From Eledone cirrhosa (taxonomy: Eukaryota), in assembly GCA_964016885.1 (NCBI GenBank), contig OZ024742.1, forward strand, positions 332,568,001-332,632,000: DNA of 64,000 nt, written 5' to 3'. Within the stretch, counting starts at the first letter, position 1; every line of letters begins with the position of its first letter. Both the position numbers and the translations under genes were made by a program. Below the pieces are notes generated by a model that was not told the DNA's origin, did not search any database, and worked only from the letters and a program-made list of their open reading frames with translations. Shown here one piece after another: positions 1 to 64,000 of the stretch.

Positions 1-72
1 CGCAGGTTGGTTTGGTTACTCCGCAGTAATGTAAAATAATTAAGTCAAATAATTAAAATTTGGCTTCGTTTA

Positions 73-2026
<1,954 letters not shown>

Positions 2027-3971
2027 TGAATAAGGGTATAATAATTATTTGTAATATCAGGCATGTTGTGAAAGATATCGTTATATATCGCTGATTTCCT
2101 AGAAATCCGCCTCTAAATCGATAGTTTCCAAAGTATTTCACTATCAAGAACCGCTTTCATTTAAATGATATTTAATCACCGACACCCCATAGGACTTGCT
2201 CTGCTCTCAAATTGTTATAGAGTGATAATAACAATGAAATGAGAAATGTGCTTATACTTAGAGAAACCAGGTGTCTAATCGTATTTGTATCTTGTGTTTA
2301 TAACAACGTACTTGAAAATTTAAAGTCATACACGAATTCCGTGCAGTGAGATTGAGTCATGAATGCCTACGATTCGAAGGGAACCTGTTAACCACAGAGT
2401 CATGCTTATATCTATTCTTTTATCTCAGACGTTTTTGCTCCTCAAGATTAACTGATTGATGATGAATCTCCTCCGATGCATTGCAATCACATGTTACACC
2501 GATATCCTCTTTAATATTCTTCTATTTTTTTCTTTACTGCTACCACGGTGATTACTGTTCAGCAGAGTCAGTGTAGAGAGAAGTGCCTGCCTTCCTCCTC
2601 GCCTCTCATTATACATATTTCAGTCATCAAATATAGTGGGAAACATTTTGTTCAATTCTCTCAACCCCATACCAGCATTTTCGAACCAAATTTGGCCATG
2701 ATGTTCAAGCCGGTAGTAATGATTTTGTCTAATTCAGACATTTAATCTAGGATTATATTATTCAAAATTCACTATCCCTTTCAAGGAAAGTAGGATATGG
2801 TTTTAGAGAAAGTTCTCTGAAACAATAGTGAAAACTACTTTTAGGATGTCAAACGACAATGAAGAGTTTCCCCATTTTCTCCACTAATGTTTCCCTGCGG
2901 ACACCAGTTTTCAGAATCTAATTCTAAAAGAAATAATTTTCTGGGTACCCACCATTCTTAGGCTAAATAACATCGATACTGGTAGAAAATAGTTAATTTT
3001 ATGTGCATCCTGTTGAACGTCACATATTTAGAAGGGAATGTGACAAAGTGAAACAGTTTGATGGTTAAACGGTTTCTCAAGCATTGTGTGGCGGATACTG
3101 ACACAAAACGGCACCCTGCATCATTTTGTCTATTTTCAAAACAGAGCAAAAAACGTTTATATGATTCTATATTTAAGGTAATATTCATACAAAAATGTGA
3201 TAATTTACGTTTTAGTAATGTGTCGAATTTCATCGCAATCATAACCAAAATACAACAATCATTTTATGACCCTTTTTAAAGAAACCCCTGTTCCAACACA
3301 AACATAATACAAATTTATGTTACAACCGAACCCCATTTACAACCAGCATCTTCATGTAATCGTCGCATTTTACGTAGTAAAAAACATGACTCAATTAAAA
3401 TCTTGTTGAAAATCAAAACCTAGGGTAGATAGATATTTGTTGTTAAGTTGGTTTCTTTAATTATAATGACACTATCGTTAAATAGTCGAACAAATGCCTG
3501 GTTAAAATTTTTCTGACCTTTTACACTCTGAGTTCAAATGAGGTCGTCGTCAACTTTGCCTTTCATAAAGTAATAGTCACATACTGAGCTCTGTATTTAT
3601 GTCAAAATTATCATAGAAACCATTAAATATAATTTCAAGCAGACTTTTTACGTTCTGAGTTCAAATCTCGTCGATGTCAGGCTTTCTTTTATAGAATTTT
3701 AGCGTCAATATTACTGAACTAAATGTCTCACTAGGGCATAAATTATGGCACCCATTCATGTTGTGAGTTCGAAACTCATGCAGGGACAGAAGCTGTACTA
3801 CAAACCTGCTTTGTCAAAAAAATAAATTATAACTATTTTACAGCACGTGCAAATGGAATTGCACACGTGTACATATTCACACACACTACACAAATACATA
3901 TACAAATACACATACATATTATACATATTCACACACAAAAATGAATGAACATATATATATATATACACTAT

Positions 3972-4268
3972 ATTAATAATTGGAAACTATATTTATAAAA
4001 CAATATTTATTTTATTATATATATTTCAAGGGCAACCAAGGTAAATTATGGTGCGCTTTCATCAGATAAAATACAGATTTGTTTTATATATAAATATTGA
4101 CATACCCGGGAAAACGACAACCTTAAAAATAAATATGGTTTTATAAATATAGTTTCCATTTATTAATATATTGTGTATTTACTCCACTAATCTGTTGAGT
4201 GCTTTATATCAGTTATAACAATGTTTAAACTTGTTGAATCCCAACAAATTAAATATAACCTCTGCACA
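3972..4268. mobile_element. Non-coding PLE terminal-repeat (pLTR) fragment with partial inversion; same family as 57561-57936
   Basis: tggaaactatatttataaaac...ttttataaatatagtttcca inverted pair, homologous tail ctgttgagtgctttatatcagttataa, (TA)n on both sides. Confidence 0.75.
4008..4073 (-). ncRNA. Type-I hammerhead ribozyme motif (intact core)
   Basis: Minus strand reads UAUUUUAU-CUGAUGA-AAG...CUU-GAAA-UAUAUA-UA-AUAAAAUA. Stem I is 8 bp, stem III is palindromic, cleavage triplet AUA. Confidence 0.85.
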
Positions 4269-4291
4269 TATATATATATATATATATATAT

Positions 4292-4480
4292 AGGAAAAGG
4301 TATGACCCCGACGGCAGAGCTCTAGCCGTTTCTACGGCTATTTCAGTCCAGAAATAGCCGTAGAAACTGCTTGAGCTCTGCCGTCGGGGTCATACCTTTT
4401 GCTATTACCCACTCTACTACCCTAAGTATTAAGTACTCTGGTGCGTTATGGTCCATCTGGTTCCTTACCACAATTCCTTC

Positions 4481-4481
<1 letters not shown>
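4292..4481 (+). mobile_element. Palindromic HHR-derived (TA)n-inserted element, family A
   Basis: ggaaaaggtatgaccccgacggcagagctc...gagctctgccgtcggggtcatacctttt hairpin plus tail attacccactctactaccc...ccttcg. Many copies in the window. Confidence 0.8.
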
Positions 4482-4517
<36 letters not shown>

Positions 4518-4759
4518 CGCATAGAGAGCAGATCTCAAAACTTAAGTTCACAGAGGAGATGACATAGGAAGGTAACACCTGAAGGGAGGCTGTGTTGGAA
4601 ACGACCCTTCCACCCCAAAGAAACATGGGAAAACGGACGTAAAATGACGATGATGATGATGATGATGTTAAAAATATATTGAGACACACATGTTCCCACA
4701 TACAAATATATACACAATTATCGATTTATAACGGACAGACAAAGCCAGAAATTTCTACG

Positions 4760-4922
4760 ATAATGTTATAGTTCATTGGTATTTATTTTATAGATCTAAG
4801 ATGTGAAAATCAATAAAAGAAGACTCTGATGGCCAGTTTTCAGCTTAGAGAACGTAATTGGATGTAACAAAATACGGTAAGTCATTTAGTTCGGTGCTCT
4901 CCCGTTTCTAACACTCCGCCAT
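4760..4922 (-). mobile_element. Degenerate tRNA-derived SINE
   Basis: Similar to the reverse complement of the SINE at 45471-45660 (ggtatttattttatagatc...ctaacactccgcc). Confidence 0.5.
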
Positions 4923-5234
4923 CTTAATACATATACAAAACTGTTGTTGTTGGATCTCCGTTACTTACGACGACGAATGTTCCAGTTGGTTCGATAAAGG
5001 GAACATACTGCTCGGGAAATTAACGTAAAAGGCCCTATCATGCCACATACAGGTGCACATTTAATGTGGTTTACAGGGAGATCCCCTTGACATGGTGTTT
5101 GACAAGGTTGACCTATTCAATTGACACTGAGTAGACTAGAGTAAATGGTATGGTGTTATTCGAGTGATAGAACTAAACCGACACTCGGAACCGATTATCA
5201 TTGAGTTAATATCTCGCTGCCGCCAGTATTCATT

Positions 5235-5375
5235 TTCAGCTAATTGAGGCGGAGCAACGTGAAATAACGTGTCTTGTTCAAGGACACAACGCGCGGTATA
5301 AGAATTGAACTCACGAACTCATGACCTTGCGGACTTGAATACACAATCCTAATTACTAAGCATCGCGCTTTCACA
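5235..5375 (-). mobile_element. tRNA-derived SINE head (second family)
   Basis: Minus-strand B-box-like gagttcaattc followed by gttgtgtccttgaacaagacac. Related to 15426-15720 and 51395-51600. Confidence 0.55.
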
Positions 5376-5450
5376 ACATATCCTGTAATAAAATAATAAA
5401 TACTACAGACAGTAGACACAAGTAAATTTAATGAAATCTTATTCCGCTTA

Positions 5451-7454
<2,004 letters not shown>

Positions 7455-9273
7455 TCAGTGCTTACATAGCCATCGACTCTTGTTCTGGACAGCTTCTTTC
7501 AGCAAATCGTCGGCCTCCCAAATGTGGTCTGTTAGGCAGACAGCAAAATATATATATGTTGCTTGCATGGATGTATAGGCGTGATGTCAGACACCTTAGT
7601 ATGTATTGCATACGTTAGCGTATAAGGCTGTGCGTGTGCATGTATGTATGTGTGTGCGTATTTCTTAAAAGTTAACAATTTTGAGTGGATGGATTTTAAA
7701 CAACTAATGGATGCAAACAAACATTTATTTATGGTTTAAATAAATTTATTTATGGATTAAAAGATATCAAGATAGCATTTCTAAATCCTATTTATTGAGA
7801 ATATTATCTTATATTTAACTCTTCATATATTAACGTATGTATGTATATATGTATGTGTTTAGAGGCATATATAAAGGCGTTTGTATGTGCGTGTCTGTAT
7901 GTATATTTGTATTCCTTTATCGTTGATTACGAAATATAGATATTTTGAAATAATAAAACAAGTCAGAATTAACTAATTCACCAAAAAGAAAATTTTAATT
8001 ATTTTGTACGATAAAAATAACAAAAATATTATTTATCATCAATATATAGGATATAAATGTTGCTGGTGATATCGAGTGTATGTGTGTGTGTATGGGTGTG
8101 TTGGTATTATTGTTGTTGCTATTGCTTAAATTTATTATATGTATATGTATTTGTGAGTGTCTGTTTATTTTCCTTCTGTATTTATAGCAACAAAAATCTG
8201 AATAAAATATATAATAATAATGACCCTAATTACTGGTAGTTATCAATGCTGTTGTTGATAGTATTCAGGTTCGAGTTATCGTTGTAATGGTTTTTGTTGT
8301 TCTTGCATTTCGAGCTGCTTCTTCGGTGATAATCCGTTTGAAAATATTCCCTGGTAATCCGTAATCACTGCTCGTAATTTCAAATAAACTTAGATTTAAA
8401 ACATCCATGATCAAAACAAACAGCCGAAAAAAAAAAAATGTATATATATATATATGAGTGAATGTGCGGGTGTGTATGTATGTATCTGATGGTTATCAGC
8501 CAGCAAGCTTCAGATCAGCTGTTTTGCCGTTAAATACAACATTCAGTGTATGCGTACACATTCAAGGAACACATATATACGCCAGTATATGTGTGTGTGT
8601 GCGCGTGCGTGCAACCCTATATGAATAGATCGATAATTATAACTGTATATAGGTATGTGTGCGTGTTTATCTGTGTGTGTGTATGCATATATGGGGTTTC
8701 TATATTCGTGTATGTTTATAGATCAAATATACTGAAATTGTTTGTGTATGTGTGTGCGAGTGTGTATGTGTGTGCGAGTGTGTATGTATGTGACTGGGCG
8801 ATTCAATGTTAGTACATATGAATAAATATGCGTGCGTTTATGTGTTTTCGTGTGCGTGTCTATATAGCTATATATGTGTGTGTGTGTGCCTAGATCTATA
8901 TATGTTTATAGCAACAATGACTGAATATATATGAATATATTTTATTCAGCATTTATTCATCTTTGCATATTTCATATCTCGCTGGGAATTCGTTTGTCTT
9001 GATTAATTTCTCACTACCATCTCCGAAATAATATTCTACTTTCTAATTTTGTATATGATCGTCACATTTGTTAATTACATTATATATAAGAATTAATGAA
9101 GTTTATATAAATATATACATATATTTTCTTTATTATTGGTTTTGAATATAGCGTAAAAGTTCCTGTGGCGTGTACGTATTTGTATATAAATTTATTGTCA
9201 GTTATACTATAATACTACACTAATGTTATATATATATGTATATATGTATATATGTATATATATATATATATGC

Positions 9274-9325
<52 letters not shown>

Positions 9326-10308
9326 TTATATATATATGTGTGTGTGTATGTGTGAGTATGTGTGTGTGTATGTGTGTGTGTGTGTGTATTTATACAAATA
9401 TATATGAAAATAAATCTTTGATAAATGCACCCATATAAGTTTAATTTATATATGAGTTTGAATTATGAATGCATATTTAATATATACACGTTTATTGTAT
9501 ATATGACTACTGTATGTACATTATATATCCATATATATTTATATATACATGTATTTCCCTTTGAAAACGCGAAGTTGTGGATAGTTCGTGAAGTAAAATG
9601 TATCCGAATATTAGAGGATTTAGCCAACTTGTTCAGGTATGTATATTTTTATTTCTTTTCTTCCGTCAGACGTCTTTCCACCAGCTGAGAACTGCAGATA
9701 AGAAAACTTCTGAAAATTGATTGAAAAAGAAAAAAGGAAAAAAAAATCAATGATATATTTATATATTAGTTTATATGCAAAAAACAAAGATATAAAATAT
9801 ACTCAATTTATTTATATGCGTTCAAAAAACTATATATTTTCAAGTGTTTACTACTACAGCTTCTAGTTGACAAATACCTTGTGAGTGAAATTTCGTATAC
9901 AGCAACCGCAGAAGTCGATTGCATGTATATAAGTGTGCGTGTGTTGGGATTTAAGTTTGTGTATGTCCCACAGTCCCGTAAGTTAAAGCTTTGACAATAA
10001 ATATAGATAAAATATGTACTGGGGTCTCTTGGGTTCCGTTGAATAACTTGGAGGTGATGCACATGCATTGCAGTAGTCTAATGAAGGAAACAGGTAAAGA
10101 AAAAAAAAAAGAATACATTAACTGGTCAGGTGGGAGTTGGGACAATACATGATGGCACGGTGATTGAGGTATTTCATGCGTGAGGGTTACATTAAACGGG
10201 TGGTTGTAACTATGCTTGGGTGAGTTAGGCCGCGAATTTGTGGGCTTTCTCGATCTTTCCTACTTTGAAGTTCTGCTGCATTAGGACTACTATTTCATAA
10301 CACACACA

Positions 10309-10401
<93 letters not shown>

Positions 10402-10405
<4 letters not shown>

Positions 10406-10508
10406 AAGGAAATGTGGTAAGGAATCAGATGGACCATAACGCACCAAAGTACTCAATACATAGGGTAGTAGAGTGTGTAATAGGAACGAGTAGGACCCCG
10501 ACGTTCCT
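10402..10508 (-). mobile_element. Family A tail fragment
   Basis: aagaaggaaatgtggtaaggaatcagatggaccataacgcacc...ggaccccgac matches the reverse complement of the 47350-47448 tail. Confidence 0.75.
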
Positions 10509-10509
10509 A

Positions 10510-10540
<31 letters not shown>

Positions 10541-10659
10541 TATTATTATACGAATTCCCCCTCACACACTATATATAACCCGTCCTTCTAAGGTCCCATT
10601 CATCCAGAACCCTTGTGGCAAATTAATGAAATTATTATCGTCATAATTGGATTGTCGGA

Positions 10660-10800
10660 CCAATTACTTTAAGACATATAGTTACGACCCTTCACGTTCT
10701 GAGTTTGAAACCCGTAGAGGTTAGTTCGGCCTTTCACCCTTTCGGAATCGATAAAAACAAATACCGGCCAAGTGACATTACTCGCCCCTAAAACAGCTAC
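10660..10800 (+). mobile_element. tRNA-derived SINE
   Basis: ttctgagtttgaaacccgtagaggttagttcggcctttcaccctttcggaatcgataaa. Confidence 0.65.
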
Positions 10801-11407
10801 TAAGCAAAAATTGTATTGAAATTAACTGGCACTTATTGATACGTGAATGTCTGTGTGAATTTGGTTTTATATTCCAGAATATATCACCAAATAACTTTGA
10901 TATTTTTGCAGTATTGCAACTGGAGAAGAGTATATATATTACTAACAAGATCATCTTGACACATACCTATATTGAAGATGATGATGATGATGATGTATAT
11001 GATGATGGTGATGGTGATGTATATGATGGCGATGGTGATGACCGTGGTGTATATGAAAGTGTATATTACAAAATTGTTTCACACATGTTGACATGTGCTT
11101 CTAATTTCAGCATGTGGATGAATATATGTGAATGACTGTATGTGCGAGCTGGCGTGTGAATGATGGCTTCTGATAATCCCAAATCGTATCAATAATAATG
11201 GGGGAGGGAAGAAATAATCTTAGTTGTGCTACAGGTAGATAGCCAAATGGGCGTACTGTGTCTGTGTGTGCGAGTGCATATATGAATATATGTATGTATA
11301 CGTGTGTATAATTCGTGTGTGTACATAGGTAGGGACAGTGAGAGAACAATATTCATGCAGGGTATATTATAAGTCGTAGGTCCGGGTGTGTGCGTGTCTC
11401 TCTCTCC

Positions 11408-11483
<76 letters not shown>

Positions 11484-12156
11484 GTATATATAGCAGATGA
11501 CGAAATAAGATCGTAATGTTCGTCTATTCGTCTATATAGCGACTAGTTAAATCAATTAGTCCGGGTGTTTTGTCGATAGATCGGGTAATCCGGGTACGTT
11601 ACTTTACAACTAGACAAATCAGGAAGTCAGGATGATATGAATCACCGGAAGACAAACAAACGATCCGGGTATATTACTGGTTGATAACAACAGTAAATCC
11701 TTATATATATTTACACATATACCGGCAAAACAAAAGATGACTAACAAGTTTATACTCATGTTTTATTTGTCTTTAATGTGTGTGTGCAGGCGTACAAAGT
11801 TCTGTGAGATTATCATTCTCTTCGTGTGCATATATTTATATATCTATACATATGTGCGTAGAAATAATTTATCAATCCCTCACACGAGGCATTGAGCGAA
11901 ACTTCGAAGTCACTATCACATTTTTCTTCGGAAAATACAGTTTGTTCTCTGCTCACTTTTAATGTTTCAACGATGAACATAAAATACCTGCCTTTTCAGT
12001 ACACACCCACATACACACAGACACTTCACACACTACACACACAGTGTATATTGAAAATGTTTGTTTATTTAGCATGTGTACTGATAATATGAAGTAGATT
12101 TTTCTTTCTTTGTGTGTGTGTGTGTGTGTGTGTGCATATATATATATATATGTGTG

Positions 12157-12225
<69 letters not shown>

Positions 12226-12432
12226 GTGAGTATCGATGCTGGTGTGTTTATAACAATGCGTCTTCGTGTTTCTATGCATGGTTAAGTATTTACGTTTTGT
12301 TCAATGCATACGGAAGTCCATGCAGTAAACACCATGTGTAACTATAGATACACGTGAATATAAAAATATATTTGTGTTTTATATATATATATACCTATAT
12401 AAATGTATGTTTATAGGTGGTTATATTTAAAT

Positions 12433-12540
<108 letters not shown>

Positions 12541-12738
12541 GGGTGTCCTAAAAGATGTATACACATTTCACTTCAATAGCATTCTAATAATTATGTGTAT
12601 ACATATTGGTGGTACATGCTGTGCGTATATATATACACAGAGTATATATATATAAATATATATATATATGACATATATATATATATATGTATATATATAA
12701 ATATTTATGTGTGTCTATATATACGTGCACACACACAA

Positions 12739-12781
<43 letters not shown>

Positions 12782-12783
12782 CA

Positions 12784-12858
<75 letters not shown>

Positions 12859-14611
12859 ATCGACAGTTAGTTGTAACTCGGGACGTTGAGCTGTGTATTT
12901 CAAACATCATATGCTTGCTAACAATTCTCGGCCGATATATTCATCTTGTTACTGTTGATGCTACTATAGTTATTGTTTCTACTGTTGCTGTATTAGTAGT
13001 AGTAGTTGTACTTACTAACGTTGTAGAGATTTCCCTCGTTGTTGTTTTTTTATAGCCGCTACTCTAGTTTTATTATCGTGTTTTTTTATTATTACTGCTG
13101 TACTAGTTGTAGCTTTTTATTGCTGTGGGTTTGTTGTTGGTGTTGTTTTTACTGCGGTAACTAATTGTAGTAGTAGTAGTTGTTATTGTACTTACAATCG
13201 TTGGGAGGCTTCCCTCGTTATTGTCCTGTGTTGTTTCGTTTGTTTGTTGTTATTTTAAATTATGTTGGAGTTGATATCATAAGTGTGGGTTGTATTGATG
13301 TTGGTGATGATATCATAGGGGATGGGGTGTAGAAATGGTGGTGATGTGTATATGCTTGTAGTTGTGTAGTTAAATAAATTAACAAGTTGTGACAGAGGCT
13401 GTGGGGTTGGTAGAGGTTGTGTTGCGGAAGGAATTATGTTATATTCACTGGTCTAAATGTTCGCAGCCGGAGAATATAGCGGTTTGGAAACACATGGACT
13501 ACAAATTGTTCGTGTTTCGGACATTGGAAAGGACACCAAGCAGAGTAGTAGCCGATGCATGTTTAAATACAGGATAGACACACGGTATAATCTCAACAGA
13601 AGGAGAGAGAGATAAAATACACCTGTAGAGAAACAGTAAAAGAAATAGATTGACTGAAAAAATCAGACAGTGAAAGGGGGATGGGGAGAGTTTTAAACGT
13701 ACAGGTAGATAGAGAGGCAGATTGATTGACAGAAGAAGCGAGTGAAAACATACAAACAGTGAGAAACACTAGATATAAAGTAATAGAAATAAAGGTGACA
13801 ATGTCAGTGGAGTGTGGGGGGGGGGGGGGTAAATCTACAGAGACAACTACATTAATTGTTTCTAAGAATCAGGGTGATAGAAAGACGGGAAAGTTGAGAG
13901 AAAGATAGAGAAATAGATTATGAAAAAGTTAGAAAGAGGGATAGAGTGATAGAGAGAATGGAAAGTTAAAGAGAGATGCAGTAACAGACATAGATAAAGT
14001 TATAGAAAATGATGAAGTGTATTATACAGAAAAAAAGTTACTTATAGATTACAAGGAATTAAATGTGTGTGTATGTATAGAAATAGGAGAGAGAAGACAA
14101 CTTGCAATTCTATACGGTTCTCTACCTGCGCAACAATAAACAAGAACTCAGCCACATCTAATAGTTCCTCTCAGCCGGGTTGGTCTCACCACACACTATG
14201 CCATCATCTATATCATCGGCCCGCCAGCAGCCAGCCACTCACGTGACTACACATCGATCATTTCATTGGATGTCCGACATTTCACTACCGCCGTAGATGG
14301 CATAATAACGTTTGGATTTTTTAACTTAGAAATGTTTGCTTTTTCATTTGCTTTTGTTGTTGTTTTTTACTATTTGGATATTTAATTGTATTTTATTCTC
14401 TTCATTTCCGCTTTTTTTTTCCAATATTTCTTTTTAAGTTTGTTAGATCAACCTCTCTTTTTTCTTCTTTTAATATCGACTATAAATCTTATTCTATTTC
14501 TTTTTAACCTTACTTCTATATATCTTTCTATCTATCTACCTATTTTTACACACACATATATATGAATATATTAAAAAAATATATATATATAAGTACTTAT
14601 ATATATGTATG

Positions 14612-14668
<57 letters not shown>

Positions 14669-14669
14669 G

Positions 14670-14720
<51 letters not shown>

Positions 14721-14796
14721 GTATGTATGTATATATATATAATACTTATATATATATGTAAGTATGTATATATATATAAGTACTTATATATATATG

Positions 14797-14870
<74 letters not shown>

Positions 14871-14876
<6 letters not shown>

Positions 14877-15050
14877 TGTATGACACCTACGGGAGAGCTC
14901 AAGCCGCTTCGACGACTATTTCGGGACTAAATTATAATTTTTAGACAGGTAAATAAAAACTTTTTTATTTACCAGCCTAAAAATTCTAATTTAGTCCAGA
15001 TATACCCGTCAAAACGGATTGAGCTCTGCAGTAGGTCTCATATATTTTCC
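14871..15050. mobile_element. Family A palindrome with longer central stem
   Basis: ggaaaatgtatgac...gagctc...ggactaaatt / aatttagtcc...gagctc...catatattttcc. Confidence 0.78.
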
Positions 15051-15100
15051 TATATATATGTATATATATATGTATATATATGTATATATATATATAAATG

Positions 15101-15174
<74 letters not shown>

Positions 15175-15189
15175 ATATATATATATATG

Positions 15190-15228
<39 letters not shown>

Positions 15229-15237
15229 ATATATATG

Positions 15238-15304
<67 letters not shown>

Positions 15305-15307
15305 GTA

Positions 15308-15388
<81 letters not shown>

Positions 15389-15398
15389 TATAAGTACT

Positions 15399-15425
<27 letters not shown>

Positions 15426-15429
<4 letters not shown>

Positions 15430-15720
15430 ATGGGTTAGTGACTAAAGCGTTGGGCTTACAATGCAGAGGATGTGAGTTCGATATCTCAGAACGGCTGGTA
15501 CCTTGTGTGCATGTACAAGACACTTTATTTCCAATTTACTCACCTGTTGCAACATCACTGGTACCAACCTGTTTGGACATTGCCTTTCCCTTGGACTACA
15601 TCAGTGGCGTGGAAAGGGTAGACTGGTATGCATGGGTGACTGTGGTCTTCCAGGCTTGTGTCTCGGAAGAAAACTGTCTAGGTGCGAAAACATGGTAATT
15701 CGTGACCAATGGGGACATAA
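15426..15720 (+). mobile_element. tRNA-derived SINE
   Basis: A-box-like tgggttagtga and B-box-like gagttcgatat followed by a SINE-like body. Confidence 0.6.
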
Positions 15721-15741
15721 GAAAATTAATATATATATATA

Positions 15742-15790
<49 letters not shown>

Positions 15791-15796
<6 letters not shown>

Positions 15797-16162
15797 TAAT
15801 AAAAATAATGAATAAAAACAAAGAAACAGTTCCTTATATTAAAAAATTCATCTTTTTACGATCGTTTCTAGGATATGTATGTGTGTGTTGGTATGTATAT
15901 CATATAGATCTATGTAAAAGTTATGATATACATACCAACACACACATATATATCCTAGAAACGATCGTAAAAAGAGGAATTTTTTAATATAAGGGACTGT
16001 TTCTTTGTTTTTATTCATTTTTTTATTAATTTATCTTGACTCTGTTTTCCTGTGTTTTTCATCGAAAAAATGTTGAATACATCTTCTCTTTTCATGATAT
16101 TTGGATTACATTGAGTTCTTCATAGGGATTGGACACTACCGTATATTTTGGTAGATTTATCT

Positions 16163-16164
<2 letters not shown>
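15791..16164 (+). mobile_element. Truncated, fold-back pLTR of the 24.8-32.1 kb PLE family
   Basis: Palindrome 15791-16034 centred near tatagatctatg. Tail ...ttggacactaccgta...ggtagatttatctac matches 32056-32091. Confidence 0.85.
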
Positions 16165-16203
<39 letters not shown>

Positions 16204-16276
16204 TGTTTAAGATGCCACTGTCCTGAAAATATTAATGGGTGTAAATGATAGTATATAATGTGTGTGTGTGTGTATG

Positions 16277-16308
<32 letters not shown>

Positions 16309-16635
16309 TATACGTATATATATATATACGTATATATATATATACGTATATATATATATATAGTATATATATAGTATATATATATATATATATATATATA
16401 GTATATATCCATATATATATATAGTATATATTTATATATATATAGTATATATTTATATATATAGAGTATATATTAATATATATATAGTGTATATTTATAT
16501 ATATATAGTGTATATTTATATATATATAATGTATATTTATATATATATAGTATATATTTATTAAATATATATAGTATATATTTATTAAATATATATAGTA
16601 TATATTTATATATATATATAATATATATTTATATG

Positions 16636-16717
<82 letters not shown>

Positions 16718-16760
16718 TATATATAATATAAATGTATAGAATATATATATATTATATATT

Positions 16761-16808
<48 letters not shown>

Positions 16809-17019
16809 AATATATATAAAATATAAATATATATATATATAATATAAATGTATAGAATATATAAACGTCGCATATGTAAATTTTTATATTAATATATATA
16901 GAAAGATACAATATAAAGTATATATATATAAACATACATATATATATATTCATTTGTATATATATATATAGTACATATTTAGATGTATACTTTATATATG
17001 TATATATATATATGTAAAT

Positions 17020-17229
17020 ATGATAATAATGGAGCTGCGGCGTTGCAAATGGGTTACATATGAAAAAGTTTGTCCTTCATCAGTGATCTTCCAACCATCA
17101 TAGGCATTTCATCGCTTTAAAGACCATATTCCTCCGGTTGGTGCGAGCAACGGCTAAAAAAAGTCGTTGGGACACGTAAATAAAAGGGGACGCGAGGGTA
17201 AACAAACAAAATGGTTTAAGCAACAGAAA
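17020..17229 (-). mobile_element. Family B non-coding element fragment (homologous to 54709-55622)
   Basis: gtccttcatcagtga...aagtcgttgggacacgtaaataaaaggg matches the reverse complement of the 55410-55620 region. Confidence 0.8.
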
Positions 17230-17239
17230 TTATATATAT

Positions 17240-17286
<47 letters not shown>

Positions 17287-17362
17287 TACATATATATAAA
17301 TATATATATTTATATTTATATTTATATATATTTATATTATATTATATTTATATATGTACATG

Positions 17363-17393
<31 letters not shown>

Positions 17394-17440
17394 TTATATT
17401 TATATTTATATATATTTATATTATATTATATTTTTATATG

Positions 17441-17545
<105 letters not shown>

Positions 17546-17891
17546 CATATATATATCATATATATATATATATATTATTTTGTTTTTCACATATTATATA
17601 TATCAGTATATATTTTGCCAACCGGGAGATAAGCCTACTCTCTATCGTAGTAGAGTGTAAATATACATCTTCTTATGGGTAAATAGTGAGTCTTGCTTGG
17701 TTCACTGGAGTTTCGCTCGCTTCCTCACATGGTCATCAGACAAAATGATCCTGCGAGAAACAGACGAGATTCCCCTGTAGCAACACTTATTATTTAGCCT
17801 TAAAAATCTGAATGCCCTATACACACACACCCACCCACACACACACACCCACACACACCCACACCCACACCCACACACACACACAAATATG

Positions 17892-17950
<59 letters not shown>

Positions 17951-17992
17951 TTATGTATCTTTTCTCTGTGTGTGTGTTTGTGTATCTCAGTA

Positions 17993-18043
<51 letters not shown>

Positions 18044-18141
18044 GTATATATATACACACGCACATATGTAGAGAGAGGCATATGCATATATATTGATACA
18101 TATGCCTCTCTCTACATATATGTGTACTCATGTATTTAGTC

Positions 18142-18196
<55 letters not shown>

Positions 18197-18198
18197 TC

Positions 18199-18310
<112 letters not shown>

Positions 18311-19194
18311 GAGAGAGAGAAAGAGAAATAGATATTTTCTTATTTTCTCTGAGTATTTCATTATTACATTCATTCATTCCTTCTTTTATTTATCCATCAT
18401 ATTTAAACTTTTGTTTCTTTCTTTTATGTTTTAGAACATCAAAATCTTAAAAAATATGTCCTTTTTAAACATTTACTTTTTCCTTCTATTTATCATTCAT
18501 CTCTTTCTTAAGGCTCTCTCTTTTTATTTTTCTTCATTCACCTTCTTCCTTTCTTTTCTTCTAGTCTTTACAGGTATCATTTTCTGTCCTTCTTTTGCTT
18601 TTATCCTACCTGCTTTCTTAAAATCTTTCCTCGTATTTTTTCTCCACTCACTTTTCTTCTTTAAGTTATTTCTTTTTTTTTTTCATTCTCTAATTCATTC
18701 TTCTTTTCTTTCCTCATTCCTCTGTTTCTTTCATTCACTGCATCCTTTTCCTTTATATATCTATTTCAGATTTGATTTCTCTCATTTTTCACCCCTTCTG
18801 TCTCGGTTTCTTTTTTCATTATTTACTTTCCTTCTTTATTTATTTATTTACATTCCTTAGGTCTCTGCCTCATTTTCCTTCCCATTTCTTCTTTCTTTCA
18901 TTCTTTCTTTCTTTCTTTCATGTCTCCTTATATCATTGTTTTTCTTTTTCTTAATTTTCCCATTATCTTCTTTCCATCTTCACTGCTTTATTCGATTTCT
19001 CTGTTTGAAAGGTGATGCTGCTTCCAACACCCACCTTCCTACGTTAAATAATATCGAACCACGTGGCCGGTCTTTTATCTCCTGCTTATGTAATATTTAT
19101 CTGATGAGAGATAGAAAGAGAGAGAGAGATTATCTTGAATACGACTATCTATCTATCTACCTATTTATCTCTAACGCTCCCCTTCTCTCCCTGC

Positions 19195-19254
<60 letters not shown>

Positions 19255-19310
19255 ACACGCGCGCATGCTCACAGACAGAGAGACATGTATATATATATAT
19301 ATATATATAT

Positions 19311-19641
19311 AAAGAAAAGTTCGGTCTACATCGCTGAATACAATAAATGTAATCTGAGTTTTTCGAATATTAATAATAACATTCGTTTCGTTTGCAATTT
19401 TGCAAACAAGCCTCAATTTTATAGCTATGTCAGGAGACACTTCATTCTTGCTCTTATGTTGGCATGCGAACAGAACTGCAGGCACTAATGTTTCTGGGTA
19501 TCACCCTTCATCAGTACAGCTCGCTGTTCACCTGCCAAACTGTCATTCTCCTGACATGGCTATAAAATTGAGGCTTGTTTGCAAAATAGCAAACGAATCG
19601 AATGTTATTATTAATATTCGAAAAATTCTGATTACATTTAT
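19311..19641 (-). mobile_element. Non-coding element with ~95-bp inverted arms enclosing an HHR
   Basis: Arms 19344-19436 and 19537-19641, with (TA)n flanks. Confidence 0.8.
19474..19522 (-). ncRNA. Hammerhead ribozyme motif, U16.1->C
   Basis: Minus strand reads GCUGUA-CUGAUGA-A-GGGU gau ACCC-A-GAAA-CAUUAGUG-CC-UGCAGU. Confidence 0.7.
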
Positions 19642-19748
19642 ATATATATATATATAAAAACATGAGAAGAATGAATACTGCGTGGTTGCACATGGGTTAC
19701 ATATGATAAAAATAGTCCTTCATCAGCGACATATATATGTGTGTGTGC

Positions 19749-19802
<54 letters not shown>

Positions 19803-20857
19803 CCGAAACATAACCGAATTAACCAGACAGGGAAACGATATTATACAATGACGATATATATATATGTGTGTGTGTGTGTGTTTTAATATCATCACTGCTG
19901 AACCGGGAGTGGGTTTCATAATATGCTTCCTACTAAAATACACCAAACGACTTGAGTCTTTTATTGCCTTTGACAAACAGAACCGAGCTGCGGTCCTTCC
20001 CGTGATAGTGATATTTGGGACTGACCAAGCCGAGGGAGCAAAGTCGGATTATTGGCACCTTAAGCCAGTTTCCCCAAGTAGACAGAACTCGTTATCTTTC
20101 CGTTGCAGTCTCTTTACAAGAACTGTCATAATGAGGTTGATGGGACACTTTAAAAATAATTAAAAATACCCATCTATACAACAGAGGAATCTTCAATAAG
20201 TTCTCTGGGAGTGAATGACATAGAGCTTTTTTAAGTTATTCTTCTAAGAGAGAGAAAATCTGGAGTGATACCTGCTGTTTAGGTGATTACTGGCCATCTT
20301 GCTTAGGGTTGTCATCAGATAATAATCATTGGGACTTTGAGGGTAGGACTTGTATTGTAATAGATTATATGATGTAGAGAAGTCTCTTTTACAGCTTTTT
20401 CACCTATCATTCTTTCTCTTCAGCCAATACGGACCACGACTCTAAATTATTAGCATCATACAGATATTGGGTATATCGTTGCAGTTATTAGGGTACTATG
20501 CACATTTGTTATTACTTCCATCGTTTCATGAACTCAGGAGAGGTAGTATAGGTGGGAGCAAACACGGTTCCCTAGTTGCATATGCTGATGTGTCCTATGT
20601 TGAAGTGTTATCAGTGCGAAGAGGGTGGAGCCATGGTCTTGTCTATTGCTGCTGGATTAAAACATCACCATCGTCCACATGGGAGATTGTAATCTTTCAG
20701 GAACAAGTGAGTTGATTGTTCTTACGGCTTTCATCTGACATGTATGTATGTAGTTATGTATGTAATGCTTGTATGTTTATGTGTATGTATGTATATATGC
20801 ATTTATGTAAGTATGTATGTAAATATACATACATACTTATGTAAGTATATATATATG

Positions 20858-20908
<51 letters not shown>

Positions 20909-21041
20909 ACCCCCCACTCTCCTGAGCGTGAATTTAATAAACATTTGTCGTACTGCCTCTCTGTTCTGTCCCTGTTCAATTTTTCATTATATATATATAT
21001 ACATATATACATACATATATATATAAATAATATGTATGTAA

Positions 21042-21083
<42 letters not shown>

Positions 21084-21789
21084 TTGTATATGTGTGCATT
21101 AGATGTATATACACACACACACACACATATATATATAAATATGTATATACATATACATATATATATATATCCCCACTCTCAAGAGCGTGAACCTAATAAA
21201 CTTTTGTTTGTACTGCCTCTGTTTATGTTCCCGTACCAGTTATATAATTGTTTCAACTATTATATAATTGTTTCTAGGCGAGAAATTAATGTATATCCTT
21301 ATGCGATTATTTCTACCGCAGTACATCAAGCAGTACATCAAGCACTGCTCCACACATTTGACTAGATACCTGATACGAAAACTCTTAAAATTCCCTCTGA
21401 CTCGGCTTCCTCTCGTCACTCTTATTGTGTCTATAACCTAGATGCAAGCAGAGATGTTGATTGTCCAACATTAGGTCAGTACGTACTTATCGAATTTTGG
21501 ATGATCAACATCTTATGAAATTTTTATATCATATACCCTATCAATTCCCGACTGAGGATACTATAATGGACGTATGCAACTTTGTCTAACGCCTCAGAAA
21601 TATACATAATAGTCATTATTTAATAAAGTGTATTATTACATATCTATTATATAATTCGTCGGATACCGCTCTGCGTGATATCAATCCTCCTTAGATGAGT
21701 ACAATTGACATGGAGTGCTTAAGCCTGATAACACCATAATTATTTGATTGTTGTGATAAAAAAGAACACTGACAATAATCATCAATATT

Positions 21790-21925
21790 AAAGTGCATTA
21801 CTGGTACTTTATCTTATCGACCCCGTAAGGATGAAACGCCGAAGTTAACTTTGCCTTTAATCCGTACTAGATCGATAACATAAAGTACCAGTAATGCACT
21901 GGATAATTGCTGGCCTTGTGCCAAA
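21790..21925. mobile_element. Two rearranged SINE fragments in inverted orientation
   Basis: gtgcattactggtactttat ... ataaagtaccagtaatgcac. Confidence 0.6.
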
Positions 21926-21956
21926 TGTAGGATCAATATTAAAACAACGTTATATG

Positions 21957-22076
<120 letters not shown>

Positions 22077-22467
22077 AATGCGTCGAGTAAAACACTATTG
22101 CTTTCGAGGTGATCATATTGTATGTTTTTTTTTTTTTTTTTTTGCCAAAGGATCGCAGGGGGCAACTGAGCCAAGACTTCATCTTAAATTTAGCAGAGAA
22201 TTTGAGCAGATTTATCGCCAATAGTGGTTACATCCAAGAGCATTTGACGAGTATAAACTTTCAGCTGAATGACAGATGTGTATGCCTTTACATATGCAGG
22301 GCAGCAGCACACAAGAGTGGCTGATGGAACTGCAAGCATTTATCAGATAGTTTTGTGCACCTGACATGTGCATGTCTTTGATTGATGCAAAATTAACGAC
22401 AGTTTTTATTGATGCTACTAAATAAACTCTACAGTACAACACCTTCAATCAAAGCATGTTTAAATAA

Positions 22468-23000
22468 TCATTCCGGATCATAATTGCCGTCTACTTCAAT
22501 AACAGCTCCTGTTTTTCTTGGCAAACGAGCGATACCACTCTTCAAAAGAATGACGATCCTTGGATGCAATCCACGCTTTGACATCAGCGACCATGTCATC
22601 CAAATCATTGTAAACTTTGCCCGACTGCCAATGTTTGAGTGAACGGTTGATGCGTTAGTCTCTAGAAGTATTAGTGGGAGAATCTGGAAAGTTGTAAAGC
22701 AATTCCCATATTTGTCGTAGAAGAATTTAGTTACTCGCTGTTCGACCAGTGGCCCCCAGCTTGTTATGGTGAAACACAACGTACTTTTATTTAGGACGTT
22801 TGGCTTTGATAGCTTCAAATGGAACGAGTTCAGCCAGATAGACATTACTGGAAACATTGTGCTACTACTGGTAATACACAGGCACTTCGTTGGAAATGCA
22901 TATATATTATATAAATCAATATATATTTCGTTTAGCAAGATTCTTTATCTGAAAGCGTGTGTTGAGACCGATATTGTTATGCTTTGGGAGGGTCATGTTG
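22468..23000 (-). pseudogene. Decayed mariner-type transposase C-terminus
   Basis: Frameshifted segments GKVYNDLDDMVADVKAWIASK and GIARLPRKTGAVIEVDGNYDPE resemble the mariner C-terminus (GI..L..RW...I...G.Y). Confidence 0.55.
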
Positions 23001-23436
23001 CCAATAAGAAACACACGCACCAGGTTTTCACTTCAATTTATTATAAATTAAATTTATAAATTTAGGAATTTATAAATTTCCGGTTGGTTGGTTGGTTCCA
23101 CAACCAGACGATTGTTCATATATTGTCAAAGTTCTTTAGTCACACATTCTGTGACTTCTTCAGTGACTGTGGATTCTTTTCTTTGTTTTTGTGCCTTTCC
23201 TTTGTTCTGTCCTACGCCATCTTGTTTTTGTGTGTGTTGTGTGCTTAGTTTGTGCATCTGTTACATCCGGGTGTCTGTGTGTGTTTATATTTGTTTATAT
23301 ATTTGTTTAATTACATGTTACTGGTTGGTTGTTTGAGAGACACATACAACACTTCATCCACCGTATGTAATTCTCTAGTTACAGTCAGAGAGATAAAATA
23401 ACAGTATATAGAGGAGCCAGAACCAAATGGGAAAAA

Positions 23437-24098
23437 ATGGTAAATAATGATACAAATGGGACCTGTCCCTTGTATAGGAGCAAATTTTGGAATAGAATAG
23501 AAAGAAGTAGGAATAAGGTTAATAGAATAAACTCATGGTATCATAGCAATAAATACCAGAGAGTAATGTTCATCGACACAACCCCTAGAGGTGAATTAGC
23601 TTACAAATTTAGAAGGGCCCTAGATAAACATAAACTCAATATTAAGATAGTAGAAAGACCAGGTACCTCCATAAAAACATTTATTAGCAATACATACCCT
23701 TTTCAAAGACCTCCCTGTATAGATAAGAAATGTATAATCTGTAAACTAAGCCCCATATTAACTGTAAAACTAGAAATGTAGTATATAGCATAGTATTTAC
23801 TGAAGGACAATGTAGAGATAAAAATATAGTGTACATAGGTGAGACAACTCGTAGTATAGGGGAACAGATAAATGAACACTGGCGAGAGCTTCAAGATAGT
23901 AAAGAATCATCTGTCCTCCACCAACATGCTAAAATAGAACATAACGGTAAATTAGAGAACATAGAAATAAAAATAGAATCTACACACAGAAAAGACGCAA
24001 TGTTTAGACAAATCACAAAGGCAATAAACATAAATGAACTCCAACCAAAATTAAATAGAAAACATGAATGGAATAGCAACACCACAACTTACAATTAA
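23437..24098 (+). pseudogene. PLE linker and GIY-YIG endonuclease (frameshifted)
   Basis: CIDKKCIIC, YIGETTRSIGEQINEH, SVLHQHAKIEH, LQPKLNRKHEW. Confidence 0.85.
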
Positions 24099-24297
24099 GG
24101 ATAAAATGAAAACACACACACACATAGAACATACAACCAACCAGTAACATGTAAATGAACAAATATATAAACAAATATAAACACACACAGACACCCGTAT
24201 ATAACACATGCGCAAACTAAGCATTCAACACACACAAAAACAAGATGGCGTAGGACAGAACAAAGGAGAGGCACATAAACAAAGAAAAGAATCCCCA

Positions 24298-24340
24298 GTC
24301 GTTGAAGAGGTCACAAAATGTGTGACGAAAGAACTTTGAC
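24298..24340 (+). ncRNA. Minimal HHR, degenerate; mirror copy at 23125-23167 (-)
   Basis: Consensus of the two arms is GUCA-CUGAAGA-GUCACA...UGUGAC-GAAA-GAAC-UU-UGAC. Each copy has a different core lesion. Confidence 0.7.
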
Positions 24341-24516
24341 AATATATGAACAACCGTCCCATTGTGGATCCAGCCAACCAACCAGAAATTCATAAATTTG
24401 CCTTTCATCCTTACTGGGTCGATAAACTAAAGTACCAGAAATGAAGTGGCTAATTGCTGGCTTGGTGCCATAAGTAGAAACAATTATTAATACAACTATA
24501 TATATATATATATGTA

Positions 24517-24710
24517 TAACGAAAGAATTGTGGTAAGGAACCAGATGGACCATAACGCCCAGTATACTAAATACTTAGGGTAGTAGAGTGGGTAATAGGA
24601 AAAAGTATGACCCCGACGGCAGAGCTCAAGCTGTTTTGACGGCTATTTCTGGACTCGAGAAATAGCCATCGAAACGGCTTGAGTTCCGCCGTCGGGGTCA
24701 TACTTGTTCC
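24517..24710 (-). mobile_element. Family A palindrome plus tail
   Basis: ggaaaaagtatgaccccgacggcagagctc...gccgtcggggtcatacttgttcc. Confidence 0.8.
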
Positions 24711-24755
24711 TATATATATATATATAGGAAAAAGTATGAATACTACTACTAGTAC

Positions 24756-24814
<59 letters not shown>

Positions 24815-24859
24815 TAAACAAATAATGAATAAACAATTCCTTATATTAAACAAAAAAAG

Positions 24860-25014
24860 TTCATTATTTAACGATCGTTTCTAGGATATATATGTGTTAG
24901 AATTGGTATGCATATTCAACAGATCTATGTACAAAATTATACAAAATTATACAAATTATCAAGATTAAATATACATACCAAACACATATATACGCCGTCT
25001 TCAGAAATAATGAA
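24860..25014 (-). ncRNA. HHR with extended stem II (inverted copy of 31749-31903)
   Basis: Reverse complement of the 31749-31903 motif. Confidence 0.8.
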
Positions 25015-25831
25015 GTATATTTATTGATAATAACAACAATTCAAAATTTCAGTTCAAAATTGACCAATGAAAACACAAAGGGTTAAATGCAGTTCGGTGT
25101 GTGTATATACATGTAAAACCCTTACACATATTTTACAAAAATGTATGTATAATTTGTATACGCATACTAAAAGGATGGATGCAAATACAAAATTTCAAGG
25201 TTAATGTCTCTGTAAGCTTACAATGCGCAGATAAGATGCGCATTGATACTTATGAAGTCAAGTATATAAATATATTTTTTCATACTCACACATATCAGTA
25301 CAATCACACATACACGCGCGTATATGCATAAATATACACATAACCACGAACATACAAACACACACACACACCCCCACTCACATTTATATATGTGGATATA
25401 AAATCATAAGCACATGGATATTAATTCACTCACATAAAACACTGGCACACACATTTTTAGATCAAGATACAGAAATTAGGTGGGAGGGGGGGGGAGGGGT
25501 CAGTATTCAACTGTCTGAGCAGACTGCCTAATATAAATGTATCTATAAATTAAGAAAAATAAAAAAATAAAACAATAAAATATAATAAATATAATATAAT
25601 ATACATACACATACAGATATATACACATACATACATGTACACACACATAGAAATATTTACGCATACACACATACACACATACATATACAGTCATACACAC
25701 ACATACACCTACACGAACATACACATACACATATATAAAGATATATATATACACACACACACACGCAACACATACACACATACACATATATATAAAAAAT
25801 AAATAATAAAGATATATACATATATATATAT

Positions 25832-25870
<39 letters not shown>

Positions 25871-25949
25871 CACACACATACATCTAAATATACATACACA
25901 TACATACATACATACATGTACATACATGTACATACATATACGTACATCG

Positions 25950-25988
<39 letters not shown>

Positions 25989-26266
25989 TAGACATATAGA
26001 TACATACACACACAACTTACATACACACATATATATATATACATGTATATTCATACATAGAATTAGATATATAATCATACATACATATGCACTTACTTAT
26101 ACTCATATATACAAATACATACGCATCCATATATGCGTATATACATAAAAAACCACTACAACCTCACCTAACTCAGACATACAAATAAAAATGATAATAA
26201 AAAGGCATATGTATATACATACACACACGCATTAATAGAGATATATATATACACACATACATACAC

Positions 26267-26299
<33 letters not shown>

Positions 26300-26581
26300 T
26301 ATATATATATATACACACACATACACTCATACATATATATATATATATATATACACATAGATATCCACACACTCATACCACCATAAATACACATACAAAC
26401 ACCCACATATACATATATATACACACGTATATATATATATATATATATACACACACATAAAAAACAGACATGCACATATATATATATTTTTTTACACTTA
26501 TATATACACATATTATATACACATACACAACCTCACTTATACACACATACACATAAGTTATATTATAATAATAAAAATATT

Positions 26582-28303
26582 AGGTGTAAATCTTCTGCTT
26601 CTTTCCTACAATTTGATATAGATAATTACTATTCTTCTATATCACCTATACTCCTGAACAAAGCATTGATATTTGCTAAAAATAGATCTAACTTAACTTT
26701 GGATGACATTAACATTATTACACATGCTAGACTAACACTTATTGAATTTCAGAATGAATACTGGACCAGAAACACATACAGTAATCTTTTTGATATTACT
26801 ATGGGTTCAAGCGATTCCGCCCAAATTACTGATCTTGTGGGCCTCTTTCTCCTTTTCAACATAAATGCCTCTTTTCCCCACCTCAAAGGTGGTTTATATC
26901 GTGATGACTGTCTTCTTCTTTCTAACAACCTTAGCCTTTCAGAAATCGAAAAAAACAAAAAACATATTAGAACTTTCCTTAAAGACTATTATAATCATAA
27001 TATTACTTTTGAAAAAACAAGTAAAGTAGTAAATTTCCTAGATATAACTTTAGATTTAGCTACGGGTATCTACCAACCTTACCATAAACCTAACCAAAAC
27101 TTACATTACATACACTCACAATCTAATCACCCTAAATCTATCCTTAAAAACCTTGCATATAATATATCACTTAGAATTTCTAACCTTTCTTCTAACCAAG
27201 ATGTATTTGATAAAAATGCGACCTTCTATAACGAAGCTCTAGATAGAAGTGGCCACAAAAATAGATTAGAGTATATACCTTCTACTAAAAATACTGAAAG
27301 CATACAACATAATATTACCAACAAACACCAAATGAAAAGTACACACCTAAATGCCACCCACACTATACCCCAAAATACTAAATCTTCTAATATAAAGTAT
27401 AGTAACTCTCAAAAAACTACTCATCATACAACTATAATAAATATTAATAATAAAACTCCTAATAAAAAGGATAAAACACCTAAATCTACAAATATAACTA
27501 AAAATAGTTGTGGTGAGATCATTAACATTAATCCTCCTAGTAAAAATCACGATACAACCTATAAAAATAATAAAAATAATAAACAACATAGAAACCGTAA
27601 TAGACGGGTTACTTGGTATAATGCTCCTTTTAATTTACAAGTTAAGGATAATATTGCTAAAAAATTTTTTTATATCCTTGAGAAAAACTTCCCGCCAAAC
27701 CACAAATACCATCAAATCTTAAATAGGTCTACAGTTAAATTCTCATACTCTACAACAAATAACATAAAACAAAATATAAGTGCATATAATGCATATAAAT
27801 GTAAGAAAACCATAAGTATACCACCAGTACATCAAATTAACCATAATATCTCCTCAAATACAGAATTAACGAAAGGATGTAACTGTAGAAACAAAGCAAA
27901 CTGCCCATTAAAAGGGAATTGTCTTGTTAACAACATAGTCTATAAATGTAATGTTAAAACTAAAGATTCTATTTGCTCATATATAGGAGCTACCTCTAAC
28001 AATTTTAAGACAAGGTTTAATACCCACAAGCATAGTTTTAAAAATGCCGCACTGGCTAATACAACATCTCTAGCAGAAAAAATCAATAGTTATAAAAATA
28101 AGAATATAAAATATGATTTGACCTGGAGTGTGCTCAAAAGAGCCACCCCTTATCAAAATAATAGAAATGAATGTAGATTATGTTCCCAAGAACTATTTGA
28201 AATAATGAAGTCTAAGGATATCTTATTAAATAAACGACAGGAATTAATTATATCGTGTAATCATAAACTAAAAAAAACATTTAAATATTATAAACCTAAT
28301 TAA
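26582..28303 (+). CDS. PLE reverse transcriptase-GIY-YIG endonuclease ORF (N-terminally truncated by the inversion)
   Basis: Frame open from 26582: FDIDNYYSSI, FDITMGSSDSAQITDLVG, GGLYRDD, VNFLDITLDL, linker CNCRNKANC (CxCx5C), IVYKC...SYIGAT..FKTRFNTH, CRLC...LNKRQE...CNH. Confidence 0.9.
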   Translation, partial: RCKSSASFLQFDIDNYYSSISPILLNKALIFAKNRSNLTLDDINIITHARLTLIEFQNEYWTRNTYSNLFDITMGSSDSAQITDLVGLFLLFNINASFPHLKGGLYRDDCLLLSNNLSLSEIEKNKKHIRTFLKDYYNHNITFEKTSKVVNFLDITLDLATGIYQPYHKPNQNLHYIHSQSNHPKSILKNLAYNISLRISNLSSNQDVFDKNATFYNEALDRSGHKNRLEYIPSTKNTESIQHNITNKHQMKSTHLNATHTIPQNTKSSNIKYSNSQKTTHHTTIININNKTPNKKDKTPKSTNITKNSCGEIININPPSKNHDTTYKNNKNNKQHRNRNRRVTWYNAPFNLQVKDNIAKKFFYILEKNFPPNHKYHQILNRSTVKFSYSTTNNIKQNISAYNAYKCKKTISIPPVHQINHNISSNTELTKGCNCRNKANCPLKGNCLVNNIVYKCNVKTKDSICSYIGATSNNFKTRFNTHKHSFKNAALANTTSLAEKINSYKNKNIKYDLTWSVLKRATPYQNNRNECRLCSQELFEIMKSKDILLNKRQELIISCNHKLKKTFKYYKPN

Positions 28304-28826
28304 TAACATTATTTTAGAAATTAATTTAATTTAAATGTTAGTTAACCTATAAATTTAATTTAATTAATATTTTATTACAGATGAGAATATAAAATATTAT
28401 GTAATCATAAATTGTGAAAAACCTTTAAATATTACTAATATATACTTAGTAATTTAATTTATAGATTAATTTTAATTTATTTAAACCTTTTATTATAATT
28501 CTTTTACAGATAAAATATAACAAAATAATATCGTGTATCCAATGACAGAGAAATAATTTTTAGTATTATAGACCTAATTAATATACATTTTAGAAATATA
28601 TTTATTATTTGGTTTTAGTTTTAATCAACCTAAAAATTTTAATTTTAATTTGCTTAAAATTAGTATCCTTATACAGACGAATTGCAGAATGTCATGTAAT
28701 CATAGAATGGGATGTGTTTTGGATATATACCTAGTTAATATATTCTATGCAATTTTTTGAAAAAGATATGTATATGTATATGTGTATGTGTATGTGTGTG
28801 TGTGTATGTATATGTGTATGTATGTA

Positions 28827-28869
<43 letters not shown>

Positions 28870-30002
28870 ATATATATGTATATATGTATGTGTATGTATA
28901 TGTATATGTATGCGTATTAATTTTGATTTCTATTTGCATATAATTATATTATGCTATTGATGAAATACAATATCTGCTTTATGTATTGTATACCTAATTA
29001 ACATATACTATTGAAATAAATATATAATTTTTAATTTAGTTAACATATAATTTATATTCTACTACCGATGTAATACTTTATTTTATTTTTATTTGTGTTT
29101 TTTTTTTTTTTTTTTTTTTCCCTATTACTAAATTCATTTCCTAATATTGATACCATAACGTTATTAACTTTAATTTAGTTATACTGTAATTAATAATCTA
29201 CTACTGTTTAACTTCAAAATTCTGCTTCAAATATTATAAACCTAACTAATTTACACCTTAGAAATCAATATGTTGACTATCTTTGGTTTAGTTAACATAT
29301 GATTAATGGTATACTTATTTATTTTGAGATGCATAGATTTTGCCTTAGTTCTTGTTTGTTGTATTTCCTAACACTGAAAATATGTAAGAACATACATTGG
29401 ATAAAAATACGGAAAATATTCTATGTCTCTTGAAACATATATTTACTTTGATCCCCTTCTCCAAACCCCCCCCTTTCCCCCATACTATTATCATCTGTAT
29501 TTGTAAGCGTCTATGTATGAATATATATGTAGGTAGGTGTCTATATAGGTTTGGGTATTTATATCTAAATATAAAAATACATATATGCGCATGCAAATAT
29601 GAATGTAAGATTGCGTGTGTATATATGAGTGTGTATATGTATGTATATATGTGTATATATGCATTATATATGTATGTGTATGTGAATGTGTGTACGTATA
29701 TGTGTATGTATGTGTATATATGTGTATATATGTGTATGCATGTATATATAGGAATATATATATGTATATATATATGTATATGTATATGCGTGTGTATGTA
29801 TGTGTGTGTATGTGTGTTGTATATATATGTATGTCTCTCTATTTATATGTTTATCTTCGTATCTATGTGATATATGTGTGTGTGTGTGCATGTATGCATA
29901 TGTATGTGTTTATGTGTATATGTGTGTGTGTGTGTATATATGTGTGTGTGCACACACACACATATATATATGTGAGTGTGTATATGTGTCTGTGTATATG
30001 TA

Positions 30003-30060
<58 letters not shown>

Positions 30061-30146
30061 TGTCTATGTGTGAATATATGTCTATATTCGTATGTGTGTA
30101 TTTATGTATGTATATGTTTATATGTATGTATGTATATGTATGTATG

Positions 30147-30184
<38 letters not shown>

Positions 30185-30472
30185 TATATTATTCTTTATT
30201 ATTATAATATAACTTATGTGTATGTGTGTATAAGTGAGGTTGTGTATGTGTATATAATATGTGTATATATAAGTGTAAAAAAATATATATATATGTGCAT
30301 GTCTGTTTTTTATGTGTGTGTATATATATATATATATATATACGTGTGTATATATATGTATATGTGGGTGTTTGTATGTGTATTTATGGTGGTATGAGTG
30401 TGTGGATATCTATGTGTATATATATATATATATATATATGTATGAGTGTATGTGTGTGTATATATATATATA

Positions 30473-30503
<31 letters not shown>

Positions 30504-30781
30504 GTGTATGTATGTGTGTATATATATATCTCTATTAATGCGTGTGTGTATGTATATACATATGCCTTTTTATTATCATTTTTATTTGTATGTCTGAGTT
30601 AGGTGAGGTTGTAGTGGTTTTTTATGTATATACGCATATATGGATGCGTATGTATTTGTATATATGAGTATAAGTAAGTGCATATGTATGTATGATTATA
30701 TATCTAATTCTATGTATGAATATACATGTATATATATATATGTGTGTATGTAAGTTGTGTGTGTATGTATCTATATGTCTA

Positions 30782-30822
<41 letters not shown>

Positions 30823-31748
30823 CGATGTACGCATATGTATGTACATGTATGTACATGTATGTATGTATGTATGTGTATGTATATTTAGATGTATGTGTGT
30901 GTATATGTATATATATATATATATATATGTATGTGTATATATATATATGTATATATCTTTATTATTTATTTTTTATATATATGTGTATGTGTGTATGTGT
31001 TGCGTGTGTGTGTGTGTATATATATATCTTTATATATGTGTATGTGTATGTTCGTGTAGGTGTATGTGTGTGTATGACTGTATATGTATGTGTGTATGTG
31101 TGTATGCGTAAATATTTCTATGTGTGTGTACATGTATGTATGTGTATATATCTGTATGTGTATGTATATTATATTATATTTATTATATTTTATTGTTTTA
31201 TTTTTTTATTTTTCTTAATTTATAGATACATTTATATTAGGCAGTCTGCTCAGACAGTTGAATACTGACCCCTCCCCCCCCCTCCCACCTAATTTCTGTA
31301 TCTTGATCTAAAAATGTGTGTGCCAGTGTTTTATGTGAGTGAATTAATATCCATGTGCTTTTGATTTTATATCCACATATATAAATGTGAGTGGGGGTGT
31401 GTGTGTGTTTGTATGTTCGTGGTTATGTGTATATTTATGCATATACGCGCGTGTATGTGTGATTGTACTGATATGTGTGAGTATGAAAAAATATATTTAT
31501 ATACTTGACTTCATAAGTATCAATGCGCATCTTATCTGCGCATTGTAAGCTTACAGAGACATTAACCTTGAAATTTTGTATTTGCATCCATCCTTTTAGT
31601 ATGCGTATACAAATTATACATACATTTTTGTAAAATATGTGTAAGGGTTTTACATGTATATACACACACCGAACTGCATTTAACCCTTTGTGTTTTCATT
31701 GGTCAATTTTGAACTGAAATTTTGAATTGTTGTTATCAATAAATATAC

Positions 31749-31903
31749 TTCATTATTTCTGAAGACGGCGTATATATGTGTTTGGTATGTATATTTAATC
31801 TTGATAATTTGTATAATTTTGTATAATTTTGTACATAGATCTGTTGAATATGCATACCAATTCTAACACATATATATCCTAGAAACGATCGTTAAATAAT
31901 GAA
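31749..31903 (+). ncRNA. Type-I HHR with ~115-nt stem II
   Basis: UUCAUUAUUU-CUGAAGA-[long hairpin]-GAAA-CGAUCG-UU-AAAUAAUGAA. Stem I is 10 bp, stem III is the palindrome ACGAUCGU, GUU site at 31891-31893. Confidence 0.85.
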
Positions 31904-32142
31904 CTTTTTTTGTTTAATATAAGGAATTGTTTATTCATTATTTGTTTAATATTTTATCTTGACTCTGTATACCGTTTATCTTTCACCGAAAGTGGTTTTT
32001 CATTACATCTCTTCTTTCCATGATATCCGGAATACATTGAGTTCTTCATACGGATTGGACACTACCGTAAACTCTTGGTAGATTTATCTACATATATATA
32101 TATATATATATATATATGAAAAAGTATGAATACTACTACTAC

Positions 32143-32173
<31 letters not shown>

Positions 32174-32265
32174 ATATATATACGTTATTCCGGGTTGAAT
32201 CGGAGGTAACCTCAGTAAGGAAGGTACTCAATACATTGCAGAGTATAACAGTTTTAATATAGATG

Positions 32266-32316
32266 AGATTCTACAGGACTAGAACTGTTTCATTCTTTAG
32301 AAATCATCAGGAATCT
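32266..32316 (-). ncRNA. HHR (inverted copy of 34559-34609)
   Basis: Reverse complement of the 34559-34609 motif. Confidence 0.8.
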
Positions 32317-32333
32317 GGGTATCAAAAAATATT

Positions 32334-33500
32334 ACCACCATTACCGATGCTGAGCAAGTTGTTATCCTCCACGCCCGTAAGACCTTTCTATACCACGATG
32401 GATCTTACTGGATCAACAAGAAATTTCAGACCCCATTTGACGTTAGCATGGGAGCGAGTGACTCGGCTGAAATTAGCGACCTTGTGGGCTTGTACATCCT
32501 ACATCCCCTGAAGAACCTCTTTACCAGCCTAACCGGAGGGTTATACCGAGACGACGGACTCTTGGCCCTGCATAAGGTTAACCCCAGAACCACCGATTGG
32601 TTTCGGAAAAACTTAAGCTCATTCTTCTCTAATCTAGGATTTAGTATAACTATAGAATCTAATTTGACTAGGGCCAACTTCTTAGATGTCACTCTCGACC
32701 TAAATACTTCCCTCTATTACCCGTACCACAAACTTAACGAGTCCCTTAGATATATTAATGTTAATTCAAACCACCCCCAAAACATCACTGATAACCTAGT
32801 AAAAAGCGTCTCTATTAGAATATTTGGCCTCTCCGCCAACAAAGATATTTTTAACGCATCTGCCTCCTACTACAATGACGCCCTCGCCCGCAGCGGATTT
32901 AATGAAAAGATAACATACCTAGAAACCACCGCAAGATTGCAGAGGAGGAATAGACATAGGCAGATTAGCTGGTACAACCCTCCCTTCAATAGAGAGGTCT
33001 CTACACTGATAGCTCGGATTTTCTTCACTTTGCTGAAATTACACTTCCACATACAGCATAGGCACCACACCATCTTTAATAAGAACACAATAAGACTCTC
33101 CTACTCCACCACACCTAACCTAGCTAGGAATATAGCCAACCACAATTCTAAAAAATTAAATAGGCCAACCACCTCCGAACCCAATCCCCGGACTGGGGCT
33201 CTGTGTAAATGCCTAAATAAGGAAGCATGCCCACTTGAAAACAAATGATATCGTATACAAATGCGATGTCATCTCAGGCACCGATGATTGCAAAAAAACT
33301 TACATCGGCATGACCTCCAACATCTTTAAGACTCGTTGGTATGCCCGTACCCACTCCTTCAGAAGACCAGACAAATCAAACCAGACAACATTCGCCTCCT
33401 ATGTTTGGGACCTCAAAAGGAACTCCACCCCCTTCACGCTTAAATGGAAAATACTCCAGAAAGCGCGCTCTTACAACGGAAGACACAAGGGCTGCCTCCT
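32334..33500 (+). pseudogene. PLE RT-GIY-YIG, frameshifted at ~33246 and lacking the EN C-terminus
   Basis: FDVSMGASDSAEISDLVG, GGLYRDDG, ANFLDVTLDL, CKCLNKEACPL, then in another frame IVYKC...TYIGMTSNIFKTRW. Confidence 0.9.
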
Positions 33501-33765
33501 ATTGGCCCCTATACCTCCTTCCCACCCTACACCCACCCCTCCTCAACCTGAAATACGGCCACTAGGGTTATGTGAGTACCTCTTACCTATCTGCATTTTC
33601 TGCCTGTAGAGCTGTTTTTATATGCCTGTGTATATGCGTATATTTATTGAGTACTTATTTATTTGTATGTGTATATATTTGTGTGTATGTGTGTATATGT
33701 ATGTGTATGTATGTGTATGTGTATGTATGTGTATGTGTACACATGTATGCGTGTATATAAATATA

Positions 33766-33806
<41 letters not shown>

Positions 33807-33896
33807 ATGTGTATATATACATATGTGTGTGTATGTGTGTATATATATATATATATATATGTATGTGTATAAATATATGTGTGTATGTGTGTGGAA

Positions 33897-33988
<92 letters not shown>

Positions 33989-34527
33989 GCGTGTGTGTGG
34001 GGGGGTATTTGTGTGTATGTGTTTGTGTGGTTCTCTCTCTGTGTGTGTGTATATATGTGTATATGTGTATATGTGTGTGTGTTTATAGGTGCGCGCGAGT
34101 GTGTGAGTGTGTTTGTGAATGTGTCTGTTGATTTTTGGCATATAGTTGAATAGTTTAAGAGAAATTTGAAGATAATTGTATGATATGCACTCAATATTTT
34201 GAATTTGTCTACAGAATTCTCTACACCTTTGTCACTTAGTAGAACCTTAAAGAATTTAGCTTTTAAAGAATCTCCCCTTCCTTTAAATCTATCTACCATG
34301 ACTGACCCCCACTGATCTTATAGACACCTGTTAGCTTAAGAGAAACATAATAATAAGGAGTGGCACCCCATCCTGAACCTGTTTATAGAATTCTTTCAGC
34401 CTTTGTTACTCTAAAAATAAAAATAAACTATAGCTTTGTAGAATTAGCTTTTAATGAATTCCCTTTTCTATCAACCAATGACCTACACCCATCCCACTCC
34501 CCACCCTCTCCTACCACTTGTAGAGAC

Positions 34528-34536
34528 CTATAAATA
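34528..34536 (+). promoter_or_regulatory. Possible pLTR TATA box
   Basis: CTATAAATA about 30 nt upstream of the HHR, in otherwise C-rich sequence. Confidence 0.35.
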
Positions 34537-34558
34537 CCATACTTATTTTTTGATACCC

Positions 34559-34609
34559 AGATTCCTGATGATTTCTAAAGAATGAAACAGTTCTAGTCCT
34601 GTAGAATCT
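34559..34609 (+). ncRNA. Type-I HHR (intact core)
   Basis: AGAUUC-CUGAUGA-U-UUC uaaa GAA-U-GAAA-CAG uucuaguc CUG-UA-GAAUCU, with a GUA site. Confidence 0.88.
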
Positions 34610-34623
34610 CATCTATATTAAAA

Positions 34624-34657
<34 letters not shown>

Positions 34658-34699
34658 GTAGTATTAATAATACTACTATAAGAATACTACTACTACTAC

Positions 34700-34797
<98 letters not shown>

Positions 34798-35677
34798 TTA
34801 ATAAAGACAAACATTAGCTTTAGCCGCATCGTCAGATTAACGAGTCGTTGTCAACGAGGGATCGATCTGAAACAAAAAATCTGAGGCAATTTCGGCTTGT
34901 AAACATAAATTGCACAACACTTTCCTGTATTACAGCCCCACATTATACCCTAACGGATAGTACGAACTATACGCGGAGAATTTACGTCTTGATGTGGTAG
35001 CTAAGTATATGTTATGTTTATACCATTACTTATTTGTATAGGTAAGTATGTATTATCTGTATGTTTTGTGAAGGTACGTATACTTTCTCGTACGTATATT
35101 TGCTTGTATCTTATAGGCGTTTATATTATATTATATATACTGGTACATGTGCATATGGTTATGTGTATACGTGAGTTTTGCGTGTGTGAGTATGCGGGTT
35201 CGCACGTATGTAGGGTGTGTGTATATGTGTACTTTGCGTTTTGGTTGACGTGCGTTTAGCGAACATATATGTATTTACATGTAGGTATGTGTGTGCGCGC
35301 GTTATATACGTATTTATGTGTGTATATTTATATACGGCTATATAATTATCTGTATACACGCACACACACACACACATATATATATTTTTTTTAATATATA
35401 TTTTTATGTGTATTTGTTGTATACGTTCGTATGTGTGCGGGTACAGGCGTTGCATGGGTTCTGTTTCGTGCTTCTTTTTTTGTACGTACTTGTATTTGCA
35501 TACCCATGACGGGTGTTTTCGCGTATGCATGTGTATGTGCGTATATGGATGCACATGTGTATGTGCACGTATATTGATGCGTGCATGTATATATGCATTT
35601 TTGTTGATTTCAATCACCTCTGTAATTTATTTACATTATTCTTAACTCTGAAGCTGAGAATCATTCGGTTTCCTATG

Positions 35678-35955
35678 TAGAATTTTAGTCTACGACTTCA
35701 GTTATACCATAAATGTGGTTTTGTCTTTGCGTGTAATTGTTTTCACCGCTCCACATAATGACTTATTATATTCGTTTTTCCGTTCATTTCCAGAGAACGT
35801 CTCCATGAACCACCTAATAGAATATTAGTCTACGACTTCATTTATACCATAAACGTGGTTTTGTCTTTGCATGTAATTGTTTTCACCGTTCCAAATAAGG
35901 ACGTATTATTTTCGTTTTTTTTTCGTTGTTTGCCAGGGGACGTTTCCACGAACCA
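35678..35955. repeat. Two-copy ~140-bp tandem repeat
   Basis: tagaattttagtctacgacttca...gaacca is repeated at ~35818. Confidence 0.8.
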
Positions 35956-36101
35956 AAGTATCGTCTTCCTGTCTTCCTTCGGTTGCAACGTTTTCCGAAA
36001 TATTTACTTCTGCGTTCACAGATTGATATTTTTAGTTTCAGAAGATCCCATTAAGGGTGAAAGCAGCGATTGTTTGCTTAAAGTTTAATCTGTTATTTTA
36101 A

Positions 36102-36195
<94 letters not shown>

Positions 36196-36199
36196 TGTG

Positions 36200-36241
<42 letters not shown>

Positions 36242-36254
36242 TGTGTATGTATGT

Positions 36255-36689
<435 letters not shown>

Positions 36690-36690
36690 T

Positions 36691-36758
<68 letters not shown>

Positions 36759-36762
<4 letters not shown>

Positions 36763-37703
36763 TAAGGTAATGAATTCTTTTACAATGGAATCAGCTCGAA
36801 TGAGGAAAAATATCCCCTGAGCAGTGTATAAATTAATATGTATGTGATGAAACACAGATACCAACACATCTGTATATATATTGCAAAAGAAAAATTTAGC
36901 CAGATTGAAGTATACTAATTATTATACTACAGTTTGTCCATATCGAGTTAAAATAATAAATCAACGGAGACGAACTGTATTGCCAAAAGGCCGTGATGTT
37001 TAGACACATTTAAATTTCAAAATCACGGCCTTTTGGCAATACAGTTCGTCTCCGTTGATTTATTATTTTAACTCGATATGGACAAACTGTAGTATAATAA
37101 TTAGTATACTTCAATCTGGCTAAATTTTTCTTTTGCAATATATATACAGATGTGTTGGTATCTGTGTTTCATCACATACATATTAATTTATACACTGCTC
37201 AGGGGATATTTTTCCTCATTCGAGCTGATTCCATTGTAAAAGAATTCATTACCTTATTAATTTTAACTGCTCCTAGTTTGAGCTGCAAACCGTCTCATAT
37301 ATACGACTGTTATTTCTAGCAGTACGGTTATGAGACTAGTTAGATACTGTAAAGCCATGTGCGTCACACAGTCTTTTAAATTATTTAGAAGTGAAGCATA
37401 TCAATTTGTCTCTGGATGTTTACTGAGGAGAGCGGGACATGATATTCCTACACTTATTTAACTCAAAACATATTTCGATTTTAAAGTTTAAACTTATCTA
37501 CGGAACAGGTTTGATTTTGAAATTTAAATGTGTCTAAACATCACGGCCTTTTGGCAATACAGTTCGTCTCCGTTGATTTATTATTTTAACTCGATATGGA
37601 CAAACTGTAGTATAATAATTAGTATACTTCAATCTGGCTAAATTTTTCTCTTGCAATATATATACAGATGTGTTGGTATCTGTGTTTCATCACATACATA
37701 TTA

Positions 37704-37708
<5 letters not shown>
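36759..37708 (+). mobile_element. Retrozyme-like non-coding element: inverted arm, 518-bp unit and partial tandem copy
   Basis: 37022-37190 is repeated at 37540-37708, and 36759-37021 is an inverted copy. No ORF. HHR at the unit junction. Confidence 0.82.
37415..37542 (+). ncRNA. HHR with extended stem III (G12->A in this copy)
   Basis: GAUGUUUA-CUGAGGA-GAG...CUC-AAAA-CAUAUUU...AAAUGUG-UC-UAAACAUC. Stem I is 8 bp, GUC site at 37532-37534. Confidence 0.75.
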
Positions 37709-37771
<63 letters not shown>

Positions 37772-37798
37772 ATGTATATATATATATATAAATATGTG

Positions 37799-37842
<44 letters not shown>

Positions 37843-37846
37843 CACA

Positions 37847-37917
<71 letters not shown>

Positions 37918-38621
37918 TCGTGTGTGTCTCTGTGTGTCTGTGAGTGTGTATATATGTGTCTATGTGAAACGTTTTGTCCTACTGCTATTGATCTGACAAT
38001 TGATTTAAAACATTTTCCACATTATCAAATCTAAAATATAATTCGTTATATCAGTTTCATTTTCTTCATGACAATATATTATAAGTGGCAAGAAACAGTC
38101 ATACATATATACAAACTTAAACATATCCAATACATGGCTGCTTCAACATAGTGACTAAATATTTTAGAAATACCAATGTAATAAGTCCCGGTCTTAATTC
38201 TACTGAATAATAATATAATCTCGGATAAATAGGTCATGGCCGGTATGACTCCAATATTCCAGTCATCAATCAGAGATACAAGCAGGTGGTTAAAGGAGAG
38301 ATTCTTTGGAAGCTTCCAGAGAAATTCTACTTTATACTCACCCATCTACTTTTAACTTTAAATGATAAGAGGGTCAAATTTAGATCTGATATTAAGGATT
38401 ATAATTCAGTCTTTAGTTTTCACATCTTACAGCATAAGGGCAACTAAATATATTAATCAAAATCCATTAGTAGATGCTATGTATTTCCATCGATTACACT
38501 CATATTTTCGTCCCTCCACAAACCAAAAAGCATGATAAATGTCAGTTTCATTGCTATTAGCATATACATATATACGATAGCAATATATAATATGAAAATA
38601 TATCAAGGCAATGCACTCTAC

Positions 38622-38710
<89 letters not shown>

Positions 38711-38715
38711 ATATA

Positions 38716-39213
38716 TTTGTCTATTTCTCTCTTACTGCTTCCCCGTTCTCTCTGTTTCTCTCACCTTCTTTCGCCCCCTCTGTCAGTTACACTTTCTCTC
38801 GAATCAACGCTTCCTCGCCCTTCCACTCACTCACTCTCTGTTTCTCCCCTTCTCACTTCCTCCCGTTTGGCTAACAGTGGGCCTCTTCTTGCTTACATCT
38901 CACTCACGACAGACGTCTGTACCTTTCGCTCATGAAATCCACCCAGCTTATGCTGACCAGGACTACCATGTTGCTTGTTTATTTCCGTTCTTTGGTTTGC
39001 TTTTATCCTTCTATGTTGTTCACTTGTCCCCCTCGCTTTACGCGATTTACTTGTCCCAATAACTTTTTTTAGTTATTGCACGCACCAACTTCAGTTATCT
39101 GATTTTTAATGCGATGAAATACCAATGATGGTTGGAAAATCACTGACGAAGGACTATTTTTATCATATGTAACCTATGTGCAACCACGCAGTATTCTTCT
39201 TTCTTCTCATGTT

Positions 39214-39214
<1 letters not shown>
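38716..39214 (+). mobile_element. Family B diverged copy; its 3' end also at 19658-19730 (-)
   Basis: gcgatgaaataccaatgatggttggaaaatcactgacgaaggactatttttatcatatg. Confidence 0.65.
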
Positions 39215-39240
<26 letters not shown>

Positions 39241-39246
<6 letters not shown>

Positions 39247-39591
39247 GTGAGGTTTTTTTTACAAAATTAAAAATAACCGAGGTGTCCTACACGAGTGAAA
39301 GTATAAAGAAATAGAGATGAAATCGAAAATGCAACTGGAGTCTTATTTTTTTTTTAAATATATATATTTATTTGGTTCCTTTACCGGTTTCGCAGTTCTG
39401 CTTTTCAAAAGGTGAGTTGAGATGGAGGGTCTCTGGTTTTTCTCACAGATGTGAGAAAAACCAGAGACCCTCCATCTCAACTCACCTTTTGAAAAGCAGA
39501 AGAACTGCGAAACCAGTAAAGGAACCAAATAAATATATATATTTAAAAAAAAAATAAGACTCCAGTTGCATTTTCGATTTCATCTCTTTTT

Positions 39592-39595
<4 letters not shown>
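39241..39595 (-). mobile_element. ~290-bp near-perfect palindrome containing an HHR 3' half
   Basis: Axis at ~39449. Minus strand GAAA-CCGG-UA at 39391-39382. (TA)n flanks. Confidence 0.78.
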
Positions 39596-39682
<87 letters not shown>

Positions 39683-39950
39683 TTAAAATAACACATTAAA
39701 GTTTAAGCAAAGAATCTGTCTGTATATTTACAGTGCGGATTGGGTCTAACAATATTGGGTGCCAGATGAATGGGGCCCACCTACATATAGAATGCTATCA
39801 TTTAATTTTTATAATGAATAAATTACATTTTCGAAAAATTCATAAGTGGAAACAAAACAGTGCAATCAAATTTTTGCGGAAAATAACTTACCTTCACAAT
39901 AAAAAATTATTATTTATTTTGCGAAATCCAGAGACTTTCAATAATGACCA

Positions 39951-40406
39951 GAAGTCGACCCTAAATATTACTAACAGTTCTACGAAAACCATGAACAGCA
40001 CCACATCTTTTTAAATTTGATTTTGAAAGTAGGTTTATAATTATCAATTTTCTTTATAATTTTGTAGTTGTCTCGGTGGCGTAGCTGGAGGAATCGTAGA
40101 CAGTGGTGATCCTAGTCTGAAGTTCGATCCTGGTCGGAAGTAGGGTCTCCGGAATACCTTTTCAGTTTGTTTTCCTATTGGTGGTAAAATAAAAACTGAA
40201 AAGCTTACATGTACCTCTTGACTAGGATTGAACCCAGGGTCAGGAACTCCACCGTCTCTAGTACCCACCGCTAACCCACAGAGACATCTACGAAAGTCTC
40301 TTGAAAATGCATACTTATAAACCTACTTTCAAAATGTTCAAAGCAAAATGCTCTGGCATCGTTCCTATCTTTCTTAATATTATTGCTCCTACTTAAGGTC
40401 GACTTC
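39951..40406. mobile_element. MITE-like element with nested inverted repeats and two convergent tRNA-like heads
   Basis: Outer gaagtcgacc/ggtcgacttc, inner ttttgaaagtaggtttataa/ttataaacctactttcaaaa. A/B-box-like motifs at 40070-40136 (+) and 40220-40285 (-). Confidence 0.6.
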
Positions 40407-40623
40407 TAAATCATTTGGGTGTTCCATAAACTACATCCTTGTTTTGTTTCTCATCTATCTAGACTATATTTTAACCTGTAATCCATGCATCATTTCAGTT
40501 GCGCCTCATTCATTTCTCTCTCTCTCTCTCTCTCTCGGTGATATTTGAATCTGCTATGATTTGGGCTTACCTTATTCCTATATATATTTGCATATCAGTT
40601 AGATTCAAACTTACAATGATTGG

Positions 40624-40787
<164 letters not shown>

Positions 40788-40910
40788 ATATAAAATAAAG
40801 TATCAGTTATACACTGGTTAATTGCTGGCCTTGTGCCAAAAAGTAGGAGAAACAATTATATATATATATATATATATACAAACATATATATATATATATA
40901 TATATATATA

Positions 40911-43900
40911 ACTTTGATAACTTTGATAGGTTTCGGCCAGTATTGGCCCAGGCCGTGTCTAACTTAATAGCACCACCAGGCGAGGTCTTACAAATCAGTG
41001 TTTGGGCACCGTGGCCCACTCGAGCGGAGAGTTATTGTTTATGGAGGCATATTCTGGTGTAGGAGGCTTATCCGGGATTTCTTGAAGGAATTTATCCAAA
41101 GACTTCTTGAACTTGATGGGGTTTGTCTCTGCTTTGATGTGTTTTGGTGTAATGTTAAAGAGTGTAGGGCCAATTGAGGTGAAATAATTGTGCCGTAGTG
41201 TTGTTACGTGATGCGAGTGAGATTTTTGTCATGGGAGGATAGCACGGGGCCCAAGTTTTGGGTGTACACTAAAGGTGATGCCAACATCATTTGGGCAAAG
41301 CTGATGGAATATTTTCCACATCATACAGATAATGTAGCGCTCACGGCAACGTTGGAGAGAATAAATTTTGAGCTTTTCTAATCGACTCCAATAGTCAAGG
41401 CCTGTTATGACATCTATCTTTTTTCTAATAGACCTTTGGGATGCTTCAACTTTCATGATACTTTGTGTCGTGTGGAGTGACCAGAGTGGACAACAGTATT
41501 CAAGGTGGGGTCGGGCAAAAGTGGAGAAGAGAAGGATAACAGTGTGGATATTTCTCGACTGGAAAGTTCTGAGAATCCAGGAACACATTCTGCGGGCCAT
41601 ATCAAATTTGCTGTTTATATGAGTGGCCCAGCTTATGTTGTTGTCCACAATTACTCCCAGGTCTCTGATGTTATTGGATGCCACTAGAGTTTCATCCGAA
41701 GGAAGAGAGTATGGTAGTTTCAGGGCATCCTTTTTTCCAAAGTGGATTAATTCAAATTTATCCTCATTCAACAGCATATTATTCATTTCAGCTCATTGGA
41801 TAACAGCCAGTAGGTCTGACTGAAGGCAAGTCCAGTCACCCACCTCATTGATGACCCTTTGGAGCTTGGAATCATCTGCGAAGATTCTGGTGTTGCTGAG
41901 CTTGATGATGTCAGTAATGTCATTAATGTAGATGATGAAAAGAAGTGGGCCCAACACAGTACCTTGTGGGACGCCACTGCTGACTTTGGCAGGGCTTGAT
42001 TTTACTCCTTCGACTACAACATGCTGGGTTCTGTCCGTCAGAAACATTTGATCCGGTGTAGTAACCTTCCAGAGACAACAACATTGGATAGTTTTTTCAG
42101 TATAATCTTATGATCAACCCTGTCGAAGGCCTTACTGAAATCAAGGTAGAGGTCATCAGTGTTGGAGCCCTCTCCCAAGGCTCTCAAAACATCGTCAAAG
42201 TGATGCAGGATCTGCGTTAGGCAGTCCCTTCCGTTACGGAACCCATGTTGGTTGGAGTTCAGCAGGCCGTTGTTTTCAAGGAAGTGGGTTATTCGTGATC
42301 TCACCACCCTCTCAAATACTTTGATAATATGAGAGGTGAGTGAGATCGGGCGGTAGTTCACTGCAAGGGACGTATTTCCCTTTTTGAAGACTGGGACAAT
42401 GGACTGGGACAGAAAGTTTTCAGGAATATAACCAGTGTCCAGTGAGTTCCTCCACAGATTAGCAAGAGAAGATGCAAGTTGGTGTCGACACACCTTCAGG
42501 ACACAAGCAGGGAACCTGTTGGGGCCTACTGCTGAATTGTGTTTAATTTCGTTTATTGCCCCTAAGACATCAGGGGCGCCAAACGTTATGTCTGATATAG
42601 TGTGTTGGGCATTAACATCACTGATACGGCCCAGATCGGCTATATTAGGATTGCTGAAAACAGAGCTGCATTGTTTCTGCAGTATCTCGCCCATGGTTTT
42701 GGCATTGTCTTGGAGTGTGCCATTTTGATCAACTAGGTGCCCAACAGTGGAGACGGTGACCTTATGGTTTTTAGCAAATGAAAAGAACACTTTGAGGTTG
42801 ATTTTGATTTTCTCAATGGCCGACCTCTCTTCAGCTATTCCCTGGTTACTGATGATGGTCATCATGCATTGCTGGAGGTTATATTTTTTTGACTCAAGCA
42901 GGGTGATAGCCATTGAATGTGTGTGTTGCTGTTGGCAGTATTTTAGTGTGTTAATTTTTTTGTTTGTTCTTTATATTTTTCTGATAATTCTTTTTCTGTT
43001 TTGCGGGATACTGCATTTGTTTTTGTTCACAGGTTTTGGTGGGGTGTGTTTTCTACATATATTTGTGACAGTGTCTACAAAGATCTGCTAAGATGTTTTG
43101 ATGTTGGTGGAAGTGTGGGCGTGTGTAAATTACCAGTTGACATGTGATAGTTCGTTCATAATTGCATCCCAGTTGGCATTGTAGAGATCCATGTTATCAA
43201 ATGTGTGGGCTGGAAAGAGGACCCTGGGATTAGCTTTCGGCTGGTGGATTTTCAGGTTACATAGAGCCATGTCATGGTCTGAGAGAAGGGTTTTATCCAC
43301 TGTAATATTATGTATAGTATTAGTGTGGTTACCAAACACTAGATCCAGAATGTTCTTTTGATGCCTCGTTGGTGCAAGGACAAGTTGGGACAAGAAAAAC
43401 TCATTCATGAAGTCAAGAAATGACTCGACAGCCTCTTTGTCAGTGGTTGAGGCTGTGGAGCCTGGTTTCAAGCTACATGTAGATCAATCGACACATGGTA
43501 GATTAAAGTGTCACATCAAAAGTATGTTGCTAGAATGGCACTGTTTAATAAAGCATTTAATACTGTTGAAGCATTCTTTGAAGCAGAATATGGGTGTTTG
43601 TGGTTGCCTATAGAGACCAACTAATGTCAGGTTATTGGCTTTATTGTGCACAGTGACTGATTCACAGTATCCATTAGAGAATGTTGTGTTACCATCTGCC
43701 GTAAAGGAATCATGCAGGAAAATGGCAGTTCCACCCTTCCTTCTGCCAACACGATCCGCGCGGATGGTTGTGACATTTCTCACTCTTATTTCGGCCTCCC
43801 AGTGGGAGTTGTCACGGTGGGTCTCAGTAAGACTGAAGAAGGGGATGTGAAATGGATGGTTACCACCCCAATCCTAAATGAATTGGATCATCCATTTCTG

Positions 43901-44950
43901 TGCATTGATGGATGGACTGATACCTTGTGTATTGAGTAAGAATGTGGAGGCTAGTGTGGTGGCTGATTTTGACTGTTGCATGGGCTTGTTTTGTGATTGT
44001 GTGTCAGTGACAGCAAGGATGGTGTTGGATGATGGCTAAAACGTTTTTCTCTATCTTTTTTGCCAGGTTCATGGCTAAAAAAGAAAGATTTTTTGTGGTT
44101 ACAACATTGGATAGGGTTGCAGTTCCCTCTTTTGTTGTTGTTGTATTTGTAGTTGTTGTAATCGTGTCTTTATGAAAAGACTGGAACAGCATTACTTTTG
44201 TTGTTGTAATCATGTGTTGTGAGGAGACTGGAGCAGCATTACCGCATCAGGGGTGGCTTTATTGTGGTTTGTGGGTTGGCATGGAGCCCCTTTTCTGATC
44301 ATGCGTTGTGTCCCAGGAAAATGAGTGAAGAGACAGTCAGTCAACAGACATAGCCTCTCACGTTGGGAATGTTGGCAGATTTTGGGACTGCAACCTATAC
44401 GTGCGGGCAGCGTGATTTGGTGTTGGCTGGCAGTGTTAGTGCACCTAGTACACGGTAAATGGTTAAATATACAGGCGCTACGTGTGCATAGCCTCTGACG
44501 TAGTGGGTAGCGGCATATTTTGGGGTTTCTAGTATGTGTAGTGGGGGGTGCATACAGCTCCATAGATTTTTTTTTAAAAGTTCATTTGACTATGGCATGG
44601 TTGTGGTGGTGATGTTTGGGGAAGAAAGCATTAGTGTGATAATGATGATGACACCTGTGGTGGAAGAGAGAGCAGTGTTCCATTGCTAGCAGTTGATGTG
44701 GCAGAAGATGTTGATGTGGCAGAAGATAGTGACGCTGGTGATGGTGATGGCGATAATGGTGTCTGAGTGAGTGGCTGAGGGATGTTGTCATTCAGTAATT
44801 CAGCTATTATGCTTGAATTCAGTAGTGGTTGCTCCTGATTTTCTGGCTGTTGTTGTTGTTGTGGCTGTTGTTGTCGTTGTTGCTGTTGTTGTGTTTGTCC
44901 ATTGGAGTAAATATGTCGACGTTTTTCAAAATCGTTTTGAATTAGTTTGA
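40911..44950 (-). mobile_element. Near full-length, frameshifted CR1/L2-group LINE (CCCH-finger ORF1, APE endonuclease, RT)
   Basis: RT: NYRPISLTSHIIKVFER, QHGFR, YLDFSKAFD, GVPQGTVLGPLLF, IFADDSKL. EN: LTETH, GGTAIF, DLVF, LSDH. ORF1 fingers: ICRY...C..C..H. 3' tail (TATCAAAGT)2. The 5' boundary is approximate. Confidence 0.88.
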
Positions 44951-45470
44951 AAGAAACTTCTACATGTTTTAGTTTATTGTGTATCTGCTTAGCAGACCTC
45001 GTGGTAAATGTTTGAGCTGTTTTTTCAGCAATTTTATTCAGACATGACGCGTTAATATTTATTGTTTGGCACAGAGAAAATCATGTGTTTATTAAGAGGT
45101 CAATTTCATTTTCAGACCAATTTCATCCGTTGGGAGCTTGATGGTCAGTAGTCATATTTTTAATATTTTTTTTTACCCTTGTGTGCGTTTTAAGTTATTT
45201 GATATTTGATACGTGAGTGAGACTTTGGTTATTTGAAGAATTAAAGAATCGTGTATATATATATATTCTCTCTTATGGATGTGAGTTTGGTTGTTTGAGG
45301 ATGTTAATAGTTTTTGGTTATTTGGTTGTTTGAAGATATCCAAGGAAAAACGAGTGTATATAATAATTTGTAGTTAAGAAAACTTACTTGCGAGTTTGTA
45401 GAGAAAGCCCGTGTATTTGTGTAAACTGTTTCCTTATGTCAGTGAGCCTTTCGTTATTTGAATATATTAT

Positions 45471-45660
45471 GGCGGTGGATTGGCAGTATCGGTAGAGGGT
45501 CGGACGCCATGCTTTGATGCATAGAGTTACGGCCCTTGCTATTCTGAGTTCAAATCCCGCCGAGGTTAACTTTGCCTTTCATCCTTACGGGGTCGATAAC
45601 ATAAAGTACCAGTAATGTACTGAGTAATTTCTGGCCTTGTGCCAATAGTAGAAACAGTTA
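45471..45660 (+). mobile_element. Full-length tRNA-derived SINE
   Basis: A box tggcagtatcgg, B box gagttcaaatccc, body gaggttaactttgcctttcatccttacggggtcgataa. Multi-copy in the window. Confidence 0.8.
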
Positions 45661-46328
45661 TTTGAATATATTAAAGTAGCGTATATATAGATATGTATTC
45701 TCTTTTATGGATGTGAGATTTGGTTATTTGGTTGTTTAAGGTTGTTAAAAGATTTTGGTTATTTGGTTGTTTGAAGATATTAAGAAAAAAACGAGTGTAT
45801 ATAATAATCTGTAGTTAAGAAAACGTACTTACGAGTTGGAAGGAAAAGCACATGGTTACAAATATATATAAATATATATGTTCGGTCAAATAGGCTTTAA
45901 AGGTGTGTAGCTGGCTACCGACTTGGTAGAGATCAATATAAACACGCCTGTTCACTTCAACAGCCCCTATATATATGAGTAATATATATATATATATATA
46001 TATAATGTAAGAGGTAAACAAAAATAACAACACTCGGACGAGGTTTAAAAATATTGGAAGGGGGCTATCATTTGATTTTTTTATAATGAATAAGTAACAT
46101 TTTCAAAAAGTACATAAGTGGAAAGAAAACAGCGCAATCAAATTTTTGCGGAGAAATATCTTACCTTCTCCAATAAAAAATATTTTGTATTTTGCGAAAT
46201 CCAGAGACATTTCAATAGTGACCTTTGGTCTTTCACACTCACTCAATATATATATATGTATGTGTGTGTATCCAGATGTCTTTAACACATCGACAGAAAA
46301 TAATATCTCGTCAGTAGTTCGTGTGTAA

Positions 46329-46375
<47 letters not shown>

Positions 46376-46598
46376 AAGCTTTAATATAGATTCCTTGCAA
46401 TAATGATGAATATCCCTTGTATTTATTCCATTGAAGATATATATTTCACCCTTAATCGGTGAATCATAAATGTAAAATCTTGGATCATCGGCAAAGGAGA
46501 AGATTTAACTATCTATGATTACATACTCAACGCAAATCAGGGGATAACATTGTAAAAGCACGTGTGGTTTAAATAAACAAACATCGATCCGCCGTCAC

Positions 46599-46636
<38 letters not shown>

Positions 46637-46639
<3 letters not shown>

Positions 46640-46753
46640 AAAAAGTCAGGATCCCGAGGGCTGAGCTCCGGCCGTTTCGACAGCTAGATCCGAACTAAAC
46701 CGGCAGTATTATGACAGTAGTGACCTAGCTGAACTTATCAAAGGGTAAAGTCC
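46637..46753 (-). mobile_element. Family A non-palindromic copy with a degenerate full HHR
   Basis: Minus strand reads accc-tttgataa-g..cagctag...ctagctg..c-GAAA-cggc...gccc-tc-ggga. Confidence 0.6.
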
Positions 46754-46837
46754 ATATATGGGCATGTAATCAAAATATATATATGTATATTATATATTAT
46801 ATATAGATTATATTATATATATTATATATATTATATA

Positions 46838-46875
<38 letters not shown>

Positions 46876-46984
46876 TATATATATATATATATAGTATATA
46901 TATATATATATATAGTATATATATATATATATATATAGTATATATATATATATATATATAGTATATATATATATATATATATAG

Positions 46985-47015
<31 letters not shown>

Positions 47016-47135
47016 TATATATATATATATATATATATAGTATATATATATATATATATAGTATATATATATATATATATATATAGTATATATATATATA
47101 TATATATATAGTATATATATATATATATATATATA

Positions 47136-47182
<47 letters not shown>

Positions 47183-47256
47183 ATATATATAGTATATATA
47201 TATATATATATATATATAGTATATATATATATATATATATATATAGTATATATATA

Positions 47257-47447
47257 GGAACGAGTAGGAACCCGACGGCTGAGCTCAAGCCGTTTCGACG
47301 GCTAATTCTGAGTCCAGAATTAGCCGTCGAAACGGCTTGAGCTCAGCCGTCGGGGTCCTATTCGTTCCTATTACCCACTCTACTACCCTAAGTATTGCGT
47401 ACTTTGGTGCGTTATGGTCCACCTGGTTCCTTACCACATTTCCTTCG

Positions 47448-47448
<1 letters not shown>
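47257..47448 (+). mobile_element. Family A palindrome plus tail (best-preserved copy)
   Basis: gacggctaattctg agtc cagaattagccgtc GAAA cggc ttgagctca gccg TC ggggtcct. Confidence 0.82.
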
Positions 47449-47486
<38 letters not shown>

Positions 47487-47766
47487 GGAAGTTTTACTTT
47501 TCACTCTTCTCTTTATATACATATCAAATGCATTAAAATAGCATATTATGTAATGCATTCTCGTTAGACAGGTGATGCAAGTGTAAAGAATGATTTTGCT
47601 TCTGGTGTTTGATAAGTCTGCTGCTGAAGTGATATCCATATTGCTTACAAATATATATATATAGCATATATAGTATAGGAATATATAATATACAATAAAA
47701 TTAATGGAAATATACTAGTACATACAACCCCCCCACACACACACACACACACTCACACATATATAT

Positions 47767-47935
47767 ATGAAGTATTTCCGTAGAAAGGGTAAAGGAAAAT
47801 AGAGTGCTCTATATATGTTACAGTGTTATTTAAATATCTAATAATCAACACAATACAATTATTCTATTTACGAAAGGTTTCACGAAGACAGGCGAGCCAT
47901 TTGCCTTTGGTAAATGGAATAATTGTATCGTGTTG
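47767..47935 (-). mobile_element. pLTR fragment of the 55631/57358 family with short inversion
   Basis: Matches the reverse complement of 57394-57510 (tagagcactct...ggaa.tacttcat). Confidence 0.6.
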
Positions 47936-49406
47936 TTTATTACATATATATATCTGTCTGTGTGTGCATGTGTGTGTATGTATATATATATATACACATA
48001 CATGCGTCTGTGTGTGTGTGTGTCTGTGTTTGTATCAACACACTATATATATATATGTTGCTTTTTATTTTATTTCTGGTAGTGATAATTCTTATCGTCA
48101 GATTGGTTAGAACTTCGAAACATTTCTTAGTAGTATTTCTTCCGGCTGTTTATGTTGAGTGTGCAAATGGGGCCGAGCTACTTTGCCCATCTACCCTCCG
48201 GACACGATATAATATATTGTCAGTAATGTTAGTAATTAATCAACTTTACCATCACAATATTGTACTTTTTTCCTAAAGTATAGATGTTTCTTGCTAAACC
48301 CCGAGAAATAACTGATTACGCAAACATATGGCTAAAAGCACTGCAGCCAGGAATATCTCTTCATTTGTTGGACTAAGCAAAACATTGTCTAATGTTTCCT
48401 AACTGTTAAAGACGAATGGTATATAATTTGACAAAAATAATGATTGCTATTTCTAACAGGGTTGCAGAATATCATCCACGCTGGCCTGTATGTGAGGTAA
48501 TTGTTTATCAAAATTTGACATCTGTTTTCAAATGCCAATGAGATCAAATTTGCTTTTAATCCTTTCCATGTCGGAAAAATATATCAATACCGCATGGTGG
48601 TCGATCCTTCTTCTATAGCTCTTTCTCACTTCCTCTTTACTCTTCTCTCTATCGTCACCCTCTCTCTCCGTCTCTGGTGGAAATCTGCTGTCTTGAAACC
48701 CGGAGAAGCACCGCCAGTGTTAAAAAGACCAAGATAAGCCGTATGTAACTACACCAATGCAACTCCACTACCAGTTCCGGGTACATACACACAGAATGGC
48801 ATACATGTTATAATTAGATGGAATTTGTTCCAGCTGCAAGAGAGTACAATAAAACAGCGCAGTTATTAGAGTGCAGAAGCTGCTTACAATAGCACCAAAT
48901 TTCATTGCCTGACATTCCTGCTGATATACACAGAGAGACGTGCAACTATATCTATACAGACATATAAACATAGCGATAGACTGACATATAAGCACAACAC
49001 ACATAAACTACATACAAAGATATTCATATGCATATATATCTCTATAGATGTAGATGTAGATGTAGATGATTTCTTACCTATCCCACGATACATTATGTCC
49101 ACAGCTCAATACATGGCGTGGTAAATAAATATTTACATATATATTAGGTCTGAACATAAAGGACACACATTTTTATTGTCACGGTCTCCATCTCTTTCGG
49201 TCTCTCCACCTCTCACAATTATAAGCAAATGTGGGCCCCACAGCCCCAGCTACAGAATAGAGCAGGCGTACCCCGGAAGATGGTGAGGGAGATGCGTTGG
49301 ATGCCCTCTTGTATATCCGTCGTGATTTTGAAGATGGAGCCGGACTGGCTTCGAAACTTTAATAAACACATTAATTTAAATAATCTCCTCTTCAAGACTT
49401 ATGCAA

Positions 49407-49561
<155 letters not shown>

Positions 49562-50850
49562 TGTATATTTCTACACGTGCATATATGATTAAATATATAT
49601 ATGCACACATACATACACAAATCCATACATATTCACCCATACATACGTCGTGTCTTGGGCGCTTTTGAAAACTGGCGCTGTCTATCAACTGTCCGGGTCT
49701 GACGTCTGCTGATCTATTCAAGAGAACGAAAGAGAAAGTGAAAGAGAGAGCAAGAGATAGGTGGGGATAAACTCCAATAATGGATTGGAGCATTTTAAAC
49801 GACCTTAAAATGAAGAAATGCAAAGTTGAGCTTGGCAGGTTTTGAACTGAGAGCGTTGCGAACCAGAACAAATACTCTAAAGCCTTCTATCCGACGTTCT
49901 AACGACTCTGCCTATTTGTCACCTCTAGCAATATTACATATGAAATAAAAGTCTCGGAACTCCTAGATGAAACCCAAGTGCAGCTTATCAATACTTATCT
50001 TCTTTTATTTGATCTTAATTATTAAACACTTTCATTCACTTTATTGCTAGTGAGGAGGTAGTCTACCGCACGCTCTTCTTTCCTTACCAGAGAGAGAATG
50101 AGGCTGAGTGAGAGAGAAGTGACAAAGTGTAAAATAGTCTGAGAAACAGACGGCGTAATAGAATACAGAATAGAGAAGGGGTGTTGGGGTGGATGTAAAA
50201 CAAGTTTGAGTACTGATTCATTTTCTCAATGTTTTGTATTCAAATAGTAACCATGTACGTAAACATAAGAGTATAATATATTTTATTTGCATTTGTAATT
50301 ATATTTTCGTATTTAAACAAATGAAACAAAAGCTTTTCAAATTGAGAGTAAGTGAAACAAGTACAATATTTAATGTTTTCATTATTCCATGAGATTTCCT
50401 TTCATTGTATAGCTCACGTACAAAAGAGTATTATATCCTTTAATAATTTATCCTTCCGTTGAAACAACTGATTTTTCGCTGTCTCTTTTATTCAACCTGC
50501 GTTTCCTCACTGGAAATATAAAACTTCATTGCTTTGATATTTACAGACAATTTGAATAGATTTTTATATAACAATAATAAAAACATAAGAGGAAAATCGT
50601 CTCTTTTTCCTGAATAACTCTCAACCACGTCATTTTGTTTCCGTCACTAGGGACCAACAATTCAATATTTAAGTCTTGAGGGAGGAATGACATCTATATT
50701 TCTCGGGAAATATTGTTTGACCAATGTAATTTGAGGAGACATGTGACATTTATAAATTCAATTCATACATTAGTTTTATCTTTAAAACAAAAATTAAATG
50801 TTAGATCAGGTGTGTATGCGAATCATAAAATTCTGTTGCAAAGTTGTAAA

Positions 50851-50913
<63 letters not shown>

Positions 50914-50989
50914 CATATGTAAATAATGAAATACATGAATGATCAAAATCAGCAACAATACCACCAATGAAACCAATAACGATTTATAT

Positions 50990-51600
50990 ATTGGGCTCAA
51001 GTCCATTAATTTGGCGGTCTGGAGTAACCCGATGTTATCGGCCCCCGTACTTTAGGGTAATTTCATCGAACCCGGAAGACTGACAGGCAAAGCTGACATC
51101 AGTGGGATTTGAACTCAGAGCGAGGACAGACATTGCTGAGCATTTGTTAGGTGCTCTACAATTTTCCAAATCCACTGCTCTTCTTATTTAACCAATACTA
51201 CTTTCTGATTTAGGCACAAGGCCAATGTTTGGGGGCGGTCGATTGAATCTACTCCAGTGCATTACTGGTACTTCATTTTATTGACCCCATAAGGATGATA
51301 GGCAAAGCTAACCTCGGTGGGATTTGTACTCAGATGATACCAATAATAAAAGGTAAAAATTTAATGGTGACCAGGTAGCAATAATTTATTATGTAATTCA
51401 GGACGCAACATGAATCTTGGGTTCAATCTTACTACGCGACCTCTTGGGCAAGTGTCATTTAACATAACCTCAGACCAAACCATGCCATGTGAGTAAAATT
51501 GTGCAGACAGAAACCTATTTGAAAACCCTTCTGAGGAACTGTACCTGCAATTCAATGGGCTCGCCTTTTAACACACTCTGTCAGGCTGGATCGTTCTGAT
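50990..51600. mobile_element. Cluster of SINE fragments
   Basis: gggatttgaactcag and gggatttgtactcag (minus B boxes). gggttcaatc...cttgggcaagtgtc on the plus strand. Confidence 0.65.
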
Positions 51601-51949
51601 AATTCAGTTAATATTACATGCGCTTGGGAAATTCTTACCTGTTAATTCTTACCACTTACCTGTTAATTTCCAGAGCAGGCTGTTCTGTTTATCGAGAAAA
51701 TGAAACTCTCATTGTCGAAATCCTCGGAGGTCCATTCAGTATAATTAAACAAATGTTTCTTTTATTATATTTCATATAGTAATTTATTTCATTAGTAAAA
51801 CCTACGGTAACTTCGGCATTATTGGAATGAGCAGGAGAAGAGCTATAAGGAACAACGTGAAAGCAAAAGAGAGGGCATCTAGATAGCCATGGTTGAAGAG
51901 ACTTGCCCACGTGGGAAATGGCGAAGGCTTCATCAACCACGACGGAATT

Positions 51950-52237
51950 ACCTCCATTAAGGTGTACGTTGTAAGACGCGAAACATTCACTAACTCTAGG
52001 ATACCACACATGTTGCTTTCAAAAATTTGCATCTGTAAATATGAGATAAAATGATTGACACCTGGATACAGACTGATGTTTGATCAACAGCTGGCTGGTC
52101 ACGGGAAATTGTACGTATGCTGTGAAACCCGAACGAAATATCCAATGACTCCAGGGTACAACGCTTATGAAGTATCCAATAATTTGTTTGTGTGAAGAAA
52201 TTGAACTAAAAAAAAATATTTTCCACTAAATTTATTT

Positions 52238-52305
<68 letters not shown>

Positions 52306-52354
52306 TTACTACTACTACTACTGTTGCTGCTGCTGATGATGATACTGCTACTGA

Positions 52355-52413
<59 letters not shown>

Positions 52414-54240
52414 GTAAATTCATCCACTTCTTTGTAGTGATATAATGATACCTTTCCATCTCATACTATCAAGCATTAACAGCTTCAGTTCCTTACTAGA
52501 TAGTTCTTTATCTTCCTTAATGACTCTCTTTATCATGATATGACCTGTGAGTTGAAGAAACCTGAAACTGATGGTATGGTTAATAGGTGGGACTTAGCCG
52601 TAGAAAATTTTGTTTGTAACATTCAAGAGGTTTGATGTTTTTTATCCTTCTTTGCATTCATATTTAGCAACCATTTAAAGCTTTGATGATAGGTATTGTC
52701 ACAGCCCATGATTCACATGAAAACAAAAGATTGATTCCACTGTAGTCTTGAATAATCTAACTTTTGTTTTTGTAGTTATGTTAGATTGTTACGTTATCTA
52801 ACGAGTTCACAGCAGACCATGCTTGTGCTATCCTGCTGTTTCTATCATTTCGTGAGTTGGTGCAAACGCCAAGGTATTTAACATCTTCTACGTTTTCAAA
52901 AACTGTATTATTTAATTAGTTGATGTTTCATTGAAATGTGTTGATGGTAATGTATTTGGTTTGTTGACATTTAGGAAGAGTCCTATAGCTTGAGCTTGTG
53001 AAAGAGATCCTCTGCATGATTCATTACGTCTACATATAGGAAAGAGTCATGAGCGAAGGGCATATCTCCTTGGTGTTGTGACGGAAGAATCGTGCCTCTA
53101 GAATTTTGACGGGTTAAGCTATCAAAATTATCAATAGCAATATGTAGTGCATAGTCAAGTACGATGATAAATATATGTGGTGCTACGGTATCGCCTTAAA
53201 GTACACCTGCGCACCCTGAAATAAGTCAGTTTCTCCTTTTTCTGTCCGTACCGTGTCGTGATTGATGTTGCCCATGATCCTGATTCCATTAACAAAGTTA
53301 CTGTAATGAAATGGGTTTCAAACATCTATACAGCTTCTTTTTGATGTTTTCTTACTTCGTAGATTATACGTCGATAATGACCTGTGATGATGTAGATTTA
53401 GACGATCTAAATTCCTTTAGGATTTATTCGATTGCTGTCGAAGCCGTTCAAAATAAGGCAATTATACATTTTGGAAACCTCATGTGTCAACTTATTCCAA
53501 GATTGTCTGGTTTCCGAAGATAGCTTTTTTTGAGAATAGGTACCATCGCCGACCGGTTCTATCGGTTTCCGTTAAAGGTCTTAATATAGAAGTGCAATAA
53601 AATAGTTTATAGTTTTTAAGTTTCAACATTCCCAGTGGAAGCCCATCAACGTCTGGCGCCTTATTGATTTTCATCTGATTCAAGGGTATTTCTTAAGTTC
53701 GTACAGGGATAAACTCGCAGCACAATATTGGTATTGATATTATATATATGATCGATCGTGAATTCGCGGTTGATGGTGCTGATATTATTCATCAATGCTT
53801 CGAAATTATTTTCCAAGCAATAAGCCGTTTCTCACCCTTAAGTACCTTGAGTACTTTTTCCCAAATATTTTGTTTTTTATCAGTTTCCATCCGTTATTTT
53901 GGTTGTCAGTAGACTTTGAGTTGTGGAAGGAGTTAAGGAGAATATTGATTATTTTGTCTTCTTCCTTACGATAAACCTTTTGTGCGTAGATATTGGTTTG
54001 TTTGTTTGTATGTCCGTAATCTTAAATTGTAAGACATTGGAGCGAGCTGCAAATACTGAGTGTAGTTTTGAAAAGAAGATTTTTGATTTTGTCGGGTGGT
54101 TTTGGCTTCCTATGCCAGTGCTGATTTCAATGAAATTCTTGTATGATTTGACAGACGAGATTGTCCAGTTTTTATTGTTTCGGTTTGAACTTGTAGCTTT
54201 AGTGGTATATTCAATCAAATGAGACAGACTTAATTTCAAA
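51950..54240 (-). pseudogene. Heavily decayed RTE-type LINE
   Basis: Minus-strand fragments GVL*GDTVAPHIFIIVLDYAL (~53145-53205) and KINKAPDVDGLP. Boundaries are approximate. Confidence 0.6.
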
Positions 54241-54708
54241 CCAAAGATTTCACAGTAAATACTGATTTATACGATACATCAACTAATGCATGTAACATTT
54301 AATACACACTGAAGACTAATATATAATGTTAATGAAAGTCGTACATAAACTGTTACGTAATATACTTATTTATCATTCTTTTCCACTAATATGCTATTTT
54401 AATTAACTTGGTTGTAACTCAGATTAATGTAAATTTGATTAATTCTAATACACTAAAGAAATAAACATAAACAAGTGTGGTCTTGCTTTGCTTAACTAAT
54501 GAATATTTCCAGCTCTGCTCACTTAACTTCTGCATGAACCCAGCCACCTAGCTGTTTTCTACTGCTTATTGCACATTGAGCACATGCCTTTACGCTTTGA
54601 CTTCTAACTAATTCACCAATCTCTCCTCTCATATCTCCTCTCCTATCTCCATCTCTCTCTTTAAGATTGGTTACTCTTGAACTGTGTATACATATATATA
54701 TATATATA

Positions 54709-55615
54709 TTTACGTGTCCCAACGACTTTTTTTAGCCGTTGTTCGCACCAACCTGAGGCATATGGCCCTTAAAGCGATGAAATGCCTGGGACGGTTGGAG
54801 GGTCACTGATGAAGGACTCACTTTTTCATATGCACCACCATTTGCAACGGGCAGCCATCATTATTATCATATTTACACATAATTTTTCTTCTGCTGCCAT
54901 CCGTCCGTTTCGTCCTTTGTACCTTTACCCTTTCTCGTTCTTTGTACCTTTTACTCTTTCTAGCAGTCTCTCTCTCTGTTAGCCTCCTCCTCAACTTTCA
55001 CTCACTCATTCTCTGTCACTACCTCTCCTCCTCCTCCTCCTTCAAGTTTGACCTGTGTGAAATTCTTTTCTCGCGCGTCCTGGCCAAGCTGGTATGGAAT
55101 TTTTTTTCTCTCTCTCTTTCGTCTGCGACTTAACAAAACTTATGTTTACCGAATTCGTAGACCAGACCCCTTCTTCTTCTTCTTCTTCTTCTTCTTCTTC
55201 TTCTTCTTCTTCTTCTTCTTCTTCTTCTTCTTCTTCTTCTTCTTCTTCTTCTTCTTCTTCTTCTTCTTCTTCTTCTTTCCCCCCCGTTAGACTTGGGCGA
55301 AATTCCTTCCTTTCTCACATTTCAACCAGGTTTGATGGTCTTTTGTCTCTTGTTCACGATTTCACCGAGTTTATATTCATAGAGATCTGGGACTTGTCTA
55401 TTTCTTCTCACTTTCCGTTGCTTAAACCATTTTGTTTGTTAACCTAACGTCCCTTTTATTTACGTGTCCCAACGACTTTTTTTAGCCGTTGTTCGCACCA
55501 ACCTGAGGCATATGGCCCTTAAAGCGATGAAATGCCTGGGACGGTTGGAGGGTCACTGATGAAGGACTCACTTTTTCATATGCACCACCATTTGCAACGG
55601 GCAGCCATCATTATT

Positions 55616-55622
<7 letters not shown>
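54709..55622 (+). mobile_element. Family B non-coding element: 750-bp unit plus ~160-bp identical terminal repeat
   Basis: 54711-54872 is repeated at 55461-55622. Internal (TTC)n, (TA)n flanks. Confidence 0.85.
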
Positions 55623-55652
<30 letters not shown>

Positions 55653-55857
55653 GTGATAAACAACATAAGGTAATTATTTCATCTACAAGTGGTTTCTTAT
55701 ATTTTTAGATATGTATTTCTGTGTGTGTGTTGTGTATATGTGTATATATGTATATATATATATATATATGTATGTATATGTATATATAACTATATATATC
55801 TGTATGTATATGTATGTGTGTATATAATTGTTTATTTTATATGTATCTGTTGTAATG

Positions 55858-55955
<98 letters not shown>

Positions 55956-56063
55956 ATGTGTGTGTGTATATTTTATTAAGGTGGTGACGTAACTTTTTGT
56001 AGATATGTGTGTGTGCGTGTATATGTGTATTTTTATATATATGTTTGTGTGTGTATATATATA

Positions 56064-56109
56064 ATAGCCTCAGAAACGGCTGACCTCTGCCGTCGGGGTC
56101 ATACTTTTT

Positions 56110-56111
<2 letters not shown>
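56064..56111 (+). mobile_element. Family A fragment
   Basis: atagcctcagaaacggctgacctctgccgtcggggtcatactttttcc. Confidence 0.7.
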
Positions 56112-56154
<43 letters not shown>

Positions 56155-56415
56155 ATATATTTGGTTGTGTGTGTGCGTGTGTGTGTATATATATATATAT
56201 GTTTGTGTATGTACATGCATCATTACATACAGAGATTTAATGCTTATTTTCATTGATTATTTGCTCCAGGAACTTGTTGAGTGCTCTAAATCAGCTATAA
56301 ACATTTATACCCTTATCTACTTATTTATTTATTTATTATTTTCCGTATCCCCAACTATTTGTTTACCCCTTTCACCTTTTAATTTTTATATATATATATA
56401 ATATTTATGTATTTT

Positions 56416-56469
<54 letters not shown>

Positions 56470-56581
56470 TATATATATATTTAACAGTTAAACAAGGTTC
56501 AATGAATACATCTAATAATGAGTTTTACACACACACACACATGTGTGTATAAGTATTTATATGTATGTGTGTGTGTATATG

Positions 56582-56640
<59 letters not shown>

Positions 56641-57357
56641 GTATGTATGTATGTATGTGTATGTATATGTGTATGTATATGTATGTGTATATGTATGTGT
56701 GTATGTATTTATCTATATGTATGTATGTGTATGTGTAATTGTGTGTATTGCTTACCACGTGTGTTTGTTCATTTATTTGTTTCTGTATCGCTGTCAACTT
56801 TATAATAATTTTTAGATTTATTTTTATTCTTATGTGACGGCCTATATGGACGTCATTTGTTTTTTATTTTATTATTATATTTTTTCTTATTAATTGTGTG
56901 TGTGCGTATGTAGGTGTGTGTACATATATCTATATTTGTGTGTGCGTATGTATGCGTGTATATATGTGTGTATGTATGCGTGTGTATGTATGCGTGCGTA
57001 TGTACGTGTGTATATATGTATGATTATGTGAGTATATATATATAGGTGTATATATATGTGTATATATATATATATATACATATGGGTGTGTGTATGTGTA
57101 TGTATGGATATGTGGATATATATGTGTATGTATGTATATGTATGTGTATGTGAATTTGTACGTGTATGAATATGTGTATGTATGTGTATGTATATATATA
57201 TGTGTATGTATATATGTGTGTATGTATATATGTGTGTGTGTGTGTGTGCATGTGTGTTTATTTTTCCTTTCCTTCTTTCTTTTCCAGCCTCACTTTTCAT
57301 ATAGATTATATTTTTGTTTTTAAAATCCAATGTCAATAAATACACCAGGATTTTTTA

Positions 57358-57409
57358 ATTCTGATATTGAAAGCAAAATTTGATTGCTTTCAAGAAACCA
57401 CAGGTAAAT
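57358..57409 (+). ncRNA. Degenerate HHR (G8 missing); 3' half inverted at 55631-55698
   Basis: AUU-CUGAU-A-UUGAAAGCAA loop UUGCUUUCAA-GAAA-CC aca GG-UA-AAU. Confidence 0.6.
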
Positions 57410-57509
57410 GTAATAATTACCTTATGTTGTTTATTACATAACTATTAAGCTCTGTAACCTACATAGAGCACTCTTTTTTCCTGAACCTTTCCGACGGAAT
57501 TACTTCATT

Positions 57510-57560
<51 letters not shown>

Positions 57561-57562
<2 letters not shown>

Positions 57563-57932
57563 GATATTAAACAAATGGAAACTATATTTATAAAACCATA
57601 TTTATTTCGTTATATATATTTCTGGGATATCATATTAAAAATATGGTATGCCTTCCTCAGACAAAATACAATACATAAGCTGTTTTATAAATAATTTTGA
57701 CATACATTTATAAAACAGCTTATGTAACTTATGTATTGTATTTTGTCTGAGGATGGCATACCATATTTTTAATATGATATCCCAGAAATATATATAACGA
57801 AATAAATATGGTTTTATAAATATAGTTTCCATTTGTTTAATATCGTAAACCTACTCCAGAAACTGTTGAGTGCTTTTATATCAGTTATAAAATATTTACT
57901 CGTTGTAACCCAACAATTTTAAATATAACTTT

Positions 57933-57936
<4 letters not shown>
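57561..57936 (+). mobile_element. Non-coding pLTR with fold-back inversion carrying mirror HHRs
   Basis: 57561-57678 is inverted at ~57728-57846. Confidence 0.85.
57739..57804 (+). ncRNA. Type-I HHR (intact); mirror copy at 57603-57668 (-)
   Basis: UAUUUUGU-CUGAGGA-UGG...CCA-GAAA-UAUAUA-UA-ACGAAAUA. Confidence 0.85.
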
Positions 57937-58001
<65 letters not shown>

Positions 58002-58003
<2 letters not shown>

Positions 58004-58081
58004 CGAAGGAAATGTGGTAAGGAACCAGAGAATTAGCCGTCGAAACGGCTTGAGCTCTGCCGTCAGGGTCATACTTGTTCC
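58002..58081. mobile_element. Rearranged family A fragment
   Basis: Inverted tail fused to gaattagccgtcgaaacggcttgagctctgccgtc. Confidence 0.7.
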
Positions 58082-58094
58082 TATATATATATGC

Positions 58095-59706
58095 ATATGT
58101 TTTGCCCCTGTCATATTAGCGGCAATAAACATAATCAAGCGCCAGTCACCAGTAGGGACCGATATGTTTCCTCCTAGAGAGTTGAAGAATTGCCGACCTC
58201 AACTTGCATGCCCACTTGCTTATCTTTGAGAAGCCCACTTGATGCAGGCTAATTCGCTGAACATTCCTGTCCCAGTCTCTCGTCCCTGCTTTCAAAAATG
58301 GGAACAAATCCCTTCCAATGAATTACCGTCTAATCTCACTCATTTCTCAAGCTATTTGTGAGGGTCATGAGATACCAAATAACTCACTTCCTTGAAATGA
58401 ACAATCTGCTGAACTCCAAACAGTATGTCTTTCATGATGGCAGCGACTGCCTGACACAGCTTCTGCATCACTTTGGTGACATCCTAAACGTTTATTGGAT
58501 GGCTCCAATACGGAAGTTATTTATCTCGATTTCAGCAAGTCCTTTGCAGGGCTGATTACAACACCCTGTTGAAGAAATATTAGCGGCGTATTAGATCTTT
58601 CCTAACAAATATATACCGGCATGATGTTGTCAAATGAATACGATGAAGCTTAGACAAAGTCAGTAGTAGTGTCCCATAATTCACTCTGTTCGGCCCATGT
58701 CTCTTAATTATTTACATAAACGACAATATAGGCGTCATCAAAACATAGCAACATAACATTTTTCGCTGATGATTCAAAGCTCTAGAAGGGCATTAAATGA
58801 GTCGGTGACCGGATATACTTTCAATCGGATCTGCTCGCTGTCATCCACATGGTCAACAGAAAAGAATATGGTAATAAATGAGATTATATTTGAATTAATT
58901 CACTTTAGAAAACAGGATGCATTGAAGTTACCATATTCTCTTCCAATATTCTGGCATCAAACAAAGCCAGAGACTTCGGATATTTATATACAATATAAGC
59001 TAGATTACTCCCATAAACAATAAAGTGGACTTGTCCTGTATGATGTGTTTCTGGATTCTCAGAACATTCAGCGCTAGAGAAATTCATACCATTATCCTAC
59101 TCTACGCTATTTTTATTCGATCCCACATTGAATAATGTACTCTGTGGTCTGCCCACACGAAACAAAGTATTATGAAAATTGTAGGATCCCATAGGTCAAT
59201 TACAAACAACGATAGGTGGTATGACAGGCCTTGGCTATTAGGGGTTGATTAGAAAAAACATACTCTACTTTCTCCAACGTTGCCATGTGCGCTACATTAT
59301 CTATGTGATGTGAGAAATATTCTATTATTATTGCACATATTATGTTGACATCACCTTAAAATCCACCCAAGGTTTGGTCATTTGCTCACTACAAAAATCA
59401 AACTTACATCTCATAGCAACGGAACGACACAACTACTTCACATCAACTTCTTCTCTCTTTAATATCATACTGAAATATATCAAGACAGAAACATATCCCA
59501 TAATATTCAAATGTTCCCTGGACAAATTCCTCAGAGAAATCCCGGTTAATCCCCCTACACCCGAGAACAAGGACTTTTTACTAGAATGAGCTACAGTATC
59601 CAGAAGTGACTAGGTCGTGAACCCATAATCTGAAAGACTTCACCCGATGATGCTGTTAAGTTAGACATGGCCTGGGCCACCACTGGACGAAACCTATCAA
59701 GTTATC
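58095..59706 (+). pseudogene. Older 5'-truncated copy of the 40.9-45 kb LINE family
   Basis: QITHFLEMNNLLNSKQYVF...DCLTQLLHHFGD, FELIHFRKQDALKLPYSLP, and the same 3' end gaaacctatcaagttatca. Confidence 0.85.
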
Positions 59707-59744
59707 ACCCCAATTTATATGTGTGTGTGTATGTGTGTGTGTGT

Positions 59745-59801
<57 letters not shown>

Positions 59802-59827
59802 TGTGTGTGTGTGTGTGCGTGTTTGTG

Positions 59828-59879
<52 letters not shown>

Positions 59880-60257
59880 TTTAAGGGAGACTTCGATGCT
59901 CATTTCTAGCAATAGCTAGCTATACTTTATGATCAATCGTCAAATAACATGCTCAAATTGGCAAAATTATATCGGGCTCCCTGAAAAGTTATTTTTCATG
60001 AAACAGTGTTAGCACCTACCAATTTATACATTAAGTATCTAGGAAGCTTAAATTGCTAACTACTTTGTTTAAATGCAAATGAAAACAGATTGATATTTGT
60101 CTTCCTCCATGGGTAGAACAATTAAAATAGATTAAAATAAAGATGAAAAACTAAAAAACGAACCAAAACAATTCTATAACAATATCACACAGTAAATACG
60201 TTTTACCAACAGGGTCAGTTATACGGTGGGGAGCTACTTGGTCTTTCTAAAATAATT

Positions 60258-60437
60258 TATTCTACTTTTGGCACAAGGCCAGCAATTATTGCATTACTGG
60301 TACTTTATTTTATCGACCCCGTAAGGATAAACGGCAAAGTTAACCTTGGCGGGATTTGAACTCAGATCGTAAACGCCCGTAACTCCATACTGCAATGCAT
60401 GGCGTCCAACGCTCTAACGATACTGTCAATCCCCGCC
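60258..60437 (-). mobile_element. Full-length tRNA-derived SINE
   Basis: Reverse complement of 45471-45660. Confidence 0.8.
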
Positions 60438-61364
60438 CTTTCTAAAATAATAATAGAGATATGAGCTTCAGATCACATCAGGATTTCACGATATTTGATG
60501 TAGAGTCGGAGGGGAGTGTTGGATGGTATTATATGATCCATAGATTTAGCTAAAGAATTGTCATGGGAAGCGGGTTTGCTGTTTCAATCAAGAAAACGAA
60601 AACGACTGAGAAATACCGGAAGGGTCCTTCTAAGAATAGATAACTATCTTTCAGAAAAATAATAAACAAATACGTAACAAAATTGGATAATGGGCCATCC
60701 AGATATTAAGGGAAATGGGAAATCAGATGAATTAGAAAAAGAGGGAGTAAACTGGCAAATAATAGTTATAAACTACATTTCAAATCTATGCAACACAAAT
60801 AATTTAGCCAAAATATAATCAGTTAAGGGTGGGAATATTTTCGAGAAGAAACTAATGATAAGCTATTTAATTTCAATCTTCTACTCTCTCAGCCAGATAT
60901 GTCAATAAAATTAGAGCCTATTAGATAATGAATAATGTTAATAAACAAAAATTATGGCTTCGAACGTGGGATATAACTGTAAACTGTATTTTATCACGAA
61001 CAGGCCGTATATAATCAGCTGTATATTCTTGTGTGGAGTGTTTAGAAACTAATTCGAGCTATTTATTCTAATGCGGAAATTACGAATCTGAGAGAGAGGA
61101 CATTTTGAAATTGATAATTATAAAATTGCCAGGATTAGAGGTATCCCAATTATAAATAAAAGTCTTCAGTACACGGACATCAGGAAAAGTTTCAACAAAA
61201 TAAACATTTAGCTGTTGCTCTTGTTTTCCAAATTTTAAAATATTATTTATGCTTGTTCTCACTCCGATTGGTCTTCCCATATTTTTTATCTATCTTGTTT
61301 TTATTCCTTCATTGACAGCCTCTGCTTGTTTAATTGGCTGTTCTAGCGATGAGATTTCTCATAT

Positions 61365-61421
<57 letters not shown>

Positions 61422-61751
61422 CTTCGTAAAAATATGCACACACACTCTTTTACTCACATATACACACACACATTTCTTCTTGGTTTCGTACGGACCTATA
61501 ATAACACACACACAAACACAAGCTTACGCACGTGCTCAGTTATAGCTATTTTTAAAAACGTTTTTTTTTTCTTTTCAGGTAGACGCGCTCCAACATCCAC
61601 TTTTCTAAAAAAAACAAATCATACACAAAACGCCAGCACCAACAGTTTTGCAAGAGATGTCAAAAATGAATGGACCTGTTATTTTTATCTAAAGACATTT
61701 ATTCCAATTCATCCCGCCCGTCCCCATCAATCTATTTTATTTCTCACTCTT

Positions 61752-61787
61752 TCTTCTGATGAAGGACTAGCGTCCGAAACGTTAAGA
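61752..61787 (+). ncRNA. Minimal type-I HHR
   Basis: UCUU-CUGAUGA-A-GGAC uagc GUCC-GAAA-CG-UU-AAGA, with palindromic ACGU stem III typical of PLE HHRs. Confidence 0.88.
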
Positions 61788-61928
61788 CCCTCTTCCTGCT
61801 ATATCAAGCGTTAACCTAATATATATCTCCATATACTGTACCGATTGTGTTGTTATTTCTGTTTACCTTATACACACACATGCACACACATGCACACACT
61901 CGCACGCACACACACACACGCACACACA

Positions 61929-61971
<43 letters not shown>

Positions 61972-61972
61972 A

Positions 61973-62050
<78 letters not shown>

Positions 62051-62315
62051 TTTATATATTTATATTTATAAGAGGAAAAACAAGCGTACCGTTGTTTTTT
62101 TCCTTTTCCTTTTCAGAGCGAGCTGAGTAGCCGCATAAGGGAAGACATTTGTTCTCGGTATGGTAAACTAACAGATGTGGAACTACTTCTACCAAACTCG
62201 TCCCATGGACTGAATGCTTTACTGCTACGGATAAAACTGTCCATTGTTCTGCTATTATATATATATATATACTGTATATATTTAAAAAAATAGAGGTGTG
62301 ATACACGTGTTGTGA

Positions 62316-62506
62316 TATATTCGTAAAAAGGAAAAGAAAATGCTGACAAATTTGTCCCAGTCAAAAATAGTTTAATTAGAAATAAGTATAAATTATTAAT
62401 AAGTATTAGTTAGTATTCAGCTAATACTTTTTGCTAATTTATACTTATTCCTAATGAAACTATTTTTCACTGGGAAAAATTTGTCAGCATTTTCTTTTCC
62501 TTTTTA

Positions 62507-62514
<8 letters not shown>
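62316..62514. repeat. ~200-bp palindrome next to a (TA)n tract
   Basis: gtaaaaaggaaaagaaaatgctgacaaattt / aaatttgtcagcattttcttttcctttttac. Confidence 0.8.
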
Positions 62515-62556
<42 letters not shown>

Positions 62557-62699
62557 TATATTATATGTGATAGCAAGTTATCGTTTTAGGTAATCCAGAA
62601 GGTAATCTAGTGGTCGAGTGAGGCAATTCCAAATGGTCAGCGGCCTTTAGATTCACCTGATCAAAGAAACAATTGTGCATACTGTAAATAAAATTGTAC

Positions 62700-63345
62700 A
62701 GCCGACCATCAGGCTCAGGCGCCAGCTCGACCATCACCGCCTTGCTTTTTTTCGTGCGGCCTCCAAACCACACAGTGGTGCCTCGCTCCATGCCTTGCCC
62801 TCCTTTTCCACTGGCACGCAGCTAGGCAAACATAGCCTGTGAATCGGCGTGCCCCTGAGGCTCGGCTTCCGGATCTGCCAGCCACACCAATGTCGCTGCA
62901 GTTCCACCGTGGACTCTTTCGGCCTCTACCCGCTTTCCTGTCGTCACAGTGCCGGCCGCATTCCATGCCATGCTGCGCTCCCAGCTCGAGCCGGTGGGGA
63001 TGGATCGAGGGGACCGCAAAAGGCCAGATGGCATGACCATCTTCCCGTCCCACGGTGGTAAAACCCTCGTCTGGGGTGCCCCATGCACCGACACTTTCTG
63101 CAGGCGCAACCTCGTGCAGTCTGCGACTGACCCAGGTTCTGCTGCACGTCGGGCTGAGGTGGCCAAACTCCTCAAATACCGGTGGCAGAGGAGACTTCTG
63201 GTGTCCTCGGCCCCAGGCCTACCTCCTTACTCACCACCATAGGCGGTGAGCTGGCCAGCCTCAGGTGGGGCGCCGCGAATTGAAGTGGCTTTTCCAGCGC
63301 GTCTCCCAAGCCGTCTACCGGGGAAACGCCTTCTCCATTCTGTTC
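62700..63345 (+). pseudogene. CRE-like non-LTR retrotransposon C-terminus (Zn knuckle and restriction-like endonuclease), frameshifted
   Basis: LRLGFRICQPHQCRCSSTVDSFGLYPLSC..SAGR; EPVGMDRGDRKRPDGMTIFP..GKTLVW..CTDT; AARRAEVAKLLKY; WLFQRVSQAVYRGNAFSIL. Confidence 0.8.
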
Positions 63346-63534
63346 GGCGGGGCTGTGGGTGGGCCCGATCGCATATCGTTGTAGTTGTTGTATACAGATA
63401 TTAACTCATCAATCCCATTGTCCTAACATAGAAGATTATGTATTAACACCTGTTATTCTTCACTCTTTCACTATATTATATTATAGTGTATTACACACAC
63501 ACGCACAGACACAGACACATACACACACACACAC

Positions 63535-63570
<36 letters not shown>

Positions 63571-64000
63571 GATTTTTTATATATATGAGTGTAAATACAT
63601 ATATAACGCGCGGGCGAGAATATATGAAGACGGTGATATATGAAAGAAAATATTGTGCACATAAGAAAATTGAACCCTCATACCAGAACCACCAATATTT
63701 CTCCACCATCGCCACAATTATCAAACCCTCTACCACACATATTCCAGGTGCCCAACGGCAATCTTCAAAGCCTCAACACCACCAACAGCTCAAAACCCAA
63801 CAAAACTAGTCATCATAAGAACAATTCTCAGCAAAAACATCCCAACTATCACTGCCACACCAGCATCATCAACACCACAACAATGTGCTTTACAACAACC
63901 ACCATCATATCTTCCCCACCACCACCACCACTACCATCACCAGCAGCAGCAGCAGCAACAACAGCTACCTCCTACTACATCATTACTATGACCATTACGT

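Follow-up and report, generated by a model that had tools for sequence, protein, structure and literature searches.

A mirrored, core-less hammerhead fragment in Eledone cirrhosa and its placement on stem II of a related Penelope-like element

Between positions 15791 and 16164 of a 64,000-nucleotide stretch of the Eledone cirrhosa genome (the window), the DNA folds back on itself almost perfectly and carries, in mirror image, one half of a hammerhead ribozyme. Where on the structure of the ribozyme did one strand give way to the other, and how might such a mirror have been made? The first-pass annotation placed the axis of the palindrome in stem II of the hammerhead, and held that an intact parent ribozyme in the same window allowed the point of inversion to be located directly.

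The window is (TA)n-rich animal DNA, of which 13,089 of 64,000 bases were masked as alternating repeats. It includes two decayed copies, 69% alike and in opposite orientation, of a reverse transcriptase (RT) region that we take from its motifs to be LINE-like (40915-42970 and 58104-59707). There is also a host exon on the minus strand (5448-7454), the 3' part of which is the start of a sulfotransferase domain (PF00685, E 5e-06).

The fragment and its relative PLE-A

The fragment is 374 bases long and has (TA)n-type tracts on both sides; with such flanks, a target-site duplication is not discernible. It is best described against PLE-A, a 7.3-kb insert at ~24798-32091 in which an inverted arm is joined to a direct arm. 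The parts of the fragment are as follows.

15791-15921, minus strand: inverted tail-less arm including the native stem II loop, corresponding to PLE-A 31957 down to ~31826 and readable on to ~31771
15905-15921, minus strand: unpaired spacer of 17 nt, centre 15913 (PLE-A 31835), the loop in inverted-arm orientation
15922 to ~15956, no strand assigned: helix interval that would contain the strand switch, where plus and minus alignments both fit
15922-16034, plus strand: direct arm, mirroring 15791-15904
15958-15969, plus strand: hammerhead 3' half GAAA-CGATCG-TA, with its mirror copy at 15868-15857 on the minus strand
16035-16164, plus strand: unmirrored tail of 130 nt, corresponding to PLE-A 31958-32091, between the two element ends

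The two mirror arms differ at 4 of 114 columns, and the DNA of the fragment is predicted to fold into a near-perfect hairpin (z -27.9; none of 200 shuffles was as stable). On the plus strand, 15926-16164 aligns with PLE-A 31848-32091 at 77.7% over 251 columns (E 9e-51), the match ending at 32091. Both the palindrome and the homology to the 3' end of a Penelope-like element (PLE), as first proposed, are thereby borne out; judged by this alignment, the fragment is a 78% relative of the PLE-A 3' end and no direct copy of it. Its arms duplicate PLE-A 31844-31957. The left arm runs 64 nt beyond the predicted cut, to exactly 31957, and is followed by (TA)n; no upstream element sequence is left. All that remains of the ribozyme is, as had been noted, GAAA-CGAUCG-UA in mirrored form, starting at 15958 on the plus strand and at 15868 on the minus strand, with no CTGANGA between. 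Motif scans found CTGANGA on neither strand of the fragment, which is to say that it lacks the CUGANGA core of a type I hammerhead.

PLE-A retains what the fragment has lost. Its principal features are these.

~24807-26575, minus strand: inverted tail-less arm, corresponding to 31957 down to 30195 (99.2% over 779 aligned bases)
26576-32091, plus strand: direct arm, with a 5'-truncated RT-EN open reading frame (ORF; to 28303), a long 3' UTR, the ribozyme and the tail (31958-32091)
31750-31903, plus strand: predicted type I hammerhead, with a stem I of 10 bp, CTGAAGA at 31759-31765, a stem II region of 116 nt (31766-31881) and GAAA at 31882

The ORF at 26576-28300 contains YRDD and a C-terminal VYK..YIG region and has 344 relatives at E<=0.001. 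A Pfam search named no family for it, and the names RT and GIY-YIG-type endonuclease (EN) rest on motifs. Alignment of the relatives shows an invariant CxCX5C linker (C435-C437-C443), a CxxC (C533/C536) and a CxH (C561/H563), and the EN core is without an internal CCHH. Hydra-clade PLEs are described in PMC8557442 as having a CxCX5C linker, CxxC and CxH beside the EN, and no CCHH within the EN core. RWK and DKT motifs are present in most of eight aligned relatives; the corresponding N-terminal part is truncated in PLE-A. The element is inserted in (TA)n and carries a hammerhead in its terminal repeat. By the motifs of its ORF, PLE-A is assigned as a Hydra-clade EN+ Penelope-like element.

Two further peculiarities of PLE-A are recorded here. 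Between RT and linker, the ORF carries an in-frame insert of ~95 aa rich in N, K and T (27280-27590), which is missing or much shorter in the aligned relatives and recalls the N-rich inserts reported for rotifer Penelopes (PMC3846280, in part). The 3' UTR is ~3.8 kb long and contains long (TG/TA)n tracts in 28304-31175, copied into the inverted arm at 92-99% identity.

The sequence at 31750-31903 has CUGANGA and GAAA cores, helices I to III and an NUH triplet (here GUU); helix III is palindromic and the predicted cut falls after 31893. Its fold is well separated from shuffles (z -6.96; stem II alone, z -7.16), with a helix II of ~32 bp inside the 116-nt region. There is one extra base after position 9, and two extra bases precede GAAA. 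Self-cleavage is predicted from sequence and fold. A second full ribozyme lies in the inverted arm (25004-24870), the outer end of which merges with (TA)n. At the gathering score, Rfam gave 0 matches in the 64,000-nt window, short-stem motifs being missed too. The supposed intact parent thus survives in part. Its core letters are intact, 'intact' being limited to these letters given the GUU triplet, the two extra bases and the want of an Rfam match; it is a 78% relative, not the parent.

Public sequencing reads bear on variation in this hammerhead. In four joints, 84-86 nt between 31779-31781 and 31866-31868 are missing (8, 16, 38 and 12 reads, with 3-4 starts each), from which it follows that other copies retain the core and the base of the stem with a different top. 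Several other signals were set aside. An excess of read starts in run X22 at 31853 (plus, 846) versus 31855 (minus, 112) had been considered a sign of mirrored copies; it is explained by reads anchored at a restriction site. In run X1, contig depth rises 7.4-fold at 31733 (29,880 to 220,971), which was taken up as a sign of many short core-bearing copies and dropped because depth gives no copy number; the same reservation attaches to the rises at this position in runs X5 (1.9-fold) and X6 (1.5-fold). Three metagenome loci (L001-L003) were rejected as relatives, since they have only a 20-nt match in common, which was put down to chance. A pattern scan for relatives returned 0 in viral contigs and 0 in prokaryote genomes.

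Position of the symmetry centre and of the strand switch

One way to locate the axis is to count the flanking positions that pair about each candidate centre. The first-pass annotation had taken the motif 'tatagatctatg' (AGATCT) as axis; about its centre (15909.5) only 13 of 50 flanking positions pair, compared with 49 of 50 about 15913. By alignment, 15913 corresponds to PLE-A 31835, in the apical loop of the 116-nt stem II. The motif was therefore misidentified, and the mapping of the axis to apical stem II stands.

The orientation of the unpaired spacer is informative. Compared with the PLE-A loop on the minus strand it scores 28, a value reached by 1 of 5000 shuffles; on the plus strand it scores 16, reached by 600 of 5000. 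In addition, the minus strand of the fragment, read from 15952 to 15791, aligns to PLE-A 31771 to 31957 without a change of strand, the only gap being one of 27 nt at a tandem expansion of the PLE-A loop. Pairing of the fragment's arms ends where the native PLE-A helix ends (31844). The minus-strand match of the loop, taken with the unbroken alignment, means that the spacer is the native loop read through by the inverted arm, and not the point of inversion.

If the loop belongs to the inverted arm, then the change of strand should lie beyond it. We infer that it occurred within ~15922-15954, in a helix of ~30 bp beside the loop (PLE-A 5' strand ~31770-31797, paired with ~31847-31877). Since stem II by itself forms a hairpin, a switch anywhere in this helix yields a palindrome centred on the loop; it follows that the axis cannot place the breakpoint more finely. 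To place the inversion point on the structure, as had been proposed, was thus to overstate what the axis can tell: the loop is native and is kept whole on the inverted arm, and the switch is confined only to the helix. An exact switch point would call for the intact ribozyme of the donor subfamily, and the present reading assumes that the donor loop has the polarity of PLE-A's; read as it is from a 78% relative, the donor loop might be flipped.

Mirrored inserts elsewhere in the window

The window contains 15 palindromes. A motif scan found GAAA–helix III–UH facing outward in at least one arm of 10 of them and inward in 2, counts to be read with an expectation of 0.76 per single arm, a motif defined after the sequences had been viewed, and three hits that represent one family. 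Outward hits at 19343, 40020 and 62327 were left out because they are not mirrored at equivalent places. This leaves seven palindromes (4296, 15791, 24595, 36421, 39309, 47259 and 57571), and in six of these no CTGANGA lies between centre and GAAA. Motif scans of the window did not find an intact ribozyme for the other core-less families; for these, accordingly, a position inside stem II is inferred, and only 15791 can be placed directly.

Several of the palindromes belong to a second, short family.

4296-4476, 10406-10510, 14870-15047, 24525-24713, 47259-47443, 56065-56114 and 58001-58084: seven copies of the second short family, with a hammerhead 3' half

Members have a 5-bp helix III, GUC, a fixed internal end and a tail of ~75 nt. 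The CUGANGA core is present in 0 of 7 window copies; six of the seven reach past GAAA on its 5' side and break off in what is presumed to be stem II. In 4296, 24595 and 47259 the inverted arm ends at one common internal site, the partner arm continuing into the tail. Two copies have non-mirror joins: in 10406 a tail-primed arm is joined to a 9-nt internal-site arm, and in 58008 a short tail-primed arm is joined to an internal-site arm of 56 nt. Arms within a copy differ at 3, 6, 2 and 11 of 49 columns, as against 4-15 between copies, and subfamily letters occur on both arms of 47259; mirrors have thus been re-made more than once, or converted. Three copies share the same direct-arm start base and their centres differ; the decayed 47259-family copy 14874 is set apart by a much longer centre.

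Five inserts in the window join outside stem II. The join in PLE-A is at 30195, ~1.56 kb before the core. That in PLE-B is at 34544, 21 nt before the core. At 57571-57836 a whole short-stem ribozyme is mirrored, with the centre 43 nt before the core and a 13-nt spacer on the inverted arm. At 3958-4265 and 10406-10510 the joins are no more than a few bases from the predicted cut site; in the former the direct arm begins ~4 nt after it. Together 3958-4265 and 57571-57935 form one family with a complete hammerhead and a stem II of 31 nt. PLE-B itself (32189-34620) is a frameshifted second PLE with ~40% protein identity to PLE-A, and has a short-stem hammerhead at 34565, mirrored at 32310. It carries its tail on the inverted arm, PLE-A on the direct one. 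What had been called direct evidence is accordingly a single copy set on a 78% relative, in a window where five inserts join elsewhere; the alignments make of it a worked example and not a rule.

Other repeats were noted in passing. Tailed palindromes with mirrored GAAA-palindrome-UA halves occur at 36363-36689 and 39255-39591; common to both is a small apical hairpin ~55 nt before GAAA, on which the mirror is centred in 39309 but not in 36421. A near-perfect palindrome of 488 bp (36766-37253) is without an outward hammerhead half and has a partial copy nearby (37512-37701). A repeat family at 17041-17227, 39045-39201, 54719-54858 and 55414-55608 has a CTGATGA-type motif near one end, downstream of which scans found no GAAA. 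An isolated minimal hammerhead-like motif (CTGATGA, short stem II, GAAA-CG-TT) lies at 61756-61790; its fold is no better than shuffles.

A further junction comes from public raw reads. In run X22, among the 15 of 19 joints listed, the single opposite-strand joint connects 31831, in the stem II loop, to 31959, at the start of the tail; it is represented by 72 reads with 1 start and 25 letters on the short side, and reflects one locus. Because the reads begin at 31855 on the minus strand, we read it, with orientation judged from the length of the sides, as an inverted arm that ends in the loop and is joined to the tail alone. On this reading, the layout would be the non-overlapping one of L1 twin priming.

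Origin of the mirror and comparison with known systems

In both PLE-A and the fragment, 78% alike, the inverted arm begins at 31957 and the direct arm ends at 32091. The RT of Poseidon PAc, as described in PMC11167929, initiates in vitro at two sites bounding the tail, and cuts and extends both strands; by analogy, the shared ends would match two known PLE priming sites. Since the two copies share both ends and a PLE RT uses two sites in vitro, we consider it somewhat probable that cDNA was primed at the two sides of a cut in (TA)n and that the complementary strands of stem II joined the copies, giving a mirrored, core-less stub. The account starts from the arms, the tail, the ends at 31957 and 32091, the loop on the inverted arm and the loss of CUGANGA, as observed, and would supply priming, pairing and their order. 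One target end would prime at the internal site (31957); the cDNA begun there would copy first the 3' strand of stem II, then its loop, and continue into the 5' strand; the 3' terminus of this cDNA would next base-pair with a copied 3' strand, whether in the same molecule (snap-back) or in cDNA primed at 32091 (annealing); and fill-in and joining would leave a palindrome with a one-sided tail. Snap-back and annealing of two cDNAs give the same product and are indistinguishable from the fragment. Ribozyme cleavage would not be required, the hairpin serving as a built-in homology patch and perhaps as a pause site. Simple snap-back of a single tail-primed cDNA was rejected for this copy, as the loop would then sit on the tail-bearing arm; it fits the second family, in which the few unpaired centre bases belong to the tailed arm.

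Does the mirror call for stem II at all? Near-perfect short-spacer mirrors also occur without a hammerhead half (36766-37253), which means that fold-back geometry does not require it. Ordinary 5' truncation of a PLE followed by generic microhomology fold-back, with a join in stem II by virtue of its large share of the 3' end (116 of the 342 bases in 31750-32091), is unlikely, though its chance is appreciable: mirrors with 4-17-nt spacers are found in several families both within and outside ribozymes, the five inserts above join elsewhere, and inverted 5'-truncated partners are the PLE norm (PMC8557442, in part). It does not lead one to expect that arm pairing should end at the top of the native helix, that the independent joint in the reads (31831/31959) should end in the loop too, or that the second family should be core-less throughout, with six of seven copies ending in the presumed stem II. 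The direct-arm start base common to three of those copies, none of which has a core, would suit instead a fragment copied from an already palindromic, core-less, non-autonomous master, the product of one old event. To this we attach a small chance, given the differing centres, the much longer centre of 14874, the subfamily letters on both arms, and the presence of just one mirrored copy of the fragment's own family in the window.

An antisense transcript could have primed itself at the stem II hairpin, one end being trimmed later; self-priming of this kind has been proposed for the palindromic junctions of rotifer Penelopes (PMC3846280) and would yield a head-to-head palindrome with antisense loop polarity, as observed. 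We nonetheless judge it improbable for the fragment, because it leaves the non-mirror joins unexplained (PLE-A, PLE-B, 10406, 58008 and the 31831/31959 joint) and because an RT acting on sense RNA in vitro starts at sites that correspond to the tail ends (PMC11167929, in part). A long stem II makes a type I hammerhead a quasi-palindrome from the outset, and arms are more similar than copies; one might therefore entertain an event at the DNA level after insertion, either correction of the quasi-palindrome or conversion in a cruciform, with loss of the 5' core to overwriting, or else inversion of the loop by recombination between the arms. It is very improbable in view of a left arm that continues for 64 nt beyond the predicted cut, stops at exactly 31957 as does the PLE-A inverted arm, and abuts (TA)n with no upstream element sequence remaining. 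That inverted PLE structures disturb assemblies (PMC8557442, in part) brings to mind a fold-back artefact of assembly or library; arms that differ at 4 of 114 columns and end at biologically shared sites reduce this to a negligible chance.

Priming from both ends of the cut, with joining through stem II, is thus the reading we prefer for the fragment. A wider proposal is possible but speculative, and we think it unlikely to hold: in some Hydra-clade PLEs a stem II stretched to a hairpin of 30-55 bp would act at the cDNA level as a snap-back primer for the second strand, repeatedly spawning core-less palindromic mini-elements in several families. If so, such mini-elements may be mobile, and their transcripts would be long hairpin RNAs; the polarity of the loop with respect to the tail would show, copy by copy across a genome, from which target end each strand had been primed; and the origin of PLE inverted repeats would be testable from an assembly alone.

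In L1 twin priming, two primers at the two ends of the target give rise to an inverted 5' part, and the inverted and direct parts do not overlap. The fragment departs from this: its arms duplicate 31844-31957, so that an arm is duplicated rather than only inverted, and the priming sites are fixed. With animal non-LTR retrozymes (bioRxiv 10.64898/2026.07.22.740005; PMC7229834; both in part) it has in common that a type I hammerhead is surrounded by short, non-coding sequence derived from a PLE; retrozymes comprise at least two tandem units, each with a complete hammerhead, whereas the fragment is a single head-to-head, core-less unit, neither a head-to-tail tandem nor the bearer of a complete ribozyme.

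Minimal type I hammerheads have been described in the repeats of metazoan PLEs, with opposite-strand pairs 100-700 bp apart (PMC4209133, in part). The PLE-A hammerhead is of this type in its CUGANGA/GAAA core, the extra base after position 9 and the G-C at the base of stem II, and it has likewise a palindromic helix III, suited to cleavage as a dimer. It differs in the two extra bases before GAAA, the GUU triplet and above all in helix II, ~32 bp compared with the 6-8 bp called large in PMC4209133; the fragment differs further in having no core. Published descriptors allow a spacer of 7-17 nt, with half-cores noted at 35-50 nt (PMC8557442, in part). A stem II of 116 nt exceeds these spacers, and such hammerheads would be missed by them.

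The closest parallels are the insertions of EN+ PLEs. According to PMC8557442, PLEs ordinarily insert into (TA)n with a truncated partner in inverse orientation and a tail at one end only; for rotifer Penelopes, PMC3846280 reports palindromes where the inverted arm is joined and interprets them as self-priming. The fragment has the same inverted, 5'-truncated, head-to-head arm, a tail at one end, a palindrome at the junction and a simple-repeat, (TA)n target. The tail is longer, 130-134 nt here against 30-40, and the junction palindrome, unlike those in the two sources, is the ribozyme's own stem II, with a loop of readable polarity; the available text of PMC3846280 gives 0 hits for 'ribozyme' and 'hammerhead'. 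As in Poseidon PAc, two fixed element ends downstream of the hammerhead bound the tail, and ribozyme cleavage would not be required for insertion; Poseidon PAc is of another clade, and the sites here are 134 nt apart (PMC11167929, in part). In the literature outside subscription, together with part of the supplement of PMC8557442, we found no PLE inversion junction placed in a hammerhead stem II, and nothing on a stem II of this length or on a loop-orientation marker at PLE junctions.

The fragment is, then, a local twist on an already known PLE insertion structure. According to PMC8557442, the process by which PLEs form inverted arms is undefined, and the joining of these arms is left unexplained in PMC11167929, as far as the accessible parts of each go. 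A long asymmetric hairpin marks strand polarity, and each mirrored copy thereby records which arm was copied through the loop. Taken with two fixed priming ends, this polarity makes the models of self-priming, snap-back and two-cDNA annealing comparable on genomic copies.
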